From Parasitella parasitica NRRL 2501 (Eukaryota > Fungi > Mucoromycota), in assembly GCA_025201805.1 (NCBI GenBank), contig MU619310.1, positions 2,767 to 66,766 on the forward strand: a stretch of DNA of 64,000 nucleotides, written 5' to 3'. The position numbers and the translations under genes are program-made. Positions 1 to 64,000 of this stretch are shown one piece after another. The notes beneath the pieces were generated by a model. That model did not search any database. It was not told where the DNA came from and saw only the letters and a program-made list of their open reading frames with translations. Position 1 is the first letter of the stretch. Every line of letters begins with the position of its first letter.

Positions 1-279
1 TATTAAGAGCAAGACGTAGACTCATAAATGGTAGAGCTGCCAAAAATAAAGACATTCGCATCTAGTAGAGGTAATGTACTTACTAATACACATAACATAT
101 AAATATCAAATCTACTTGGGTATTGTCGAATATATAGTGAAAGGTCACAAATGTTCGTGTATAAAAGCAAGAGAGAAACGTTTTTTTTTTCGTCTTTCGT
201 ATTATCTAAATTTTTTGAAATATGGTATTTGAATTGGTTTTCGCTCTTTTTATGGTTATTCGGATGGCTTAGTAGGTAA

Positions 280-2930
280 GACACGAATAGAGATCTATAG
301 GCAGAATGCTAATCCAACGAGAATAAAGCAGGTGGGCAATGAGGAATACCAGCTGTGATGAAACTTTTGTTTATATTTGACATGTTTTGATTGCACGAAC
401 GAAGGGACAGAGAAGATGAGAGACATGCGAGAGCAGAGCTCCATCATAGGCCCAAAACCAAGCCGATACTGGATGAATAAGTGCCTTTGGCGTGTCCCAT
501 GACGAGCTTCGCCATGATAAAGCGATCACAAACAACGCCCGTTTGAAACACATTGATGAGGAATGAGGCTCTTTTCGATTATTCGAGCGCTGAAAATGCG
601 GATGAATAACTCTGCAACTGTGTTGCTCAATATAAAGATCAAAGGCGACAGAAGAGGCCAAATTATTCGATAGCAGAATTTGATCGATGCGGAATTGAGA
701 ATCTTCATATTGGAAGGTAGTAAGTGGTGGTTTTCCTGGTGGTATAAACCCATTGAGAAAGTAATTATCAATATATCTTGGTCAAGACAGAGGAGCCCGA
801 CAATTTCGAGACAATAATGCATTTGAGTAATTGTGGTTGAAATTACTCAAAATGATTGAGCGTAAACAAGACCAAGAAAATACAAAGCTATAGCTTGTGA
901 GCTTGGCAGAAAAATGGCATACCATTCAGACTGGGAGGCAGCAAAGTACACGATCGTTATGATATAAAACAATTCAGATGCGTCAAAAGTATGTGTTATC
1001 ATAAGTACAAAGAGCATGCGTTTTTTCAAGTTAGAGCGAACCGAGAGAACGAGTCCTTAAAATATCGAATAAATTGACTAAGAGCGATAGACGCAGCTGT
1101 CTCCACTAGGTCTCAACAGTTGAGAGATCCAATGTTCAGTTTAACAAAATAGATGGTGTAGGATGCCACACTTTTCTGAGGTCCCCTGAGAAACTGCACG
1201 TTTCTTGCCAAATGGAGATAATGGATTTTCGTTGCGACGAAGACGTGCACGACATACGAAGCCAGGCTCTCCATTTATTTCGATAATGCTGTTATATCGC
1301 AACTACCTAATGAGAATATAAAGCTTCTGTCGTAGATAGCTCACTGTGCTATCAGATATAATAAATCTATTCTTTGGATTTCATACAAAAACTTTGAGGT
1401 AAAATATAAGGAATTNNNNNNNNNNNNNNNNNNNNNNNNNNNNNNNNNNNNNNNNNNNNNNNNNNNNNNNNNNNNNNNNNNNNNNNNNNNNNNNNNNNNN
1501 NNNNNNNNNNNNNNNNNNNNNNNNNNNNNNNNNNNNNNNNNNNNNNNNNNNNNNNNNNNNNNNNNNNNNNNNNNNNNNNNNNNNNNNNNNNNNNNNNNNN
1601 NNNNNNNNNNNNNNNNNNNNNNNNNNNNNNNNNNNNNNNNNNNNNNNNNNNNNNNNNNNNNNNNNNNNNNNNNNNNNNNNNNNNNNNNNNNNNNNNNNNN
1701 NNNNNNNNNNNNNNNNNNNNNNNNNNNNNNNNNNNNNNNNNNNNNNNNNNNNNNNNNNNNNNNNNNNNNNNNNNNNNNNNNNNNNNNNNNNNNNNNNNNN
1801 NNNNNNNNNNNNNNNNNNNNNNNNNNNNNNNNNNNNNNNNNNNNNNNNNNNNNNNNNNNNNNNNNNNNNNNNNNNNNNNNNNNNNNNNNNNNNNNNNNNN
1901 NNNNNNNNNNNNNNNNNNNNNNNNNNNNNNNNNNTATACGGTATTGTTTAGTATAAATCGCGAAATGTATACCATCACATGTGTATCAGTGCTAAATACT
2001 TGGTAGTCTTCATTACAACATACAGTAAATATTACTTGCAAAGCTTAGCTGTCGTGCTGCCAATCGCTTTCTCTGGCAGTCTTTATATTTTAGTCCACGC
2101 ATGACACTAGCAGTTTGATGGGACGCGAAAAAATGAAAATGACCTAGTGTGTGTGATTGAAATGAGAGCAGAGGGGGCAAGCAGGAGACAGAAAGAAGGC
2201 AGAAATAAAACAGTGTAATAGCAATTGGCAAGGAATTTTGTGACGGAGGATCAGTTGCCCTGGGCCAGCACAAAGAGCGATATGATTTTGTAGAGAATTC
2301 AGTTCAACGATGCCCAGTGCCGTTGGAAAAACATATATATTGATAAACGAAATAAACAATGTGGTATGGACCACAGTATGATCATCTACTGTCAGAAAGA
2401 TAATAGCTTGAGACAATTCAGTTTACCCAGTGCCAAGTACCATTTTGCAAAATTGAAATAAACAGAGAATTCAAAAGATTGCTTTATTGGACAAAGGCAG
2501 AGATCTTGATTAGTGTTCGTAATGTAGGACTGAGCAAGTAAGCCGTATTGGGATTAGATGAAGAAATCGTATCGATATTAGTAATATGGTCCATCTGTTC
2601 TTTATGGTGGATTTCTTTTGGAGAGCACAGTATACGAGAGCATAATCCATGGAATGACAGTATCTGCAATACGAGAGCATTGCAGCCCATGTTGCCAAAA
2701 CTAGAACAATACTCTGTATATCGAGCAATTTGCGAGAAAAATTTATTGGTTAGTAAGACCAATCCACGGCAGGTTGAAGTTTATCACGGCTTCATCCTCA
2801 ACGGCTAGTCTTCAATCACATCAGAGGCAAAGATATTCTTGTTGTCCAAAGCCTGAGATATGCCAATGCAGATAGAATGAGCAAGTTTAAGTGAAGTATC
2901 TGCTTGATTGAAATTTGGCAAGGTAAATAT
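280..2930 (-). mobile_element. Degenerate L1/Tx1-like non-LTR retrotransposon (ORF1 zinc knuckle plus ORF2 APE endonuclease remnants), split by an assembly gap
   Basis: Minus strand ~2640-2700 reads LATWAAMLSYCRYCHSMDYALVYC (decayed CX2CX4HX4C). Around 1070-1140 it reads KLNIGSLNC*DLVETAA..FIRYF (APE N-terminus, LNxGSLNCRGL type). Around 660-750 it reads PPGKPPLTTFQYEDSQFRIDQILLS (APE TF..RID motif). Many stops and frameshifts; boundaries approximate. Confidence 0.7.
1416..1934. other. Assembly gap (N-run); smaller gaps at ~15715, 34427, 39859, 46695 and 49377
   Basis: Runs of N in the sequence. Confidence 1.
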
Positions 2931-3689
2931 CAAGCAGTTTTCGGCTGCAGATTATTGAGTATTGAGCATAATAGATACAAGAGATATTCGCTTACACATA
3001 TATGGGCCACGTTTGGCTAAATCATTGAAACTTTGCTTTGCTACGGTAAATTTAGCCTTCAATAATAAAAATGTTTACAGTATAAAGCATCCCATGATTT
3101 GCTTATTGAATTGAATCAGTGGTTATAAATGATGAAGCACATGTGATATGAGCAACTGATTTTTTGTAAATTCCGATCCCTCGATATTGAATTGATCTTT
3201 CGTGAAACTATACTTTTTATCTCTCTCTCTCTCTCTTTTCTTGATACGATTACTTGAATACATGCATGGTGAAAAAATGGGAGTAAAAATTTTGGTCGGT
3301 AAGTTGTCTTTGGCTCGGGTGAAGCATTCAACAACAACACATTTAATGGCTTTTATCGTTTTAAACAGCAACAAGCATGCGCCGAGCTCAGCAAACATAA
3401 GATATCTTGGAGGCAATGACTAAAAATGATTTTGATCAACTAAAGAGATTGGCTAGACAGCCTGGAGGTTTTGTAAATGATAAGCTCAGGCAATATGTGT
3501 GGTAGGTTGGTAATATATTTACTACAAAAGCCTCAGACGTTTCAAAAGGCATTTACAAACTTGAATAGGCCGGTTCTATCGCATACACAGCATGGCAATT
3601 ATTTAGCAGAACGTGGTAGTGGTAAATAATGACTCCCTTTTTTTTATTCATTGTAGTGATTAGACAAAGTCTCAAAATGAATTTTCGTT

Positions 3690-4840
3690 AGAAAAAGGTC
3701 TGGCTGATCCGCTGTAAATATCTAAAGACGTTGAGAGATCATTGTACTACTATCCTCAAGGTTAGCTAATTGCATGTTGTTTAGATGCTATTGTTTGGAA
3801 ATATAACCAACTAACCAAGCAGAAAACACAAAGATGTGACTCCCATGTTTGAAGCGTACAAACAGCAAGAATTGAACTGCATGATAATAGAAATACTATG
3901 GAGAAATCCAGCACTCAAGTGCTGTCAAGTAAGTTTCCGGTTCTGCACGAGAGAAAGCCGCTAATATTGTGTGGTACTAGGGATTCCACGACATTTGCAC
4001 TTGTTTTTTGCTAGTTCTCGGTAAAAAGGCAACCATACCAGCAGCAGAAAATGATGCACTGTTCTTTATCCGGGATGCCATGCTGGATTCGTTCGATCCT
4101 GTCTCCAGACAACTACGGCTGATGAGTTCACTTATTGAATACGAAGATCCCGAACTAACATCATTTTTGGAAATGGCAAACGTCATGCCATATTATGCAC
4201 TGAGTTGAATCCTGACTTTGAGGCCTACGAGAAAGCCATTCGCTTGTTTGATCTATTCATTTCTAGCCAAGCCATTATGCCAGTGTACATAGCAAGCGCC
4301 GTAAGCTCTTAAATTCGATAGCGTAATTCCTGCTCGCTAATTGATTTCGTAGATAACATTATTACGCAGACATGAAATGTTAAAAGCAGAGCGAGATCTA
4401 GTTCATTCACTCATGACTCGGATTCCCCAAGATATGGATATTGAAAGAATTATAGAAAAGGCTGTTTTGTTGGAAGAAAAGTATTCCGTACTCCAGTTGC
4501 AAAAGCAGAGTGGGGTCTGGCTGCATAACGAGTAAAAGAATTTTGCACTATCATCAATGCTCTTTAATATCTTCATTCTTGTTTTTTTCCACTAGATCTG
4601 TGATAAACACATGGCAAAAGGGCTGGGGAAGGCTATGATGGGGGCAGGTGCCAGATCAATCTCAGCCGACGAGATGTCAAGGTCCTTCAATTTCTCGGTT
4701 GCGGTGGACATCGTGGCACCCATCATGTTGACAGATGCATCATTGGAAACAGTGGGAGAGCTGATATTGGTAAGTTCTTCAGGTCTTGGAGACGAGACAG
4801 GCGAAGAGGTAGTTGACATAGTTGCTTGCAGAGATCAATG
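3690..4840 (+). pseudogene. Rab-GAP TBC-domain (GYP8/TBC1D20-like) pseudogene, 5'-truncated, introns retained
   Basis: Exon-like pieces read ISKDVERSLYYYPQ, GFHDICTCFLLVLG...FFIRDAMLDSF...MPYYALS*ILT and AIRLFDLFISSQAIMPVYIASA. In-frame stops at 3715-3717 and 4206-4208, and a frameshift where the WFxHD motif should be. GT-AG introns separate the pieces. Confidence 0.85.
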
Positions 4841-6029
4841 ATTGAAATAAACTGTAAAAAATGTAGTAAAAAGTGTAAAAACAACAATAGATGCAATTTA
4901 ATTCCTTCTTTATTTTTGAAATAGGATAACGTGCAAAGGTTAGACATTTCTACTTTATTTATATTCGTTGTGGTAAACGGTCTGCCTGTCAGTTACGCCA
5001 TAACTGTCAGTCAAGTTTTTCTGTTTCTGACACATTTGTAAATGACATGCATGGACCAGTCCTTACATTGGTCTATGCGTTCCAAATGTGGTTTGTGGTT
5101 CGATTTCTTTTAGTTGGTTCTTAATTGATTATAAATGCTTCGCGGTTTTACGGTTAGATATTTAGGTAATCTGTTTATTAGCTTGATTTGGAATCTCTAA
5201 GGTAGCTCCGTAAGAGACGACATTCAATTATCTTTTGTGGGAAGTTCTATCACTTCAGCACAACCACCACGTATGCATCACTGTATTGATTAAACCATGC
5301 ACTATGTAGATCATTCATAGAATTGGCATGTATGTCCATGGACCAACCAGGTATTAATTCCTTGTACTTTAACATGAAAGTGGAAAACCTTGAATTTCTG
5401 TTGTGTGTTCAGGCCGTAAAGGCTGAGCGATGTGGGTTGCTGGGTTGGTGTTGTGCCTGAGATCTAACATGGGTATTCTCGCAATTATGCAAAGGATTAT
5501 ACCGTGATTACACTCATTAGAAACCCTTTATACCACAAGGCTATTATACTCTTTCTCAAGACCACTATCCTTCCTGTCTCTCTCTCTGGTAATAACTGGT
5601 TTCCGATTCCTTGTACTAGCACCACATGGCTGGTAGTTGGTTTTGTCTGGTGCAAGCTTATTAAGCCTCGATTCCACAATCATGTAACCGATGTCAGTAC
5701 TTGAAAAGAATAAATAGTCTAGGCAAATGTCGTGAATAGAAGAATCATCTTATTTTATATACGAATAAATATATCCAGTTTAATTGTATATCTATTTCGT
5801 ATATTTAAACATTGTAATTTTAATATTCTTTGAGATCTATAAAAATCTCACAAAATTATTGAATTTTATATCCCGCACTTTAATTTTTCTTCCAGAAGAC
5901 ATAAATGATTTTGGCCGTTTAAGCCAAGCATGCAAATCGTTTAAAAAAAAATGGAGGTACGTTTTTACTCACTATAATCCAATCAAACTTTTATTTATTT
6001 TCTTTACAGATCTTGATTCAAGCCACTAT

Positions 6030-6603
6030 CAATGCCTAGGGTCATCTATAGGAGAGCCTTCCATGAGAGCAGCTTTCTTGAGAGCTCGAGCAGGATCTAG
6101 GCTTGAAGGGCTAGGAGGAGGGACGGGTGAGCCGTGCATGTCAATATCTCGAGAGTTGGGCTTGAGAGCTTCAACATCCGTAGTAGTTTTAGTATGGATA
6201 TTTTTGTTCTTTTTTGCATCTGCCTCGTGAGATGCCTTGTCAGAGGAATTGATATTTGGAGGATGGCTAGGGCGCACAGCAATATGTGACCTGGTCTGAG
6301 TAATAGTGGATACAGTGGGTACCTTTTTCGTAGTGGAGGTACTTTTTGCTCAATTCAACAGATTCCTTTGTTGCCTTGTGAGGTTTCTGGGCTGCTGACA
6401 GGTTGGCAATCACTCGTATCTTGGCGTGAGTGAGTTCAATAGAGCCACTACGCATCATATGACCCGTTTCATTGCAATAATAGTAACGGATCTACTTTTT
6501 GTAGTCTGGGCAGACAGCTTGACAGTGCTCAGTACTTTGACGATTACGACAAAAGTCGACCATCTCGTCCGATTGCAGCAACACTTTTCGCTGCTCGCCA
6601 TTA
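6030..6603 (-). mobile_element. LINE ORF1 (gag-like, double zinc knuckle) fragment
   Basis: Minus strand reads NGEQRKVLLQSDEMVDFCRNRQSTEHCQAVCPDYKK*IRYYYCNETGHMMRSG, i.e. two decayed CCHC knuckles followed by a low-complexity tail. It is truncated at the poly-C run ~6606-6628. Confidence 0.7.
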
Positions 6604-7286
6604 CACCCCCCCCCCCCCCCCCGCCCCCATCAAAACGAAGTTAGAAAAAAATCACCTTGGCGAAACGAGGCCTATGTTTTTTAAGCGTAGTTTGGGGGAC
6701 AGCTCGTTTTTATTTTAAATTAAATGAGGCGCCAATAAGCGACAAAGAGAGACTCGTCTCCCTGTTATACCAAGTCTCAAAATTCTCTTGGATGCCGTGT
6801 GTTTGATTACAGTCAAGTTCATCAGAACGCTCATATACTGAAATTTTGAGCAATTTTAATGTAGCACTATTAAATTGTACGGTGAAACAGAAATATGATC
6901 TAGCCTGCCAACATTTCACGTTATTGTATATAAATACTTGGATGTCACGTACGCAATCCTGTTACAGTCTTATTTTATACAGAGTATGCCTTGCGTGCAT
7001 ATGGTTTGCTTTGTTGAGGCCTCGGATTCTATGGATCTGTACACTGGCACTAGATGGTTTTTAAAGAACTCCTGAAAGCACCCCTCACCTTCAGCTCGTT
7101 TTAACGCTATTTTTTGTTATGGGGTAGGACAACGCTAATCGATGAGAGCACAAACTACTCGAGAACTTTGATCTGGATACAATATTATCAAGGCTGATCT
7201 TTTCTTTTTTCTTTTTTCTTTTTGTTCTTTTTGCTCATATTTTGGTGCTCTAGTTCATAGCATCTATTTCATTACTGAATAGATAC

Positions 7287-9495
7287 ATGATGCAAGCTAC
7301 GTTATTACTAATCTCTCTGGCGGTTATTGCTGTCACTGCAGAGCAGCCATTTACCAGATACAATTCTGGTATGTGAACAACTTTTTACTCAATATATAGC
7401 AAACTATAGTAAAACATACTGCAGGATGTCAGTTACTGTTGAACAGTACTCGAATTTACTGCTATTCAGGTGGATATGCAAAGGTTTTAAATCAAGAAAT
7501 TACACCGCTTTCAGACCACTACTACTTGGATGTCTCCAAAGATATGGTTGTAGCTAGCAGCCGAACAGCCTGGACGAAAATCGCTGCTCCCAACAATTTT
7601 GCCACAGAAGCAACCACGGCTTATGTCAGTGTCAAATTATCAGACACGTCCGTCTTAATTAATGGCGGTACTGGCATCAACAATGGGAAAGATTATATGA
7701 AAAATCAAACGGTTATTTATCACGCTGACACTAACCAGTGGGAAACAGTTTCGAATACTTCATCCATACCACAAACGTAAGTAAGATTGGAATACTTGCT
7801 ACACATTGAAATGTCTTTCTGAACAAGAGCGATGTTACAATACTTGTAAATATAGTTACTATGGATCAGGAGCGCTTGGTACAGATAATACTGTTGTATT
7901 CTGGGGAGGCGGGGCGTAAGTCTACACAGCATAAATTTAACAACTTTGAAATCTCATTGCCTCATAGAGTTATCGGCGATCTACTTTCCACATACAACGG
8001 CACAGCAAAGCTTCACATTGCTACACGGGTACATGCAAAATATTTTCTGCTTTGAAGCTTGCTTCTAACAACTAATCTTATCAATAGAACGCTCAATGGA
8101 GTCTCCAGCCTACGTCTGTAGCATCGGGAAACTCTCGTTATGGACATACAGCTACAACTGATCAATCCGGCAGACTGATTTACTATTTTGGTGGTCGTGA
8201 TATTATACGGGATCCAACCACTGGCGCTTACACTCGTCCTTACACTGCATTTACCAATGTAATGATTTACCACACCGACACATCAATCTGGGCTCAGAAG
8301 ACAGCATCATCAACTAGCCCACCGTCAAATAGAATGTCCCATACAGCTACTTTGAGTGAGTTATTATTTTTTTAGTTGATAGATTGAGTATGGCATTGAC
8401 GGCTCAACGTTAGTTCCCAGCACTGGGAATTTCATCATCTACGGTGGAGCCAGTCCTGATAGCATTGGGAGTAGGTATTTTGGATTTATAACACAATCAA
8501 GTAGAGCTGTAATCTCATGTGTATTGTTTAAAAAATAGACCGTGTTCCTAGCAGCGATTACCTTCACTTGTACAATCCAACTGCAAACACATTTCAACCC
8601 ATTAGCATCCCCTCCAATTCAGCGAGTGGAGCCGGTGCACGATTTGGACATTCAGGTACGTACTCCTATTGCAGGTTATGCAAATAAATTGCGTTTTATT
8701 GATCTGTGTCTGTAGCTGTTTTAAGTAACAATTCGTTGTTTATTCTCTTTGGTATTGATAGTACATTGCTGGCAACATCCGACTTTTACGTCTTGAATAC
8801 GGATACTTACTCTTGGGAGACAACTTATCATGCAGACGGCACACAATCTTCAATTGATGGTACTAATAACAGTGCCAACTCAACTTTGGTTACTAATATT
8901 CCGTCCTCTAAAGATAAGCAAGATGCTGGATCCCAAGATAGGGGCCTCTCAAAAGGAGGGATTGCGGGTGTTGTGGTTGGTATCGTAGCAGCGGTATGTC
9001 ACTATTTTACGTCTATATAAACTTGAATAGAAATGAAACCCAAGCTAATACTCTGAACAGATTGGCGTAGCTGCAGCAGTTCTGCTTTTCAGGCATCAAA
9101 AGCAGAAAAAGGCAAAAGACACATATCCAAACTATTGGGATGTCACGTCGATCAAAGATGAAAAAGAAAAAGAAAACATGCCAGCTGGCTCCAGTCAACC
9201 AGTTGACATTACACAGCTGCCAGGCAATACTACTTGCCGAACGGGTGATCCTGCCAACTTGATAAACGATCGTGATGTAAATCCACCTTCATCTCCACCC
9301 AAAGTTTTGTTAACTGGCGTTGATGCTGCTGCTGCTAACAAGGACGGCTCTTCTGGTGTCGACTCCGGCAGCACATGCATTACTAAGGATAATGCCAAAA
9401 AGGTGTGGCCACCGGATGCTCATAGTAGGTCTCCCATCGTAACACCCTCTGCTGGCTCCGGATATGAAAAGCCTGATGTCGGAAACCAAGATTAA
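7287..9495 (+). CDS. Kelch/galactose-oxidase-type beta-propeller single-pass membrane protein (multi-exon)
   Basis: Signal peptide MMQATLLLISLAVIAVTA. Spliced exons give kelch motifs IYCYSGG, RYGHTAT...IYYFGG, RMSHTATL, IIYGG, RFGHS and LFILFG. TM helix GGIAGVVVGIVAA/IGVAAAVLLF is followed by basic residues. Stop at 9495. Confidence 0.85.
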
Positions 9496-9774
9496 TAGCA
9501 TTTCAATCCTCTACACATCAGCAAACAAGGGCTTTGTTCCTGAGTAAAAAAATAAATCCTTCCACATGGTGGTTTCCATAGGAGATGGCCATAAAATAAA
9601 CAAAGTATGCTGCGAGTTTGTCATAATCTTTTACAAAATATGCATATAAAAGTAGTGGATAAATTCCTATCCGAGGTTGCCCAAGGCATGTGTTTTTAAA
9701 TATGGGCCAATTCGTATTATCATGCTCTTTTCTCTTTTTCCCTTTTTTTTTTCCCACCAGATATAGACTCTAAA

Positions 9775-10728
9775 ATGACAGAAGTGCTTGCTGTTATTCC
9801 TAAATTCACTCAATTAAGCAGGCGTGTTTGGAGAGTCCTCGGACTGAACCCAGGCAAGTTCACGCTACAAGGCACCAACACATATTTACTGGGAGCAGGC
9901 GCTCAAAAGATTTTGCTGGATTGTGGAGAAGGCAAGCCTGATTATTTGGCACACCTCGAGATTTGTTTGCAAGATATTCAACCCGACGCATACATTTCAG
10001 ATATTATCATCAGCCATGGACACAGCGACCATTGGGGAGGGCTCAAAGATATTCTTGGCTCATCCACGCTGAATCCAAACAAGCGGATTCAGGTACACAA
10101 GTTCAATGTCCCACACGGCTGCCTTGTGGATCATATGGACCGATTTCCCAATGATATCAATGTGAATTCTCTGGTGGATAATCAGATATTCAAGGCTGAG
10201 GACACCACACTGCGGGTTATCTACACGCCAGGCCATACCAAAGACCACTGCACCTTTTGGCTGGAAGAGGAGCAAAGCATTTTCACTGCAGATTGTGTGC
10301 TGGGGCAAGGCACGGCAGTGTTTGACGATTTGTCAGAATATATTGCAGGGCTCGAACGCCTGCTTACCTATCAGCCCAAACAACTGTACCCAGGCCATGG
10401 GCCTGTTGTCGAAGAGGGAACTGCCAAAATCCAAGAGTATGTCAAACACCGCCTCGAAAGAGAGAGCCAAGTGGTTCAGTTGCTGACCAAAGAAGGCGCA
10501 TTGGAGCAAGGATGGACGCCTATGGAAATCGTAGAAACACTGTACAAGGGATATCCCGAATCTCTGTATCTGCCTGCTGCTCGTGGCATTGTGCTCCATC
10601 TGCACAAATTAAACAAGGATGGAAAAGCAGAGACGCTTGAAAACCATGCGTTTATTCCAGACAACTACGACAAAATTGTGAATGCCAAGTGGTATTGGCT
10701 TCCCAAAGCTGGCAAAAATAGTTTATAG
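9775..10728 (+). CDS. LACTB2: Metallo-beta-lactamase fold endoribonuclease, LACTB2-like
   Basis: 317 aa single ORF with LGLNPGKFTLQGTNTYL, HGHSDH (HxHxDH), TPGHTKDH, ADCVLG, YPGHG and a winged-helix-like C-terminus. Confidence 0.92.
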   Translation: MTEVLAVIPKFTQLSRRVWRVLGLNPGKFTLQGTNTYLLGAGAQKILLDCGEGKPDYLAHLEICLQDIQPDAYISDIIISHGHSDHWGGLKDILGSSTLNPNKRIQVHKFNVPHGCLVDHMDRFPNDINVNSLVDNQIFKAEDTTLRVIYTPGHTKDHCTFWLEEEQSIFTADCVLGQGTAVFDDLSEYIAGLERLLTYQPKQLYPGHGPVVEEGTAKIQEYVKHRLERESQVVQLLTKEGALEQGWTPMEIVETLYKGYPESLYLPAARGIVLHLHKLNKDGKAETLENHAFIPDNYDKIVNAKWYWLPKAGKNSL

Positions 10729-10753
10729 TAATAAAAATAAACCGTAGACAAGT

Positions 10754-12720
10754 TTATTCAGTTTTTAGCATGTAAACATGAATCCTTTCGTTTGCTGCAC
10801 AGCTCCAGAATATGGATTTGAACGCAAGCTTGTTCTTTTTGCCTTGCCGTGGCATGGATTCGTCACATCTGCCGAGAAATTTGACAGGTACACCGTGCAT
10901 AACTCGCTGTACTGTGTGTGCTGTATTAATGCTGATTATCTCTACCGTCTCTGAGCCAAATCCGACTGCACACCAATCATTGATGTTGGTGTCCAATTGA
11001 ATGAATTCTATGTGTGCTGGCACTTCAGACCATCGATACACCTGCGTCGAGAACAGAGATCCTGTCAGGTCTATAATGTAGCTCTGTTTTCCCAGCGTTG
11101 CAAAGAACAGTTGAGGAGCAGCAGCAGACGGCAGCGCTACTGGATCAGGCGGGGCATGCGAGGGTAAAGATGTGACGACTGTGGAATAGGACGGAGGTAT
11201 CGAGTATTCGGTTGTGAGCGTAGTGGCTGGAAGAGCGTCAGGGTAAAATGGAAGCTGTACAAGAAAAGTCCATTGGATGGGTGGAGCAGAGAGACTGGCC
11301 GGCAGTGACGGAAAGGGTGAGAAAGTGGCATTGGTGGTATCGTGCGTATCGGTTGTCTGTTGATGTCTCAGAAACAGCAAAGACGGCGTTGAAATAGAGG
11401 TGGGTATAGGTGAATTAGCAGGAGACTTTGCACAGCCCAACTGATGCTCGTATTGATCTCTCACCCAGGTGGTCTGATAAATGCGCTCAAGCGTTGGATC
11501 AATAGGCACCGTCTGCACTTTAGAATCTCGCAGCTCAATAGCAGTGGCCTCGCTTGAAAAGACTGCAATGATGTGGCGCAAGGTGCTGCGATCGTCTGCA
11601 AACGAGATGGCTTTTGCGTCCGCTGGAATCCAAAACACCTTGAGTCGATAAAACGGTCGTAGCGGGTGATCTCGCTTTCGCTGCCATAGCACAATTTTGT
11701 CTCGATGTCGGATGGCAGCAAATACGTACGTGCTTGTTTGGTACGTCTGTATGCTCAATGCATCGCGAGAGTCTGGAAGTTTATAATACAAATCTTGGAG
11801 AATGACTTTGTTGTAGGTATAGTAAGGCTTTGTCAAACCAGCAGGACTCAAGATCAGCTGATCCTCATTTATCGATGCGCTTGCACTGTTTGCGTTCATT
11901 GTGGCAGTGGCAGCGGCAGCAGCAGCAGCAGCAGCAGTGCCAGTGACAGTGCTGGATTTCTCGTCTTTAATCTTGGCCAAACGTTCCTTTAGGTTTAATA
12001 TAGAATGTGTATTGTTGGCAGGTGTAGCGTTGGTACAGGCAGCGGCGGTGTCGTCAATGATGGTGGAGTTCAGTGTAGTGTCTTCGGGTAATTTACCTGT
12101 TTGTGTAGCAACGTACTCCCACTGTTGAAACGTAGGCACATTGTATGAAACGTCGCGTCTCTTGTCCCAATCCAGATTCAATACCGCATAGATGAGCCTC
12201 AGTAGGGCGTCGTATGAATAGCATCGTACTTGTTTGTATCTGCCAGCCAAAATCAGCACCAAGCGACATGATTCCACGACCACCATTTTCCTTGCTTTTA
12301 CCCATATGATTGTCTTTGGCTTCTTTTCCATCTGCTGCAAATCTAATAACTGCAAGCCTTCGTGATATCCCAACAGCAAAAACCGATCCTCTAGAACGCA
12401 GCTGCACTCGTAAGGCGTGGATTGCCAGCTATCTGCACTCGAAGCGATCATTTTCAGTTGCAGCGAAGACACATTTGGAGGAGCCTTTATCGTGTTAGCA
12501 TAGTGCTTCTGCGCCCCCTGACTATCATCCTTACCTGCTGCGCTATTTGTTCTACTGAGCTGCTCGTATTAGACAGACGAGGAGAGGATGACGCCGACGT
12601 AGAGCAGGGCAAAGAGTCATTGTGGTCGTTGAGAGAGTAAGGTGGGGGAGGCGCTTGTGAGGAGCGAGGCAGCGCTGCGTTTACAGTAGCAGCAGTGGCA
12701 GCCATTCTTTCATTTGTCAT
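10754..12720 (-). CDS. CNH (citron homology)-like domain protein, two exons
   Basis: Exon 1 is 12720-~12535 (MTNERM..PPPPY..IAQQ|gtaagg); the intron ends ~12485 and joins the 572 aa ORF. The pattern FLLLGYHEGL..LVLILAGRYKQVRCYSYDAL resembles the CNH N-terminus of MAP4K/NIK-type proteins. Confidence 0.7.
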
Positions 12721-12792
12721 GTATATCCGAGAGGGGGAGAAAGAAAGACAAAAGGGGATTCGAATCTTGAAAAAAAACGTTCAATTAAATAT

Positions 12793-12796
<4 letters not shown>

Positions 12797-12880
<84 letters not shown>
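12797..12880 (+). repeat. Poly(T) homopolymer, 84 nt
   Basis: Uninterrupted T-run between the DDX42 3' end and the CNH gene start. Confidence 0.95.
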
Positions 12881-12881
<1 letters not shown>

Positions 12882-13056
12882 TTTAGTCAGGCACAGTGTA
12901 CTATTTTTATCAAACCGCACAGCAAAATACATTGATTGCGCTATCAATTCACACTAAACCACTCTTCAGTTTATTTCATTAATAAGAAAAAAAAAAGAAA
13001 AAAAAAAGCATAACCAAAAATCACTCTATGCTTATGGTGGGACAAATCGTATTAAT

Positions 13057-15698
<2,642 letters not shown>

Positions 15699-15984
15699 TT
15701 TGTTGGAAAAAAAANNNNNNNNNNAAAAAAAAAAAAAAAAAAGGTTACCTGGTAAGTTTTGTTCGTTTTTAAATGGCGATTGCCAGAAAATAATGGTGGT
15801 AAATCTAGAAATGATTGGCGAAATAGGAACTGTAATTATGCTTGAATCTTGTTGAAGTTTTGTTTTGAGCGAATTCAGAGATATATAAAGGACAATAAAG
15901 GCATTATCTATGCTATCAATTGGTTTAAGTTCGGTCAGAAAAATTTTAAAGAAGGGTGGCAAATATATAAGGACGGCCCTCGTC

Positions 15985-17280
15985 CCTTGGATCAAGCAAG
16001 GTGGCATTCGCTCTCTCCTTTTACTGGAATTGGCGACAGAGATCTGGTCATGGTGTCTCCAGCACAGGCTTATGATCCAATCACAGCACATTCAGGGTCT
16101 TCACAATAAGATAGCGAATGTCGAGTCTCGACATCAATTCTTCAAAGAACCAATGGATGATCAAACCACAGATATTTCAACAGATATATCAAACTTGAGG
16201 TCCTTTTTCAATTGATCTCTTTGCCGGCAAGACGACAAAGTTGTTATCAAATTACGTGTCGTGGATGCCGGATCCAGACACTCTCTATACGGTTGCGCTA
16301 TTCATCCCATGGAATCTATCTGCAAATCATCCCCTGGAATCTAATATCTCGGGCCTTGAACAAGATCTGGCAAGAACGGCTTCCCTTTGTGACTCTGGTG
16401 ATGCCTTACTGGCCGAGTGCTCTGTGGTCCCCTCTTCTTTCCCCTCCTTGCATGTTACCACCACAAGCGGTACAGACAACATCACCCAGGACGCCCCATT
16501 CATTGATACAACAGAATTGGATGCTCTTCGTGTGGAAACTTTCAAGCACCGATTACAAAAAACAAAACCTCAATGCACAAGCGGTTGAGCTATCGCAAGA
16601 ATCAGCTCCGTTTTCTAGACTGGGCAATCAATAATGCACATCTCTTTCACCTCCTTTACACTAGTCGAACTTTTCAACTTTTTTGCGGATATGCGTAGTC
16701 GTCATAAATTATAAGCTTTCACTCTGAAAAGCATACGGGCTACAGTAGCTCATTTCCATGATGAACCAAGAGGTATACGTGAAAGTGATCTGATTAACTC
16801 CTGCATAGGTTCGATGACAAAGCAAGCATCTCTCGTCTCTATACACCGACCGTCAATTGACATTTTTCCTGCGTTGAGCTTTGCTCGTTCTATTGCGGTC
16901 TCGGACCACTACTTTTATCAAGTTCTTGCGACAGAAATTGGAATCTCCGGCTTGCTATGGCGGCTTTACTCCGACTTTCAGGTGACAACCTCTTTGTAAA
17001 ACCCCATCTCATTCAACAACCTCTATCGTCCTCAACCATGTCAACTTGGCCACATTGCGATTTTATTGCACTTTGCACTCGTGAACCTAATGTTTTTATC
17101 CGTTCCTTGGCATCTTCTCGGGCGCTGGATCTTGGGGTCTCTAGGGACACTATCGTAACTCTAGGTAATAGGGCTTCCTCGTCAACCGTTGAAAACCATT
17201 ATCAAAGGAATCGGATGGCTCTCTCAGGTTCTCATAGCGGGGAACTATTTCATTCCGGGATTAGCATAATACTGTAACAT
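15985..17280 (+). mobile_element. DIRS-type tyrosine-recombinase retrotransposon remnant (RNase H end, methyltransferase-like domain, YR C-terminus)
   Basis: KQGGIRSLLLLELATEIWSWCL..QHIQGLHNKIANVESR (RNase H). DLFA..NYVSWMPDP..PWNLISRALNK..VMPYWPSALW (DIRS MT-like domain). IRSLASSRALDLGVSRDTIVTLGNRASSSTVENHY (YR RxxA..G..HY). Many frameshifts and deletions. Confidence 0.88.
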
Positions 17281-17768
17281 TTTCTATTTGCTTTGACGGT
17301 CTCAAGAAATTCTTCTTTGCACGTAGTCCCTTTCAAAAAAACAAAAGCAAAATTTCGAAAACGACAATTTGACTAAACTCCAACCTTAATTTTTCCACAG
17401 AGCTGTCAAGCATTAATCGCCCAACTTGGTAAAGATTTTGAGCCGTTAAACTATTAAAGTGCTACTTGCAGAGAATGTGATATGTCATGGAAAATTCAAG
17501 CTGCTAATTATTGTATAAACAAGCACAACCAAGTACATCAATGCAGTAATTATATAATTGCGAATACACAATAGTTTAATGGCATAAAAAAGGAGCGTAA
17601 GGTTTTTATTAATAACATCAGGGCATATATACATATATTATAACGAATGAAAGATGGGAATGGAGGATGGGCATACTGCATAGATCAAGGAGTGTATGTG
17701 AGCCATAAAAAAGTTTACAGTATAGGCATAAATTCATATATAAAACTGAGCTTTAGGTTTGCAAGTAA

Positions 17769-19562
17769 TTAGGCTCCTTCGGGATTCTCTAGAAGCAAAC
17801 GAGACAACTGCTTGGCTACACTCTTTTCCATTTGAGTTTCTCTATTAAAGTCTACTTCAGTGAAAAGATTTCCGAGATTAATGCTCAAATGTCCTAACGA
17901 TTTGCAGTTGATCGTAATACTTCCAGCGAAATCTTCTTGCATCTCTCCCGAAAGGTCGATAGTTCTTAGGATCAAGTGTTTGTTTTGAGTTTCAGTTATG
18001 AGGCGCAACATGACTATTCTGTCCAAGCCAATCCTGATATCTTCCTCGATGCAACGCAAACCATCTCTTGCCAGACCATTGTCATACTGCATATAAATTG
18101 ATCCAGTCATGAGCGACAAAGTTTCAAGATACGTTTCAGGCAAAGAGATACGATGATTTTGTCGGTTTTCTGAATCGAGAATACAGGTGTCGAAAGTCAA
18201 GTGCTTTAAATTTGGTGCGATTTTGCTTAATTTTGGAATCACCCCTTCATCAACGATGGCGCCACTTATCCTCAACCTAACCAAGTTGTTCAAGACCAAA
18301 GTGTCAGATGCTGGCGGCAAGGCGATCAACATGTCGGCAAACTTCAAACTTTCAATGTTTGGGATTATCTTGAGCAAATTGAAGAATGATGATCCTTCGC
18401 CGTGGTCTTCATCTCGGTTACCTAAATAGTCAATTTCTAAGCAGCTCACTGACCCGATTGATTTTATAATATCTTCATAAAAAGCCTGGGGTTCGTTGTC
18501 GTTCATTTCAATTTCAAATGTTGTAATTTCGCGTCGCTTGTTTCTTTGTATACTGAACTTTAGACGAGTATCTTCAATAGAGAAATAGGATCGCTTCATT
18601 TGTACATTATTTGTCTTGCTCCTGGTCATTTCAATCAATGTTTTGAACTCGTCAATATCATCCATATACCACGAAGATAATTCGACAATATCAATGTCTT
18701 TGATTGCATCTAAAATGCGCACAGCGGAACCTTCAGCTCCTTCAAAAAATTGCTTGATGATGACTTCGCGCAAATTGGGATATTTGTATCCAAGATACTC
18801 AATTGCATGAGGGCCTTCTACATCCTTAACTTCAAGCGTGCGTAGGCTTTCATTTTTTTGTACTTTTCTTGAGAGCCATATTTGAAGCTCAGATGGTTCC
18901 ATTGTGTGGCTGCCTTCAGAGACCAATTCAAGCTCAAGAGTCTGAAGCTTATTACATTTGCTCAGGATTTTGTCAAGTTCAGTAAGACTATCGGGCTTGT
19001 CCTTGTATTCCAACTCAAGTTCGACTAGGGAGCTAAATTCACCCAGTCGATCAATGACACTTGTCGAAATCGAGTTGCCATTTGATGTGTGCAATCTTTG
19101 TAGAGACTCCCTCAAGTAGAGCTGCATTTCAACAAAGGATCCATTGTTTTGCGTTGCGTTTGGTAGGCAGCGAATTTTACTGAATCTTGTGGTTGAGTCT
19201 TTCATGATGGTTAATAGATGTTCAGACATGTCTTGGTCAATTTTTCCGCTCAACTCTTTGATACTTGGTGTAAATGCTAGTTTAAGGAGCTCCTTTAATG
19301 TTGGCAAAGCATCCGCTACGTTTACTAGATTCAGAGATTTGATGTGTTCTGCTGATGCAGGCCTCATTGTTAAGAAACGATGAAATTTGAGAATGAACTG
19401 CGCATTTGTCAAACGTATTGTTCGTCCCAACATTGTTTTTTCGGCTAGAGAGCTCCAGCGTTGACAGACTACTCGACAGTCGGCTAAGTCTTTTGTAGAC
19501 TCGATTTTTTGGAATACGGCTAATAGTATTTCATTAGGTAAGTTGTTGATCGTGGTTTTCAT
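17769..19562 (-). CDS. F-box protein with LRR/RNI-like C-terminus (intronless)
   Basis: 597 aa ORF. N-terminal F-box INNLPNEILLAVFQKI...LADCRVVCQRW, followed by LxxLxL repeats. Confidence 0.9.
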   Translation of the reverse strand: MKTTINNLPNEILLAVFQKIESTKDLADCRVVCQRWSSLAEKTMLGRTIRLTNAQFILKFHRFLTMRPASAEHIKSLNLVNVADALPTLKELLKLAFTPSIKELSGKIDQDMSEHLLTIMKDSTTRFSKIRCLPNATQNNGSFVEMQLYLRESLQRLHTSNGNSISTSVIDRLGEFSSLVELELEYKDKPDSLTELDKILSKCNKLQTLELELVSEGSHTMEPSELQIWLSRKVQKNESLRTLEVKDVEGPHAIEYLGYKYPNLREVIIKQFFEGAEGSAVRILDAIKDIDIVELSSWYMDDIDEFKTLIEMTRSKTNNVQMKRSYFSIEDTRLKFSIQRNKRREITTFEIEMNDNEPQAFYEDIIKSIGSVSCLEIDYLGNRDEDHGEGSSFFNLLKIIPNIESLKFADMLIALPPASDTLVLNNLVRLRISGAIVDEGVIPKLSKIAPNLKHLTFDTCILDSENRQNHRISLPETYLETLSLMTGSIYMQYDNGLARDGLRCIEEDIRIGLDRIVMLRLITETQNKHLILRTIDLSGEMQEDFAGSITINCKSLGHLSINLGNLFTEVDFNRETQMEKSVAKQLSRLLLENPEGA

Positions 19563-21371
19563 GTTTTTTTTTTTTTATTATTTCGCTGTTTCTTGAGTTA
19601 TTGATTTTTTGATTTTTTGATTTTTTTTTGCAGTGATATGAATAGTATATAAATAAAGTTTGATTTGCTTGACTTACTCAATTTTCATGGATTTATATAT
19701 GGTCAAACTTTTGCTTATAATCATACCAGCTTGTACCTTAAAATGCCAGTCTGCATTGCTGGTTGGTGGATATAACATGGCCCCCAAGGTTATCTGAATA
19801 AGATGATCAATTAATGTGAGGGTGATATCATTCTCGTGATCTAAGGACAATGAACACCTCCATGAGGTGCCAATAGTTTGCAAATTGATCAAGAATCGAT
19901 TATATAAAGCAATCATAAGGCTACATCCAAAGCAACTAGATTTGAACTAGATAAAATAAATATGGCAGCATTTCCTAATATATGCTGAGAGAGGGAGTAC
20001 ATGGTTCATATGTCCTGATCTCTACAAGAGTAATGTACATTACACGCCGAATGTTATGTATATATTATACACACAAGAAAAATCATTAAATGGTTATTTT
20101 TTTATTTATTTATAAATGTAACCGCATGCATATAATTTTTGTTTAGCAATTTGCTCGTGTTTACTGCTTATTGCTGGTGAATATTATAAGATAGCGTGCG
20201 ATGCTTTTCTGGCATCTTCATACGAAAATATCCCGTTCCGGAAAAAAAGAACCTTTTTCCTCGTATGGATTATTTTACATGAAAATGCACATCTATTAGC
20301 CCTTTTCGAAAGTGTTTTCGTATTATTTATATCACTTCTTTTTATACATTGAGTACACATTGGATCTCTATAAGCTAAACATTAAATGTACCATTACGAT
20401 TTCATTAGAGATTTAAGCGTATCACATTTAGAATAAAGAATAAACGCTGATTACATCCAACTACCTAAAAATAAATGGAAATCAAATATTTCGAGTGGAA
20501 AGTAGAAAACCATCAAGGCACCCGATTGATTAACATTAATCCATGCGCTTCAAGATCTTTCCTAATAAGGTTGGCGATAAATGAGCTAGTCCCTGGCAAT
20601 CCTTTTTGATTTACCATTGTGCGTTCAACAATAAGGAAATGAGAAAAACCATCCAGTAGAAATTACTTTGGCAGGATCAATGCACACAAAAGTATATCCA
20701 TAAATGGACATGACAGTGAAGTTTGTTCACAGTTATGATAACAAGATTGAGTGAGTGAATAGATACTACATATTTGCTCTTTTGTCCCTGATTAATTGGT
20801 TTATTTAGATTAGCAAAAGCTCATTGCCATGATATCCTGTAATGTCGATCATACAAGAGGTTGGTACATGACGTGTTAAATTTTGTTTACGAGAATACTG
20901 CAATGGCAAAGAGAGCTAGGGAGATCAGTGATCGTGAACACAGTTGCGGGTTGCAGCAAATCACTGTCGAATCCAGGGGAGCGTCGCTCGCTAAAAAGAG
21001 CACACTCGTTTTATCAAATCCAGATTTCAGTTGCTGCATGGACGAAATATACAGCGGAACCAATTGAGACTTCATTCTTGGGAACGTCAGTTAGCATGGT
21101 GACAACAACACTCATCGATTTGGAGCCAATTTTCATTTTTTTTTTTGCCGCACTCCGTCAGCTTCTTTGCAGATTCCAATTGCAAGGCCATCGTAAGTTG
21201 CATTGCCGAGTAAAGGAACGGATTTAAGATTTGTTTCCCCACGAGCACCCAATGATTTTGATCTGCTGTACAGTTCAGCTGTCAACGTGAAAACCAAATT
21301 GTATTCGTCAACCGGTAATATCTCAGAGCTATTGTCTTTTTTTTTATATTGATTTTCACATCTTTGAAGCC

Positions 21372-21506
21372 ATGGGCTCTAAATTGGTTGTTTGCGATGT
21401 GTGTAAAGCAACATTTTCTGGATTGCCCAAACTAAGGCTGCACAACTACCGATTGCATTCAACAGGAATGAACGTTTTAGAAAATGGAGGCGAGTCAAAG
21501 CAATAG
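21372..21506 (+). pseudogene. Orphan C2H2 zinc-finger exon
   Basis: MGSKLVVCDVCKATFSGLPKLRLHNYRLH fits C-x2-C-x12-H-x4-H. No continuation found beyond the TA-CAGTG end at 21612. Confidence 0.5.
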
Positions 21507-21613
21507 TGCAAATACTGATTATTTAAAAGTCAAGTTTATTGCTTCTTTTTTCCCTTTAGTTTGTTGTTGACCAGATAAAAAAATCCTTCTAAAATAAGTT
21601 CTTCCATACTCTA

Positions 21614-21826
21614 CAGTGCAAGGTGAGCGTTAGCCCTTGTCTTTATCTGGGTATGATGAAAGCAATCTGATTATAACGTGAGCCTCAAAACTGGGAGGCT
21701 GTAGCCGTTTTAGTTAGTACAAGGCGAGCGTTAGCCCTTGGTTCTCAATAGAAATCTGACTAAAATGTGAGCCTCAAAACCGGCAGGGTGGAGCGTATAT
21801 TGGTACAAGGTGAGTGTTAGCCCTTG
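21614..21826. repeat. Array of alternating repeats A-B-A-B-A with variable spacers, beginning at a TA|CAGTG Tc1/mariner-like terminus
   Basis: A = CAAGGYGAGYGTTAGCCCTTG at 21619-21639, 21720-21740 and 21806-21826 (CAAGG/CCTTG stem). B = AATCTGAYTAWAAYGTGAGCCTCAAAAC at 21664-21691 and 21753-21780. Confidence 0.9.
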
Positions 21827-22139
21827 ACGCTTTTATTTGATTCTAATGTCCTCAACTCGGAAATAAAAGATAAGTCATGTTCATAGAGTTACTTTTGTCA
21901 TATTTAATAACCTTTCTTTTTTTTTTTTTTTTGCATTCAAGATATTTTTCAATAAAATAATGTCTAACGATGATGTACGTCCGGAGTTCATGAATTGTTT
22001 TAATGTTATGGATGAAATTTCCTAAAGATGAAGCATTCAAAAGACGATTGAGGGCCGAGGCTATAAGGCTGCTTACCTTCCTCCTTATTCGCCATTTCTA
22101 AACCCAATTGAATTGTTTTAGGCTAAATATGAAGTGTTG

Positions 22140-22520
22140 CATTCATCCAGATCACTCTTGTATTGTTCAACAATCGCTATTACTCTGTCAGAATTTCTTG
22201 CTGCTGGTATTTTTTCAAGTTTCTTTAACGTAATGTTATACTTATGTGCTCAATGTTTGCGAATGGCAGAAATAGAGATTTTCAAACCCTCAAATTTCTC
22301 ACAAAGTTTTAGCTTTAACTCATCTAATATAGCAGTACTGAAGCATTCTTTTTTGATACCGGTATAGTCTATAGAATGCTCCTCAGTCAACTTTGTACGA
22401 GGTTTTCCACGGGGTTTATATTAAGTTAAAGAGTTTCTCAACTTGTTCAAGAGTATAGTTTCTTTAAGAATCTCTCGTTTTAACGTTCGGAGCCGCATGT
22501 CTTTTTTCAACGACATGGAC
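22140..22520 (-). mobile_element. IS630/Tc1-mariner-like transposase N-terminal (HTH) remnant
   Basis: KPRGKPRTKLTEEHS...KLCEKFEGLKISISAIRKH*AHKYNITLKKLEKIPAARNSDRVI. The DDE part is missing. Confidence 0.75.
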
Positions 22521-22687
22521 TCTGCGGAAAGAAAAAAGCATTTCCAAAAAAAAAAATCATTCTCTCTCTCTCTCTTTAAATCTGTTTCCATATATTCACG
22601 TAAATATGATAGAGAATTATTCCTAAGGATAAACCGAATACCCATGGCGTATCAAAGAGTAATATCAATGACACACAATGCTTGCAA

Positions 22688-23760
22688 TTATTCTTTTGAT
22701 TCAGAAGGCTGGAATGGTGAAAGACGAGCGTCATTGTTTCTTGTTGCATGCGAGAATATGTTGAGGATGTTTTTTGCAGCCATTATATCGCGATTCCAAA
22801 TAATATTATACAAGCGGTTTCTTGACACTGTAATACAGAATGTACTCTTCGCTTTGCTGATCGTTGGACAACGTTTTCAACATTTCTTTTTTTGCAGTTG
22901 TTGCAGACTTGACTGGTGAGGTGTTCGTCTACCATTTGGACTGTAACACCACGATTTTCTTTACATTTTTAAAGAGCTTCTATGATAGTCTTTGTAGGTC
23001 CAGATCTTTTGCCTCTCATGGTAGGTGAAAATCTTCCATCTCCATAGGCAATGATGGTTTTATTTGCCTTAACTGATCCATCGGTGAAGGGCGGGAGTAA
23101 GAATAGTTGTTTCTCGTTGTTGTCTTCACATTGGTGGACGCACCCGTACGATATTTGATGCTATCATGAGTAAACATCTTGACTTTAATTTTGAAGACCT
23201 ATTCCATTTGGTTAACACATTTTTAAAATATGTACAAAAGTTTGCTACACTTACCAAAGGCCTCTGTTATAAAATTCATAAACTGTATCGTAGGATTGTA
23301 TATGCTTGCTTCAAGCAATCAAGAATTTTGAAACTTCTCTGGTTTTTAATGAATCCAGTTCTGTTATCATTCTATGAGTGTTTGTGTGCTTCGCTTGACG
23401 AACCTTTCGAATGTGAGCTGCATCATTAAGCCCACACAAGTGATAATACTCCTTTTGACCAAGTGATCTCACTCTACCAGCTTGGTCAACTATAGTAAAA
23501 ACCGTGCTAATTCCAGGGTCTGCCGCCCACACTTGGCACCCATTGTCAATATCTATTTTCTGGTCAGATGGCTTTACGGGAAGAGAGTCTTTCTTCTTTT
23601 TAGCTGTAATTCTTGAGAAGAGAAAAGAAATTGAATAACCATCCGTGTAGATAGCATTCCTAATAAAACTTGATAAGTTCTAAGGCATTACTAAATTAAA
23701 ACTATATGAACTTACTTAAAGATCTTCTTTCCATTGTATAAAGTTCAACTAACTATACAA
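22688..23760 (-). pseudogene. Fanzor1 (eukaryotic TnpB/Cas12-like RuvC nuclease) pseudogene, C-terminal half, two spliceosomal introns
   Basis: FKNAIYTDGYSISFLF; RuvC-I VWAADPG (D at 23518-20); KEYYHLCG; IIAYGDGRF; RuvC-II VDEHLTSQVCNNC (E at 22924-26); VHSVLQCQETAC; RuvC-III WNRDIMAAKNI (D at 22787-89); stop at 22688. GT-AG introns at 23660-23715 and 23199-23254. Internal stops at 23311 and ~22970, plus frameshifts. Confidence 0.92.
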
Positions 23761-24257
23761 ACTTTATCAATATTTTCTAAAATGACCAGTATTTCTGTCC
23801 TGAATGCTCATATTAATGTTAGAAGTGTGAGGTTTATAGCATGAGATATATAAATGTGGGTGGAATAAAAGTAGTGAGCACCAGCTCCTGTTTTGAAAGT
23901 AGAACGACTTTGCATAAAGAAGAAGAGATAAGAGTAAAATAGTAAAAGAGAATACAATGGATTCAAGAGCCAAGGGAGTAATTCAAAGAGCTTCAGAGAC
24001 AAAAGCATCTCTGTTGGAGATGCCATGAATCGTCAGATGAAGTTCTAATACAGTACCTACCAGTACGGTATCAGATGCGTCATCGTCTAGTCACCACAAC
24101 AGTCCACTTCTGTGCCTAGCAATTTGTTACTTGCTTCCATACTTCAACTTCTCTTTCCGGGAAACAACAAACTCGAAAAAAAAACCTACCAAAGAGTATA
24201 TATATATAAAAAAAGGACGAAATTCCAACAGTACATTCAGCCCCCCAACCTGTACAT

Positions 24258-26321
24258 ATGCGAAAGTCTACGACTCATTTAAAAGATGTGTCGAGACTTC
24301 TGAGTACAACTGTAGATAATGGGAAAAGCTCTGCAATTCCAATCACTTGCCGGCGGAACTCACATATGCGAGCCATGCTCAATACTTTTTCTCCACTAGA
24401 ACAGCAGTTACTACAACAAACTCTATTCTCTACACAATCATTAATACCCAGCAATAAACGGTCGATATTTCAAAGAGCAATGTCAACTTGCTCTTCGTCA
24501 TCAATTGCCACAGCTGTCATGGAGAAAATACCAGCGGCAACTGTACTGCCAGTTCCCATCCCTTCTTTTACAACACGGAAGCACCCTTCAAGTAGACTAC
24601 ATGGTGCCCTTAATTTTTTTAATATATCAGAACGATTAACATTAGCCGATTTGGACTATGCTATACAACTTCGCAATGCCGATCAAGCCTGGTCCATATT
24701 CGTTACCCTTGCTTCCCGACACGGCAACGACACAATACCCTTGACCCTGTGTTGCTCTTTATACGCCTTGTTGAATTTTGCAAAAAGGCTGACCGGATTC
24801 TCGAATAAAGCATCGAAACTGCGTCAAAAGCAACTTGATCAATTACTGGAATACACAGAATTCCACCAGAGTTCCACAAAGCTGTTTCTGTCATCTGTCA
24901 AAGAAATCCCAATTTCGAGCCACAAGCAATTACAAAAGGCTATTCGAACAGGGAATTACCACGTAGCATGGACGACGTTTTACCGATTTCACAAGGAGAG
25001 CAAAAAGAACACAATGAACCAGTTCAAGTTACCACGGAATACATGCATTCAATTGATGATAATGATGATGAAGGACAAACGGCTGGATAAAAATCAGCTT
25101 AAAACAAAGCTTCAACTAATCGCTCTGCATGGGTCAGGGAATTCAGAGTATGATAGTAGGTACCTGTCAGCTGCCGATCTCGGTCGCTTGGCTTATATTT
25201 GCCGTGGATATCAAAAAAATGCGACAATAGCACATGGTTTGATTGACGAATTTGTGCTGGGATTGCCAAAGAGGAAGCAGTCAAACAGGGCAGATGCGTT
25301 GGATGAGCTGATATGGAGGATTTTGGTCAATGGAGACTTGCACAAGGCGAATCAAGTACTGCAAACGGTTCAACAGAGTATGACAGGCAAGGTGACAATC
25401 AACGAAATGGTATTTGTGAATTTAATGAACGCATATGGGCGGCAAGGAAAACATCACGAGTCGCTAAAGATTTTTGAGCAACTTTTGGAAACCAGGCAGC
25501 AGCCTACGACCAAAGCGTTTAATGCAGTGCTACAAATCTTTGCAGCGCAGGGATCAGCAGACAGGGCCGGGTTTATTTTTGAAACAATGAATCAACTAGA
25601 TGTCAAGCCTGATGCAGCAACTTTTACCGAATTGATTCGAGCCAACGGGCGCGCTGGACATATGAAAATGTGCATTCATTTCTACAACAAAATGCTACAA
25701 AGCCATATCCCACCTAATGTATATACTTACAGCGCACTCATAGAAGCCGCATCACGACGGAACGATATCAAGTCTGTGTTTCGATGGTTCCAAATCATGG
25801 TGTCAGACAATGTCCAACCCAATCAAGTCGTTTTATCCTGTATATTAAAATCACTCTCCAAACAACACGACGAATATCCCAACATGCCCGACGCGGTCCT
25901 TCACATTGCACATCAAGCTGCTATGGCAGGTGTTAAAACTGACGCAGCACTTTATACCATCCTGCTCAAAATGCAGGCAGAATCCACTGGAATTAGCGGA
26001 GCGCTCAAAGTTCATCGTGACATGTTGACACAATCAGTCGAGCCCAACACCTATACTTATACCATACTTATGGATGCTTGCGGCAAGAACAAGATGCCAG
26101 AAACTGCCGAGAAAATATTCGATCTGATGAAGAAAAGCCAACGACATCGGCCCAATACAGTGACCTATAGCGTCATGATGGACGCCTGGCTGAAAGCTAA
26201 TAGACGAGAAAAGGTAGAGTCGCTTAAATTGGAATTTCTGCAGGAATGCAAATCGGATAAAACTGGTCGATTCTGGCTTGACTCGAGAATTGGCAATCGA
26301 ATCAAATCTAGATGCTGTTGA
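24258..26321 (+). CDS. Pentatricopeptide-repeat (PPR) protein, probably mitochondrial
   Basis: 687 aa ORF with tandem ~35 aa repeats (FVNLMNAYGRQG, FNAVLQIFAAQG, PDAATFTELI, PNVYTYSALI, PNTYTYTILM, PNTVTYSVMM) and a basic/Ser-rich N-terminus. Confidence 0.93.
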   Translation: MRKSTTHLKDVSRLLSTTVDNGKSSAIPITCRRNSHMRAMLNTFSPLEQQLLQQTLFSTQSLIPSNKRSIFQRAMSTCSSSSIATAVMEKIPAATVLPVPIPSFTTRKHPSSRLHGALNFFNISERLTLADLDYAIQLRNADQAWSIFVTLASRHGNDTIPLTLCCSLYALLNFAKRLTGFSNKASKLRQKQLDQLLEYTEFHQSSTKLFLSSVKEIPISSHKQLQKAIRTGNYHVAWTTFYRFHKESKKNTMNQFKLPRNTCIQLMIMMMKDKRLDKNQLKTKLQLIALHGSGNSEYDSRYLSAADLGRLAYICRGYQKNATIAHGLIDEFVLGLPKRKQSNRADALDELIWRILVNGDLHKANQVLQTVQQSMTGKVTINEMVFVNLMNAYGRQGKHHESLKIFEQLLETRQQPTTKAFNAVLQIFAAQGSADRAGFIFETMNQLDVKPDAATFTELIRANGRAGHMKMCIHFYNKMLQSHIPPNVYTYSALIEAASRRNDIKSVFRWFQIMVSDNVQPNQVVLSCILKSLSKQHDEYPNMPDAVLHIAHQAAMAGVKTDAALYTILLKMQAESTGISGALKVHRDMLTQSVEPNTYTYTILMDACGKNKMPETAEKIFDLMKKSQRHRPNTVTYSVMMDAWLKANRREKVESLKLEFLQECKSDKTGRFWLDSRIGNRIKSRCC

Positions 26322-27097
26322 CTTGGACGTGCGGGGTCAACCAATAGCAAACAAACAAACAAAAAATTAGAATTATAAATGTGGCCTCACACACATGGCT
26401 TTGTTACATAGTATTTCCTACTTGAGATTTTTTTTTTTTTTTTGTTTTTTGATGGGAGAATTAGCATCACAAAATCATTGCCGTAAATCAAGGCTCATGA
26501 CCAAAAATGAGTGGGTCCCCATCTCTAGAAAGAGCAACAAAGACAATGTAATAATGGTTTGAGAGATTGACTGCGCAAGAAATGAATTCAAGCGTGGTCG
26601 TTTGCTATCCTTCATAAAAGTAATCTTGATACCGTGTCTTGTCTACACCCAAATACCGCCATTCTTCAATGGCAAAATGTTGATAATTGGTGAGGGCTAA
26701 TGGTAGAGAGGAGGGGTAAATGCCACTGCCTAGCTATTTCAGGCACAAAGCGGCTATCTTGCTGCAATTATCGCAAATTTCGGTACGAGAGAAAGACATA
26801 CGAAAGATGCTTAACAAGCAGCAGAGCTTCCCTGTCTATTTACTCGGCAAGCATAAGACACCGCGAATGTGGTTCCCAGAGACAAAATGAGGGGGGAGGG
26901 GGGGGGACTGGGGACTTTTTTTTCCAAAGAACCTAGAACCCAAGCCCTAGATGCTGAATACTACCTACGGTACAACATTACAGTTTAGGAAATGTACGTG
27001 GTGTCATGCACTGATAGTCGCTGGAAATGATCCAAGAAAAGTGTCAATAATAAAATACGTTTTCTTTATTTCTTTTATATGTATATATATACAGAAT

Positions 27098-28098
27098 CTA
27101 ATTATCAAAAACCATACGGTTTGCAACTCTACCAATACCCTTGATCTCAACTTCGACCAAATCCCCATTGTTAAGATAGCGAGGCTCCTTCATGCCCATG
27201 GCGACACCGGCAGGAGTACCAGTCATGATGATAGTACCCTTCTCCAAGGTAGTGCCTTGAGAAATGAAAGAGACGATCTCGGGCACATGGAACAACAGAT
27301 CCGAAGTGTTTGTAGATTGTCTGACCTCGCCATTGACTCTAGTTTCCAGATCAAGGCCGGGACGGTCACCCAAGAGCTTGTTGGAAACGATAACGGGGCC
27401 GATAGGAGCAAATTTGTCGAATCCTTTACTAAAGCACCATTGAGGAACACCGCCAGCGTGCTTGGGGTCTCTTTGCCACAGTCTGTTGGAGACGTCGTTA
27501 CCAACGGTATAGCCAGCAATGTACTCAGAAACGTCGGAAATGGGGATATCTTTGCCAGTTTTGCCAATGACAATTGTCTAATGTATGCATTTGATACGCA
27601 TTAGTTTTCCGGACACGGCACATGCACTTTTATGGGTATCTTACCAATTCTCCCTCATAATCGACAGTAGTTTGCGCAATCTTGGTGATTGGGACGTCCT
27701 CAAAGGTGTCAGCAAGACAGTGGGAAGGCTTGATAAAGACGGACGGATAGGGAGGAGGAGTACGGCCGCCTTCAGCGACTAGAGTGCTCTGATTTAGCGT
27801 GTGGATTTTTAGCAGCAATGGTACACTTACTGTGAGCTTTGTAGTTCAAGCCGATGCATTTGATGATGGGAACCTGGTCTCTGCTGAGAGGAGACAGAAT
27901 CTTGGTGACTTTCTCGACTTGGTCAGTTACAACCGCATCAGAGGAGAACACATCGCCAGTGATGACTTTGGCTTCCAAATTGTCCTTTTCAAACAACCTG
28001 TCTACAGTGGCATCGGCATCAGCGACGATGGGCTCACCAAAGTAAACTTTGCTGTCGGCAGCAACAAAACGGATCAAGCGGTTCCAGACGGGTGACAT
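27098..28098 (-). CDS. FPH1: Fumarylacetoacetate-hydrolase family, probable fumarylpyruvate hydrolase (3 exons)
   Basis: RLIRF, CIGLNYKAH, PSVFIKP, DYEGEL, GNDVSNRLWQ, GGVPQWCFSKGFDKFAPIGP and IMTGTPAGV. Adjacent to other gentisate-pathway genes. Confidence 0.88.
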
Positions 28099-28249
28099 GA
28101 TGGATAAAATACGAGATTGACAGAATCAATTGAGGTAAGGAAGAAGGAGAAGAATGACATGAACTTGCAGATCTGAATTTATACTTGAGCATCTTTTTTT
28201 TTCATGCTGTTCAAATTAGGAAGTGCAAAGTGTGGGGTAGTAGCCAATA

Positions 28250-28261
28250 GGATCAAGTTCC
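28250..28261. promoter_or_regulatory. GGA-N6-TCC palindrome in the divergent hydrolase/TF promoter
   Basis: GGATCAAGTTCC; the same motif is present in all four cluster promoter regions. Confidence 0.6.
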
Positions 28262-28494
28262 TCGGTTGCGCCCATCTGGGTAATCTTAATCATGGCCAGC
28301 CCGCCTTCCCCCAGATGAATGGATGTCTGTGAGAAAAAAAAAGTAAGCACTTAATATGTCGATGGGAAAATTGGAGACCACTAGTAAAGGATGGGAAAGC
28401 AGCCTTTTCCCTTTTCTCTTTTCTCTTCTATTTAACTTTGTCAGTTAGAAACAAAGAGAGAAAGAGAGAGAGAAATCGAGAAAGAGAGAGAAAA

Positions 28495-31347
28495 ATGATA
28501 GTTACCAAAGGCAGCGACGACAGCAGTAAACCAAGCGAAAAAACAACAGGTGACAAAAATAAACCATTGCAGCCGCTTCAGCCAATAGCACCTTCTTCCA
28601 CCCTTGGAACCGAAGCTAGAAAATCGCCCTTGTCGCCTTCAGCCAACACTCGCTCTACTGTTCCGCCCACCAAACGGCGGAAGGTATCTATTGCCTGCCA
28701 TGAATGCAGGACGCACAAGACAAAATGCGACGGAGCCCAGCCAATCTGCGGGTCTTGTCAGAAAAAGAAGCTCCCTGAGGATGCCTGTGCTTACAGCCCT
28801 GAACGTGGAAGACGAGGTGTCAAAAATCAGTAAAGATCAAGTTTGGGGGTTTCGGCATAATTTCCACGACTAATCAGAATGTGTGTCTATAGATACGTGC
28901 AGCTGTTGGAAGATAAGGTGAAGGAGCTCCAAACGGTGATTAGCAAATCGCAAGAGCAGCAATCCAATGTCATCCATTTGCCGCCATTGGCAACATCTGT
29001 GATGCCTGCCCTGGGGAACTCCAACAGATTGCTACATCAAAACTATTTTAATATACCAAGTTCTCCGTCCGATAATATCACATCAAGACCGTTATCTACT
29101 GCTGCTGCTGCTGCTGCTGCTGGTACTGCTAGTACTGCTAGTACTGCTGCTACTACGACTGCTGCAGCGACTACTACTACTGCGACCACTACACCCAGTA
29201 GTCATACTCGAAGGCACACTGAGGGAAGCATCCAGTCATTGGCAACAACTTCATCCAGCACAGATTGGCAGCAACAGCTCGCACAAAACTCACCCTCGTC
29301 ACAGCACGACGTAGATTCAATCAATGACCAACAGCAGAGAGCATCTGCCATTGATGCCATGGGTGCGGTTACCAGTGACAACGACGACCAGAGCGAACGG
29401 ACGTTGACAAGAGATCATCACGGCCAGGGGTATTTTGGTTCATCGAGTGCGGGACGTTTTATGAAGCAGCTCCATGATGCGATTGACAAAAAGACGGCGT
29501 CCAATGGCAGCAATCACTCGCAAGGATCACCCAACTCTGCAAACTCTTCGTTTCGCTCGTCGTTCCAGAGGGACCCACAGCAGCGCAGATTCTCGACAGA
29601 CTTGCTCAGCAACATTGTACTGCCGCCTCGAAAGGTCGCCGACAGCTTATTGGAAAGCTACTGGGTATATGTGCACACTTTGTACCCGTTCCTGCACAAG
29701 CCGTCGTTCATGAAGACGTATTCGCTGCTGTGGGATCAAACTGGTGGCAGCATCAATGAATCCTATGATCTCTATGAATCGGAGAACGAGCCGCTATTCC
29801 AGTGCACACTGAACCTGGTATTTGCGTTGGGTTGTCAGTTATCGCCAGACACTAACGAGAGTGAACGAGAGGTAGCGTCTGACGTGTTTTTCCAGCGATC
29901 CAAGAAGCTGCTCCATTTCGATATCCTGGAAGCGGGAAGCATCAAAGTGGTGCAGGCCCTGTTGCTGATGGGTCAGTATTTGCAGTGCACAAAACTCCCT
30001 GGCAGATGCTGGATTGTGGTAGGGCTGGCCATCCGGGTAGCGCAGGGCATAGGGCTTCATTTGGAGAGAAAGTCAGAGAACCAGCTTGATCGAGAGCTTC
30101 GAAGACGGCTGTGGGGCGGATGCATTGTACTAGACAGAGTTATATCCATGGCTTATGGAAGGCCCTTTATGATTCCCATCTCTCGGGACCTTAAGCTTCC
30201 TCAGGCGATCGACGATGAACTCCTGACTGTGGCGCCCCGCCCTCCTGCTTTGCAGCCCAAAACAAAGCCGAGCCAAATGGCGTTTTTGGTGCACACTATC
30301 CAGCTGTACGAAATCATGGGTGAGATCCTGTTGACGCTTTACTCGGACGGAGAGACGTTTGGAGGCGCTATGGATACTGCCTTCCCTTCTGCTCGATCCG
30401 AAATCGATGGCAGCAATCTGGCAACTAGCCTCAACTCAATCATCAAGCTGGAAATGGCCCTCAGTTCGTGGAAACAGAACTTGCCTCCTTTCCTGCAGCA
30501 CGATCAAGGCAGCGACAGCATTTTTTTGCTAGAAAAAGACGAAAATGAGGCCAAAAAGCTATTGAGGCAGTGCAATGTATTGAAAGCAAGGTATGTATAA
30601 CATTGGAATAGGTTGCGTATTTATGCTCAACTGCTGTATTGCGGCATAGATATCTTCATGTCTGTATATTACTGTACCGCCCTTTATTGGTGTTTTATTT
30701 CACTTTGGAAGAATCAACGAGCCATCATCATCATCATCATCATCATCATTACGCAGATCATGCTGTTACTACGCCGACTGATCTCCAGAAATCTCTATTT
30801 GTACAAAGCTCGCAAAAGTGCGTCAAGATAGCTCAGGATCTTATCAAGACGATTAGTCATAATATCAAAGCGCAGTTGCCTGCCTGGTGGTACAGCATAT
30901 TTTGTAAGCACTAGTAATTTATTTGTGAGCGAAATAATGCAGTTAGACTCATTCACAGGGCGTGTCTTGTACTAGATCTTTACACAGCAGCCACAGTATT
31001 GTTGATGGCAAGGCTGTTCCCCAAAATAAGAGATGTGATAGGGCACGACTCGTTGCTGTCGAGCTGGAATGAATGTCTGCGCTGCATGAAAGAATATCAG
31101 CATTATAGCGTGTCAGCAAAAAAATGCTATGCTTACTTGTCAGAGCTAGAGAATCATGTCTGGGCGGCAACGCATGGTAAGTTGTATGCAGCTGGTTTAC
31201 TCGAGGCAATGCTGACTCATAACCGTTGACAGATCAAGAAAATAACAATGCATCCATTACAATGTCTAGTATCCAGATATTGGGTACATTACCACAAAGG
31301 CAGCAAATAAACGGGCAAATTCAACTGCAAGAACTACCAGCCCAGCC

Positions 31348-31386
<39 letters not shown>

Positions 31387-31630
31387 GCAACAACAACAGC
31401 AGCAGCAGGAGCAGCAGCAGCAACAGCAACAGCAGCACCATCATCCACAGCCATCTGCTGAGTACAACAGTGCATTTAATTACAGTAATAGCAACATTGA
31501 GCATTGGGATTTTGATCTGATGCAGCAAGACATGTCTTGGCTGGGCCGTTTGCCTGTGTATACAGATTTGGAATCCGAATACCAAAATTCATTGAGTGAA
31601 AATGGGCTGGGAGGGTTTTCTTTCTTATAA
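28495..31630 (+). CDS. Zn2Cys6 transcription factor with fungal-specific middle domain; probable cluster regulator (Gtf1-like), 5 exons
   Basis: CHECRTHKTKCDGAQPICGSCQKKKLPEDAC; YFGSSSAGRFM; LPPRKVADSLLESYWVYVHTLYPFLH; AIRVAQGIGLH; RRRLWGGCIVLDR; LPAWWYSIFYLYTAATVL. Contains poly-H and poly-Q tracts. Confidence 0.92.
31348..31437 (+). repeat. CAA/CAG trinucleotide repeat encoding poly-Q in the TF
   Basis: Visible caa/cag run. A CAT run (poly-H) lies at ~30723-30749. Confidence 0.9.
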
Positions 31631-31789
31631 AAGACAAACTAGTATAAACATAGAGAGAGAGAGAGACAGGTTCTTTTTTGTAATAAAATTGTAAAGCTCG
31701 CCACATTTCCTGGTCTTTGCATAGATCAGGGTAACCAGCTGGTAACACTAATTATCTCAGGGCGGAGACTATGTGATGAACCACTTTCT

Positions 31790-31801
31790 GGAAATGCATC
31801 C
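31790..31801. promoter_or_regulatory. GGA-N6-TCC palindrome upstream of the GFA gene
   Basis: GGAAATGCATCC(G), ~130 bp before the ATG. Confidence 0.6.
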
Positions 31802-31931
31802 GACAAGATTAATCGCATTATTGCGATGGCTTCGTGTAACCTGCGCGGAAAGCTTAGTAATTCATAAACTCATATAAATGCGAATCTCTTCTTTTTCTCT
31901 TGTTCAAGATCTATTTAGTACTGAAGCAACA

Positions 31932-32444
31932 ATGACCACGCAATATCAAGGCACATGTATCTGCAAATCAATCCAGATTACGCTTCAGGGCGAACCAGCG
32001 AAAGCAATGGCGTGCCACTGTATCGATTGTCAAAAGTCTGCTGGTGGACCATTTCAAACCTGTGCTATTTACGACACCAAAAACATGCAAGTAAAAGACC
32101 CTGCAGGTCACCTCAAGAAATACGTTTTTCCAAAGGAAACCGTCGGCAGCGGCTTTGAAAAGCACAAATATTTCTGCGGCGTGTGCGGTACTCATTTATA
32201 TAATCAGCCCATGAAGCACAATGGTGAAAAGAGTGTGATTAAAACTGCATTTCTTGATTCTGCCGAAGGCCCTGGGTAAGTTGTAATTTACACACGAGAT
32301 CCGCGTCTGTATACTTATCTTTTTTTTTTTTTTTTTTGTGGCAGTGTCAATTTATTCAAGCCATCTGGTGAGATCTTTACCAAGGACAGAGCTTCTTTCT
32401 TGGACCCCATTGAGGGTCTCAAGCAATTCGAAAAGGGTTTTTAA
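31932..32444 (+). CDS. GFA / CENP-V / Mss4-like zinc protein; candidate maleylpyruvate isomerase (2 exons)
   Basis: GTCICKSI..ACHCIDCQKSAG..YFCGVCGT. Intron 32276-32345, then VNLFKPSGEIFTKDRASFL...KGF*. Confidence 0.85.
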
Positions 32445-32581
32445 AAATAAAAAAATGAATAAAAACAAGCATTTATTATTACATGTTGAAAAATAGAAAC
32501 GAGTGTGTATATTAGTAAATAGATGGTTTGGTTGTATTATACAGATTGGGTTGCGTATGGAAAGTAGAAATACAGGGTTTT

Positions 32582-34212
32582 TCAAGTGGTATAGCGAAAA
32601 TTGGGATGGTTATGGCCCAATTCACCAATCTGCTCGTCAGTGAGGCCATCCAAAAGATAATCTCTTTTGCCCTGTGCTCTTTTTCTGTTTTCCCATCTGC
32701 AGTTCAAGGTTGCCAAGGTAGCACTGATCACAATGACGCATCCTGCGCATAAATTGATGATATGGCCTGCCTTGTACTCTGGAGCCTCTTCAGCCAAATA
32801 GGTCCATGTTGCGACAAGGCCACCCAAGGAACCAACACTCACAGCAAAGGCACTTGCAATAGCTCGCACCATGGGACCAGAGGAATTGTTCACCAGCCAA
32901 GCAACAAACACAGGGCTTCCGGTGAATGCGCCGCAAGTTGCAAAGAAGATGGCCATATACCGCACACCAGTAGTTTCTACGGTCAGCAAAATGATAAACG
33001 CAATGATGATCAGTGGACCAGCAGCAAAAATCAGGATAGGGCCGCGAGTTTTGAACCGATCTGAAATGATGGCAGCAGCAATACAGAATACAGTGCCACA
33101 GGCATACGGAGGCACTGTCATCAGTTGAGATTTGACAGAATCAAAGCCCATAGACGCCAGCAGCGAGGGCATGAAAAGCGCAATCGAGTTCATACATAAA
33201 AGAGAGCAGAATAAGCCAACAGACATAAATACAATGTTCCAGTTTTTTATGCCGAGGACAAAATGGACGTGCTTCAGCTTGCTTTGCTCGTGAGTCAGTG
33301 TTTCAAGGCGGATTCGCATGCACGCAACGTGCTTTTCTTCCTCTGTCAAGAAGGTAGCGCTCTCGGGAGAATCGGGCAAGACAAAGTAGCACGCAACGCC
33401 AGCTGCAAATGTCAAGACGCCCTCAAAAAAGAAAATGTTGCGCCAGGTATGCATTATTCCCCAAGGCGGTATCTTGCTAAACCCAATGGCTAGCAGGCCG
33501 CCAAATGCACCGGCAAGACTGGCAAATGAAGCATAGATGCCAACCCTGGTGACAAGTTCATGACGGCGATAGAACGTAGAGAGCATGTAGGAGATGCCAG
33601 GCATGATGCCAGCTTCGGCAGCTCCGAGGAAAGCACGAGCCGTGGCCAGTCCAGCATAGCTTGTACAGAATGCAAGACACATGGAAACAATACCAAAGGC
33701 AAATACAATCATGGAGAGCCAGATGCGAGGGCCAAATTTCTTACACATGATATTAGTAGGGCTGCGTATATTTTACATGCATTAGTATTGCCACGTATCT
33801 CCTTAAAGGCCTGTTTACGTCTTACATTTCAAAGAGCACATAGGTTATAAAGAAAGTCGTTAACGTAATGCTGAATCTGTTGCCTGTCAAGTCAAGTTCT
33901 TCAGTCATACCAAGATTCTTTGCATTCCCCATGTTGGATCTATATATATATATGTATGAGCACGCTACTGAATAATTTTTTTTTGTTTTAAAAAAAAGAA
34001 GGCATCAGATGTAAATACCTGTCAATAAACGCCATAAGGTAAATCAACGTCGCCATAGGTACAATTCTCATGTCAAATTTGCGCCGAATTCTTGCCTCTA
34101 ACTTGGGATCAATGCTCTCCAGCGCATCGATTTGATCTTCGTGCGAATAATTAACAGATTCAACGCCCTTTTCTTTTTCGCTAACGTTGGCGCTGTTATT
34201 TTGATCAGACAT
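32582..34212 (-). CDS. MFS transporter, Dal5/ACS family; candidate hydroxybenzoate transporter (3 exons)
   Basis: RRKFDMRIVP, AFIDRSNMGNA, LFEIPTN, RAFLGAAEAG, FYRRHEL, WRNIFFFEG, LPDSPESATFLT, MTVPPY and a C-terminal HPNFRY. Confidence 0.92.
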
Positions 34213-34686
34213 GATAATTAAAGTGAATATGGGCCACAAGATGTTGTGCTATTGCGCTTTATTTTATACAAATTTTAGTTGTTCCACACAGGTTTTTTCT
34301 TGTGATCATCTCCCGTCAGATGCGAAAGGGGTTGTAACCATCAAGTGCACATTTATGACTACAAATAGCATAATGGGAGGGGAAAAAAAAGCGTTTGTGA
34401 TCCCACGCTTTTTTTTTTTTTTTTTTNNNNNNNNNNNNNNNNNNNNTCAAGCAATTTTCATGGTTGTTGCTCTCTTTGGATCGTATTAACTCAGTATATG
34501 TAGGCATGACTCTCTTGATCGAGAAGATACGAATGAACGTCTATATTTCCTTCCAGTCTCAAAGTGTTCAGCTCAATTGCAAATTGTATGCACTACTCTT
34601 GATGTAATAATTTTGGGTAAACAAGGCATTCAGGTTTGTCCATGAGAAAATTAAATGCCTGGCTGCCATGGTAACCAAAGTCTACC

Positions 34687-34700
34687 CGGATTTACATCCG
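34687..34700. promoter_or_regulatory. CGGA-N6-TCCG palindrome upstream of the MFS transporter
   Basis: CGGATTTACATCCG: inverted CGG half-sites, as is typical for Zn2Cys6 binding. Confidence 0.65.
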
Positions 34701-35121
34701 ACTTGGTCTCCAATGTTCTTGGACTTCGATAGCAGTGTTGCAATTTTTTTATTTTTTTTATTTTTTTGCTTGTATTTGTCAGTATATAGTAAATACTACG
34801 CTAGTTGGTCATCTCTGGGTGAATGATCAACTCTATCAGCATAGCATCTAGTAATCTATATTTTACCTGTCAAATTAAAGACAGGAGATATTATGTGAAT
34901 TATATAAATTTAAAACTAGTAAATAACAGCGCTAACCGTTAATGTTGCTGCAGATATTGCATGTATATGTAGTGTACGCTTCATTCCCGTCAAGGAAAAT
35001 GATTACTTCTTACATACATCCGTAGAGTACGAGAGTTTTTAGTTGCACACAGATATTCTATTTAACAAAGAGAGAGAGAGATAGGGCCCCCAAAAAAAAA
35101 GATACTATTCACGGTTTTTTT

Positions 35122-36134
35122 TTATTTTATTTCAACTTTATAAAGCCCAAGATTCTCTTGAAGAGGCTTATCATTGAATGAAAATAGGTAAGAGTCAACG
35201 TTTTCGTCAGAGTGATGAGTAATCCAGCTCCAGGCAGGGACAACAAATGTGTCGTTCAACTTCCATCTCAGTACAGTCTTGTTCCCTTTGACATCAACGA
35301 GCTCAGAGTAACCTTGACCAGCGTATATATGTGCAACTCGCGAGCAAGTTTCACGTCGAGTAACAGATGCCTTGCCAGCATTGATGCGTTCTGCTTCGCC
35401 GCCAATGATACGAGATAAAGGCTTTCCGTCGGGTTTTCTGTATTCGTAATCAGCATACGCGGTATCCAATTTGCTGGCATTCAGCGCTTCTTCGACAGGC
35501 TCCCAAGAGAATTTCAATGAACTGTTTTCAGCGTTTTCGCTAGGATATCTGCGTTCTTCATAATTCTCTGCAAAATTAACGGGAATGTTCTGAAAGATGG
35601 GGAGATCAAGGCCATCCAACCAAATCATGACATCGTCACCCTCATGGCCATGATCGTGCCACGTCCATGGAGGAGTGAGGATAACGTCGCCCTTGTTCAT
35701 GTAAATCTTTTCGCCCTCCACAGCAGTAAACCCACGATGGCCTTCGATTATGAAGCGGAGAGCAAAGGCTCTGTGTCTGTGCGCAGGCGCAGTTTCCCCT
35801 GGGTTGATCAGCTGCAAACCGGCATATAGAGTGTCGGTGGTATAAGGTGCCTCTGTTTATGGAATTAATATAAACAGATGTGTAACCAATCCGGGATCAA
35901 CTTACTCATGCTAGGATTTACCAGCATCAAAACCCTTCTTTCAGCTTCGTACTCGCCTACCTTCTCGCCAGCTTCCAGTAGCGCTGGTCTGATCTTTTCG
36001 TATTCCCATAAATGTGGGACGCATTTAGGGTTGGGATGAGGAGGAACCATGGCTTCCATGACGGTCCAGAGTGGCTCGACATGGGAGCCGTCGTATTTCT
36101 TGAGGAAATCGCAGTTGTTTGCTTCAGCCAGCAT
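35122..36134 (-). CDS. GDX1: Gentisate 1,2-dioxygenase (bicupin), 2 exons
   Basis: PLW..MVPPHPNP, EAERRVLMLVNP, TTDTLYAGLQLINPGETAPAHRH, GDVILTPPWTWHDHG, WLDGLDLP and YLFSFNDKPL. The His ligands HRH/HDH are intact. Confidence 0.95.
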
Positions 36135-36161
36135 TTTTCTTTTTTTGTGATAAATTGAGGG

Positions 36162-36198
<37 letters not shown>

Positions 36199-36283
36199 GT
36201 GTGGACAAGGTATTTATATATCGTCTCGGCTGTGTGCATTGACTTTCATGCTTGTCAAAGTTCATCCGTGAAGCTTGATTCCA

Positions 36284-36320
36284 GGAACACAGATCCATCC
36301 ATCCAATAGGATCTATTTCC
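36284..36320. promoter_or_regulatory. GGA-N7-TCC (36284-36296) and GGA-N6-TCC (36309-36320) in the divergent dioxygenase/monooxygenase promoter
   Basis: GGAACACAGATCC and GGATCTATTTCC, with additional GGATC half-sites nearby. Confidence 0.6.
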
Positions 36321-36586
36321 AATAAGCAGTTACGAATAGGATCGAATGTATGCAATGGATCACTATTTGAATGATTCTCACTTTATTAAACATGGATCTA
36401 TTCACAGATATTTGTAACCGATACATTAGAGATTTGCCTCACAGAGTCTATAGCAAATTTCCCACAATTTTCATCTATAAAATGCACCATACTCTACTCT
36501 TTGTTTTCTTTTTTTCTTTTTTCTTTTTCATCAAGCAAACGGGATTTCTTTCTCTGAAAAACACAATAAAGTGAAAAAAAAAAAAA

Positions 36587-38032
36587 ATGGTAAAAACTCT
36601 TTCTGTTATTGTTGTAGGCGGTGGTCTCGGTGGTTTAGCTACTGCAATTGCACTGAAGCGTGCCGGTCATAAAGTCACCGTCTTGGAAGGCGCCAAGCAA
36701 CTCAGTGAAGTAGGTGCCGGCATCCAGGTTCCTCCCAATACCTCTCGTATTCTCGACGCCTGGGGTCTATTGGAAAAGTTCAAGACCAAAGTGGTTTGGC
36801 CTGGTAATATTAACATGAGAAGATACTCTACGGGCGAAATTATTGGCAGTACTCCGTTGAAGCCAAGGATGACTGACCGCTATGGCTACCCGTAAGTATA
36901 TGCAAGCGCAAGTTGCTCGTCTAGTACAATATGACTGATATCCCTTGCCCATAGCTATTTGCTTATTCATCGCGCTGACTATCTGCAACTATTGTATGAT
37001 GCTTCTATTGAAATTGGAGTCGAGGTTGTTTTGGATGCTCGAGTCGAATCTGTAGATGATAAAGCTGTTGCTGTCAGACTAGCAAACGGCGGTGTTTATA
37101 CAGGCGATCTCATTATCGGTGCTGATGGCATTCGTTCCAACGTCCGTGCTGCTGTTATTCCAGACGAAACTATCCTTCCCAAAAAGTCCACCAACTGTGC
37201 TTATCGTGCCACTGTTCCTGTTGACGTTATGCGCTCTGACCCAGAGATCTCTCACTTGATAGATGATATTAATTCCAACTGCTGGATTGGCTATCGACGC
37301 CATATCATGGCTTATCCCATGAGAGGTGGTGAGTTGTACAACCTTGTCATGTCCCATCCCGGCGAAGCTGCTGTTGGAAAATGGAACGAGCCTGGTAATT
37401 TGGACGAGATGAAATACCATTACAGAAACTTTGACCCAGTCATCCAAAAAGTCCTCACTCATGTCACTGGTTGCTTAAAGTGGACATTGGCTGATTTGCC
37501 CGTGTTGAGTCATTGGGTCAGTCCTAGCGGAAGAATGGCCCTTATAGGTGATGCTGCTCATGCCATGCTTCCTTATCTTGCTCAGGTTTGTATTAAATAA
37601 GCTGTCTACAAAAAAAACAATGCTAATGCCATCGATTTATAGGGAGCCGCTCAAGCCATTGAAGACGGTGCCACTCTTGGCATCCTGTTCTCTCAAATTG
37701 AGTCTGTAGATGAAATTCCTGCTCTTTTGAGACTGTACGAGAAGATTCGCAGGCCGCGTGCCGAAAAGATTCAAAAGGGCGCGCTTGATAATGGTGACAT
37801 TTGGCACATGCCTGATGGCGATGATCAAATTGCTCGTGATAAAGCCATGAAGATTGTTGTTTCGGATGACACTGTTCAAAAGGTGCATGTAAAGAACCCC
37901 AATCAATGGTCCGATGGTGATTTCCAGCCTTGGTTATTTGGACATGATGCCATTAGTGTTGCAAAGAAGGCTCTAGCAAGTGAAAAATCGAAAGGCTACA
38001 GCAGCAGTGTAGAGGAAAGAGCAAGTCTTTAG
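36587..38032 (+). CDS. FAD-dependent aromatic monooxygenase (salicylate hydroxylase family); probable 3-hydroxybenzoate 6-hydroxylase, 3 exons
   Basis: GGGLGG, EVGAGIQVPPN, HRAD, IGADGIRS and LIGDAAHAMLPYLAQGAAQAIEDG. Divergent from the gentisate dioxygenase. Substrate is inferred from context only. Confidence 0.85.
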
Positions 38033-38474
38033 AGGTCTTTTTACATGGCTAGTGGATATTTGTATATGTGAATATTATTTATTTGAATAGAATAAGCTTT
38101 TGTGATAGCAGGTTTTTTTTTTTTCGTTTTTCTTTTTTTACCACATAATATGAGATGCCTAGTTTCAAAAGACTGCCTTCGTCAATCACATTATCACAAA
38201 TGCGTATTCCTCTTATTACGGGCTGTGTCGAAAAGTTATTCTTGTTTCATATGTCAGTAAAAGTTACGATATAGGTCTCTCCCCCTCTCCCCCCCCCCAC
38301 AATAATTTTGAGATTATCAATGGTACCGTAGTAACAACACATTCCTTGCGACATGTCAGGTTTACGGAAGAATGTTTTTACTTTCAGTAACTGACTGTGA
38401 ATAGTTTTTTGTTTATTTACTTTCACTGGGTTCTTTTGGGAAATGAGGCTTCTTTAGTAAACCAAGATAGTTCA

Positions 38475-39523
38475 ATGAGTGCTGGTAAGCTTGCTTGAGT
38501 GCTATAGGAAAACCTCCCAGTAGCTAAAATAATAAAGTCAAGTTTCCCCCTGGTATCAAGGTTTTTAGCAAGATTGCTGATTTCAGACAATGGCGTCGTA
38601 GTCTCCTTTTAGAGCAAAAGACGCTTGGTTATGTGCCTACTATGGGGGCACTTCACCAAGGCCATCTTTCGTTGGGTAGGCGTATACTGTCAAATAACAG
38701 AAACCTTGAGAATAACCATACATTTATAGTACAGGCGGCAAAGGAGCGCTGCGACCATGTAGCCCTCACCGTTTTTGTCAACCCGGCTCAATTTGCCCCC
38801 ACTGAAGATCTCGCCACCTATCCTCGTACCCTACAAACCGATCTTGACAAACTTGCCAATTTAGGGGCTGGAGTTGCATCTGCTGTGCTAGTGCCTCAAG
38901 TGGAAGAGATGTATCCTGCTGGTATTGATTTGGATGTGAGCCGACAAAAGGGAACGTTTGTGGAGGTGCTTGGGCTCTCTAACCAGCTGGAAGGTGTCAC
39001 TCGGCCTAATTTTTTCCGTGGTGTATCTACTGTTGTGTCCAAGTTCTTGAACATTGTTCAGCCTGACGATGTATTTTTTGGGCAAAAAGACATCCAGCAA
39101 TGTTTTGTTATCCGCAACATGATACGAGATTTGCATTTCCCAACCAACATGCACATTTGCCCCACTGTGCGCGATGAAAATGGGTTGGCTCTGTCCTCGC
39201 GAAATGCGTACCTGACACCGTCTCAACGCAAGCACGCACTGGTGTTGTCACAATCACTCAGACACATGGAAGGTTTGTACAGGTCTGGCAATAGAAATGC
39301 TGCCGCCCTTGCTGAAGCAGGCGTGGAGCTGATTGAAAAGGCCCGCCAGCAGGTAGAAGCGTTGGACGAGGGCTGGAAGATCAAGTTGGACTATGTCTCT
39401 ATTAATTCAGCAGATGATTTGACCGAATTAAAGGGAGAGATTCCCAAACAAGATGGCTGTGTGATTAGCATGGCAGTCTTTGTTGGCAGCACTCGATTAA
39501 TTGATAATTTAGTTTTAAATTAA
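38475..39523 (+). CDS. PAN6: Pantoate--beta-alanine ligase (pantothenate synthetase)
   Basis: YVPTMGALHQGHLSL, FVNPAQFAPTEDL, FGQKDIQQ, GLALSSRN and TRLIDN. Two short introns. Confidence 0.95.
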
Positions 39524-39730
39524 ATAATATACGAATTTCATTGTTTTGGGATATTTATAAGTTTCTATGAAATTTTTTCTGTTTTTACATGTAAGGCGTG
39601 TTGATCCTCCCCCCCCCCTCCTCCCCTCCTCCTCAATCGTTTTTTAGTCTTCTTTATCAATTGGTATATCATTGATTTTCTCTTCTTTCGTTTTAATTCT
39701 ATTTTATCTATCTTTTCAGCACAAAAAAAA

Positions 39731-42058
39731 ATGTCGCCATCAAGTACAATTCCTCAGTTTTATTTTCCAAAAGTACACAAACGCACTGATGACACAGCCT
39801 TGTTGATGGTAAGAAACATTGCATTAAATACAATGTAACATGCAATTTGACTTTTTTTNNNNNNNNNNNNNNNNNNNNNNNNNCCACGCAGGAAAAGGTT
39901 AAAAGCGTCTTTCAGCAACATGAATGCATGACAGAACTAGAATTCGAATCGGTTACAACATTGTGCTCATTACCTCGGTTCATGAGTCTAGCGCTTTTCC
40001 GCGCTATTGATATGCTGAATGACCAAAATGATCAAGTTACATTTGAACAATTTGAGAGGTAATGTTTGTTTACCATGATTGTACCCAATAACATTGTTAA
40101 CGATAGAAAATTCAGGAGTTGGCCTATATTAATACAGGAACATATAAAGAAATCATCAATTGATGATATTCATTCTTTAATGTACTTTATCCTCAAAAAG
40201 CCTGAATTGGATTGCTTGACTCCTGATGATTTTTTGCCCGTCTTGGAAGATATTGTATTAAATCACCCTGCATTGCAATTCCTCGAAGACAATATTACAT
40301 TTCAAGAGAGATACAGTGAGTGCAATCATCCCCTATGTGATCAGCAAACCGTTAACACATGCGTTAGTTGAAACTGTAATTTGTAGATTATTCTATGATG
40401 CCAATTGCATAAGTGGCAGATTAACACTGGAAAGCTTTAAAAAGAGTGGAATTGCTTCTATTTTACAAAGTCTAACGCATTCTATCGATCTGTACACTGC
40501 AAGTATAATGTATTTAATCTAAATATAAATACGGGTGTACTTACACATGAAATAGACACGCAATATATTATCCTACAAACAATTTTATGTCCTGTACTGC
40601 AAACTGTGGTCGTTGGATACAGACCATGATTTGACCATCACTGAAACAGACCTCAGCAATTACAATATGGGCACTTTGACACGATTGGCAGTAGAGAGGA
40701 TTATCAAAGTTGGTCACATCGCCGCATTTGCAGATACTATGGTGATTGCGGAAGATGATACAGCCGCAACAGCTCCCTCGACGGATCCACCTGTCAGCTT
40801 GACTTACTTTGACTTTATTTGTATGTTGCTGTGTCATAAAGGAGACGCGTTGCTTAACAATCTAAATAGGGTTTCTGTTGTCAGAGGTAGACAAGAGTAC
40901 GCCGATGGCTATCCACTATTGGCAAGTCCCAAAAATAAACCCACAATGAAATAGAACAATGTAAATATTAACATGCTCTCTATCCAATATAGGTTTCGCT
41001 GTTTAGATATCGATGATGATGGGGTTTTGTCGTCCTACGAACTGGCTCAATTCTGGCAAGATCAGACTATAAAGTATGTGGCTTCATTGTACGCGACAAC
41101 ACTACACTGCTAACTGTTAGAGTCTAGACAGCATTTCTATGGCAGTACACATACAGATGATGGAATACAGTTTGATGACATTATGCGCCAAATGAATGAT
41201 TTAATCCAACCGCAAACTCCAGGCCAATTTACACTCAAAGATCTTAAAAAGAACGGGTTTTTGGCAGAAAGATTCTTTGACACATTTATCAATTATGATC
41301 GGTTCCAAGTCCATGAATCACGCCAAGAAGGTTCCATTCGAGAGCAGCAAGCCTATCAGAATAAAGAGCTTTTGGAAATGGGAGTGTATGGTGCTCAGGA
41401 GCCGGTGATTTTAACAGACGATTTAGGTTTTCCTATTTTGACGTATGTTTGTGTATACAATGCATGTTAAACCGACATTATATACTAACCGCAACTGCAT
41501 AATTTTGACAGTACGTGGAACGACTTTGCAGATATCGAATATCATCGCATCATCTTGGATGAAAATTTTGCTAGTTCTTATGACGACGAAGATCAAGAAA
41601 TTGAGCATAAATCAGTGTCAGAAGACGAAGGTTTAGTCTTTTCTAGGCATACCTCATGCATTGCTGCAACAAGCACAAATCAAGATTCGAAACATACAGC
41701 CAATAAGAATGACCTTATTAAGGAAGACCAACACGACGATAATTCATCAGTTTCATCAGCTACATCCTTCTCCTCTACTGTGTCAGAGCCTGAGCATTCC
41801 CTGTTCCTTTCAAGCATGGCTAGCATAGATATATCCCCAGAGGCAGAAACCGACAGTAACGATGATGAATTTGAAGACGATGAATTTGAGGAGATACTCA
41901 ACTCCTCCTGTATATTTACCCCCAGAACATTGGTAGAGGGAGATGACGGCAAACTAGTGCCCTCTACGAATGATCTCAACAACGCCACTAAATCTTTCTT
42001 TGATTTAAAGACTGAGCATCCCCATCACCAACAGCACAACGTCTCTTTCATTCACTGA
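39731..42058 (+). CDS. PP2A regulatory subunit B'' (PR72/PR130 family, EF-hand), multi-exon
   Basis: IPQFYFP, HPALQFL..FQERY, ETVICRLFY, FYVLYCKLWSLDTDHDL, YWFRCLDIDDDG and TLKDLK..FFDTF. Confidence 0.9.
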
Positions 42059-42461
42059 ACCCCGCGCTTAGAATGTATCATATTCCTGAACAATTCACTT
42101 TAAAGTTTTGTATTATTTTTCTCGTAAATAAACAATTGTATATTATTTAAATTGTTGATATATATACATATATGTGTGTGTACAAAGCATTTGTCTCTAC
42201 AGAGCCTAGTAGAAAAATCAGAGCTGAAGATTTAGTTGTCCTCATTTGCCCCTACTGTTTTGCAAAATACTTTAGATGTCAAAGTCTGGCATACATGAGC
42301 CTGCATGACATTATGTATAGTCAAGGATGGTTATATAAATGTGGTACGTATACGACAATATATAGGATGGTTTATTGGAAATTTGTATGGTAACTGATAC
42401 GGATGATAATTTTTTGTTTGTTGATATATGTGTATATGGTTTATAAGTTACAGATTTTTAC

Positions 42462-42847
42462 TTAACCTCTAATGAAAATACCCTTTTCAAAGACACTGCT
42501 CAATCTTCCCTTTGAGGACTTGTCAATGTGATCCAGACCAAGCGCATCCTCCTCTTGCAGACGGGCCTTGCGAAGCTCAAAATCAGAAGATGAATCAATC
42601 TCCGTGATCTGAGGTTCTGCTGCCTGCAAGTTTCTCAAGATGGTAAATTTCACTTTTTTCCAGTCCATATCACCCAATCCAGTCCGCTTTTGTAGCCTCT
42701 TTTTAGTTTCTTCGAATGGTTCGCCCTTGATGGCCACAAATCTAAATGGAATGCTATGGAACTTTGTAGGTTGGTTATGGTAATGAACAACTTGGATCAG
42801 ACGGTCTTCATCTAAATTCATTTCCAATTCGTCTTTAGGAATAGGCT

Positions 42848-42884
<37 letters not shown>

Positions 42885-45800
42885 CCATTAGCTTTTGCAT
42901 ACAGCATGTGACGCTAAAAAAAGCTTACCTCTGCGTAGACGACGGCTGTTTTATCAACAGCTACATTGTCTACAGTTTGATCAGCCGAGAATTCCTTTGT
43001 CACTTTACCATCCACAGCTTCGTACAGTCGGATCTTGCCTACATCCTTGACCTCCATTTTACCCTTTGCAATGACTTGATCCAGCAATTGACGAACGGAT
43101 CCTGTGCGAGGTAGTAGAGCAGACACCTTGGTTTCCTTGCGTAGATTGGAGCCAATAATATTAACCACAATAGATCGTTTAGATTCCAAATCGGCTACAT
43201 CTACATCCATGATTTCATAATACATGACAGGTATGTTTATGTTTTCAAAACCGACGACTTGAGCATATTCTTGAGGTTTAGGTAAGCCTATCACCATTTC
43301 CTCTAATCGAGTGCCAGGCTTATAGTGGATAACTTCACGGGGTTGGTGGGTGATGTGATTCGATGATGTAAATCGGATTTTGCTGGCTTCGACTTGCAAT
43401 GCATTGCCCAAAGTACTAGCCACTGTGATGTAGTTTGCTGTTCTATCCAGAGTGAGCTGAACTTCTTCACGTACAGTGGTGGCAGTGTTGGGCTTGGGCT
43501 TGAATAAAATGCAAGCTCTGTGGTATAAAGAAGCGAAATAGTCGGGCACAGTAGTGATGAGTCCCTCTTTGGTGAGTTCGTCAGTTTCTTTCTGGGACAA
43601 TGTTTGCTGGAAGCATATAATGTCGCCGTGTTGGATCTCTGCTTTATGGAACGTAATGTCGTTTTTGAGAGGGTCGATTGCTGTAGGCTTGACTTCTTCA
43701 AAGAGCTGGATAGATGTGCTTTTGGGCAACCCAGCTTTTTCTAGCAGTGTCGGCAACATGGAGCCAATCTTTTCATTGGAAGAAACAAACATATGCCCCA
43801 AACCCTTGAACTTTTGCGCCTTGACATCAAAGTATTTGATGAATAAAATCCGCTGATCGTTTCTCAATGCTGGCAACGGTTCGTCTGTTTGAGCGCTTTC
43901 CAAATAAAACTTGACAAATCCACTGAGCTGTGTACCAACGCAAGTAGATTCTCTCATTTTTTCTAAAGCTGCACACAGTTCAATATAACAATTCCACATA
44001 TACCTATGATCGTAACACTTACTTTGTCTTTCGTCAACTGGTGAGACGACATGATCTACACGCACTGTTGTGTTTTGACGATATAGTATGGTCCATAATC
44101 TGAATCTATCAGGGTCCAGCTTATAATGATCCACCAACTGCTGTTTGAATGTGCTGATCTTTTCTGTTTTGAGTGCCTTGAAAACTTGCACGTGGGGAGA
44201 TGCCTCCAAATAACGGTCATCGAATACAGCCAAGTTGAAGCCCTGATAATCGCATAGAGATTCGTCTGTTACGACAGCAACCTTGACATTCAAATGCATG
44301 TCTTGTCGATCTTGTTTGCGTTTCTCGATCGAGGCTTTTTCGTCGTCCAAACGTCGCTTCAAATGCACAGGGATATCTTTTTCCCCGACGGGACCTAGGA
44401 TTTCATCCAGCTTACTCTTTCGGATATACACCAACATGTACGCATTTGTATATCGCTTCATCAGACGCACGCTGTTGACTCGGGCGCTGCCATTCAAGAA
44501 GGGCGGTGATGTGAACCCATTTTGATCTTTGGCAGAGCGAAGTGGCTCATCGCCATAGTTTTCTTCGAATACTTCCTTTGAGGAAACAGGCGTAACTCTA
44601 TCGTCATCGAAGCGGAACCATTTGCCGTTGCTTCCTGGTCGGATTAATGCGAAATAATGGCCACCAGAGATATCGCCACTATGTACCAAGACACTATGGA
44701 AATAAAAAAATAAAATTAAAAAAAATTAAAAAGAGTGTTCTGCAGCGTTGAGCTGATGCGAACCTTACCCATGAAGCTCATAATCGTAAGGGCCATCCTC
44801 GTCTGCTTTGGAGCAGTATTTATCTAGATTGATTTCAGCAGGAAACTCGTGGCGATCATTAATCTAAAGCCCGGTTAGCTGGCGTTGTATCGCCTATTGT
44901 TTCGTATTCACCTTGACCATAGTATCTCTCATGAAATCGTATTCAAAACGTTTCAATTGCAAATGCAACACAGGAGGGAAACTCTCAAAAACGACACCTT
45001 TGTTAGCGTCTTGAAGCCCGTGACCTTCAGCCTGGTACTTGTTGTCGCCTTCCAAGGTTTCTACTGTTATATAATCGTCAAAAGAATCAACCAGGTTTTT
45101 GCAGCCCTTGACATTCAGCTGGATGTCATAATAATCCTCAATGCGCGAAGACTCGTAATCGACATTGATACACTTGATGTAGCTCTTCATTTTGCCTTCA
45201 AACAGCTTGGAGATTGCGCCATCTGCAGGCGTGCCCTTCATTTTTTCCTCCAGCTTATCTTGCAGTACGCGATTGAACTCTTGCACATCGTGCTGCATGA
45301 ATGCCTCCAAGGAATCCCAGCCAAATGATTTAGTCAACTCAAGGGTGCCAACGGGCTCTGACGAGTACTGAAGATTGTAAAAGCAGCGCTGCAGGGCCAA
45401 CGCAACGCTCTTTGTCGGGTTGTCCTTTTCGGTGGGGATCTCAAACACTGCCTTCCTGAATTTGTTGGTGCAATACAGTGATTGCAGCAAAGAGTTCATG
45501 TAGCATGTTGCTCCCTGGTTTTTGATACCGACGTAGCCAGTGACTTTGCGGGAATCGTAATTGTTGAAATTATGCCATAAAACTCCAGTTTCATCTTTGA
45601 CAACGCGGATAAAGGCAGAGATGACTAGTTCGTTGTTGCTGTTGGTCAGAAATGGCCCTTTGCCAGTGGCGGATTGTTGGCCAAGGTCCTCGATATCATA
45701 AAAACGCGTGAATCCCCAGTCGAATTCTTTAGTGTCAAAGCGATGATTGGCGGCTTGAAAGAAGATTGTTTTAGCTACACAAGTATGTCTTGCCTTTGCA

Positions 45801-46480
45801 TGGCCACTTACAGTTGGAGAAATAGCTCGTGGGATCTTGCGGATTAGAGATGGCTAATGCAAACTGAGCACAGATGTGCCAGTCGTCAGCAATGCCGTTG
45901 CCCGTTGAGTTCGCAACTTCGAGATAGACAGAGATTGATTTTTTCTGGTTATTTCCCTTGGGAAACAGCAGGATGCGCCTTGTGTAGCATACAGATGTTA
46001 GTCTCTCTTATCCATGCTGGTACTATAGATTTATCAATATACTCGTACCAAGGAAACCCATTGACATGGAAAACTGGGCTGTGTGCTTTTACTTCTAAGC
46101 TCTTCCAGTTCTTGATATGCCAATGGTAGGAGCCAACATTTTCAGTCTCCAAATCCTTACTTTCCGGTAACATTGTCCTGAGCATCGCCTCGTCTATAAA
46201 GACATTAGTGAATTGCTGATAGCAATTATTGCGAGTACTTACCATCGGTAATCAATGGCTGGCTACTAGCAGCGTCTATAACAGGACTTGTCATTGCTGG
46301 AGCTGCTGTAATTTCTGCCGTTGCTGCCGTTGCTGCCGTTGCTGCAGATTCTTCTTCTGCGGCTGCTGGCGCTGGTGTTGCTTCAGATTGAGGTGGTGGT
46401 GACGATGCTGTAGTAGCTGGAATGTGTGTGTCGAGTGAAGTGTCGTCGTTTCCCAAGTCTTGCTGTCCTTTGTCAACCAT
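42462..46480 (-). CDS. USP7: Ubiquitin carboxyl-terminal hydrolase 7 (USP7/Ubp15): MATH + USP + UBL domains, multi-exon
   Basis: DWGFTRF (MATH), GVLWHNFNNYDS, GIKNQGATCYMNSLLQ, QHDVQEFNRVL, HSGDISGGHY and C-terminal LGLDH...EKGIFI. Confidence 0.95.
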
Positions 46481-46704
46481 AATTACTTTTTAGCAAGAAG
46501 AAGAAAAAAGAATCTTTCTGTTTCTTTATTTGGTTTTATCCCTAGCGCCGGAATTGTAAATAAACAATATATAGTATTTATAAAACACATTGCTGGTGCT
46601 GCCATGCCATCACGTGTAGACGCAATAAGTTGCTGTGAAAATATGCAAATGTTAATATACAGGTATTGTAGCTGAAGATGGATATTCTGATCCANNNNNN
46701 NNNN

Positions 46705-46738
<34 letters not shown>

Positions 46739-47680
46739 CCTACATTTCGTATAAATCAAGTATCAAGGATTGGTAGACTTGATGTAATTACCACGTGTGT
46801 TTTTTGAGTTGCTCAAGAGATGAATTGGACTTGAACTATTGCATGGGAAACTCACAATTCTTCATTCCAAACAATCATAAATTACCTCATCGCAGTAGCA
46901 ACTATGAGCATTCAAAACATATGAAATGCACTACTAATTTTGGCAGTTTGCTACCTTTTGCAACATTTGGCTCACCACAGAGTCCCCACTACTGCAGTGA
47001 TCAATAGCTATTTTGCGCAGCTCTTTCCAATCGCACTGTCTGCCCAATTTGACCATAGTATATATAGGCCTTATTTTTTATTATTATCGTAGAGAACCAT
47101 TAATTCTGTTCTTTTATATTAATCATTTTTGATAATAAACTCTCCAAAAAAAAACCCCTCAATCTTAAGATTATTACGCTCAACACCAAGATTCAAGTTT
47201 TTGTTTCTTTTCAGTTAACACAAGTTATTTTTGCTACCGTATAATATCTCGGAGATAAAAATTAATGTTTGACTTGAAGATAAAGTCTTTTACAAATCAA
47301 GCTTGTATACACTCATTTGCAGTGTTTGAAGTTCGATTACGGAATGGAAAAGTACAGAATCAATATTTTTCGATATTAGATGAAGGACAAGATTTTCTTT
47401 ATTCGGGTAATGCGAAAGTTGAAAAAAATCTTGTTGATGGCACCCATTCCCTGCAACCCATCTATAATATTGAACCCACTGATATCAGAGTATTCTAATG
47501 ATACTGTCTCATTCATGTCTCGTTGAAAAAGGCATCGAGATGATGTATGGACGTGTATTTGTGATATGCCCAGCATTGAGATCATCATGCATTTCAACAT
47601 TACTCACGATTGATACGGTAATAGCCCCACATTTTTTTTATACAGGTGTTTATTAAATTATGCTTGGATGCACCGATTTT

Positions 47681-47983
47681 TTAAACGACTAAACCACCTT
47701 TATATTTGGCGTAACCCAAAACGACAAAGACACCAACAATGAGGCCTACATGTGCCATCGAATTAGGAGGATGGGGCATATACCACTAGACCAAAAAAAA
47801 CTTACCTTGGTAGAAACCGATAGCAGAGGAAGAGGTTAAAAAGTTTTCAGCTTCTTGGACCTTTGGTTTAGCAGTTCGTTTGAGTTCTTCGTAGTCAGCT
47901 CTCAGTTTGGATAATTCCTGCTTGGTTTGTTCAGCAGCCTTGTCGACATTTTCATTGATCTTTTTATCAGTTTGATTAGACAT
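47681..47983 (-). CDS. Small (~80 aa) coiled-coil protein with C-terminal membrane anchor, 2 exons
   Basis: MSNQTDKK...AIGFYQ|gtaagt...tag|GLIVGVFVVLGYAKYKGGLVV*. Confidence 0.7.
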
Positions 47984-49841
47984 TATAATATATTATTTAA
48001 GAGATAAAGAAGAAACAAGTATGATAAACAAAAACACGGCATTTATAGTCGGTTTCAAAGATCGTGAGATGAACCATCCAATTCAAAAAGTGGATAACAC
48101 TCACTGCATAATAATGATGTCAATCATTTTTCAAAGATGTAAAACTCCTATTTTTGGATTTTCCGTGCAGGCAAGAGGATAAGGGTGAGAAGGCAGTGAT
48201 TTCATTTCTCTCACCAAAGGCACTTGTGTTACACGGGTTGGTCAGGAATGCCATATGATCTCGCAATCATTTTCTCTTTTTAAATGAATCTTGTGAGTTG
48301 TAAGAGGATATGGGGTTTCTTTTTTTTTTTTTTTTTAAAAAAAAAATAATAGTTTTAATCAGTCAATTGTATATTTGTGAAAAGAAATCCGTTTCTTTTT
48401 TTTGTGTATATATGCCAGAGTTTGTTTTTTTTTGCGGGTGTGTGTTTGCGGGTGTGTGTCTGTTTGCGAGTGTGATGGCATACGTGATATCTGAGGGAAA
48501 GGGTGCAAAATGTTCATCTGAAGCATCCATTTACTATGCGATCAGCCTAATCCATCTCATAATCAAGTTTATTGATGCCAAAGATTCGAACTCTATGCAT
48601 AACAGGTAATTTTGCTACCAGGACTACCATGAGTGCAGTGAAATTGATACCGAATAAAAACACATCATAGTGTGTATAATGTGTGCTTAATAAAAATCTA
48701 TGATTTTGAAAAACGCACATGTTTAGTCTCCTTCTCCTCCTCTTTGCCTCTTTCTCTCCCAATACAACTTACAATACGATTGGAACAGCAGTTAAAAATT
48801 TACGAGTTGCTGTAAATTGCACACCACCATCAATTTGCTCCCACAATGTCAGGCCATCGTAAGCTCCTTGGTTATTTTCAAACGGTATACCTTGCACCCA
48901 ATGAAACATGATATAGTGACCCTGACGAGAACTATATTAGGACTTTGCATCTGTTTATACACATGATTCGCTTACAAAGTTAAAGGTCAAGTTTGTCAGA
49001 GTCCAGCTCGCCTCTGGTGAAATAAAAGGTATAACTGTGAATAGAGCTTTCAGGGCTACTGCGACAAAGATTGTTGTAATCCACGCGCCTGATTTGTATT
49101 AGTGCCGAGCAAGCGCATTCCTTTGTTTTCTACTGTTACCTTTGTAATTTACCCAAGACGAGTTGAAATTGGGCATGGAACTTTGATCAAGAGCAGTGTA
49201 TGCTTTGTTCTCTTTAGTAGACATGGTAAATTTGCAAATATGTAAGAATCTGGCTTTGCAAAAGTGCTATTATTTTATTGAATTTCGGCTATCACAGTAG
49301 GAAAAGGGGGAGGAAAGGGAAAAAGAATTATAAATAGGCGATTTTGCACAGCAATTTAGGCAAATTTTTATTGCTGNNNNNNNNNNNNNNNNNNNNNNNN
49401 NNNNNNNNNNNNNNNNNNNNNCACGTTAAAACACCGATTTCATGCTCAAACGGGTGTGGATTGAGAAATAACATGATACATGTACTTTTTAGATGGATGA
49501 TTTGTATATTTAGTCGTAAAGACTAAAATAAAAATGTTGTCAATCCACACAGTCAGCCTAGTTACAGATCGACTTTTTGTGTGAAACGATGGCCAACCAC
49601 GTTTTTTTTCCTCCTGTTTGCAACGTGCTTTGAAACCAAAGCCTGACCGCAGTCTACTGTTTTCGTTTAGTGTATGAGCAAAAGTGTTTATTATACGTTA
49701 GTATTAATTTTTTTTCTATAGCAGAAAAGTTTAACGTGAGAAATGTATGTTACATTGAGAAATAGAAATGTACAAAGATAAGAGAGAGAGAGAGAGCAGG
49801 GAGAAGGGAGAGGGGAGAGGGGAGGGTATTTAACAAGGTAA

Positions 49842-50727
49842 TTAATAAAAATCAACTTTGTCGTCCAGAGGTGTAGGAATGCCATAAATGATACGATGTT
49901 GCTGGGTTTTTTGCTTTTTGAGAGTTGGGATATTAGATGCTGACGAAGATGAAAACGAGCGTTTTCCATTCAAATTTACATTGTTGTGCGGTGTGGTATT
50001 GGAAATGTTGTGGCTAGTGTTAGTTTGCAGATTAGCTGGCATGGCTTCTTTCAGTTGCGATTCGAACTTTTGGTAGAGCTCGGTTGAGACGAATAAGCGG
50101 TAATCGAGCATTTCCAACAAAGAGCGTTCTGCACAGTTGATTTCTTTAACAGGCAGTTTGCTAATTTTAGCCCAACTAGCGTTTGTGAACGTATTGTCGT
50201 ACAGATACTTGTGAGCACAGATCAGAGCAGCCAAAAACATGCGGCGGCCGCATTTAACGATAGGGTCAAATTGGCTGCGCTTGGCGATGTGGGGTCTGAT
50301 GCGAAACAGGTAGAAAATGGCTAGCTGGAGGGTGGATCGAGTGGCTCTAGAACGCTTCAAAAGATGGCGAACAAAGACTTGAGTGTTTACAACAGGCTGG
50401 CCTTCCTTGGTGGTTGACATTTCGTTTGGCCAAGAAGTTCTGATGGTAAGGATGGTGATGTCTGCGTGAGATAGGAAGTTAGAATCTGGACATTACTGCG
50501 CAAAGAAATTGTTATTTACCAACCAAGGTGTCAACGTAGACTTTCTGATACTGATTGACGTCGCTTTGATTAATAATAGCATTGACGATATTCGAGGGAG
50601 TGTGTTGATTCATCGACAAGCCTACTATATAGCGATAATACTGCTCCAAACAGTCCACGTCCATCTTTTGCTGTTGCTGATGATGCTGAGGTTGTTGGGT
50701 GGAAATAAAGCTATTATAGTTGGACAT
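49842..50727 (-). CDS. Pho85-type cyclin (PCL5/CLG1-like), 2 exons
   Basis: FVRHLLKRSRATRSTLQLAIFYL, CGRRMFLAALICAHKYLYDNTFTNASWAKIS and EINCAERSLLEMLDYRL. Intron ~50464-50518. Confidence 0.88.
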
Positions 50728-50888
50728 GACGAATAAATGAAACTAAGAAAGAAAAAAAAAAGCGAAAAGAAGATAAGAGCGAGAGGCAAGTATTTATATT
50801 ATCAAGATGGAGGGCTGACACAAAAAGGAAAAACTAGGAAGGCGGGAAGGAGCTGCAATTCCCTATTGAAGCATCTTTTACCAAGCCC

Positions 50889-50976
50889 ATGACTCACGCT
50901 TATATATTATTAGAGAGAGATTATTGCAGGAGCCTTATTGGGAAACCTGACACTTTTTGTACCCCTACTGAGTCAT
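50889..50976. promoter_or_regulatory. Two Gcn4/Cpc-1 (AP-1) sites upstream of the cyclin
   Basis: ATGACTCAC at 50889-50897 and CTGAGTCAT at 50968-50976. Confidence 0.6.
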
Positions 50977-52384
50977 TATCCTTCAAAATTGCATTTATCC
51001 ACACACTAACCAAGACTATCTAAACTCCCCTCTATTTCGGTTCTGCCCCCACCCCTTGACCCTAGGAATAATTCAATTGATTTGAACATGTACATGGTAC
51101 ATTTCTCAATATCTCTCTACATTTTAATTAAAAAAAAAAAAAAAAAAAGACAGAGGTAAATTGTCAATAAAATGAGTAATAAACTTTGCAATCAATGCCC
51201 TTAGAAAAAAATAAATAGCGATGTAGATTAGATGGATGGTTCAGAATTTTCATTAGGCTGGTCTCTTCTTTGCCTGTGAATTTGGGCAACGTTGAGAAAG
51301 TATTGGGGTCGTGTGAAGGTTAAACAGGGCATGATTGGAGCTGAATGATTACTTCCAAGAGTAAATACTTTTCGTTGTGGCTCCAGAACCAATAAAAAAT
51401 TTTAAAGATGACATTACACCAATTAAAACACAAGCTTCGTGTCCCATTTTGTGTATGTAGGGTGTTTCCTGATGCGTATATCAACATAAAGAGAGCTCGT
51501 CCAATCGCTGAAAATGTGCAAAGCTAAGGCCATATTACCAATTTCTTATGCAATTGCCATCTTTCAAGGTGGCAAATGTACGCTATCTGTGCATGAAATG
51601 AGACAACACAAATCTCCTTTTTGTTTATCATTGCCACTGGAATATGCTTGTGCAATTAGATGAAAAAGGGAGTAATATTTTTTTAATCTATTTTGATTGA
51701 TCAAATTCCTTTAACATGCCATCTTCCGCGTTTGCTCTACTACTACGCATGTCATTATTAAAAATACCAGAATTTTGCAAAATCATCAAGCAGAACGAAA
51801 AACACAATATTGAAGAACAATCTGCTTGAGTTGGTCCTCATAAATGTCAAGTCGAGATAAAATTAATCAGAGATATCTATCTCGCCCGATGATGGTGATT
51901 ATTATCTGATTGAATCGGTGCACAGGCAGGATTAAGCATAGACTACGGAATAAACTTGGATTCGGTGATATCCGTATCCTTGCATATCATCCCTTAATTG
52001 TTTCGCACTTTCTTATTAATGCACGCTTCCAACATGATTACAAATTATTTAAATTTACCGATACTTATGACGATAGCAGCAACTTTAGCTTTGTTGGTTC
52101 TAAATTTATATTGTTTCTACAATACGAGAGCAAAAAGATTTTATCATTTTAAGAGTTTTTAATTTTAACTCCTGAAAAAGTTCCTTTGGTACACACAGCC
52201 TAATTCAGATGAGAGGTTCTGGGAAGTGGGGTTTGAGTGTTTTGCAGCCATCTGACATTCCCATCCTGTCAATTGGTCCAACTACCCTTCTCATATTCTT
52301 GTTATACAGTGCCTCCGGTGCCAATTTGCGCTTTTGAAAACTCACTCGCGCGTTTGGGAATCTCAATTAGTGTATTTCTCATAT

Positions 52385-53338
52385 CTCAATTAGCGTTTAT
52401 GGTACTCTATGAATATAAAAGTGGCATCCAAAGCAGCACCCATCGAAGATTTTCTCAAAAAAGATGGGCTTGGAGGCGCTTAAAATGAATTTGAAAGTAA
52501 AGCAATGAATCGGGATGAAGAATCTCAAGAAACGAGACAGGCTGCAGCTGATGCTCTCGCCGCAGCCTTCTCGAGGGTTTCAACTTAAAGGAGCCCCAGA
52601 TGGGTAGATTCATCAGAAATGAATGTGACTAGACCGTGAAACATATCACTCGACATTCCAAGACGAGAAACTCCCCCGAAACGCTTCTCAAAAGGAAAGA
52701 GTGGGTCAAAAGATGGCCGCAAACAGACATGGACTACCTGAGTAATTGCGTCTTTGTGGATGAGTCTGCATTTGATATCAATACGAGGCCTTCAACAGCA
52801 AGATCTGCAAAAGGTACACCAGCAATTGTTACAACACCATCAACTCGTGCAGTCAGTCATACCGTTTTAGGGGGCCATCTCTGCTATGGGCGTGGTGAAT
52901 ATCGAGATTAGATGGCCCAATATGAAGCCAAAGAGAATCAAAGCCGATGGCACTCGCAAGAGAAAACAACCGCTGCCTAAGAAGGCGTTGTTAAAAGGGA
53001 GCTGTCACCGGCCACTATATGTTATTCCTGCAGAATACAATGAATTTCATGGACCAGTATTTCGACACGAAGGGTCTCTACATCGTCATGGACAATGCCC
53101 CAATACACATTGCTGATGACATCGAACAAATGATTACAAAAAAAGGATACAGAAGCGTTTACCTTCCTTCGTATTTGCCAGAGCTAAATCCTTTGGTATA
53201 CAATGAAATCGTATGTCAAGAAAGGTAAATTTAGTGGAGAGGAAGATCTTAAAAATGAGAGTGACCGAGGCAAGTAATGGAGTGAGAGCTACCACCCTCT
53301 TGAATATGGGCCAGCATTCTGTGAGAATTTTTGACAAA
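52385..53338 (+). mobile_element. IS630/Tc1-like DDE transposase pseudogene with left TIR
   Basis: NCVFVDESAFDIN, IVMDNAPIH and YLPSYLPELNP, with frameshifts. TIR-like CTCAATTAGCGTTTATGG at 52385. Confidence 0.9.
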
Positions 53339-53863
53339 AGATCGTGGGTGGGGGTTTATTAAATACGCCATTTGGGATCACCGTAAACAATGATTGAGAT
53401 GTGAAAAACGCAATTTGGGGTTATTGGGAAGAGAATTGGGTCTTGTGTTGGGCATATCATGTCCTAGCAGGTGTAAGGCTTTTGGATTATCTTTAGATAG
53501 TAAACATCCGAGCCAAGTTAAAACCTAGAGACGGAAATAAGCGTCTGTTTAGTGAACAAAATTGCTGTAGCAATCTAGAGATCATCCTAAATGGGTTCCT
53601 TTGGACAATCAGTGAGATAATACGTCTTTTCGGATAAAGCAATTCTGTGGAGACTCTTGCCAGTAGTCTTGAGAGCTTGAATCACCTAGCATTTTCATTA
53701 GAAACATTTACAAGACTGATAGCAAGAGCACGTAAGATGCAACTTGCAAGCAATTGTTATTAGACTTGAGGGTTAAACAAATTCAATATATTTAACTTTA
53801 ACATAATCAATAAGACATGATGGGGAGTGGTATACATTAGGGATGAAATTATATACATAGTGG

Positions 53864-55892
53864 TTACAACAGGCAGTGGGCTACAGTTTCGTGTTCGGGC
53901 ACAGGCATTAGGCCCAAGTTCTCGAGTTTCAACTGTTTGAAGACAGATTGCTGTTTTTGAATATTACCCTATCAAATTGTTAGACAAAGCCGTATATAAA
54001 ACACCTGCTTCAAAACTTACCAACATGAATGCAAACAGTTCAAAAACTCTCATATAATGGAGGCCGTTTTCAATACAGAGTGGCACTGAAGCTGAACGAC
54101 ATTCAACAACTTTCCAAGTTGATCGAGACTTGACAGCGTATTTGATCAGAGTGATCTTGTTCTCAATAATTTGGCAGGAGAAAATGTTCACCTTCTTGAT
54201 GGTGTTAAAAGAGGCATTGCGGTACTGACTAAACATATACTTTAAATTGTCATGGCCGTTCTTGATATTCTTGAGAGTGTCGTTGAGGGAATGAGATACC
54301 ACCTTGTCATTGCTAAAGCCGCTGCTTTCCATTACTATGTATGTACTGTCAATTTTTGCCAAGGTGCCAACACCATCAAGTAGTTTCAAATTATCCTTCT
54401 TTTCCTTGGAGAAATCATTTGAGACAAGCCAGACATAATCAGCATCCTTTGCTTTCTTTTCACACCTACATGTTGAAAGTTTGAAATGTTGATTAGATCT
54501 ACTAGTGTCAAATGTCTTTAACTATTCCTGCTGAATTACCATGTATAATTCAATACGCTAAGGCAATTGCCAAAAGCTTTGAATATTGGGATATATACTT
54601 CGCAAAAAATGCTGCGTTCGTCGCTTTTTCCATTGAAACTACCAGGTTTCAATAGATTCAAGGTGAAATCAAGCAGGGCGTACTGGACAAATTCATTAAA
54701 AGCGCTTGATTCAGCAGGGAGGTCCATAATTGCTTTCTTCATCTTCAGACGATCTTGGATTTGCAGAATCACTAGTAGTTTGTCATAAACTTCACCGGGC
54801 ACTTCTTTAAGAGACTTGTACAAGTTTTGTTCATTCATGCAAACCACAAACTCTTGCTTGGTTTCTTCGGTAGCCTTATCTTGATTCGTCCCAATGCAGA
54901 TGTCAAAATAGTCCTTCAGAACACCTAAATCGCTTGCTTGAATGATGGGTTTGTGAGGTGAAATGATATTTAGGGCTGGTGCTTGGTACTTGTATATATT
55001 TTTCTCTTTAACGACCTTCAGAGTTGGAAACTAATTTTATTCGTTAGAACTCATGTCCATAATGTAAAATGCGTGAACATACTTCCTCCTCTTCTTCTGT
55101 GAAAGGGTCATCAATATGGATGTTGGAAGCAGTAGTGGCATTACCAGCTTCAGGCTCACCAGTGAATGATCGTGTAGATGCAAATGGCTAGAGTCAAAAT
55201 TTAGTATTGAAATATGCATTTCTCATAATCTAGTGAATGCAAAAGTCTACAACAGACTGACTTGCCTGTACATTTGCTGTTTCTTCTTCACAAAGAGGAT
55301 CGTCTTCGTCTTCCGAATGACTCGTCAAATCTGACTGTCCTGCATCATTTGTGTCTTCATCAGTTCCGTCGTCATTAAACAGCTGATCCAGTCTATCCTG
55401 CATGTTCTTCCTGTGAGCTTTAGCTTCAACTGTCGTGAGGATCCGGCTGGTAAAACGAGCTTCAGTCTGCGCTTCTTCTTCAAGCTCTCTAAGTTGATAA
55501 TCGTTGAGAAGCTTCCTGTATTCCATGTTGAGTTTCTGTTTACTGTTTTCAGTTTCGAATTGTCGAATGAGAGCAATACCGTAATTTTTCAACTTTGCAT
55601 CTGCATCCTTATTGTTGATGATTCTGTGGAGAGTTCCATATAATACTGTCATCAACTGCTTTGAAGTGCTCTCCGGAATATCTGTATGCTGAAAGTAAGA
55701 GCGAACCAAGGAAGCCTCCTGCTTCCATTCTCGTGCCTCTAATGTAGCAATGAAATCAGGCGTCTTTAGCTTCCTAGCGAGGTCCTTGGTTAAAACAGTG
55801 TTTCCAGGAAGGTTCCGGAGACAGGCTCTCTTACTGCTAATTGGTGCTGATTGCAACGTGGTTTCCTTTTGCTTCCTTTTATTCGTGGTCAT
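53864..55892 (-). CDS. Uncharacterised multi-exon protein with PD-(D/E)XK-like (restriction-endonuclease fold) C-terminal motifs
   Basis: Five exons splice in frame by my reading. Motifs: DERSIFCEVYIPIF..YTWCEK, LLDGVG, IVMESSG, SHSLNDTLK and RSASVP. The fold assignment is inference. Confidence 0.65.
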
Positions 55893-56099
55893 GATGAGTG
55901 ATAAAATGCCTTATTTTGAGGACAAATTCCGTTTATTTTCGTCAGAATTGCACTTTATTAAATGTAGCAGCTACTGGAGCAAACAATAAAAACCTTTAAA
56001 AAAAAAAATGTAGCTACTGTATTTGGCTATACAACGAGGAAAAAAACTGACGGAATGCCTTATCCAATCTTGGCAGTTTCTTTTCTTACAGTATCTGCT

Positions 56100-57060
56100 G
56101 CTTCTTCAATAAATGTGCTGTCAAATTTTTCTTTTCGTCAAAGGATGTCTAGCGTCAAAGGACTTTATCTTTGAGAAGCATTCTTCATCCATATTAAAAA
56201 AAAGGAGAGAAAACAAAGTTGATAAAGTACTGATGCTTCGGAATTTACTTTATTAAGCCATCCTTGAACAACGATGGCACGGTGAATACGAGTATTCTTT
56301 AAAATAATGTACTAAGTCCGTTTATTTTTCAAAGATTCGATCAACACTTTTGAAAAATCAAGGAAGATCATGGCATTGATACCTCCAGGAACTATTTTTG
56401 CATGAATTTTTTTCAATATCATCATGGGAAATTGCAAGAATGGTAATGTTAAGGTCCCTGGTTTTTTTTTATTGTTGACAATTACTGCTTCCCCTTTCTT
56501 GGATCTGGCAAATTTTCTAATTTGAGAACTGGTAAAACCTGACTCATCTACGAAAATACAATTACTAGCGTAGTTAATGTTGCTGGAAGTAAGCTTGGTG
56601 ACAAAGTCTATTCACTTCTGGAGTATGCCTTCATCATTTCTTTTTAGTAACTAAAGGCTTTGCAATTTTCAAAGTGAAAGCAATCTTGTTGATCAAATGT
56701 AAATGAATGCCACTGATGCTTAGCTTGATATCAACCCCTTCAAGGACCTTTTGCTGTAGATCTTGAAGTGTTTGAACATTGTCATCATCGAGTAAATCCC
56801 TCGTAAAGTCAGATACTTTGTTTGTTATCTTAACCTTTTAATTACACCCTCCTCTCTTTTTGGCTTCATAGCACCCTTCTTTGATAAAGACATCTACCAT
56901 TGTATTTGTCGTCGAAGCTGCAGCACGATCCTCCTTAGTAGCCTCTGCAAGTGAATAGCCTTCTTGCAGTACTTGATCAATAATTTTCCTACGCTTTACA
57001 AGAGTTGTTTTTCCGTTGGGCCTTCGCTATGGGTGGGGATGTCTTTGATCTGTGACATTT
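56100..57060 (-). mobile_element. Second, more decayed IS630/Tc1-like transposase remnant
   Basis: KKRGG, LSISGIHLHL..FTLK, NYASNCIFVDESGF, IILKNTRIHR and EECFSKIKS, with many stops. Confidence 0.85.
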
Positions 57061-57396
57061 TGATTTCTGTTTGAGTTTTCACTTGATGACATGGCTAAAC
57101 TGTTATAACTTTAAGATTTGAAAACTTATATGTAGTATTATAAAGTGTAAAAACAAGACGGATACACCATCAAAGTTTGATTTAATATTTAAATTGCTGT
57201 ATTCAACAAGGTGATCTACAGTACAGTATGCTGTAGATAGAGAAGAAGAGGAACGCGAAAAAGAGGGGACAGTACTTCAAACATACAGAACAGGTGACGT
57301 CGCATATTATTTCTCATTTCACTCCATTATTTTTCCTTTTGCACAATCTTTGTGAAAGATCATTGACACATTGATATGCGATCAATTTCCAGGATA

Positions 57397-58340
57397 TCAT
57401 GTACCAGCAGGTGTAAGGCTTATGGATTATCTTTAGTCAGTAAACATCCGAGCCAAGTTCAAATCTAGAGACGGAAATAAGCGTCTGCTGTTTGCCTCTT
57501 GTTCCAAGCTTAAAGTATACGTACTTTTTGTTAAGGGGATAGCAACCCGAGCAAGTCGCAGTACATGATAATGCTAGTTATGATCATACACCAATATCGA
57601 GGTAAGCTATAGATGGCCACAAATCCTGTTTAGTATTGCAGCTAACTATTTTTCTCTTGAAATGCATAACTCAAACTGCAGAGATACAGCTTTTAATGCC
57701 ACCTGATGCAAGCTTTTGTTAGTCTACAGATTGTACTCATGTCGTTCAACCCGTGCAATTGAAGGTCATTTTATACAAGAGTAGCTTAAAGTGTATCTCC
57801 ACTAAGCACATTATATACGTATTTTGTGTTACGAAGATGGCAATTCGTGGAATACGGCATCAGTGTTGGGCATTTCATGTACCAGCAGGTGTAAGGCTTA
57901 TGGATTATCTTTAGTCAGTAAACATCCGAGCCAAGTTGAAATCTAGAGACGGAAATAAGCGTCTGCTGTTTGCTTCTTGTTCTAAGCTTAAAGTATACGT
58001 ACTTTTTGTTAAGGGGATAGCAACCCGAGCAAGTCGCAGTACATGATAATGCTGGTTATAATCGTACACCAATATTGAGGTAAGCTATGGATGGCCACAA
58101 ATACTGCTTAATATTATAGTTAACTCTTTTTCTCTTGACACGTATACCTCAAACTGCAGAGATACAGCTTTTAATGCCACCTGATGCAAGCTTTTGTTAG
58201 TCTACAGATTGTACTCATGTCGTTCAACCCGTGCAATTGAAGGTCATTTTATACAAGAGTAGCTTAAAGTGTATCTCCACTAAGCACATTATATACGTAT
58301 TTTGTGTTACGAAGATGGCAATTTGTGGGATACGGCATCA
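57397..58340 (+). repeat. Tandem duplication with 478 bp period; partial third copy at 53445-53547
   Basis: 57397-57862 matches 57875-58340 (TCATGTACCAGCAGGTGTAAGG...TACGGCATCA) with scattered substitutions. Confidence 0.95.
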
Positions 58341-59153
58341 TCAATGTTCAGTCTTTGGGCAGCAGGTGTGTGGAAAAATGACTTAAATTATTATTTGCCA
58401 GGAGTAATGGTTCATGAGTTTTGCTTCGTTTTAAGGCGTTGGTAACGAGATAATCTCTGCGCAGTCTTACTCATCGTTGTCATTCACGCTACGTTCAAGT
58501 CAGTGGACACATTTCTTGCATATTCGTTTGTTACAAGCTACTCACACATATACACATGTACATACTTGAATGAACATTTGGCAAACGTTAGCTGATGCAG
58601 TTTCCTATTAGCCTTGTGAAAATATCCGTAATGCTCTTGCTATTGCCATCTCGATCTGATTTCTTGGATGAAAGCAATGTACTTGCGCTAATCACGTCTT
58701 CGTTCCCCTGAGACAGCATGCATGTAATGGAGATGGCGATCTGCGCACGCCAAGCCTTGATCGGTATATGAGCTGTGGTAGAGTTTGGTTGTGCTTAATA
58801 GTTGGAGTCAAATGTTTTCGGCAATACCTGGTTCTGCAGAGGTCCGAAAGGTTCGGTGCAGTCATCATCCATTAATGTCCTGAGCTAGTTGTATTATGCG
58901 ATTAGCAGGGCTGTATAAATGTGCAGCGCTTTTTTCATGGTACAGAAGGCCTCCTTATGCTATAATAATAAATCTACATTCAGTACGACGTATGTTGTAG
59001 ATGTAAGCCAGGAAAGCTCTCAATCAATTGACCATATCAAATTAAACATGCTATAAAGTATGTGCGTATCAACGAAATTGAACAGATCAAAATCACTACA
59101 TTATGGAAGGTGGTAAACTGCTTTTCTAATTCTTGATGGATGCATAATAGGCC

Positions 59154-59726
59154 CTCAATTAGCGTTCATGGTAATCTCAAATGACGTATTCAATAAACAA
59201 AACCGATCTTCTTACAAGAGATGTGTCTGAAAATTGCAGTAAAACCTTACTGAATAGGCTCCATTCAAAGACATTTGTCAAACATGTTCAGAGAATGCTG
59301 GCCCATATTCAAGAGGGTGGTAGCTCTCACTCCATTACTTGCCTCGGTCACTCTCATTTTTAAGATCTTCCTCTCCACTAAATTTACCTTTCTTGACATA
59401 CGATTTCATTGTATACCAAAGGATTTAGCTCTGGCAAATACGAAGGAAGGTAAACGCTTCTGTATCCTTTTTTTGTAATCATTTGTTCGATGTCATCAGC
59501 AATGTGTATTGGGGCATTGTCCATGACGATGTAGAGACCCTTCGTGTCGAAATACTGGTCCATGAAATTCATTGTATTCTGCAGGAATAACATGTAGTGG
59601 CCGGTTACAGTTACCTTTTAACAACGCCTTCTTAGGCAGCGGCTGTTTTCTCTTGCGAGTGCCATCGGCTTTGATTCTCTTTGGCTTCATATTGAGCCAT
59701 CTAATCTCGATATTCATGACGCCCAT
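59154..59726 (-). mobile_element. Inverted partial copy of the 52.4-53.3 kb IS630/Tc1 element, carrying the right TIR
   Basis: 59274-59726 is the reverse complement of 52886-53338 (identical ORF translations in the track). CTCAATTAGCGTTCATGG at 59154. Confidence 0.92.
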
Positions 59727-60179
59727 GTATAAAATTCCACGATAGAATTTACAGTAGAAGCGGCAACAGGTTGCTCGCTTGCTGCTTTGGAAAGAGTACT
59801 GCCTGCTTCAAGAACATCGCTGGTGATAGCCTTGCGCTTGCAGCTGTGATTTTTGCGTATGGGCCTCTGTTTTTTATGGGGATGTCTGGGATCAGTTGAT
59901 GCGACATTGGAACTTTGCTTAGAGTTGTTAGGCATTGTTAAATTTACTATAGCGAGATGGCAAAGCAGATGTGCCAGCACTTTACTTGTGGAAAAAGAAG
60001 TTACATGAGATCTCAAGGATTGATTTCATGTTGTCCATTATGATGACGAATTGTGTAGTATTTTTTTTCTCCCACAAAATATAAATTAAAACTTCGAAAT
60101 TGGATTTGCTGCGACACCCTTTTTTTTTTTTTTTTTTTTTTTTCAGAACGAGTTGAATATTGGATCATAAAGGTTTAAT

Positions 60180-62728
60180 ATGACTTTTACTCAACTAAAA
60201 AAGACACCCTGCAATGGTAAGAATGGTTGGTCTGCACATTGTTGTCACGTATAGCTAACCAAGGAACCTTGTCATCAACACATAGGTTGCCGAGAAAGAA
60301 AACGAAAATGCAACTATGAGCAGCCATGCGAAAGGTTTGTTTATGTTAATGTACTTGGCTGGTGTTTATTTAACACTTGATTCTATGTAGATGTCTCAAA
60401 GCTGCTGCAGAGTGCACATATACAGTGATGCCATCTCCAAAAGATATAGAATACATGCAAGAGCTCGAATACATGAATCAAATAGATGCAATTCGACATC
60501 AGATATCTTGTATGGAAAACGAAATTGGGATACTAAAGTTAGCAAGAGAAAGCAAGTCGGGCCAAAGCGAACAGCAAGCGCCTGCGGCAACTAATTTGCA
60601 AGACTACCCTTCTCCTGTCTCAATAAAACATCCTGCTGTGGATGATCATCATCGCCACCATACACATAAACATAGACGTGGCCCTATGTTATTACAAGAC
60701 CCTTTTATAGACTACGAAGGAGTGCCACCATCACAGCCCTCACAGCCTTTAGAATTTCTGCAAATGGAGCCGTCCACTAGGCATAAGCGAGAATTTAAAA
60801 ATGGCAGAAAGAAGAACCATCACGCACATCACCATTTTTTTAAGAGTAACAATATACAAGTCGAGTTGAAATCTCAGCAGCAACAAGAAAATGAATCCAA
60901 GCCTTGGTCATTAACAGTGAAGAATGGCAATATGACAATCGAGACCTTCATTGATTCACACGCACAGCTCATGAATTGCCTCGGCGGCATGGTTTCGACT
61001 GTAATTTACCAAGAAAAGACGTCGCAGCTACCGTTTCCATTCAACGTTGAACCAATGACACATGCAACAGCTATGAATAAAGTGCTAAGTATCTTGATTT
61101 GGAGGAATTATGGCAAATCGCGGTTCAAAAGTCTGACTAAGTACACGCCTGTTTTACTGCATTCTGTTGCTCCCCAGCAACTAACTCGCATTATTCCCGT
61201 CGAGGGCCTTACGAATATCACAATGCGACTTGTATTCGCCTACTTTCAGTGCCAGCATTTGCACCATTTCACCCTGTATATCCCTGAATTCGTAAATACG
61301 TACATGAATGAGGGAATACTCCAATCGCCTGCTGTCATGGCATTGTGTAGCCACCTTTGCCAGCAGTCTTGTAAACATGGCGCCGAAATTTTACCTCTGG
61401 ATGCAATGAGAGAATATGGATTATACTACTTTGAGCGGGCCCGAGAATTGATTGAAGACAAGTTTGATGAAATCACTATGGAAACTCTGATCACTTTTAC
61501 ATTCATGGCCTTGTACAAAATCAAAACAAAAGACGATGTGGAAGGAGATCGGTATTTATCTATGGCAGAGCGTATTTATGCTATGCTCCTGCCTCTGCAT
61601 GAATATAAACCTCCCAGCGACAAAGAGCCCACGGGCGAATCCATGCTTTTCAGTAGAATATTCCGCTGCATGAACCATTGTCGGTCTGTCCTAGAGCTTC
61701 ACGACGTCATGCATCGAATGTTTAAAGTACGTGGGATGGGCCCTCACAAATTATTCAGACTGCTGGATAGTGGAGACATGGTTAAAGTACATATATTTCC
61801 AGGCGACTCTCCCAAAGAAATACAGTTTATCAAAATGGAACATTACATTAGTACTTTACGACGGGTAATCAAGGAAGGAGCTCGCTTTGCTGAAGCTACT
61901 GATTTCCCGTCCTATATTGGCGTCTTTGGACATCACATTGAAATGGCTATGAGGAACTGGTACAGAAATTCACTACCAGAGAGCTATCAGCTTTCCCTGC
62001 CTTTATTCGATGACCATATCAACGACCTAGACTTTTTTACGACTTTGGAGAAGGAATGTCAAGAATCGCCCATCCCTCTGCTTACAACGATTGCACTCTA
62101 CAACGAGTATCTCATCATGGCCAAGTCCTACATCCCCAAAAACCCTGCAGAAGCACAGTTAGACACGGAAGAATTAATCAGGAAATTCAAGCAAATGCAG
62201 TACACCACCAAGCACGGCATGAGAGATAGACAAGATCCTTCCACAGACACCTATAAACACGATGATCGTTCCCGCTTCTGGTTCAAGGTGATTGAAAAGG
62301 TTAAATATTTCAAAAAGCACCATCAACAGCAGTTTTCAGACGAGGAATTGGAGCAGTCGGATGAAGAATACTTTACGCAATTCATCAGAGCGCTGAATCC
62401 ATCAAAGATTGATTTTAATATGCCTCTTATACACACATCTGTGAAATCAGCATTGAATATAGTGCGCATTGTGCAGTTCCTAGTGTCGCATGATTGTGGC
62501 TGTTTCTTGGATCTGCGATGGATCATGAATGCTTGGGAAGTTCTTTTGAGAGCTGCTAGATTTAGATATCAACAGCCAGACGACGAGGCTGTTACACTGG
62601 ACCGTATTCGTGCCAACTTGATCCTGTGCTTGGATATCGTCAAGGAGCAGCTGGAATCGTACAATCGCGATCCAGAAGGTGAATTCATGCTGGAAATGGA
62701 TCAACAATTTAAGCAGCTATTTGTATAG
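60180..62728 (+). CDS. Zn2Cys6 transcription factor (3 exons)
   Basis: Spliced N-terminus MTFTQLKKTPCNG|CRERKRKCNYEQPCER|CLKAAAECTY joins the 783 aa ORF. Confidence 0.9.
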
Positions 62729-62823
62729 CTTTTTTTTTTTAATGTTTGTAATATAAATTTCATTTTGTCTGTAAATAAATGCACTTTCATATCAGTATCT
62801 TGTATCTAGAAGGGTATTTTTTT

Positions 62824-64000
62824 TTAACGCTTGATGAATTCAATAGTGGATCCTTTTGTCTCTGTTCTGCCTGTCCATGACCAGATACTGGTGGTCGATT
62901 CAGTTTTCTCTGCAGCATCTCCGCCTTCAAGTCGGTATTGCTTGACAAGCTGGATTAATGTAGCCACCAAAAAATCTTGGCTTGCTTTGGATGCGATGCA
63001 GGCACGACGACCGGCACCAAATGCTAAATGGTCGCTAGCAGGCTTATTATCATTCTCCAGAAGGGGGCTCGTCATCTTTGGAGGCTGTAAGAAGCGAGTG
63101 GGATTAAAGCTTTGGGGCTCGGAATAGTATCTACTATCACTGTGAATGGCATGTACGTTCAATACAATTTCCGTGTCTGTATCCACGCGATAAAGAGAAT
63201 TGTTCCATTCCAAGTCATAATCTGTACGAGGGCCATAGCTGAGAATACGATTGGGTGTATCGCAGCGCAGACTCTCGTTGACGAAAGCGTAAGCCAGCGT
63301 CTTGTCTTCACTTGTAGTCTCTTGCTGGAGTCTTTCTTGAAGTTTGGGCTCGGTTGCCAATCGCTGGATCAGTGTAAATAGCGCAGAAGCCAGGTAGGTG
63401 TAAGCGTGCATGATCATATGCACGGCATTGACCAGGATTTCGTCTTTGGAGAGCTGAACAGGCTCAGGATCGTTTTTAGAAGGCTCAATGTTTAATAGGC
63501 TCTTGGTGATTGAATCCAGTTGTTCATTACTTGCCCATTGTTTGGCTTGCTCTTGGCTCAGAGGCACATCATCGTCTCTTAGTCTATACACTTGCTCAAA
63601 CCAAGGAAGCACCACCTCCAAAACCTGGTTGTGTGCATCTAAATCTCGAGAATCTAGGGCACATAAACTCTTGACATCCAACCAACCATTAATAGCTGGG
63701 AAAAACTGGGCCATACGATTATACTTGCGCGTTTGTCTCGTCTCCAGAGCATGGCATTTTTGGATCAAGGTCATTATAGCAACTGGGTCTCTTTTGATCT
63801 TGCTGGGACCCAGTACCATGGTCAAAGCCGAGTCCATAGTGATCATATCCACCAGTTGGCGCAATTGCTCGGCAGTCAACTTGCCGCTTCCTTCTTCAAG
63901 CGCAATTCCATACACCAATCTCATTGCTTGCTCCTTGAATAGTTTTGAAAACTGAGGTGCATACATTTTGCCCACCACAATGTAAGTTGCTCTTCTGATC
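62824..64000 (-). CDS. Cytochrome P450, C-terminal part (5' end outside the window)
   Basis: ESLR (ExxR), FNPTRF (PERF) and heme motif LAFGAGRRACIA. Confidence 0.9.
   Translation of the reverse strand, partial: IRRATYIVVGKMYAPQFSKLFKEQAMRLVYGIALEEGSGKLTAEQLRQLVDMITMDSALTMVLGPSKIKRDPVAIMTLIQKCHALETRQTRKYNRMAQFFPAINGWLDVKSLCALDSRDLDAHNQVLEVVLPWFEQVYRLRDDDVPLSQEQAKQWASNEQLDSITKSLLNIEPSKNDPEPVQLSKDEILVNAVHMIMHAYTYLASALFTLIQRLATEPKLQERLQQETTSEDKTLAYAFVNESLRCDTPNRILSYGPRTDYDLEWNNSLYRVDTDTEIVLNVHAIHSDSRYYSEPQSFNPTRFLQPPKMTSPLLENDNKPASDHLAFGAGRRACIASKASQDFLVATLIQLVKQYRLEGGDAAEKTESTTSIWSWTGRTETKGSTIEFIKR

Follow-up and report, generated by a model that had tools for sequence, protein, structure and literature searches.

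A probable gentisate-pathway catabolic gene cluster in the mucoralean fungus Parasitella parasitica

The window analysed here, a 64,000-nt stretch of contig MU619310.1 of Parasitella parasitica NRRL 2501, contains six intact spliced genes at 27098-38032, encoding a FAH-family hydrolase, a Zn2Cys6 transcription factor (TF), a GFA-domain protein, an MFS transporter, a gentisate 1,2-dioxygenase (GDO) and a FAD monooxygenase (MNX). The cluster is limited by the stop codons of FAH (27098) and MNX (38032), is flanked by a PPR gene (24258-26321) and a pantoate ligase gene (38633-39523), and has FAH/TF and GDO/MNX each arranged as a divergent pair. The expected Pfam domains were found in the respective genes (FAA_hydrolase, Zn_clus plus Fungal_trans, GFA, MFS_1, Cupin_2 and FAD_binding_3) and stop-free spliced models were obtained for all six, which confirmed the gene content, divergent pairs and flanks proposed in a previous sequence-only reading. 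That reading had also placed the host in the Mucorales, and this proved correct: the GDO and MFS models agree letter for letter with NCBI proteins of P. parasitica. Homology searches were run exon by exon, and joined exons served solely to check phase and stops, to give the codon context of SNPs and to test for equality with proteins P0135 and P0124.

At the left end of the cluster lies the FAH gene, an FPH1 orthologue of the fumarylpyruvate-hydrolase type (27098..28098, minus strand; exons 28098-27831, 27778-27645 and 27577-27098; 293 aa; Pfam FAA_hydrolase 1.2e-27). Its introns were placed from GT..AG sites and homology, without RNA; the exons match residues 1-90, 93-136 and 138-293 of Candida parapsilosis Fph1 contiguously, with 183 of 288 residues identical, and the Mucor bainieri product has the same length (293 aa). 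A PDB search with the 44-aa exon 2 returned no match, and the PDB matches of exon 3 are generic FAH-family enzymes that do not fix the substrate. The TF gene, a GTF1 orthologue (28495..31630, plus strand), has five exons coding for about 950-970 aa (28495-28829, 28893-~30590, ~30650-~30903, ~30943-31176 and 31233-31630). Its two middle junctions are approximate, as several stop-free five-exon models fit and the alternatives around 30590-30650 and 30904-30975 need RNA. Zn_clus and Fungal_trans domains are both present, and tblastn with C. parapsilosis Gtf1 and with Mucor and Parasitella TFs (925-974 aa) spans 28495-31627 in three frames. The Candida protein reached 1.5e-66 in the middle domain; its identity was 44% within the zinc cluster, and 26 of 55 residues agreed in the DNA-binding region. 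Directly downstream is the GFA-domain gene, a GFA1 orthologue (31878..32444, plus strand; exons from 31878, or the ATG at 31932, to 32275, and 32345-32444), with a predicted GTAAGT..CAG intron, a Pfam GFA match of 6.8e-22 and 40 of 103 residues identical to C. parapsilosis Gfa1. The same two genes adjoin each other in Mucor, Benjaminiella, Syncephalastrum and Candida.

The GDO gene, a GDX1 orthologue (35122..36134, minus strand; exons 36134-35906 and 35852-35122), gave a model identical to NCBI protein P0124 (319 aa). The product contains a Cupin_2 domain, has gentisate 1,2-dioxygenase as its best NCBIfam match (TIGR02272, 1.4e-56) and is identical to C. parapsilosis Gdx1 at 173 of 304 positions; among PDB entries, gentisate 1,2-dioxygenases match it best, and its HRH and WHDH metal histidines align with 2D40. 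The neighbouring MNX gene, an MNX2 orthologue and probable 3-hydroxybenzoate 6-hydroxylase (36587..38032, plus strand; exons 36587-36891, 36955-37585 and 37643-38032; 441 aa), encodes a FAD_binding_3 protein whose best NCBIfam match is 3-hydroxybenzoate 6-monooxygenase (NF006021, 1.7e-34) and which aligns contiguously with C. parapsilosis Mnx2 across the three exons (247 of 403 residues identical, 61%). Since the nearest solved structures are an unnamed FAD protein and hydroxylases that decarboxylate, with other specificities, rather than the bacterial 3-hydroxybenzoate 6-hydroxylase, the predicted substrate specificity of MNX is based on its identity to Mnx2.

The MFS gene (32582..34212, minus strand; exons 34212-34019, 33939-33826 and 33761-32582) matches NCBI protein P0135 exactly (495 aa). 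By its best profile match, the product is a probable member of the anion:cation symporter family (ACS; TC 2.A.1.14, Dal5/Tna1-like): TIGR00893 (2.A.1.14) was matched at 1.1e-44 over profile positions 53-392 of 399, with a score of 153 bits, whereas the curated cut-off for the bacterial family is 395. The sequence-only reading had taken this Dal5-family transporter as the counterpart of HBT1, which did not hold. BLASTP against C. parapsilosis Hbt1 gave an E value of 0.96 and the NCBIfam subfamilies differ, so orthology was rejected for lack of significant pairwise similarity, and a genome-wide search for an Hbt1-like gene yielded as its best stretch 32% over 146 aa on another contig. As this transporter shares no homology with Hbt1, the permease proven for hydroxybenzoates, any substrate named for it is a guess. 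A GT..AG joint at 33447-33496 was rejected as an MFS intron; since it is on the opposite strand, inside an MFS exon, and would break the frame, we treated it as a rare antisense splice.

A long poly-T run in the spacer that separates the GDO stop (35122) from the MFS ATG (34212) contains an assembly gap (34427-34446), 215 nt upstream of this ATG. The left flank of the gap terminates in T17, DNA contigs of runs X1, X3 and X4 stop at 34399 and begin again at 34447 with 22 T as a loose end, and none of the contigs of the four runs tried as a bridge crosses it. The gap is thus a homopolymer whose length the contigs do not fix. As it falls in a spacer, no reading frame is affected, and the models on both sides do not need its sequence.

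Each promoter region of the cluster carries one GGA-N6-TCC palindrome, a predicted operator: at 28250..28261 in the FAH/TF divergent promoter, at 31790..31801 upstream of GFA, at 34688..34699 ahead of the MFS gene, on the far side of the gap, and at 36309..36320 in the GDO/MNX divergent promoter. Four of the eight sites in the window thus fall in 2.15 kb of cluster spacers, where 0.27 would be expected, for a spacing that was chosen after sight of the sequence. The pattern of one palindrome per promoter holds in five other Mucoromycotina loci, and the six loci together contain 22 sites compared to about 3.1 expected. Other GGA/TCC spacings within N3-N11 were not enriched. In Candida, the Gtf1p site established by EMSA is GGA-N7-TCC (PMC8929692). 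This published site was not enriched here, as the window contains three compared to nine expected and the cluster a single one (36284-36296, in the GDO/MNX divergent promoter), while the Candida locus is enriched for it (8 vs 1.6 expected) and is the only one that is. The rearranged Lichtheimia locus and Pyronema show the N6 palindrome weakly or not at all.

Spliced RNA contigs from one RNA run cover GDO, MNX and MFS, those of MFS lying on its main exon, and show these three genes to be transcribed and spliced. They confirmed both introns of MNX and the single one of GDO (35853-35905), three in all, and RNA depth was zero in the GDO/MNX spacer. In a second strain, 11 of 13 coding SNPs were synonymous and all three indels were non-coding. 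Differences of this kind between the strains point to purifying selection.

The window is collinear with Mucor bainieri, with 70-81% nucleotide identity in genes. The six genes occur in the same order in M. bainieri, Benjaminiella and Umbelopsis, and in Syncephalastrum with one block inverted. Near the GDO of Lipomyces starkeyi, no such cluster was seen within the 15 kb viewed. The arrangement is thus kept in at least four Mucorales genera plus Umbelopsis despite flanks that differ in more distant species, which argues strongly against the view that the six genes are neighbours by chance, or a relic, and form no co-regulated functional unit. Although the transcript evidence covers three of the six genes, the shared promoter palindrome, the purifying selection between strains and the parallel with the proven Candida regulon (PMC8929692) make such a coincidence very improbable.

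The cluster is genuine and shared across the Mucorales, yet already known. Contrary to the sequence-only reading, which knew of no description in Mucoromycota, it has been in print since 2016: Zeman et al. 2016 (PMC5144973) report MNX2, GDX1 and FPH1 clustered with the TF in Mucorales and propose horizontal transfer from Ascomycota, and Cillingova et al. 2022 (PMC8929692) make the same report for Mucoromycota, again with a transfer proposal. PMC8929692 also cites it as cluster CF_000060 of Marcet-Houben and Gabaldon 2019. Homologous loci and both papers thus establish the cluster as common and documented in Mucorales, and its publication in 2016 and 2022 makes the present locus an ordinary one. 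The P. parasitica locus is the same cluster as that of Zeman et al. 2016 and CF_000060 in one more species, and there is no essential difference from the reports of homologues and TF together in Mucor- and Phycomyces-type genomes. The accessible portions of PMC5144973 and PMC8929692 make no mention of a non-orthologous transporter, a promoter motif or Umbelopsis, and hold no functional data for Mucorales; the literature searched contained no biochemical or growth data for any species of the order.

In our view, with a probability of roughly 0.85, this locus represents the fungal gentisate-pathway catabolic cluster in P. parasitica. FAH, GDO and MNX are the sole homologues of the respective Candida proteins in the 32.8 Mb genome. 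The C. parapsilosis cluster (MNX2, HBT1, GDX1, FPH1, GFA1 and GTF1; Holesova 2011, Zeman 2016, Cillingova 2022) offers six matching roles. The proposal that this is the gentisate/3-hydroxybenzoate gene set stands for FAH, TF, GFA, GDO and MNX, which are homologous to their C. parapsilosis counterparts, but fails for the MFS gene. Over aligned residues, the three enzymes among these orthologues are 57-64% identical to the Candida proteins and GFA is 39% identical, while regions of the TF reach about 36-47%. Common to both clusters are the adjacency and orientation of TF and GFA, the position of MNX at one end and palindromes with GGA/TCC half-sites. In contrast, FPH1 lies between GFA1 and GDX1 in C. 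parapsilosis and GDX1 is not divergent to MNX2, Hbt1, a DHA1 or AAHS member by classification, shares no detectable similarity in pairwise comparison with the probable ACS/Dal5-like transporter of P. parasitica, and the P. parasitica genes have introns, a palindrome spacing of N6 instead of N7 and a TF about 200 aa longer. The Pezizomycotina gentisate catabolism (GC) cluster (e.g., Aspergillus fumigatus Afu4g01480-01550; Greene et al. 2014, PMC3914699) shares a gentisate dioxygenase, a fumarylpyruvate hydrolase, a flavin hydroxylase, a C6 factor and an MFS gene. However, it typically adds a stilbene dioxygenase and an aldehyde dehydrogenase and employs an enzyme of the salicylate-hydroxylase type, extras that the P. 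parasitica cluster lacks. Bacterial gentisate operons carry out the same chemistry, and the P. parasitica GDO aligns with 2D40 and 3BU7 with conserved metal histidines. Such operons (e.g., the nag, mhb and gen loci) encode a hydroxylase, dioxygenase, isomerase, hydrolase and MFS permease (GenK/MhbT). Their isomerases are of the GST-zeta, the mycothiol-dependent or the Cys-dependent type and not GFA-domain proteins, their regulators are LysR or IclR types, and introns are absent.

By orthology with the C. parapsilosis cluster, we infer the following roles, including substrates, induction, operator and isomerase. The MFS permease would take up a hydroxybenzoate, and the FAD monooxygenase would hydroxylate 3-hydroxybenzoate to gentisate. 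The cupin dioxygenase would open the gentisate ring to give maleylpyruvate, for which the GFA-domain protein is the candidate glutathione-dependent isomerase, following a published hypothesis, and the FAH-family hydrolase would split fumarylpyruvate into fumarate and pyruvate. The Zn2Cys6 factor would turn on all cluster genes, most likely via the predicted GGA-N6-TCC sites in the four promoter regions. Candida induces its cluster 267- to 3061-fold on 3-hydroxybenzoate, a compound on which gtf1 mutants fail to grow (PMC8929692). An alternative is that the pathway is entered by a substrate other than 3-hydroxybenzoate, MNX being a salicylate 5-hydroxylase or acting on another hydroxybenzoate and the Dal5-like permease importing the corresponding compound; the cluster might then funnel into gentisate, e.g., plant or host phenolics met by the mycoparasite. 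The transporter family does differ from that of Hbt1, the second-best NCBIfam match of MNX is salicylate 1-monooxygenase, its closest PDB entries differ in specificity, and Pezizomycotina gentisate clusters have a salicylate-hydroxylase-type enzyme (PMC3914699; PMC8929692). However, the best family match of MNX is 3-hydroxybenzoate 6-monooxygenase, and the protein is divergently encoded to GDO and 61% identical over aligned residues to the characterised Mnx2, so that we consider a different entry substrate improbable.

Regarding its origin, the cluster may have been gained by a Mucoromycotina ancestor through horizontal transfer from an ascomycete, as proposed in PMC5144973 and PMC8929692, or inherited from the common fungal ancestor with many subsequent losses. 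In the GDO tree, Mucorales and Umbelopsis form a clade (SH-aLRT 99) on the side of the non-pezizomycete Pezizomycotina, and a branch with a support of 96 parts this side from Saccharomycotina plus Pezizomycetes. Transfer is also favoured by Pyronema, which has the same Dal5-like MFS type (63% identical) together with TF, MNX, GDO and FAH, and by the best 120 GDO matches, which include no Mortierellomycotina, Glomeromycotina or Basidiomycota. However, the GDO tree failed as a proof of horizontal transfer: a tree holding Pezizomycotina together was not rejected by the AU test (p = 0.077), and the sampling, which includes paralogues, lacks both an outgroup and Basidiomycota. The gene order is also the same from Umbelopsis to Mucor, indicating that the cluster is old within Mucoromycotina; any transfer would thus date far back, and vertical descent followed by losses would leave much the same picture. 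We rate transfer at somewhat short of even odds. A broader scenario is that the Mucoromycotina version is a distinct ancient regulon variant, in which the whole self-regulated cluster, with its Dal5-like permease and N6 operator, crossed from an early Pezizomycotina-like ascomycete to the ancestor of Mucorales and Umbelopsidales, and that the mycoparasite Parasitella may use it to consume or detoxify hydroxybenzoates of its host or of plants. This scenario is speculative and, taken as a whole, rather unlikely.

The locus carries little weight as a discovery, as earlier papers (PMC5144973, PMC8929692) already describe the cluster with its similar organisation in Mucorales and put forward a cross-phylum transfer, and the P. 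parasitica proteins are in NCBI. It does yield a clean prediction that lends itself to experiment, namely that Mucorales catabolise hydroxybenzoates, and its Dal5-like MFS protein is a candidate for a new eukaryotic aromatic-acid permease. The TF and its orthologue, Candida Gtf1, form a natural pair of Zn2Cys6 regulators, with predicted sites whose spacing differs by a single base pair.

The sequence-only reading had listed six domains, and a Pfam scan over the open frames at 27.1-38.0 kb of the window recovered exactly these: FAA_hydrolase (27098-27373, minus strand) in the FAH-family hydrolase (FAH), Zn_clus (28438-28833, plus), followed by Fungal_trans (28879-30600, plus), in the Zn2Cys6 regulator (TF), GFA (31878-32279, plus), MFS_1 (32582-33748, minus) in the transporter, Cupin_2 (35122-35817, minus) in the gentisate 1,2-dioxygenase (GDO) and FAD_binding_3 (36587-36895 and 36959-37600, plus) in the FAD monooxygenase (MNX). 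The gene cluster itself, which is bounded by the stop codons of FAH and MNX (27098-38032), contains two divergent pairs (FAH/TF and GDO/MNX) and lies between a PPR protein (24258-26321) and a pantoate-beta-alanine ligase (38633-39523), was thus confirmed. The apparent Mucorales host was borne out as well: the main MFS exon matched a protein of P. parasitica (Mucoraceae, Mucorales) with 100% identity over 388 aa, followed by matches in Mucor (90%), Benjaminiella (75%), then Fennellomyces, Circinella and Zychaea, and a M. bainieri contig was collinear with the window over a stretch comprising the EF-hand gene, PAN6 and the six genes of the cluster, with nucleotide identities of 70-81%. An Ascomycota host was excluded by this protein identity and collinearity.

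One of the public runs is RNA, and its contigs skip three canonical introns, one in GDO (35853-35905, minus strand, CT..AC as read on the plus strand) and two GT..AG introns in MNX (36892-36954 and 37586-37642). The spliced lengths, 441 aa for MNX and 319 aa for GDO, equal those annotated in M. bainieri; the GDO model and the three-exon MFS model (495 aa) are identical to the NCBI P. parasitica proteins P0124 and P0135, respectively. The FAH model (293 aa) was picked among GT..AG candidates, and its three exons cover residues 1-90, 93-136 and 138-293 of C. parapsilosis Fph1 in consecutive alignments. One intron was inferred for the GFA gene. The TF requires four introns, and stop-free models of approximately 950-970 aa exist, in line with the Mucor orthologues (925-974 aa), two junctions being ambiguous among these models. 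Protein searches were made per exon rather than with joined proteins. The TF model deposited for this strain (P0255, 786 aa) ends near 31226, while the 941-aa protein of another P. parasitica record, like the Mucor orthologues of 925-974 aa, extends across the intron 31177-31232 into 31233-31630; judged by these sequences, P0255 is probably truncated and also lacks internal segments. A second P. parasitica GDO record, P0129 (CEP11900.1), was only 91-96% identical to window 35122-36134 by tblastn, compared with a difference of about 0.4% at the DNA level for another strain found in the reads, and represents either a mis-modelled gene or the product of a markedly divergent isolate.

The top curated families were gentisate 1,2-dioxygenase for GDO and 3-hydroxybenzoate 6-monooxygenase for MNX. 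The closest solved structures of GDO were also gentisate 1,2-dioxygenases, its HRH and WHDH histidines matching up with 2D40. Counted on aligned residues against the intron-less C. parapsilosis locus (L003), identities were 183/288 for FAH with Fph1, 247/403 for MNX with Mnx2, 173/304 for GDO with Gdx1, 40/103 for GFA with Gfa1 and 26/55 for the TF zinc-cluster region with Gtf1, whose match to the TF middle domain reached 1.5e-66. When the whole 32.8 Mb genome was compared with Gdx1-type, Mnx2 and Fph1 proteins, the matches were exons of the cluster genes only, so GDO, MNX and FAH are single-copy orthologues. Cillingova et al. 2022 (PMC8929692) describe a 267- to 3061-fold induction of the Candida cluster on 3-hydroxybenzoate, the loss of growth on 3-hydroxybenzoate or gentisate in a gtf1 knockout, binding of Gtf1p to GGA-N7-TCC by EMSA, and GFA1 as a hypothesised glutathione-dependent maleylpyruvate isomerase. 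A predicted function in gentisate / 3-hydroxybenzoate catabolism is well supported.

The palindrome GGA-N6-TCC was not enriched over the whole window (8 sites vs 9.1 expected), but four of the eight fell within the 2.15 kb of cluster spacers (0.27 expected), and every one of the four promoter regions had one site. Other spacings were rare in these spacers (none for N3-N5 and N8-N10, one for N7 and two for N11). Cluster promoters also held 5/5 of the N6 sites of the locus in M. bainieri, 4/5 in Benjaminiella, 4/8 in Umbelopsis, 3/5 in Syncephalastrum and 2/3 in Backusella, giving 22 in-promoter sites vs about 3.1 expected for the window and these five loci; the Parasitella and Mucor spacers are no longer alignable. 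The N6 pattern was not clear in Lichtheimia and Pyronema. The Candida locus is instead enriched in N7 (8/10 in spacers, 1.6 expected), the Gtf1p site published in PMC8929692. These counts support a self-regulated cluster with a predicted operator that shares the Candida half-sites and is one base pair shorter, to which the regulator would bind.

The transporter differs from that of Candida. Its top profile was the anion:cation symporter subfamily TIGR00893, which fits the proposed "Dal5-family" label, whereas the top profiles of Hbt1, classed as DHA1/AAHS by its authors (PMC5566891), were drug:H+ antiporter-like. The two showed no significant similarity (BLASTP E = 0.96), and equating the MFS gene with HBT1 holds as a functional analogy only. 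No close Hbt1 relative was found in the P. parasitica genome. The pezizomycete Pyronema omphalodes has a 63%-identical transporter of the cluster's type together with TF, MNX, GDO and FAH.

The top GDO matches were in Mucor (90%), this sequence cluster including M. lusitanicus, M. circinelloides, M. velutinosus, M. fragilis, M. ambiguus and M. plumbeus, followed by Benjaminiella, Fennellomyces, Zychaea, Lichtheimia, Backusella, Umbelopsis and Syncephalastrum (66-77%) and then by Ascomycota (<=60%). Relative to the order MNX(-) GDO(+) MFS(+) GFA(-) TF(-) FAH(+), the genes were arranged identically in M. bainieri, Benjaminiella poitrasii and Umbelopsis vinacea. In the last of these, the annotation fuses GFA and TF into one protein of 1033 aa (L002 14132-18211) that carries the Zn_clus, Fungal_trans and GFA domains, which probably reflects an erroneous gene model. 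Compared with Mucor, Syncephalastrum racemosum (L008 15312-20822) has its FAH-TF-GFA block inverted, the annotated genes in Backusella are MNX-GDO-MFS only, and the Lichtheimia hyalospora locus (L006 847-11058) is rearranged. Given the GDO matches and shared gene order, the cluster is common in Mucorales and older than the Mucorales/Umbelopsidales split. In the Lichtheimia locus, GFA adjoins a mitochondrial carrier gene, after which come two FAH genes in tandem and then MNX and GDO; this carrier is of note because work in Candida ties mitochondrial carriers to the gentisate pathway.

The suggestion that the cluster was undescribed in Mucoromycota fails, as it is common and already documented in Mucorales (Zeman et al. 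2016, PMC5144973; Cillingova et al. 2022), the GTF1 phylogeny in the latter including Mucoromycota sequences. Full-text literature searches found no functional work on gentisate in Mucorales, Mucoromycota or Mucor. The additions made here are small. They comprise a permease that is not orthologous to Hbt1, conservation of the N6 palindrome, a range extended to Umbelopsis, and evidence in P. parasitica from transcripts and population data. When 53 named GDO sequences were placed in a maximum-likelihood tree without outgroup, Mucorales and Umbelopsis formed one clade (support 99) that grouped with non-pezizomycete Pezizomycotina, a branch of support 96 separating both from Saccharomycotina plus Pezizomycetes. 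The placement is broadly in keeping with the transfer from Ascomycota hypothesised in print. Holding Pezizomycotina together was not rejected by the AU test (p = 0.077), and with the tree lacking an outgroup, it does not decide the origin of the cluster. The Lipomyces starkeyi GDO homologue (L005 8697-11166) had a very long branch; its sole neighbour was a flavin-reductase gene, with no other gentisate-pathway gene in the 15 kb covered.

Contigs from four public runs were placed on 32300-38100. None of the four bridged the N run at 34427-34446, which is directly preceded by 17 T; in three runs, every DNA contig reaching it stops at 34399 or resumes at 34447, where the right-hand contigs bear a 22-T loose end. 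Loose ends in the RNA run were sequencing adapters. With the MFS start codon at 34212 and the GDO stop at 35122, the gap belongs to the spacer and lies 215 nt upstream of the MFS ATG; the equivalent M. bainieri spacer is 1.1 kb long without an annotated gene. The gap is a homopolymer of unsized length within the promoter region and thus raises no reading-frame question. A second P. parasitica strain differed at 24 positions in 5.8 kb, with 11 of 13 coding changes synonymous and all three indels non-coding. GDO, MNX and MFS were transcribed in the RNA run, whose contig depth is not usable to rank genes, and RNA depth was zero across the GDO/MNX spacer. In run X7, an RNA contig of low depth lacks 50 nt (33447-33496) that lie inside the minus-strand MFS coding exon, with ends reading GT..AG on the plus strand; the contig resembles a spliced transcript antisense to MFS, which may stem from read-through of the convergent GFA gene.
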